A DNA stretch of 15,760 bases from Candidatus Heimdallarchaeota archaeon (GCA_030668875.1 DAOVER010000059.1:1-15760), one strand, 5' to 3'. Positions 1 to 15,760 are shown, counted from the stretch's first letter. Program-made: numbers and translations. Notes: generated by a model from the sequence alone, not told the origin.

Positions 1-135
1 TGTCGGAGTAAATGCGCACTCCCTTCCTTCCTTCCCCAATCATGATCCTCATGATTCTTCCCCTCAACGCACGTGAGGGGACCCACTTAAACGACGGTTA
101 AACCGCCTCTGGCAAGTTTAACCAAGTTTCATAAC
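1..135. mobile_element. Terminus of an unidentified structured non-coding insertion (IS end, guide-RNA-like or intron-like) interrupting upp; continues beyond the left edge
   Basis: 66/130 nt are G+C (51%) versus 38/120 (32%) at 181-300. Four stems: 5-9/18-22, 38-45/49-56, 60-66/74-80 and 96-103/116-123 (the last extendable by 89-92/126-129). UPRT similarity stops abruptly at about 131-136, with an in-frame TAA at 119-121. No transposase or other element-encoded ORF is visible, so the class is inferred. The junction lies somewhere in 129-136. Confidence 0.45.
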
Positions 136-709
136 GTGCGTTCCAATAGACTTTAGATTAAACTTAAGGAGATTAGGTAATTTCTTGGCTTTTGAAGCTG
201 CAAAACATCTGGACTCTAAGACTAGTAGAGTTCAAACTCCTTTAGGTAAAGCAAAATATGAAAAACTAGTCGACAATATTGTTATCATTTCTATTTTAAG
301 AGCAGCTTTACCGATGTCTGATGGAGTTCTTGAAACGCTCCCAGATGCTTCCTTGGGAGTAATATCAGCTTCAAGAGGAAAAAAACTTCTGGATGATGGA
401 AAAGATTTCAGGATAGATTGTACTTATACAAATATACCTTACTTAGAAGATAACATTGTGGTGATAGTAGATCCAATGCTCGCAAGCGGATCCACTTTAC
501 TTTTCTTACTTAAACAAATTGAGAATCAAAAACCTAAGAAAATCATTATTCTTTGTGCAATAGCATCACAATATGGTATAGAAAGAATAGAGAAACACAA
601 TTCTGATGTCATTATAATTGCAGGAGACGTTGACTCGATTCTCAATGAAAAAGGATATATTATTCCTGGACTCGGTGATGCAGGCGATAGGGCTTTCAAC
701 ACTTCATAG
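131..709 (+). CDS. upp: Uracil phosphoribosyltransferase, N-terminally truncated/interrupted reading frame
   Basis: Motifs ILRAALPM, PRPP-binding VIVDPMLASGST and C-terminal GYIIPGLGDAGDRAF. The frame extends upstream of the TTG at 185 as ITCVPIDFRLNLRRLGNFLAFEA, matching the conserved FRxxLxRLGxxLAYE helix. The usual first ~20-25 residues (HPL...LRD) are absent, and there is no in-frame ATG/GTG between TAA 119-121 and 185. Confidence 0.9.
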   Translation: MTCVPIDFRLNLRRLGNFLAFEAAKHLDSKTSRVQTPLGKAKYEKLVDNIVIISILRAALPMSDGVLETLPDASLGVISASRGKKLLDDGKDFRIDCTYTNIPYLEDNIVVIVDPMLASGSTLLFLLKQIENQKPKKIIILCAIASQYGIERIEKHNSDVIIIAGDVDSILNEKGYIIPGLGDAGDRAFNTS

Positions 710-729
710 CTTTAACTATCAATCTGTCA

Positions 730-780
730 GTTTTGTACAGTTTTTTTATTGGTTTTTTCCAATTAATTTACTCTTTTCTT
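730..780 (+). terminator. T-rich putative archaeal terminator after upp
   Basis: Several oligo-T runs (ttttg, tttttttatt, ggttttttcc) 20-70 nt after the upp stop codon. Confidence 0.4.
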
Positions 781-793
781 AAGAATTACAATC

Positions 794-801
794 TTTATAA
801 A
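794..801 (+). promoter_or_regulatory. TATA box of the ABC exporter operon (probably leaderless)
   Basis: TTTATAAA ends 22 nt before ATG 824; no SD motif is evident. Confidence 0.55.
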
Positions 802-823
802 TGCTCTTTAATACCCGAACTGC

Positions 824-2641
824 ATGAAGGTTCCACTTCAGAAATATTGGGAAGTACAGAAAAAGTACTTAGCACCTTTCAAAGGAAAGCTTGTGCTATT
901 GACTATCCTATTGATTAGTGGAACCGCGCTGCAGATTTTTACTCCTTTGGTAATTGAAAGTTACATTGATCTAGCAACTCAGGAAACGGTGAATCAGAGT
1001 CTTAGTACATTCCTCAATATCATTGGGATTCCAGTACCAAATGTGGGAAATATATTCGCAACTCTCATAATATTAGCGTCAATCTATACCGCCTTAATGC
1101 TTATTCAACAAGCTATTTCCTTAGGGTCTGTTTATGTTAATCAGAACCTTTCATGGTCTTCAACAAATAAACTGCGTCAGGATTTAACTCAACATTGTGT
1201 AGATTTGGATATGACCTTTCATAATGAACACAAACCTGGTGAGATGATAGAAAGAATTGATGGTGATGTGAACACTTTGGCACAGTTTCTTTCAACATTT
1301 TCAGTACAGCTTCTGACATCCATTTTACTCATCGTTGGTGTTCTAATAACTTTCTTTACAAAACATTGGATACTAGGTGTGTGTTTCACTGTATTCACTC
1401 TCTTGGCGATTGTCATCATGTATATCTTGAGGAACTTCTCAGTTAAAGCATGGGAGGAACAAAGACAAACAAGTGCAGATATGTTTGGTACAATCGAGGA
1501 AAGTCTAAGTGCCATAGAAGACATAAAAGCAAATGGTGGTGTTAGAAATGCAATGCGTAAGTTTTTCGATTACTCAAGGAAGGACTTCAAAGCTTGGAAA
1601 AAAGCTCTACTCAGAGGGCAATTATTTGTGATGGCGATTTGGGGCGTCATTGCAATAATCAACACATTGGTTTTTGCTCCAAGTATCCCTCTATTGGAAA
1701 ATGATATTATATCACTTGGTACAGTGTTTCTGATTCAGATTTACGCAGGACTTTTGCTGAGACCAATATTTGTTATTACACGGCAGATGCAAGACCTCCA
1801 ACGAGCAGGTGCTTCAATAGATAGAATTAACAAGTTATTTGACACAAAGAAAAAAATACTGGACACAGGAATAGAGAAACTTTCTTCTGGACCATTGGAA
1901 ATTGAATTCAACAAGTTGAATTTCGCTTACAATGAGGACAATTATGTACTCAATGATATTTCGTTCAAACTTTATCCCGGAAAAACACTTGGGATTCTTG
2001 GTCATACTGGGAGTGGTAAAACCACCATTTCAAGATTACTGTTCCGCTTATATGATCCTAAACCAGATGATGGTGAAATTTTACTGAACAGCATCAAAAT
2101 TAAAGATATACCACTAGAAGATTTGAGAGACAGAATCTCCTATGTAACTCAGAGTGTGGAATTATTCCAAGCATCCGTAAGGGAAAATGTAACATTATTC
2201 GATGACCGGGTTTCAGATGAGAAAATTACCTCCATACTAAATGATATTGGTTTGGATGATTGGTTTTCAAAACTCCCAGAAGGGTTAGATACAATCATCT
2301 CATCTAGTGAACATGGGATATCTGCTGGGGAAGCACAACTACTGGCCCTAGCTCGTGTTTTCATTAAAAGCCCTAACCTGGTTGTTCTGGATGAAGCTTC
2401 ATCTAGATTGGATCCTGTCACTGAAAATCTACTAGATGCTGCGATCGAGAAACTTCTGATAAACAGAACAGGGATAATTATTGCACATCGATTAGCCACT
2501 TTGGAAAAGGTTGATGACATTCTAATAATTGATAAAGGAAACATAATGGAATATGGTAAAAGAGAAGATCTAGCGAATGATCATGATACACAATTTTACC
2601 GTCTCCTACAGACTGGAGAGATAGAGGAGTTGTTAAGATGA
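824..2641 (+). CDS. ABC exporter subunit 1 (TMD-NBD half transporter, MdlB/MsbA-like)
   Basis: N-terminal hydrophobic helices and the GEMIERIDGD coupling region; Walker A GHTGSGKTT; degenerate signature ISAGEAQ; Walker B VVLDEASS; H-loop IAH. Confidence 0.93.
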   Translation: MKVPLQKYWEVQKKYLAPFKGKLVLLTILLISGTALQIFTPLVIESYIDLATQETVNQSLSTFLNIIGIPVPNVGNIFATLIILASIYTALMLIQQAISLGSVYVNQNLSWSSTNKLRQDLTQHCVDLDMTFHNEHKPGEMIERIDGDVNTLAQFLSTFSVQLLTSILLIVGVLITFFTKHWILGVCFTVFTLLAIVIMYILRNFSVKAWEEQRQTSADMFGTIEESLSAIEDIKANGGVRNAMRKFFDYSRKDFKAWKKALLRGQLFVMAIWGVIAIINTLVFAPSIPLLENDIISLGTVFLIQIYAGLLLRPIFVITRQMQDLQRAGASIDRINKLFDTKKKILDTGIEKLSSGPLEIEFNKLNFAYNEDNYVLNDISFKLYPGKTLGILGHTGSGKTTISRLLFRLYDPKPDDGEILLNSIKIKDIPLEDLRDRISYVTQSVELFQASVRENVTLFDDRVSDEKITSILNDIGLDDWFSKLPEGLDTIISSSEHGISAGEAQLLALARVFIKSPNLVVLDEASSRLDPVTENLLDAAIEKLLINRTGIIIAHRLATLEKVDDILIIDKGNIMEYGKREDLANDHDTQFYRLLQTGEIEELLR

Positions 2642-4452
2642 AAGTCATGAGAATATCTTGGGAGATGTTGAAGTACAAACCAGGATTGGTTATCGGAGGC
2701 TTCCTATCTGACATACTATTCTTCCTCCAACCTCTTGCAGCTGGTCTGATAACACGTGAAATCTTCAACCAACTTCAAGGAACTGCAGGTTGGAACATAA
2801 GCATCAACATTTGGGTTCTTGTGTTATTAGTACTTCCAATAACTTTGACCATGAGACTAATAGGAGATTTTATCTTTGTCTTCACGATGTGGATATTCAT
2901 TTTAATGGGCAGGATACTGCTCAGGAAAAATATGTTGGATGGAATCTTCAAAAAACTAGGAGCTGTAGCACTACCAGATTCATCAGGAGAGGCTGTCTCA
3001 CGATTCAGAGGAGATATTGAAGAAACCATGTGGTTTGTCTACCGTCTCACAGCACTTATAAGCTTAGGAATATTCACAGGCACATCATTTTTCATTATGC
3101 AAAGCATCAACTGGGAGATTACTCTTTACGTTAGCATTCCTCTTGCGGTTATGATGATACTTGTATTCTTTACACGTCCGATTTTTACAAGATTACGAAA
3201 ACAACGTAGAAAAGCTGCGGGAGCTGTTACGCGAACAATTGGTGAGATTTTCAGATCCGTACAATCTATCAAAGTAGCAACAGCAGAAGACAATGTGTTA
3301 AAGTATTTTGGAGAAATTAACGATAAAAGACGTATAGCTGAAGTGAAAGATGAATTCTTTCACAGACTCCTACATTCAATATATTATTCAACCATCTATC
3401 TAGGTATAGGAATTATTCTCTTACTAGTTGGAAGTAATCTTCAAAATAACACATTTTCAGTTGGTGACCTAGCATTCTTTGTAGGTGTTCTTGGAGAAAT
3501 GGGTGAGTTCATCTGGGACATAGGCGAAATAGTTCCACGTTATGTTCGCACCAAAGTATCACTAGGTAGAATGTTTAAACTCATAAAGAGTGAAGATGAA
3601 GATGTTACAGAATTGGATCTTGCAAAACATGGTGAGATATACATAAAGGAGCCATATCCTTCAATTCAAATGGCAAGTTTAGACGCAACAGATAAGCTTA
3701 GGAATTTTGAAGTGAAGGGTTTAACTTACACATATCCAGATTCAACTAAAGGAATAAATGACATTAATTTTACAATAAACAAAGGCACTTTCACAGTTAT
3801 AACAGGAAGGATTGGATCTGGAAAAACAACACTTCTTCGTGCAATTCTGGGGTTATTACCAAATGATGATGGTGGTCTTTACTGGAATGGGAAGATAGTT
3901 GAGAAACCAGAAGATTTCTTTATTCCTCCAAGAACCGCATATACTTCGCAAGTCCCTAGATTATTTAGCGAAACTATCAAAGAAAATATTTTAATGGGAC
4001 TTCCTGAAGAATCTGTAGATGTTGAGGGATCACTTGAATTAGCAGTAATCAAAAAAGAAGTAGAAGAGTTTGATGATAGTCTGGATACATTAATTGGTCC
4101 AAAAGGTGTCAAGTTATCCGGAGGTCAAAGACAAAGACTAGCTTCAGCCAGAATGTTTGCTCGAAATTCAGAGATTCTAGTTTTTGATGACTTATCTTCA
4201 GCTCTAGATGTTGAGACTGAACAACTTCTTTGGAAAAGAGTCTTTGCAAGGGAAGGGTCCACTTGCCTAGCTGTGTCGCACCGTCCTATTGCTTTGAGAA
4301 GAGCAGATAATATTATTGTAATAAAAGATGGTGAAATTACAGGTCAAGGAAAGTTGGAACATTTACTTGAAACTTGTGATGAAATGAAAAGATTGTGGGA
4401 AGAAAAAATATTGGGTACTACTCAAACTACAGTTTCAGGTCAAACAGATTAA
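2638..4452 (+). CDS. ABC exporter subunit 2 (TMD-NBD half transporter)
   Basis: ATGA overlap with the upstream gene. Walker A GRIGSGKTT; canonical signature LSGGQRQ; Walker B LVFDDLSS (catalytic E replaced by D); H-loop VSH. Confidence 0.93.
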   Translation: MKVMRISWEMLKYKPGLVIGGFLSDILFFLQPLAAGLITREIFNQLQGTAGWNISINIWVLVLLVLPITLTMRLIGDFIFVFTMWIFILMGRILLRKNMLDGIFKKLGAVALPDSSGEAVSRFRGDIEETMWFVYRLTALISLGIFTGTSFFIMQSINWEITLYVSIPLAVMMILVFFTRPIFTRLRKQRRKAAGAVTRTIGEIFRSVQSIKVATAEDNVLKYFGEINDKRRIAEVKDEFFHRLLHSIYYSTIYLGIGIILLLVGSNLQNNTFSVGDLAFFVGVLGEMGEFIWDIGEIVPRYVRTKVSLGRMFKLIKSEDEDVTELDLAKHGEIYIKEPYPSIQMASLDATDKLRNFEVKGLTYTYPDSTKGINDINFTINKGTFTVITGRIGSGKTTLLRAILGLLPNDDGGLYWNGKIVEKPEDFFIPPRTAYTSQVPRLFSETIKENILMGLPEESVDVEGSLELAVIKKEVEEFDDSLDTLIGPKGVKLSGGQRQRLASARMFARNSEILVFDDLSSALDVETEQLLWKRVFAREGSTCLAVSHRPIALRRADNIIVIKDGEITGQGKLEHLLETCDEMKRLWEEKILGTTQTTVSGQTD

Positions 4453-4477
4453 GAAAAAGTAGAAAAAAGAAAACTAA

Positions 4478-6337
4478 TCACAAACGTCTTTTGAAGAAAT
4501 CTAATTGAGCAGTAAAGGAACGTATACGGAATTCTTGATCAGATGCCCCTCCATGACCAATATCTGAATACTCTATGTACTCAAAGGTTTTTTCTCCTTC
4601 CTTTCCTTCCTTCCAACCTAACTCTAGCATTCGGTCTCTAAAAAGTCTAGACTGTTCAACAGAACATCGAGGATCATGAGTCCCATGTGTAATCAGAAGT
4701 GGAGTTCTAAGATTCTCAACAAAGTTGATTGGTGAACGCTCATAGTACAGTATCTCATTTTCATCAGGTTTTCCAAACAAGGTGTGTTGGTAATATCTAA
4801 AGTGTGGCATACTACTTTCATATAATTTCATCCAATCAGTTATTCCTACACCTGCTGCACCTACTTTCCACATTTCAGGCACTTTTACCGTAGCCCAAAA
4901 GGTCATGTATCCTCCGTATGAACCTCCAAAAATACCAATTCGTTCAGAATCTACATAATCAAGTGATTTGAGATATTCAGCACTAGCTACGATATCTTCT
5001 AAGTCTCCACCGCCGACATCGAGAATGTTCATGTCTTGGAATTCTCTCCCATATCCTGTTGAACCTCTATAATTCGGTTTGAAAACAATGAAGCCATTGT
5101 TCGTAAGAATTTGATCAAACATACTAAAATTGCGGAAGTATTGACCTTTGGGGCCACCATGAACTTGAACCAGAACAGGATATTTATTGCCAGGTTCAAA
5201 ATTATGAGGTTTAGCTAAAATGGCTCCAATCGTTAAATTGTCTGTTGATTGGTACTCAACGTATTCATTACTTGCAAAAATCTCTTTATTTATATCTTTC
5301 AATTCATTAGGAATTAATTCCTCAATCTGATCGTTTTCTAAATCATATCTTACTATTGAACTTGGATTTGTCGGTGTATTCATTGTAACAACAAGGTGTT
5401 TATTCCCAGTTGTAAGTTCAGTTCCAATAGCAATACCAGGTGGAAACTTTAGTTGTTTTTCCTCTCCTGATTCGATATCGTAAACAATTGGTGTGATTAT
5501 TGCTTTGTGATTTCTTAAACTCACCAAATACTTACCATCAGGAGAGATTGCTGAAGCAGTTTCATCGGATTTTCCATCACTTAACCACTTAATCTCTTTG
5601 TTCTCAAGATAATATACACCAGCTTTGGAGACTCCTGAATAATCCGAAGTTACAGCAAAAATCTTTCCATCTTTTGATATGCCCGCCACTCCTTCCATTG
5701 ATCCCTCTTTTATACTTATTAGCTTTCTTTGTTCTGTGCCGTCAGTATTCATTATCCAGACATCTAGATTATGAAGATTTTCCATATCATTGTATCCAAA
5801 CAAAATGTAATCGTTTGTTGGACTCCATTTAGCACCAAATACTGGTCGGGTGAAATTTGTTAGTTCTTTTACTTCGTTATTATCTAAATTCAAAGTAAAG
5901 ACATTCATTTGACCGTTCCTTGTTGATAAAAAGAGCATTTGCTTTCCATCAGGGTTAACATCCCAAACATGTTCTTGGTATGAGGGCGTGTCTGTTAATT
6001 GAGTGATTTCCTTTGAGCGTGTATCTATCATGTATAAATCATGCTGTTCATTTCCATCCCTATCCTTAGCAAAGATGATAGACATATTATCTTTTGACCA
6101 GATAAATCCTGAACGTAAAGCTCGAGGAACCTCTCCTTTACTTATTTGTTCGCATTCCTTAGTCTCTAAATCCATCAAGTATAGCTCTATTCTCCCTGTT
6201 TTATCCCAGTAGAAAGCTAACTTATCTTTCAGTGGACTTACTTTAACGTTGTAAAATTGTGGAATGCGAGCTAATTTCTCTATTAACTCATTAGACATGG
6301 ATAAGGTGAAATCATCCTTTTTGAAAAGAGTTGTCAT
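4478..6337 (-). CDS. S9 (prolyl oligopeptidase family) peptidase, acylaminoacyl/dipeptidyl-aminopeptidase-like
   Basis: N-terminal beta-propeller-type repeats (WSP, ISPDGK, VNPDGK); VHGGP; PNYRGSTGYG; nucleophile GGSYGG; Asp in HDPRC; His in IGHG. The start is placed at ATG 6337 because TTTATATA lies ~25 nt upstream; ATG 6298 is an alternative. Confidence 0.92.
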   Translation of the reverse strand: MTTLFKKDDFTLSMSNELIEKLARIPQFYNVKVSPLKDKLAFYWDKTGRIELYLMDLETKECEQISKGEVPRALRSGFIWSKDNMSIIFAKDRDGNEQHDLYMIDTRSKEITQLTDTPSYQEHVWDVNPDGKQMLFLSTRNGQMNVFTLNLDNNEVKELTNFTRPVFGAKWSPTNDYILFGYNDMENLHNLDVWIMNTDGTEQRKLISIKEGSMEGVAGISKDGKIFAVTSDYSGVSKAGVYYLENKEIKWLSDGKSDETASAISPDGKYLVSLRNHKAIITPIVYDIESGEEKQLKFPPGIAIGTELTTGNKHLVVTMNTPTNPSSIVRYDLENDQIEELIPNELKDINKEIFASNEYVEYQSTDNLTIGAILAKPHNFEPGNKYPVLVQVHGGPKGQYFRNFSMFDQILTNNGFIVFKPNYRGSTGYGREFQDMNILDVGGGDLEDIVASAEYLKSLDYVDSERIGIFGGSYGGYMTFWATVKVPEMWKVGAAGVGITDWMKLYESSMPHFRYYQHTLFGKPDENEILYYERSPINFVENLRTPLLITHGTHDPRCSVEQSRLFRDRMLELGWKEGKEGEKTFEYIEYSDIGHGGASDQEFRIRSFTAQLDFFKRRL

Positions 6338-6361
6338 ATCACGATTAATATCAAAATATGA

Positions 6362-6369
6362 TATATAAA
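6362..6369 (-). promoter_or_regulatory. TATA box of the S9 peptidase gene
   Basis: Minus-strand TTTATATA, 24 nt upstream of ATG 6337. Confidence 0.5.
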
Positions 6370-6379
6370 CACAAACTGA

Positions 6380-6396
6380 TATCACAAGTTGTGATT
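6380..6396. promoter_or_regulatory. Palindromic operator-like site TATCAC-AAGTT-GTGATT between divergent promoters
   Basis: Perfect inverted repeat ATCACA-agt-TGTGAT (6381-6395) between the minus-strand TATA (6362-6369) and the plus-strand TTTAAATA (6403-6410). Confidence 0.45.
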
Positions 6397-6451
6397 TTTC
6401 TTTTTAAATAGGAAGAGATAGATGTAACTTAGAAATACTTGGTGAACAAAT

Positions 6452-7651
6452 ATGGAAAAAATCGTAGTCAAAGATGACGAACAAATCGAGTTAAGTATAG
6501 TTGATGGTGACCTTGAAGCTCACGATGGGGCAATAATAAATGTGTCTTCAAAGGTCGATAAACTAGTTATAAATGGTAATCTCATTAGCAAAGGAGACGT
6601 TGAGATCTATGGATCCCTAGAAGTTGAAGAGATTATACATAAGAATGGCTATCTTGAAATTACAGGAGATGTTCTTGCAAAACGGATTAGAATTAGAAAT
6701 GGAGGAAGAGGAGGGTCTAAGCTAATTGTTGGAGGAAATCTTACAGCTGAAGAAACTGCCGTTGATGGTGGAGTAGAAGTTGAGAAGGATTTCAAATGTC
6801 CTAAGGTTGAGATAATGGGTTCATGTGCGGTCTATGGAAATACAGATGTAGAAACATATGATGTAAGTGGATCAGCAAAACATGAGTTGAATCTCAATGC
6901 TACTGATGTCGAAATTAGTGGTTCCTTTAAAGTTGGTGAGGATGCAATAATCAAAAATGACCTAGAAATATCCGGTTCAGCTAAAATTGGAGGAACATTA
7001 GATTGCCCTGAAGTTGAAGTAGGTGGATCGTTTTCATGTACAAACTTAATCACAAATAGTACAGACGTAAGTGGATCAGCTAGAACAACTACTGCTCAAG
7101 TTGGGAGTAAGTTGGATGTAAGTGGGTCCTACAAATGTGAGGAAAGTATAATTGCAGCTAAAGTATCAGTTAGTGGTAGTTGCAACGTGGGTGACGAATC
7201 TAAAATCGAGAAACTATCAGTAAGCGGTTCAGCAAAAGCTGGAGATAGCTCTAAATTCGTTGACATAAAAACCAGTGGATCCTTAGGATTAGGAAAAGAC
7301 ACTATTGCAGAAAACATAAATGTCAGTGGATCTTGCAGCTCAAGTGGTTTTCTAAAGTTAAGTGAAAAACTACAAGTCAGTGGATCTCTGACTGGAGATG
7401 AAATTGAAGCAGAAGAAATTAGTGTCAGCGGTAATTTGAGATGTGAAATCGCTAAAGCAGATTTAATCAAAATCAGCAGAGATTCTCGTGTAAGAGGAAA
7501 ACTCTTTGGTGGCACAGTAATCATAGGAGATGGTGCGAGAGTTGAGGATATCACAGCTGATGTTGTTGAATTAGGAAAAAATGTTCGAGCTGGAGTAGTT
7601 GAAGCTGGAACAATTGATGCGGACCCTTCTGCCAAATACACAAAAGGCTAG
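6452..7651 (+). CDS. Long bactofilin-like (polymer-forming cytoskeletal-like) beta-solenoid repeat protein
   Basis: Thirteen [VIT]-[SGM]-G-[SN] motifs between 6812 and 7435, averaging 17 aa apart. Similar beta-strand/Gly-turn units lie before and after them. No signal peptide or TM helix; SD-like GGTGA at 6441-6445. The family assignment comes from the repeat pattern, not from an HMM run. Confidence 0.6.
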   Translation: MEKIVVKDDEQIELSIVDGDLEAHDGAIINVSSKVDKLVINGNLISKGDVEIYGSLEVEEIIHKNGYLEITGDVLAKRIRIRNGGRGGSKLIVGGNLTAEETAVDGGVEVEKDFKCPKVEIMGSCAVYGNTDVETYDVSGSAKHELNLNATDVEISGSFKVGEDAIIKNDLEISGSAKIGGTLDCPEVEVGGSFSCTNLITNSTDVSGSARTTTAQVGSKLDVSGSYKCEESIIAAKVSVSGSCNVGDESKIEKLSVSGSAKAGDSSKFVDIKTSGSLGLGKDTIAENINVSGSCSSSGFLKLSEKLQVSGSLTGDEIEAEEISVSGNLRCEIAKADLIKISRDSRVRGKLFGGTVIIGDGARVEDITADVVELGKNVRAGVVEAGTIDADPSAKYTKG

Positions 7652-7681
7652 ATATCACAAATTTAGTAGGTAGAAGTTCAT

Positions 7682-7720
7682 GGGCTCCAGATATTCTGGG
7701 GCTCAAACTTTTTATTTCTT
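7682..7720 (+). terminator. Hairpin plus T-tract, putative terminator
   Basis: Stem 7682-7690/7696-7704 (9 bp including two G-U pairs, loop ATATT), followed by CTTTTTATTTCTT. Confidence 0.45.
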
Positions 7721-7752
7721 GAAACTTTAATGTGCAATAGAAGGAAAGTATC

Positions 7753-8055
7753 ATGCCTGTTGTAAATAGATCACGATATGATATATACGCTGACATCTTG
7801 TTAGTCCTTGAATTTTATACTGAAGCGGGAATATCGCAAATTGCTAGAAGAGCAAATCTCCCGTTAGATAGAGCAAAAAAACTAATCATATTCATGCAAG
7901 CACGTGGTCTACTTGTGAGATATGATAACCCAGAGAAAAGACCAAAATTCATCTATAGAGCGACAAGTAAGGGAGTAGAATATGTAGCCCTATACAAGGA
8001 AATGGCACGGTTAGTTGTTGAGATAACGGAAGATGAATTAGGTTTCATAGAATAA
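7753..8055 (+). CDS. Small archaeal winged helix-turn-helix transcriptional regulator (HTH_45-like)
   Basis: Pattern RSRYDIYADIL...IARRANL...RGLL...YRATSKG is typical of archaeal ~100-aa wHTH proteins. Confidence 0.8.
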   Translation: MPVVNRSRYDIYADILLVLEFYTEAGISQIARRANLPLDRAKKLIIFMQARGLLVRYDNPEKRPKFIYRATSKGVEYVALYKEMARLVVEITEDELGFIE

Positions 8056-8109
8056 ACAACTTAATCAAAATACCATTTATAAGACTTAATGGCTTAGCTT
8101 TCTTTAATC

Positions 8110-8928
8110 ATGCTACAGTTCAGACAATTTAAGGAAGAGGATTGGGAAGATTTCACTAAGCTAAACACAGAAGCTTTTCCTAGAGATAATATGAAAAGGG
8201 AAATTTACCTAAATAGTATTGGTAATGATGGGTTTATTGGTGCCTATGTAGAGGATAAATTAATTGGTTTTCTTATTCTTAGAATATTGGGTGATTATGC
8301 TCACTTAGGTCAGATTGCAGTAGCTGAAGGAGAGAGAGGAAAAGGTTATGGAAAACAATTGATGGATTATTCTATCAATTATTTTAAAGAGAACAATTCA
8401 GAAACTGTGGGTTTGTATGTGGAAACCAAAAATGACATAGCTATAAATCTCTATCATAAATATGGTTTTGCTGAAAAATTTGAATCATGGCATTATTGGA
8501 TCAATAAAGAACAAGTCAAAGAGATAGAAACTAAAGAAAAAAATGTTAAGGCGTCTATTAAGGTTTTAAATATCGAAAATTATGATGACGTTATCAATGT
8601 CTTCCACCAAATCAATAGGGAGGAACTAAGAAGTCACTTGGAGAAATATCAAGAATCACCCGTAAACACATCTATCCCTCTGGGTTTGTTTGTAAAAGGA
8701 CAGCTTAAGGTTTATGGTAGATTTAATGCAATATTTTCTGGGTGCAGACCATTTTATTGTACTAATGTAAAACATGTTGATGAATTTCTAAGAAGGTTGA
8801 GTCAATACCGAGAAGATAAGAAATATTATAGAATTACTTTTGAAAAGGACGAGGATTTGACAAGATTTTTTGATAGTAAAAAATACAACCTACATCATCA
8901 TATGTGGATAATGGAGAAAAAAATGTAA
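8110..8928 (+). CDS. GNAT acetyltransferase (RimI-like N-terminal domain) with an unassigned C-terminal half
   Basis: Motif A QIAVAEGERGKGYGKQL and motif B LYVETKNDIAINLYHKYGF. TTTATAA at 8076-8082, 27 nt before the ATG. Confidence 0.85.
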   Translation: MLQFRQFKEEDWEDFTKLNTEAFPRDNMKREIYLNSIGNDGFIGAYVEDKLIGFLILRILGDYAHLGQIAVAEGERGKGYGKQLMDYSINYFKENNSETVGLYVETKNDIAINLYHKYGFAEKFESWHYWINKEQVKEIETKEKNVKASIKVLNIENYDDVINVFHQINREELRSHLEKYQESPVNTSIPLGLFVKGQLKVYGRFNAIFSGCRPFYCTNVKHVDEFLRRLSQYREDKKYYRITFEKDEDLTRFFDSKKYNLHHHMWIMEKKM

Positions 8929-8998
8929 AAAAGCGGGTTGGGGGTAAAACAGCTCTATTTTTTTGCCTTTATAAAGGATAGTCACAGTATACTATTAG

Positions 8999-9265
8999 AT
9001 GCAAACTCAGGATATTGAGGGAGTTAGTAATTCAGAATATCTTAGAGAAAAATATCCTTGTTACAATTATGCAATTCATTTTTTGGAATCTGAAGAAATA
9101 ACAAAACGAAGACTAGGTTATGCACTGTTGGCTCCCCTTTTTAGAACTTTGCCAGAGGAAGTTAAGGAACTAATACGTTATATTTGGCAAAATGATACAG
9201 AGAAAGGAAAGATACCTTACTCTTTTGTTAAATGTTGCAAAAAAATTTTCATGGGTGAAGATTAA
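8999..9265 (+). CDS. Hypothetical 88-aa protein
   Basis: Fills the intergenic gap; TTTATAAA at 8968-8975 ends 23 nt before the ATG. No recognisable motif. Confidence 0.55.
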   Translation: MQTQDIEGVSNSEYLREKYPCYNYAIHFLESEEITKRRLGYALLAPLFRTLPEEVKELIRYIWQNDTEKGKIPYSFVKCCKKIFMGED

Positions 9266-9284
9266 CTCATGATTCTTTTAATCA

Positions 9285-9494
9285 CTAAACCTGTAATTGA
9301 GATTCAGTATGTATTGCAGAAGCTTCTGCAGCAGCCTGTTCTCCTTCAGCGCTAAACTCTTTTGTTAAACCACGTTTGATAGGATGTTTCGTGGAACCTC
9401 GCATAGAATGACGTCTTTTGATAGTAATTAAGATAGAAACAAGAATAAAAAAACCAATAATACCAAACATAATAATGAGACCTGTTGGAAACAT
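9285..9494 (-). CDS. Small single-pass membrane protein (69 aa)
   Basis: MFPTGLIIMFGIIGFFILVSILITI hydrophobic helix followed by the basic stretch KRRHSMRGSTKHPIKRG and an acidic tail. The start is reassigned from 9539 to ATG 9494; this choice is a judgement. Confidence 0.6.
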   Translation of the reverse strand: MFPTGLIIMFGIIGFFILVSILITIKRRHSMRGSTKHPIKRGLTKEFSAEGEQAAAEASAIHTESQLQV

Positions 9495-9747
9495 CAAGTA
9501 AATTATAGTAATGAAAGATAATAAAACTTTGCAATTCAAGATTGAATTAGGGAGGAAGTTTTTCTCATGTGAAAGAAAAGCTCATTGCTCCAGAGTATGA
9601 GATCATATTTCATCAAACCAATTTCAATTCATTGCTAATCTTAACACATTTTGAGAACTGTTATAAAATTAGGTTAGAAATATAAAAAACATTGCGAAAA
9701 TAACGTTTATGTATTTTCACTTGATAAGTGCACTAATTGTGATACAA

Positions 9748-10776
9748 ATGAGAATAGGTGTGTTAACTGGTGGGGGAGATTGTCCAGGTTTGAATGCAGT
9801 CATAAGAGCTATAGGAAGAAAAGGGATAGTTCAGTACAATGATGAATTTATTGGATTAAAAAACGGGTGGGCAGGACTAATGAATCTAAATTACGTTAAC
9901 TTAGAGCGCAAAAATCTAAGTGGAATATTACATTTAGGGGGGACAATTCTTGGATCGTCTAGAACCAATCCAGAAAAAGAAGAAGGAGGATACGAACGAG
10001 CTATAGAGAACTTCAAAAAACTAAAACTTGATGCTTTGATTATTATAGGGGGTAATGATACATTAGGTGTTGCACAAAAACTACATGAGATGGGTATTCC
10101 TGTCGTTGGTGTGCCTAAGACCATAGACAATGATATCTGTGCTACCGATATGACTTTTGGTTTTGATACAGCTGTATCAGTTGCAACAGAAGCTATAGAT
10201 CGTTTACACACAACCGCAGAATCACATCACCGTTGTATGGTAGTAGAAGTGATGGGGAGACACGCTGGATGGATAGCAACTTATTCAGGAATAGCAGGAG
10301 GAGCAGATTTCATACTAATACCTGAAGAGGAAATCGCTTTAAAAGACATAATAAATGTGGTACAAAGAAGAATAGAGAAAGGAAAACTGTTTTCAATTAT
10401 TGTTGCAGCTGAGGGAGCAAAATTGAAAGAAACAGGGATAGTAGAAAAATTCAAAGAGACGGACGATTTCGGAAATGTGAGACTAGGAGGGATAGGAGAT
10501 GGATTAGCAAGAGCAATAGAAAAAAGGACAGGAATAGAATCAAGAGCAGTGGTATTGGGACATGTTCAAAGGGGAGGAACACCGACAGCTTATGATAGAG
10601 TTTTAGGCACAAAATATGGAATAGCAGCAATTGATATGGTTCACAAAGGGGAATTTGGTATGATGACATCTCTTCAAGGAACAAAAGTTAGACCGGTGCC
10701 AATATTGGATGGAGTAAAGGAATCAAAGATAGTCGACAAAGAGACATATGAAGTAGCTAAGGCTTTCTTTGAGTAG
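9748..10776 (+). CDS. pfkA: 6-phosphofructokinase, PfkA family group III-like, probably PPi-dependent
   Basis: MRIGVLTGGGDCPGLN, GGTILGSSR, GGNDT, PKTIDND, VEVMGRHAGW and LGHVQRGG. The start is moved to ATG 9748, where the family N-terminus begins. Confidence 0.95.
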   Translation: MRIGVLTGGGDCPGLNAVIRAIGRKGIVQYNDEFIGLKNGWAGLMNLNYVNLERKNLSGILHLGGTILGSSRTNPEKEEGGYERAIENFKKLKLDALIIIGGNDTLGVAQKLHEMGIPVVGVPKTIDNDICATDMTFGFDTAVSVATEAIDRLHTTAESHHRCMVVEVMGRHAGWIATYSGIAGGADFILIPEEEIALKDIINVVQRRIEKGKLFSIIVAAEGAKLKETGIVEKFKETDDFGNVRLGGIGDGLARAIEKRTGIESRAVVLGHVQRGGTPTAYDRVLGTKYGIAAIDMVHKGEFGMMTSLQGTKVRPVPILDGVKESKIVDKETYEVAKAFFE

Positions 10777-10811
10777 AAGTAATGTAAAAAAAGAAAGGTA
10801 AAAAAGAGAAA

Positions 10812-13745
10812 TCAAATTACATATTGTTCTGATGTTTCCACATTTGATGCAGGATTATATAAACACCCATCTTTAGCTAAATTAGTCACAATTGCAATAA
10901 ACGTTCCTGATTGTCTTATATTTGTAAATGTTAGTGTAGCTATTCCCTCTGCATTAGTAGTTGCAGTCAGAACTGTTTTTGAATTATCAGGAAGTGTTAG
11001 CTCAACTGTTACCAAAACATCAGCTAATGAATTTTCATCACTATCCCTCACAGAAACTGTGACAGTCACAGTGTATTTTGGATTGTTTGGAGGTCCAGTT
11101 TGGGTATGTGTTACTGTGATTGAATGAACATGAATTTCTAAAGTTGAGGTACCATCATTTGCAGCACCGGGGGTTGGAGTAGTAAAAGTAGTCCAAGTAG
11201 AAGCACCATCAGTCTCTCGACCTATGGAGATGTCATTAGAGCTACTGGAATATGTATGGGAGTCAATAAGTGTAGAACCATCAGTTGCTAAAAGGTTAAC
11301 ATTATCACCATCGTTATTTAGAGCTAAACCAGTTGTACCTTGATAAAACACTAAGTAACCGCCAGCGACAATTATCGTTCCACCAGCAATTGTATAAGGA
11401 GAGGTTCCTCCACCTATAAGATCATCTAAAACGCATCCTGAAAGATCAACATCATCTACAGAAGGATTATACAACTCTATCCATTCTTCAGAATATAAAA
11501 CATATGGATCAGGGAGGTACTCATTAATTATTATGTCAAAAACATCACCACTAGAAGAACCACCATTATTTGCAGCACCGGGGGTTGGAGTATTAAAAGT
11601 GGTCCAAGTAGAAGCACCATCAGTCTCTCGACCTATAGAGATGTCATCAGAACTGCTAGAATAGGTATGAGTATCAATAATAGTAGAACCATCTGTATCA
11701 ATAAAATTAACATCATCACCATCATTATTCAAATAAATTCCAGTTGTTGACTGATACAAAACGAGATAACCGTTTGCTGGTATTATGGTTCCTCCAGGGA
11801 GAGTATATAATGAAGTCCCACCACCAATAATATCATCAATTTTACATCCAGAAACATCAACCTCTTCACTTACTGGATTATACAATTCTATCCATTCTTC
11901 GGTATAGAGACTGAACGGATCCGGAAGATATTCATTAATAACTATCATTGAAGGATCTGCTACAATTCCGTCATTATCAACAGTTACAGTTATTTGATGA
12001 ATTCCTACATTTGATGATGGGTCAGTTGCTTCTGCTCTAATAGTGTGGATACCTTCTGAATAAACAGTTGTATCCCAGACATAAGAAGAACCTGTTGAAA
12101 CTTCAATTCCATCTATAAGTATCCTTTGAGATACCACACTATCATCATCTGTTGCATCTACTGTAATAGTAACTGAATCACTAACGATGGAATCATCAGC
12201 TGGATTGGTTATTGTTACTGAGGGAGGAATAAAATCTCCCCCACTACCGCTTAAATCAAAGATAGCATCAACTGAAAGGTGATCCGAACCTGTTAACGTA
12301 TGTGCAGTATCACCAGTTGTGGAACTCAAGATGTAGGAGGAGAGCTGTTGATTTACATAGATGAAATCTATTCTAGAATCATAATCTGGAGTAGTAATTC
12401 CTAAATCAGTAGGATGTAGAGTTCGGAATATATCAGTGAAATCATGAATAGTTGATTGATATTGACTGAAATCTTCGCTAGTTTCAGGATTAACATAGGG
12501 GGGAACTAACATAGAGCAAGGACCATAACCCAAACCACTCTGAAGCGTATTGAGTGTGTAATCCTCTGGACTGAAAGAATTGAGGTCACCCATATACATG
12601 ATGGGAACTGAACCAAGATTATCCATATAATTAATAATACCTTCTTGTTCCCACTCACGTCTTTGCTCGTTATCTGCTCCAGGCATGGCCTTAAGATGAG
12701 AACCAATAAAAGAGATTGGGGTTCCATAAACATTAACTACAGCATGTAAGAAATCGTGAGTAACATCATAATCTGTACTATCATCAAGAGGAACTGTCAT
12801 AAGTTGATTAGTTTCCATAATTGGAAAACGACTCAGGATTGCTGCACCACTTGTGCTGTAGCTAATATCTTGTAGAGTATAACCAATGTATGGATCCTCA
12901 CTAGAGAAGTAAGCATTAAATTCTGCAACGTACTGGTCAAGTTTAGCATTACTATTATCGTCCCAATAACCTGTTTCAATAAAAATGAGGATATCAGCAT
13001 TTTCTTCATATACCACATCTTTCCAATCTGGATGAGTTGAAGATTCACCACTCTCTTTGATGTTGTATGCCATTACTTTGAAAGGAGAGCCAATGATGGA
13101 ATTGTTCACTGTAACAGAAATACTATCGAACCCTAAATTTGATGAGGGATCGGTTGCCTCAGCTCGAATAATGTGTGACCCATCTTGTTCTAAAGTAGTA
13201 TCCCAAGAATAGGAAGAACCACTAGCTACCAAGATTCCATCTATAAATATGGATTGCGTGTCTATTCCATTTTCATCAGTAGCAGAAACAGAAATAGTTA
13301 TGGTACCAGAAACGGTAGAATCATCGTTTGGGGCAGTGATAGTAACTACAGGAGGGGTTGTATCACCAGAACCGCCGTTAGAAACAGTTACAATTACAGA
13401 ATCTGTACCTTCTACAGTTTTATCTTTAGCATAAGCTTCGATTGTATGAGAACCATCAGAATGAGTTGTGGAATCCCATGAATAGGTATAGGAATAAGTT
13501 ACGACTGTAACACCATCAATTCTAATACCATACTCTTTAATCGAATTTTGTTGGTCATAAGCCTCAAAAGTTATTGATAAAGTGCCACTAACAGTTGCAC
13601 CATCTGCAGGAGCGAGAATGGTCACAACAGGGGGAATGTTATCGGGTTTATCAGCACCAATAAGTACGGCTTGGTTTGCAAGAACAATTATAGCAACAAA
13701 TACAAAAACAACTCGGAGAGAATTTCTATTTATGTTTTTCAACAT
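10812..13745 (-). CDS. Secreted multidomain protein: signal peptide, 2 Ig-like (Big), EEP nuclease/phosphatase domain, Ig-like, 2 lamin-tail domains, C-terminal beta-sandwich
   Basis: Hydrophobic N-terminus. Three DxxPPxVTIxxPxD...WD(S/T)T...DG.H.I.A.A.D Ig repeats (about 13643-13378, 13364-13101, 12236-11973). EEP motifs YNI, IETG, SHLKA, GDLNS, RIDFI and SDHL (about 13083-12251). Two INEYLPDP...EWIELYNP...TPGAAN LTDs (about 11949-11563, 11535-11155). SD GGTGA upstream. Confidence 0.88.
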   Translation of the reverse strand: MLKNINRNSLRVVFVFVAIIVLANQAVLIGADKPDNIPPVVTILAPADGATVSGTLSITFEAYDQQNSIKEYGIRIDGVTVVTYSYTYSWDSTTHSDGSHTIEAYAKDKTVEGTDSVIVTVSNGGSGDTTPPVVTITAPNDDSTVSGTITISVSATDENGIDTQSIFIDGILVASGSSYSWDTTLEQDGSHIIRAEATDPSSNLGFDSISVTVNNSIIGSPFKVMAYNIKESGESSTHPDWKDVVYEENADILIFIETGYWDDNSNAKLDQYVAEFNAYFSSEDPYIGYTLQDISYSTSGAAILSRFPIMETNQLMTVPLDDSTDYDVTHDFLHAVVNVYGTPISFIGSHLKAMPGADNEQRREWEQEGIINYMDNLGSVPIMYMGDLNSFSPEDYTLNTLQSGLGYGPCSMLVPPYVNPETSEDFSQYQSTIHDFTDIFRTLHPTDLGITTPDYDSRIDFIYVNQQLSSYILSSTTGDTAHTLTGSDHLSVDAIFDLSGSGGDFIPPSVTITNPADDSIVSDSVTITVDATDDDSVVSQRILIDGIEVSTGSSYVWDTTVYSEGIHTIRAEATDPSSNVGIHQITVTVDNDGIVADPSMIVINEYLPDPFSLYTEEWIELYNPVSEEVDVSGCKIDDIIGGGTSLYTLPGGTIIPANGYLVLYQSTTGIYLNNDGDDVNFIDTDGSTIIDTHTYSSSSDDISIGRETDGASTWTTFNTPTPGAANNGGSSSGDVFDIIINEYLPDPYVLYSEEWIELYNPSVDDVDLSGCVLDDLIGGGTSPYTIAGGTIIVAGGYLVFYQGTTGLALNNDGDNVNLLATDGSTLIDSHTYSSSSNDISIGRETDGASTWTTFTTPTPGAANDGTSTLEIHVHSITVTHTQTGPPNNPKYTVTVTVSVRDSDENSLADVLVTVELTLPDNSKTVLTATTNAEGIATLTFTNIRQSGTFIAIVTNLAKDGCLYNPASNVETSEQYVI
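11155..11949 (-). repeat. Tandem 411-nt (137-aa) duplication encoding the two lamin-tail domains
   Basis: 11159-11240 and 11570-11651 differ at 4 of 82 nt; the rest of the unit is more diverged. Confidence 0.9.
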
Positions 13746-13874
13746 TTTTTCACCTTTGAACTTAGACTATTATCTACAATTAGAATAAATAACTTACAAC
13801 CAATAAAAGTCAATAGAATATTTAAAAGTTTCAGAGACTAGATGAAAAATAATACATATAAAAAGAGAATAATA

Positions 13875-13978
13875 TGGTGGGGACTGGGTGATTTGAACAC
13901 CCGACCAATTGGTTTTGCCGACATTGTTAAACAATGTTCTCTGGAGCCAACCACTCTACCGGACTGAGCCAAGTCCCC
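13875..13978 (-). tRNA. trnW: tRNA-Trp(CCA) with a 27-nt intron at 37/38 (13914-13940) and encoded 3'-CCA
   Basis: Acceptor GGGGACT/AGTCCCC+A+CCA; D arm GCTC/GAGT; anticodon stem GTTGG/CCAAT with CT-CCA-G; T arm GGGTG-TTCAAAT-CACCC. The mature tRNA is 77 nt. Confidence 0.95.
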
Positions 13979-14011
13979 TACCGGTTGCTCGTTTCTTTGT
14001 TCCCTTTATCT

Positions 14012-14026
14012 TTTTTTAAGGTTTTC
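14012..14026 (-). promoter_or_regulatory. BRE/TATA promoter of tRNA-Trp
   Basis: Minus-strand GAAAACC-TTAAAAAA, with the TATA element 33-40 nt upstream of the mature 5' end. Confidence 0.55.
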
Positions 14027-14144
14027 TTTATAGTTTTTACATATATTCCCCAGCGAATAATTCAATCCATTTTTCGTAGAAAGAAATTCCATCTACTAAA
14101 AATTTATTAAATAAAAGACCTTTACCTTGTTTTAAGGAATAAAA

Positions 14145-15760
14145 ATGAAAAGGGGAGTTGGAAAATCAAAAAAAGTTATTGTAGGATTAATTATTACTAT
14201 ATTATTTGTCTTTTCTCTAAATATAAGCACATTAAGAACCACATCATCAATTAATGACCGTTCAGATCTAGAACACATTTTTCTAACCTTGACCCCTCAC
14301 AACCCTATCATCATAGATTATGACTTTCAATTCACATCCTATAGTTCTTCTGGTTCAGGAACTAAATCTGATCCTTACATCATTGAAAATTATAATATTA
14401 CAACATCTGATTCTGATATTGTCGGTATCCATATTGCTGATACAACTAGATATTTCGTTATTCGCAATTGTTATGTGGCGGTAGAAGGTGTCGGTATTGT
14501 TATTTCCAACATTGCTCACGGAACAGCATTAATAGTGAATAACACACTTAATAGAAACAGAGATGGGGGTATCTCGATTAATTATTCATCTGGTGTTAAA
14601 TTGACTAACAACAAATGTAATAACAATAGATATGGAATCAGCCTTAATAGCGCTTCTAGTTCAATTGTTGTTAACAACACTTGTAGTAGCACAGACTATG
14701 GAATCTTCATTTTGGACTCACTTGGTTCAACTTTGCTCAATAACACCCTTTATGGTGGAGGTTTGGATTTCCGCGAATTTAATATAATAGAGGATTTTAT
14801 GAATATGACAGTTGAGAATAATTGGGTGAATGACAAAAGACTCGGTTATTATACAAATCTAACTAATTCTACTTTTTCAGAACCTCTTTATGGTCAGTTA
14901 TTTCTGATTAATTGTACAGAAATAATAGTATCTAACCAACAAATGTCCTCTATTAATATTGGTTTGATGATACGTTGGTGTGAAAATATCACTCTAATTA
15001 ATAACACATGTAGTAACAGTGATACAGGTATTTTCTTGAGAGACTCATTTGGTTCTACACTGATCAATAATACTTGTAGTAATAACTACGATGGCATCTA
15101 TCTACAATATTCCCCCAGAGCCTATTTTACTAATAACACTTGTAGAAACAATTACTATGGGATTTTTCTATATGCTTCCCCTAATTCTAGTCTTGTTAAC
15201 AACACTTAGTAATAACACCGATGGTATATATCTATCGCACTCTTCTGGATCAGTAATAATCAACAATTCATTAGTAAATGATGGATTCTATATCTCCGAG
15301 TCGGGTATTGATGGATATCTAGGTTATTATTTCGAAAATAACAAGGTAAACAAAAAAGAATTAGGTTATTACATTAATCTGGATGAAGCGGCTCTATTAG
15401 AACCACTTTATGGTCAACTATTCTTAATCAATTGTACGGACACAGAAGTAGCAAATCAAGAAATTTTCAACACTACTAAAGGTATATCGATGCGTTGGTG
15501 TGAAAATATCACTTTAGTTAATAACACATGTAATAGCAATATCGAGAGTTATAGATTGGAAGATTCATCGGGATTAACAATTTTCAATAACACTTGTAAT
15601 AATAATTCCAGTGGTATGAAACTTTCTTCTTTGTCTGGATTAGTTTTGGATAATAACACCTTTAATGACAACTATATAGGAATCAGTCTGTGGTACTCAC
15701 CTGATTCAATTGTGAATAATAGTATGTGTGACAGTAATTATGTCGGTATCTGGTTATTTG
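14145..15760 (+). pseudogene. NosD/CASH-type right-handed beta-helix cell-surface protein, frameshifted at about 15207 (pseudogene or sequence error); runs off the right edge
   Basis: N-terminal hydrophobic anchor or signal; GSGTKSDPYIIENYNI; repeated NNTC.NN..GI.L units; many N-x-S/T sequons. The ORF stops at TAG 15207-15209, but the same repeats continue without a stop from 15208 in the +1 frame (SNNTDGIYLSHSSG...EPLYGQLFLINCT...) to the window end. Confidence 0.85.

Follow-up and report, generated by a model that had tools for sequence, protein, structure and literature searches.

The window analysed here, that is the whole 15,760-nt stretch of DNA, is contig C49 of a Candidatus Heimdallarchaeota assembly of 99 contigs (3.23 Mb, 92% complete). 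Its first 141 nt have a GC content of 50.4%, against 35.7% in the rest of the window and 33.8% in the genome. They adjoin the 3' part of upp, the gene for uracil phosphoribosyltransferase (UPRT; positions 142-709, + strand), which is severed from its first ~26 codons. The UPRT frame matches PF14681 (E 7.7e-39) over profile positions 35-206; it has a stop codon at 119-121 and no ATG, GTG or TTG before position 185. Directly downstream of upp, at 824-4452 (+), lie two adjacent ORFs of ~605 aa that look by eye like ordinary ABC exporters, with the Walker A sequences GHTGSGKT and GRIGSGKT. A tRNA gene whose anticodon loop contains a 31-nt intron is found on the - strand at 13878-13978 (54.3 bits with Rfam), which fits an archaeon; ARAGORN, run in bacterial mode, found no tRNA, missing this one.

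A repeated element within upp

The sequence-only reading of this DNA had proposed that a foreign, structured, non-coding element of ~51% GC interrupts upp and replaces its N-terminus, and had called for a search for further copies. The interruption and the loss of the N-terminus are both borne out. BLAST comparison of window 1-141 with the organism's own genome revealed 25 further occurrences (87-100% identity), many of the 26 right ends being located at contig ends. All 26 stop at the base matching window 141 (...CATAACGTGCGT, GTGCGT). The base that follows is T in 13 copies, A in nine, C in two and G in two, and the flanks differ in every copy and are unrelated. A common end followed by a variable base means that positions 134-141 belong to the element and that only T142 is flank. 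The boundary thus falls at 141|142 and not at 129-136, where it had been placed, and the stretch 134-142, formerly taken for upp coding sequence, is element in 26 of 26 copies up to its penultimate base.

About 17 of the 26 right ends, along with some 13-14 left ends, define a subfamily of small elements, with ~15-18 copies that are 96-100% identical to one another. Extension of the internal copies yields a 401-bp unit, which starts with ACCGTTAGCAAC and ends with CATAACGTGCGT. The full copy, C95:100420-100820, contains no ORF longer than ~30 aa. The contig begins inside such a repeat, and window 1-141 (+ strand) represents the right-hand 141 nt (element 261-401) of this ORF-less, non-autonomous element, which we assign below to the IS607 type.

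The missing 5' part of upp, which the earlier reading had also suggested looking for, was found at the end of contig C15, where L010:608-676 encodes MWENASNNNVIISEIISKLRDKN and abuts the left end of the element. C15:82676-82915 corresponds to element 1-240 and the window to element 261-401. Since both halves are peculiar to the small element, a single 401-bp copy, inserted in the same sense as the gene, joins C15 to C49. Intact orthologues from genomes of the same genus read ...LRDKNTVP(T/K)DFR..., and a 92%-identical orthologue has gataaaaacACCGTtccaaaagat at the insertion site. In an independent cold-seep metagenome (run X6), contigs that are ~94-95% identical begin to match at position 139 and carry before the match GATTATAAGCAAATTAAGAGATAAAAACAC; 29 of its 30 bases agree with the C15 flank followed by AC. 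The element-upp junction itself is present, with zero differences, in one contig of run X1, from the likely source study. Contig 16 of run X4, also from the likely source study, matches the window from 139 (window 139-900); the 26 letters on its left side are unaligned, and it may represent the empty upp allele, present alongside the insertion.

The empty site reads ...AAAAACACCGT|TCCAATAG... (AAAAACACCGT|TCCAA in the orthologue and X6) and the occupied site AAAAAC-ACCGT-TAGC...GTGCGT-TCCAA, with 396 nt added and a left junction of ..AAAAAC ACCGT TAGCAAC. From the empty site in the orthologues and in X6 it follows that the left-junction ACCGT derives from the target. The two junctions have just CGT in common. 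There is no target-site duplication, and positions 139-141 (no strand assigned), shared by the right end and the target and ending at the 141|142 boundary, are the likely crossover region; crossover at a short shared motif is characteristic of IS607 elements. ACCGT is found at the left junction in 13 of 13 small-element copies examined and also in six autonomous relatives; left ends in relatives were clear in 7 of 30 loci, the low-scoring remainder being ignored. Being invariant at left junctions and also found in the empty site, ACCGT is a candidate TAM-like target motif, with GT or CGT as the probable crossover. One relative whose right end is ...TGT has ACTGT at the left junction. In this relative (L030, G016:C28), ACTGT goes together with a right end of ...GTGTGT, the other relatives having ACCGT with ...GTGCGT; the base before GT seems here, in a single case, to change jointly at both junctions and in the pseudoknot described below.

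A search of the organism's own genome (G000) found no second upp, so that the assembled strain is without an intact UPRT gene. The upp of this organism is therefore a transposon-disrupted gene split over two contigs, and neither a short UPRT nor an intron-bearing one. The thought that the element might be spliceable fares badly against Rfam. No group I or group II intron or other family matches the full element (L011) or the autonomous element (L009) at E<=1, and the covariance models detect neither a domain V nor a P3-P9 core. At gathering thresholds, the whole window returns nothing besides the intron-containing tRNA, far from the element. When window 1-400 was searched at E<=10, nothing appeared in the element; matches to SNORD69, PyrG-leader and SraG, all inside upp and with E>=1, were taken as chance. 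Archaeal bulge-helix-bulge splicing from the upp mRNA was rejected upon inspection of both junctions, as no sequence complementary to the end of the 5' exon (GAUAAAAAC) lies immediately within the 3' exon.

The autonomous relative and its TnpB-like protein

Autonomous relatives of the element measure ~2.7 kb and are exemplified by L009:623-3350. The first 39 nt of the 401-bp element share 77% identity with the left end of the latter (ACCGTAGTCAAC...), positions 113-152 of the 401-bp element are similar to its tnpA-tnpB spacer, and window 56-141, a core of 86 nt, is 97.7% identical to its right end (L009:3265-3350). Clear homology of the small element to autonomous right ends is confined to window 56 onward. 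These likenesses of left end, right end and spacer argue that the 401-bp unit, which is short, multicopy and protein-less and has its ends in common with the autonomous element, is an internal-deletion, MITE-like derivative of an IS607-type element.

The assignment to the IS607 type comes from the two genes that lie on the same strand between the left end at 623 and the right end at 3350. The first, tnpA (L009:715-1305), encodes a 196-aa serine recombinase with an N-terminal MerR-like HTH (PF00376, E 1.9e-13; Resolvase PF00239, E 1.3e-21); the second, tnpB (L009:1345-3261, that is G000:C48:36844-38760), encodes a 638-aa protein. A MerR-plus-Resolvase ORF upstream of a TnpB-like ORF constitutes an IS607 gene pair. 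The sequence-only reading had recommended looking for a transposase or a reverse transcriptase and had surmised that the element belongs to an RNA-guided mobile-element system. The surmise is upheld by the TnpB-like gene of the autonomous relative; as to the enzymes it named, the domain search of that relative found no DEDD or Y1 transposase and no reverse transcriptase, but a serine recombinase with TnpB instead. The genome contains intact tnpA and tnpB genes accompanied by the same right end, the elements on contigs C48 and C37 being uninterrupted. The tnpB of C87 carries one in-frame TAG. At G000:C15:~30730-31483, the 86-nt right end comes immediately after a tnpA (219-aa frame), with no tnpB in between; this locus is a tnpB-deleted derivative of the same IS607-type element.

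The C-terminus of the TnpB-like protein resembles PF07282 (Cas12f1-like TNB, zinc-ribbon) with an E-value of 2.5e-5 and 24.8 bits, just below the 26.3 cutoff. A phmmer comparison with the PDB matched TnpB and Cas12f chains, the best being 8hr5_A (E 1.8e-5). The protein is ~200 aa longer than usual, with ~430 residues before RuvC-I, and it departs from the RuvC-III signature (A/R)DxNAAxNI in having His for Asp (NTHTNAAHNI, versus NADYNAARNI in 8hr5_A). This His is conserved across the TnpB-like clade down to ~30% identity and results in a D-E-H triad. Because His replaces the RuvC-III Asp, we regard the 638-aa protein as a TnpB-like homologue whose nuclease activity is not assured. D-to-H branches of TnpB have been described and are thought possibly active (PMC10691335). 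All relatives of the gene that turned up in the public genome collection carry the label Candidatus Heimdallarchaeota or come from MAGs labelled uncultured archaeon.

The 86-nt core (window 56-141, + strand) common to the autonomous elements sits directly 3' of the stop codon of a 638-644-aa ORF ending ...PCRKCGQRVNTHTNAAHNIASL, and is kept beside TnpB homologues in the same order. These properties single it out as the probable conserved part of a reRNA/omegaRNA scaffold.

The helix between loop and right end

The feature that had drawn attention to this locus is the hairpin CCCCTCA-ACGCACG-TGAGGGG at 60-80 (7-bp stem, 60-66/74-80). It is present as described, and positions 66-74 are indeed the exact reverse complement of 134-142, the sole 9-nt reverse-complement pair within 1-142. 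Non-overlapping pairs of this kind arose in 95 of 5000 shuffles of the 142 nt, so that the complementarity alone is unusual, not decisive. The + strand folds better than shuffles (z -4.1).

The significance of the pairing emerges from an alignment (A1) of 45 right ends that adjoin TnpB homologues of 29-100% identity and come from the same order. Stem-loop 1 (59-81, + strand; stem 60-65/75-80, extendable to 59-66/74-81) belongs to the RNAalifold consensus and is paired in 97.8% of cells, two of its pairs showing double-sided changes. Its loop holds the 5' strand of a second helix, CGCACGT (68-74, +), which covaries with the 3' strand ACGTGCG (134-140, +) just before the element boundary. For 67-74 with 134-141, 84.7% of cells are paired and 7 of 8 pairs display double-sided changes; each of the seven pairs 68-74:134-140 is kept in 40-42 of the 45 sequences, six of the seven with double-sided changes. 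Covariation as strong as that observed was obtained in 0 of 500 shuffles, and sliding the partner by 1-3 columns lowers pairing to 33-56%. Conservation does not extend to the outermost pairs, 66:142 and 67:141 (the latter is unpaired in 28 of 45 sequences), and the helix is thus 68-74 with 134-140. Variants of loop and 3' end include ACGCTCG/CGAGCG, ATGCACG/CGTGCAT, ACACACG/CGTGTGT and CACATGC/GCATGTG and, in a clade of ~40% identity, CGCATAC/GTATGCG, CGCATGT/ACATGCG and CACATAC/GTATGTG. Exceptions are L034, L044 and L045, which keep only ~4 pseudoknot pairs, and four members with a 1-nt bulge.

These data bear directly on the idea that the loop chooses the target, acting as a target or donor guide by pairing with the junction in the manner of an IS110/IS1111 bridge or seek RNA, of EBS1 of a group II intron (EBS/IBS pairing), or of an IS200/IS605 DNA guide. 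The exact 9-nt complementarity, whose last base (142) is flank, and the terminal CGT common to element and target speak for such a role. However, the loop is the same in 26 of 26 copies whose flanks are unrelated and so does not covary with the flank of each copy, an outcome that the sequence-only reading had itself named as fatal to its proposal. The partner strand lies inside the element, among its own last bases, and covaries with the loop, and pair 67:141 is dispensed with in more than half of the sequences. The IS110/IS1111 combination of a DEDD gene and flank-complementary loops is replaced by an invariant loop and a relative that encodes a serine recombinase and TnpB, with no DEDD, Y1 or reverse transcriptase gene, and neither an intron nor any other Rfam family is recognized at E<=1. 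We give target choice by the loop next to no credence.

A second possibility is that the two segments are inverted binding motifs for TnpA, the serine recombinase, in the DNA, and covary to fit one protein. IS607-family ends carry short repeated recognition motifs, one arm of the helix is the very terminus where recombination happens, and L030 combines an ACTGT left junction with a TGT right end. The pattern of changes argues for RNA instead. G:U pairs occur in the pseudoknot helix (four at 69:139 and one at each of two other pairs); such changes keep an RNA helix and break a DNA motif. The G-U pairs of this helix and of the 96-103/116-123 stem are compatible with the + strand only. Moreover, the motif is wholly different between clades (ACGCACG versus CGCATAC) and still self-complementary. 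For the IS607 element ISXfa1, experiments have tested this arrangement as an RNA pseudoknot: ~5 nt flanking the guide pair with the apical loop of stem-loop 1 of the reRNA, and the pseudoknot is required for activity (Yoon et al. 2023, PMC10711439). It is also visible in the structure of the ISDra2 omegaRNA (Nakagawa et al. 2023, PMC10097598), in which bases -5..-3 pair with an upstream loop and the pseudoknot stacks on stem 1, a feature conserved in Cas12 guide RNAs. Paired protein-binding motifs in the DNA are, in our opinion, a quite improbable explanation.

We therefore return to the RNA pseudoknot. The 86-nt scaffold extends from just past the tnpB stop codon to the boundary of the repeat, and the bases that would flank the guide pair with the apical loop of a hairpin further upstream (68-74:134-140), in the same place as in the ISDra2 and ISXfa1 RNAs. 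Judged from these correspondences, the loop complementarity is the known guide-adjacent pseudoknot of a TnpB omega/reRNA and would have no part in target choice. Its geometry appears to be that of an ordinary H-type pseudoknot: the stem has 6 bp, loop bases 66 and 67 are unpaired, and the second helix has 7 bp. Between the two pseudoknot strands, a helix (89-92/126-129) encloses the stem-loop 96-103/116-123 (together 89-129, + strand) in the RNAalifold consensus of 23 close relatives, which have compensatory changes at 96:123, 99:120, 102:117 and 103:116.

The 5' portion of the window element behaves differently from the conserved core. A hairpin at 38-56 (+; stem 38-45/49-56), predicted by MFE folding only, is peculiar to the non-autonomous element and has no counterpart in autonomous ends. 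The MFE fold pairs 136-141 with 14-19 instead of with the loop of stem-loop 1; as a conserved partner, 14-19 was rejected, the autonomous copies being without that 5' segment. GCGCAC (13-19) can pair with GTGCGT (136-141), a competing helix peculiar to the small element. Known TnpB guide-RNA scaffolds are 116-190 nt long. Because homology begins at position 56, the 401-bp element may lack the scaffold's 5' part or have another sequence in its stead, and the RNA of the upp copy could be non-functional.

Some right ends of the wider family have noteworthy flanks. In eight members of the ~40%-identity clade (L036, L050-L052, L054-L056 and L058), the pseudoknot strand GTATGCGA is followed by similar sequence, for example CGCATAGCCGCTTTGCTAA; in L034, L044 and L045, the right end is followed by GGAACGGATG. 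tRNA-like T-arm sequences are found near the right flanks of this TnpB clade. Either the elements of the ~40% clade extend further than assumed, or one conserved target is used.

Relation to known systems and proposed working

Taken together, we consider it very probable (about 0.88) that a 401-bp protein-less IS607 derivative is inserted in upp of this Candidatus Heimdallarchaeota archaeon, that window 1-141 is its right end, and that its 86-nt core is a TnpB guide-RNA scaffold with a 68-74:134-140 pseudoknot. The closest parallels are the reRNAs of other IS607 elements, ISXfa1 and ISFba1, the RAGATH-18 reRNA of the latter being an IS607-family TnpB reRNA (PMC11061315). Like these, the predicted RNA maps to the 3' end of tnpB together with the transposon right end; it has stem-loops followed by a pseudoknot between an apical loop and guide-flanking bases, and its predicted guide comes from the DNA past the right end. 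The element shares with IS607 elements the serine recombinase partner and insertion at a short motif common to ends and target. It differs from IS607 reRNAs in having no sequence or Rfam match to them, and from ISXfa1 in its 7-bp pseudoknot (versus ~5) and its (C)GT junction after ACC, the ISXfa1 junction motif being GG (PMC10711439). Also unlike known IS607 systems are the 638-aa protein with a D-E-H rather than a D-E-D RuvC signature, the Asgard archaeon host, and the location of the RNA module on a protein-less derivative.

Analogies can be drawn with three other systems. The scaffold of the ISDra2 omegaRNA likewise ends at the transposon boundary, and its bases -6..-2 pair with an upstream loop, stacking on the stem. 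ISDra2 is, however, an IS200/IS605 element with a Y1 HUH TnpA, single-stranded DNA peel-and-paste transposition and a TTGAT TAM, and has no sequence similarity to the present element. Protein-less PATEs often encode omegaRNAs for use in trans (Meers et al., 10.1101/2023.03.14.532601). As in PATEs, the 401-bp element is short and multicopy, keeps both ends and the guide-RNA module, and would depend on TnpA and TnpB in trans; PATEs, in contrast, derive from Y1-transposase elements with subterminal DNA hairpins, whereas the parent here is a serine-recombinase IS607-type element. With IS110/IS1111 bridge (seek) RNAs the element has in common a non-coding RNA, here predicted, at the transposon end and loops that base-pair. 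The loops of bridge RNAs recognize target and donor DNA by base-pairing, in partnership with a DEDD recombinase; in the present element, the loop has its pairing partner in the 3' part of the same RNA and does not vary with the flanks, and no DEDD gene is associated.

One could envision the following mode of action, in which transcription, loading in trans, guided cleavage and the use of TnpA in trans are modelled on known TnpB, IS605 and IS607 biology. The + strand would be transcribed, possibly by read-through from upp, the element being in sense orientation within the gene. The 86 nt would supply the 3' part of the scaffold, made up of stem-loop 1 (59-81), the nested helix and stem-loop (89-129) and the 7-bp H-type pseudoknot. 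The pseudoknot would set the scaffold directly beside the guide. The guide would be the DNA after the right end, here upp from position 142; a segment of ~16-20 nt, a length assumed from known TnpB systems, is predicted at 142-161 (+; upp codons) from its place directly 3' of the scaffold end. The RNA would be loaded in trans by the TnpB-like protein from intact copies such as those on C48 and C37, and guided cleavage of the unoccupied upp allele (ACCGT+TCCAATAG...) would favour retention of the element. Movement of the element would rely on TnpA, also supplied in trans, with crossover at the (C)GT common to ends and target.

It is also worth considering that the copy is an inert fossil, the decayed remnant of an IS607 element with an inherited but unused guide-RNA module, and that the disruption of upp is neutral or a selected knockout. 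The restriction of clear homology with autonomous ends to 86 nt is in keeping with decay, and UPRT is a dispensable salvage enzyme. On the other hand, the ~15-18 copies that are 96-100% identical point to recent spread, intact TnpA and TnpB genes with the same right end reside in the genome, and the empty site persists in strains 94-95% identical over the region, implying that the insertion is young. On balance we find an inert fossil unlikely. Returning to the guide-RNA reading, it is tempting to speculate, though we regard the proposal as tentative and rather doubtful in its full extent, that the protein-less 401-bp element may carry a working guide-RNA module. The RNA would be made by read-through from the host gene, here upp, and loaded in trans by the oversized D-E-H TnpB-like proteins of sister elements, such that dozens of small elements would each programme a shared effector against their own empty sites, or would repress them if the His variant binds without cutting.

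By analogy with the PATEs of IS200/IS605, the present element would be a protein-less IS607-family derivative with a TnpB reRNA module, comparable to their omegaRNA-bearing forms. A striking signal linking a loop to an insertion junction is settled, on this reading, as a standard TnpB guide-RNA pseudoknot, and a reRNA scaffold supported by covariation becomes available for a little-studied Asgard lineage of TnpB-like proteins that are large and of the His type. Where the studied IS607 elements have GG, the present ones have ACCGT, of which GT or CGT is shared, as candidate motif for TAM and crossover, and the natural pair of occupied and empty upp alleles defines the insertion to the base.
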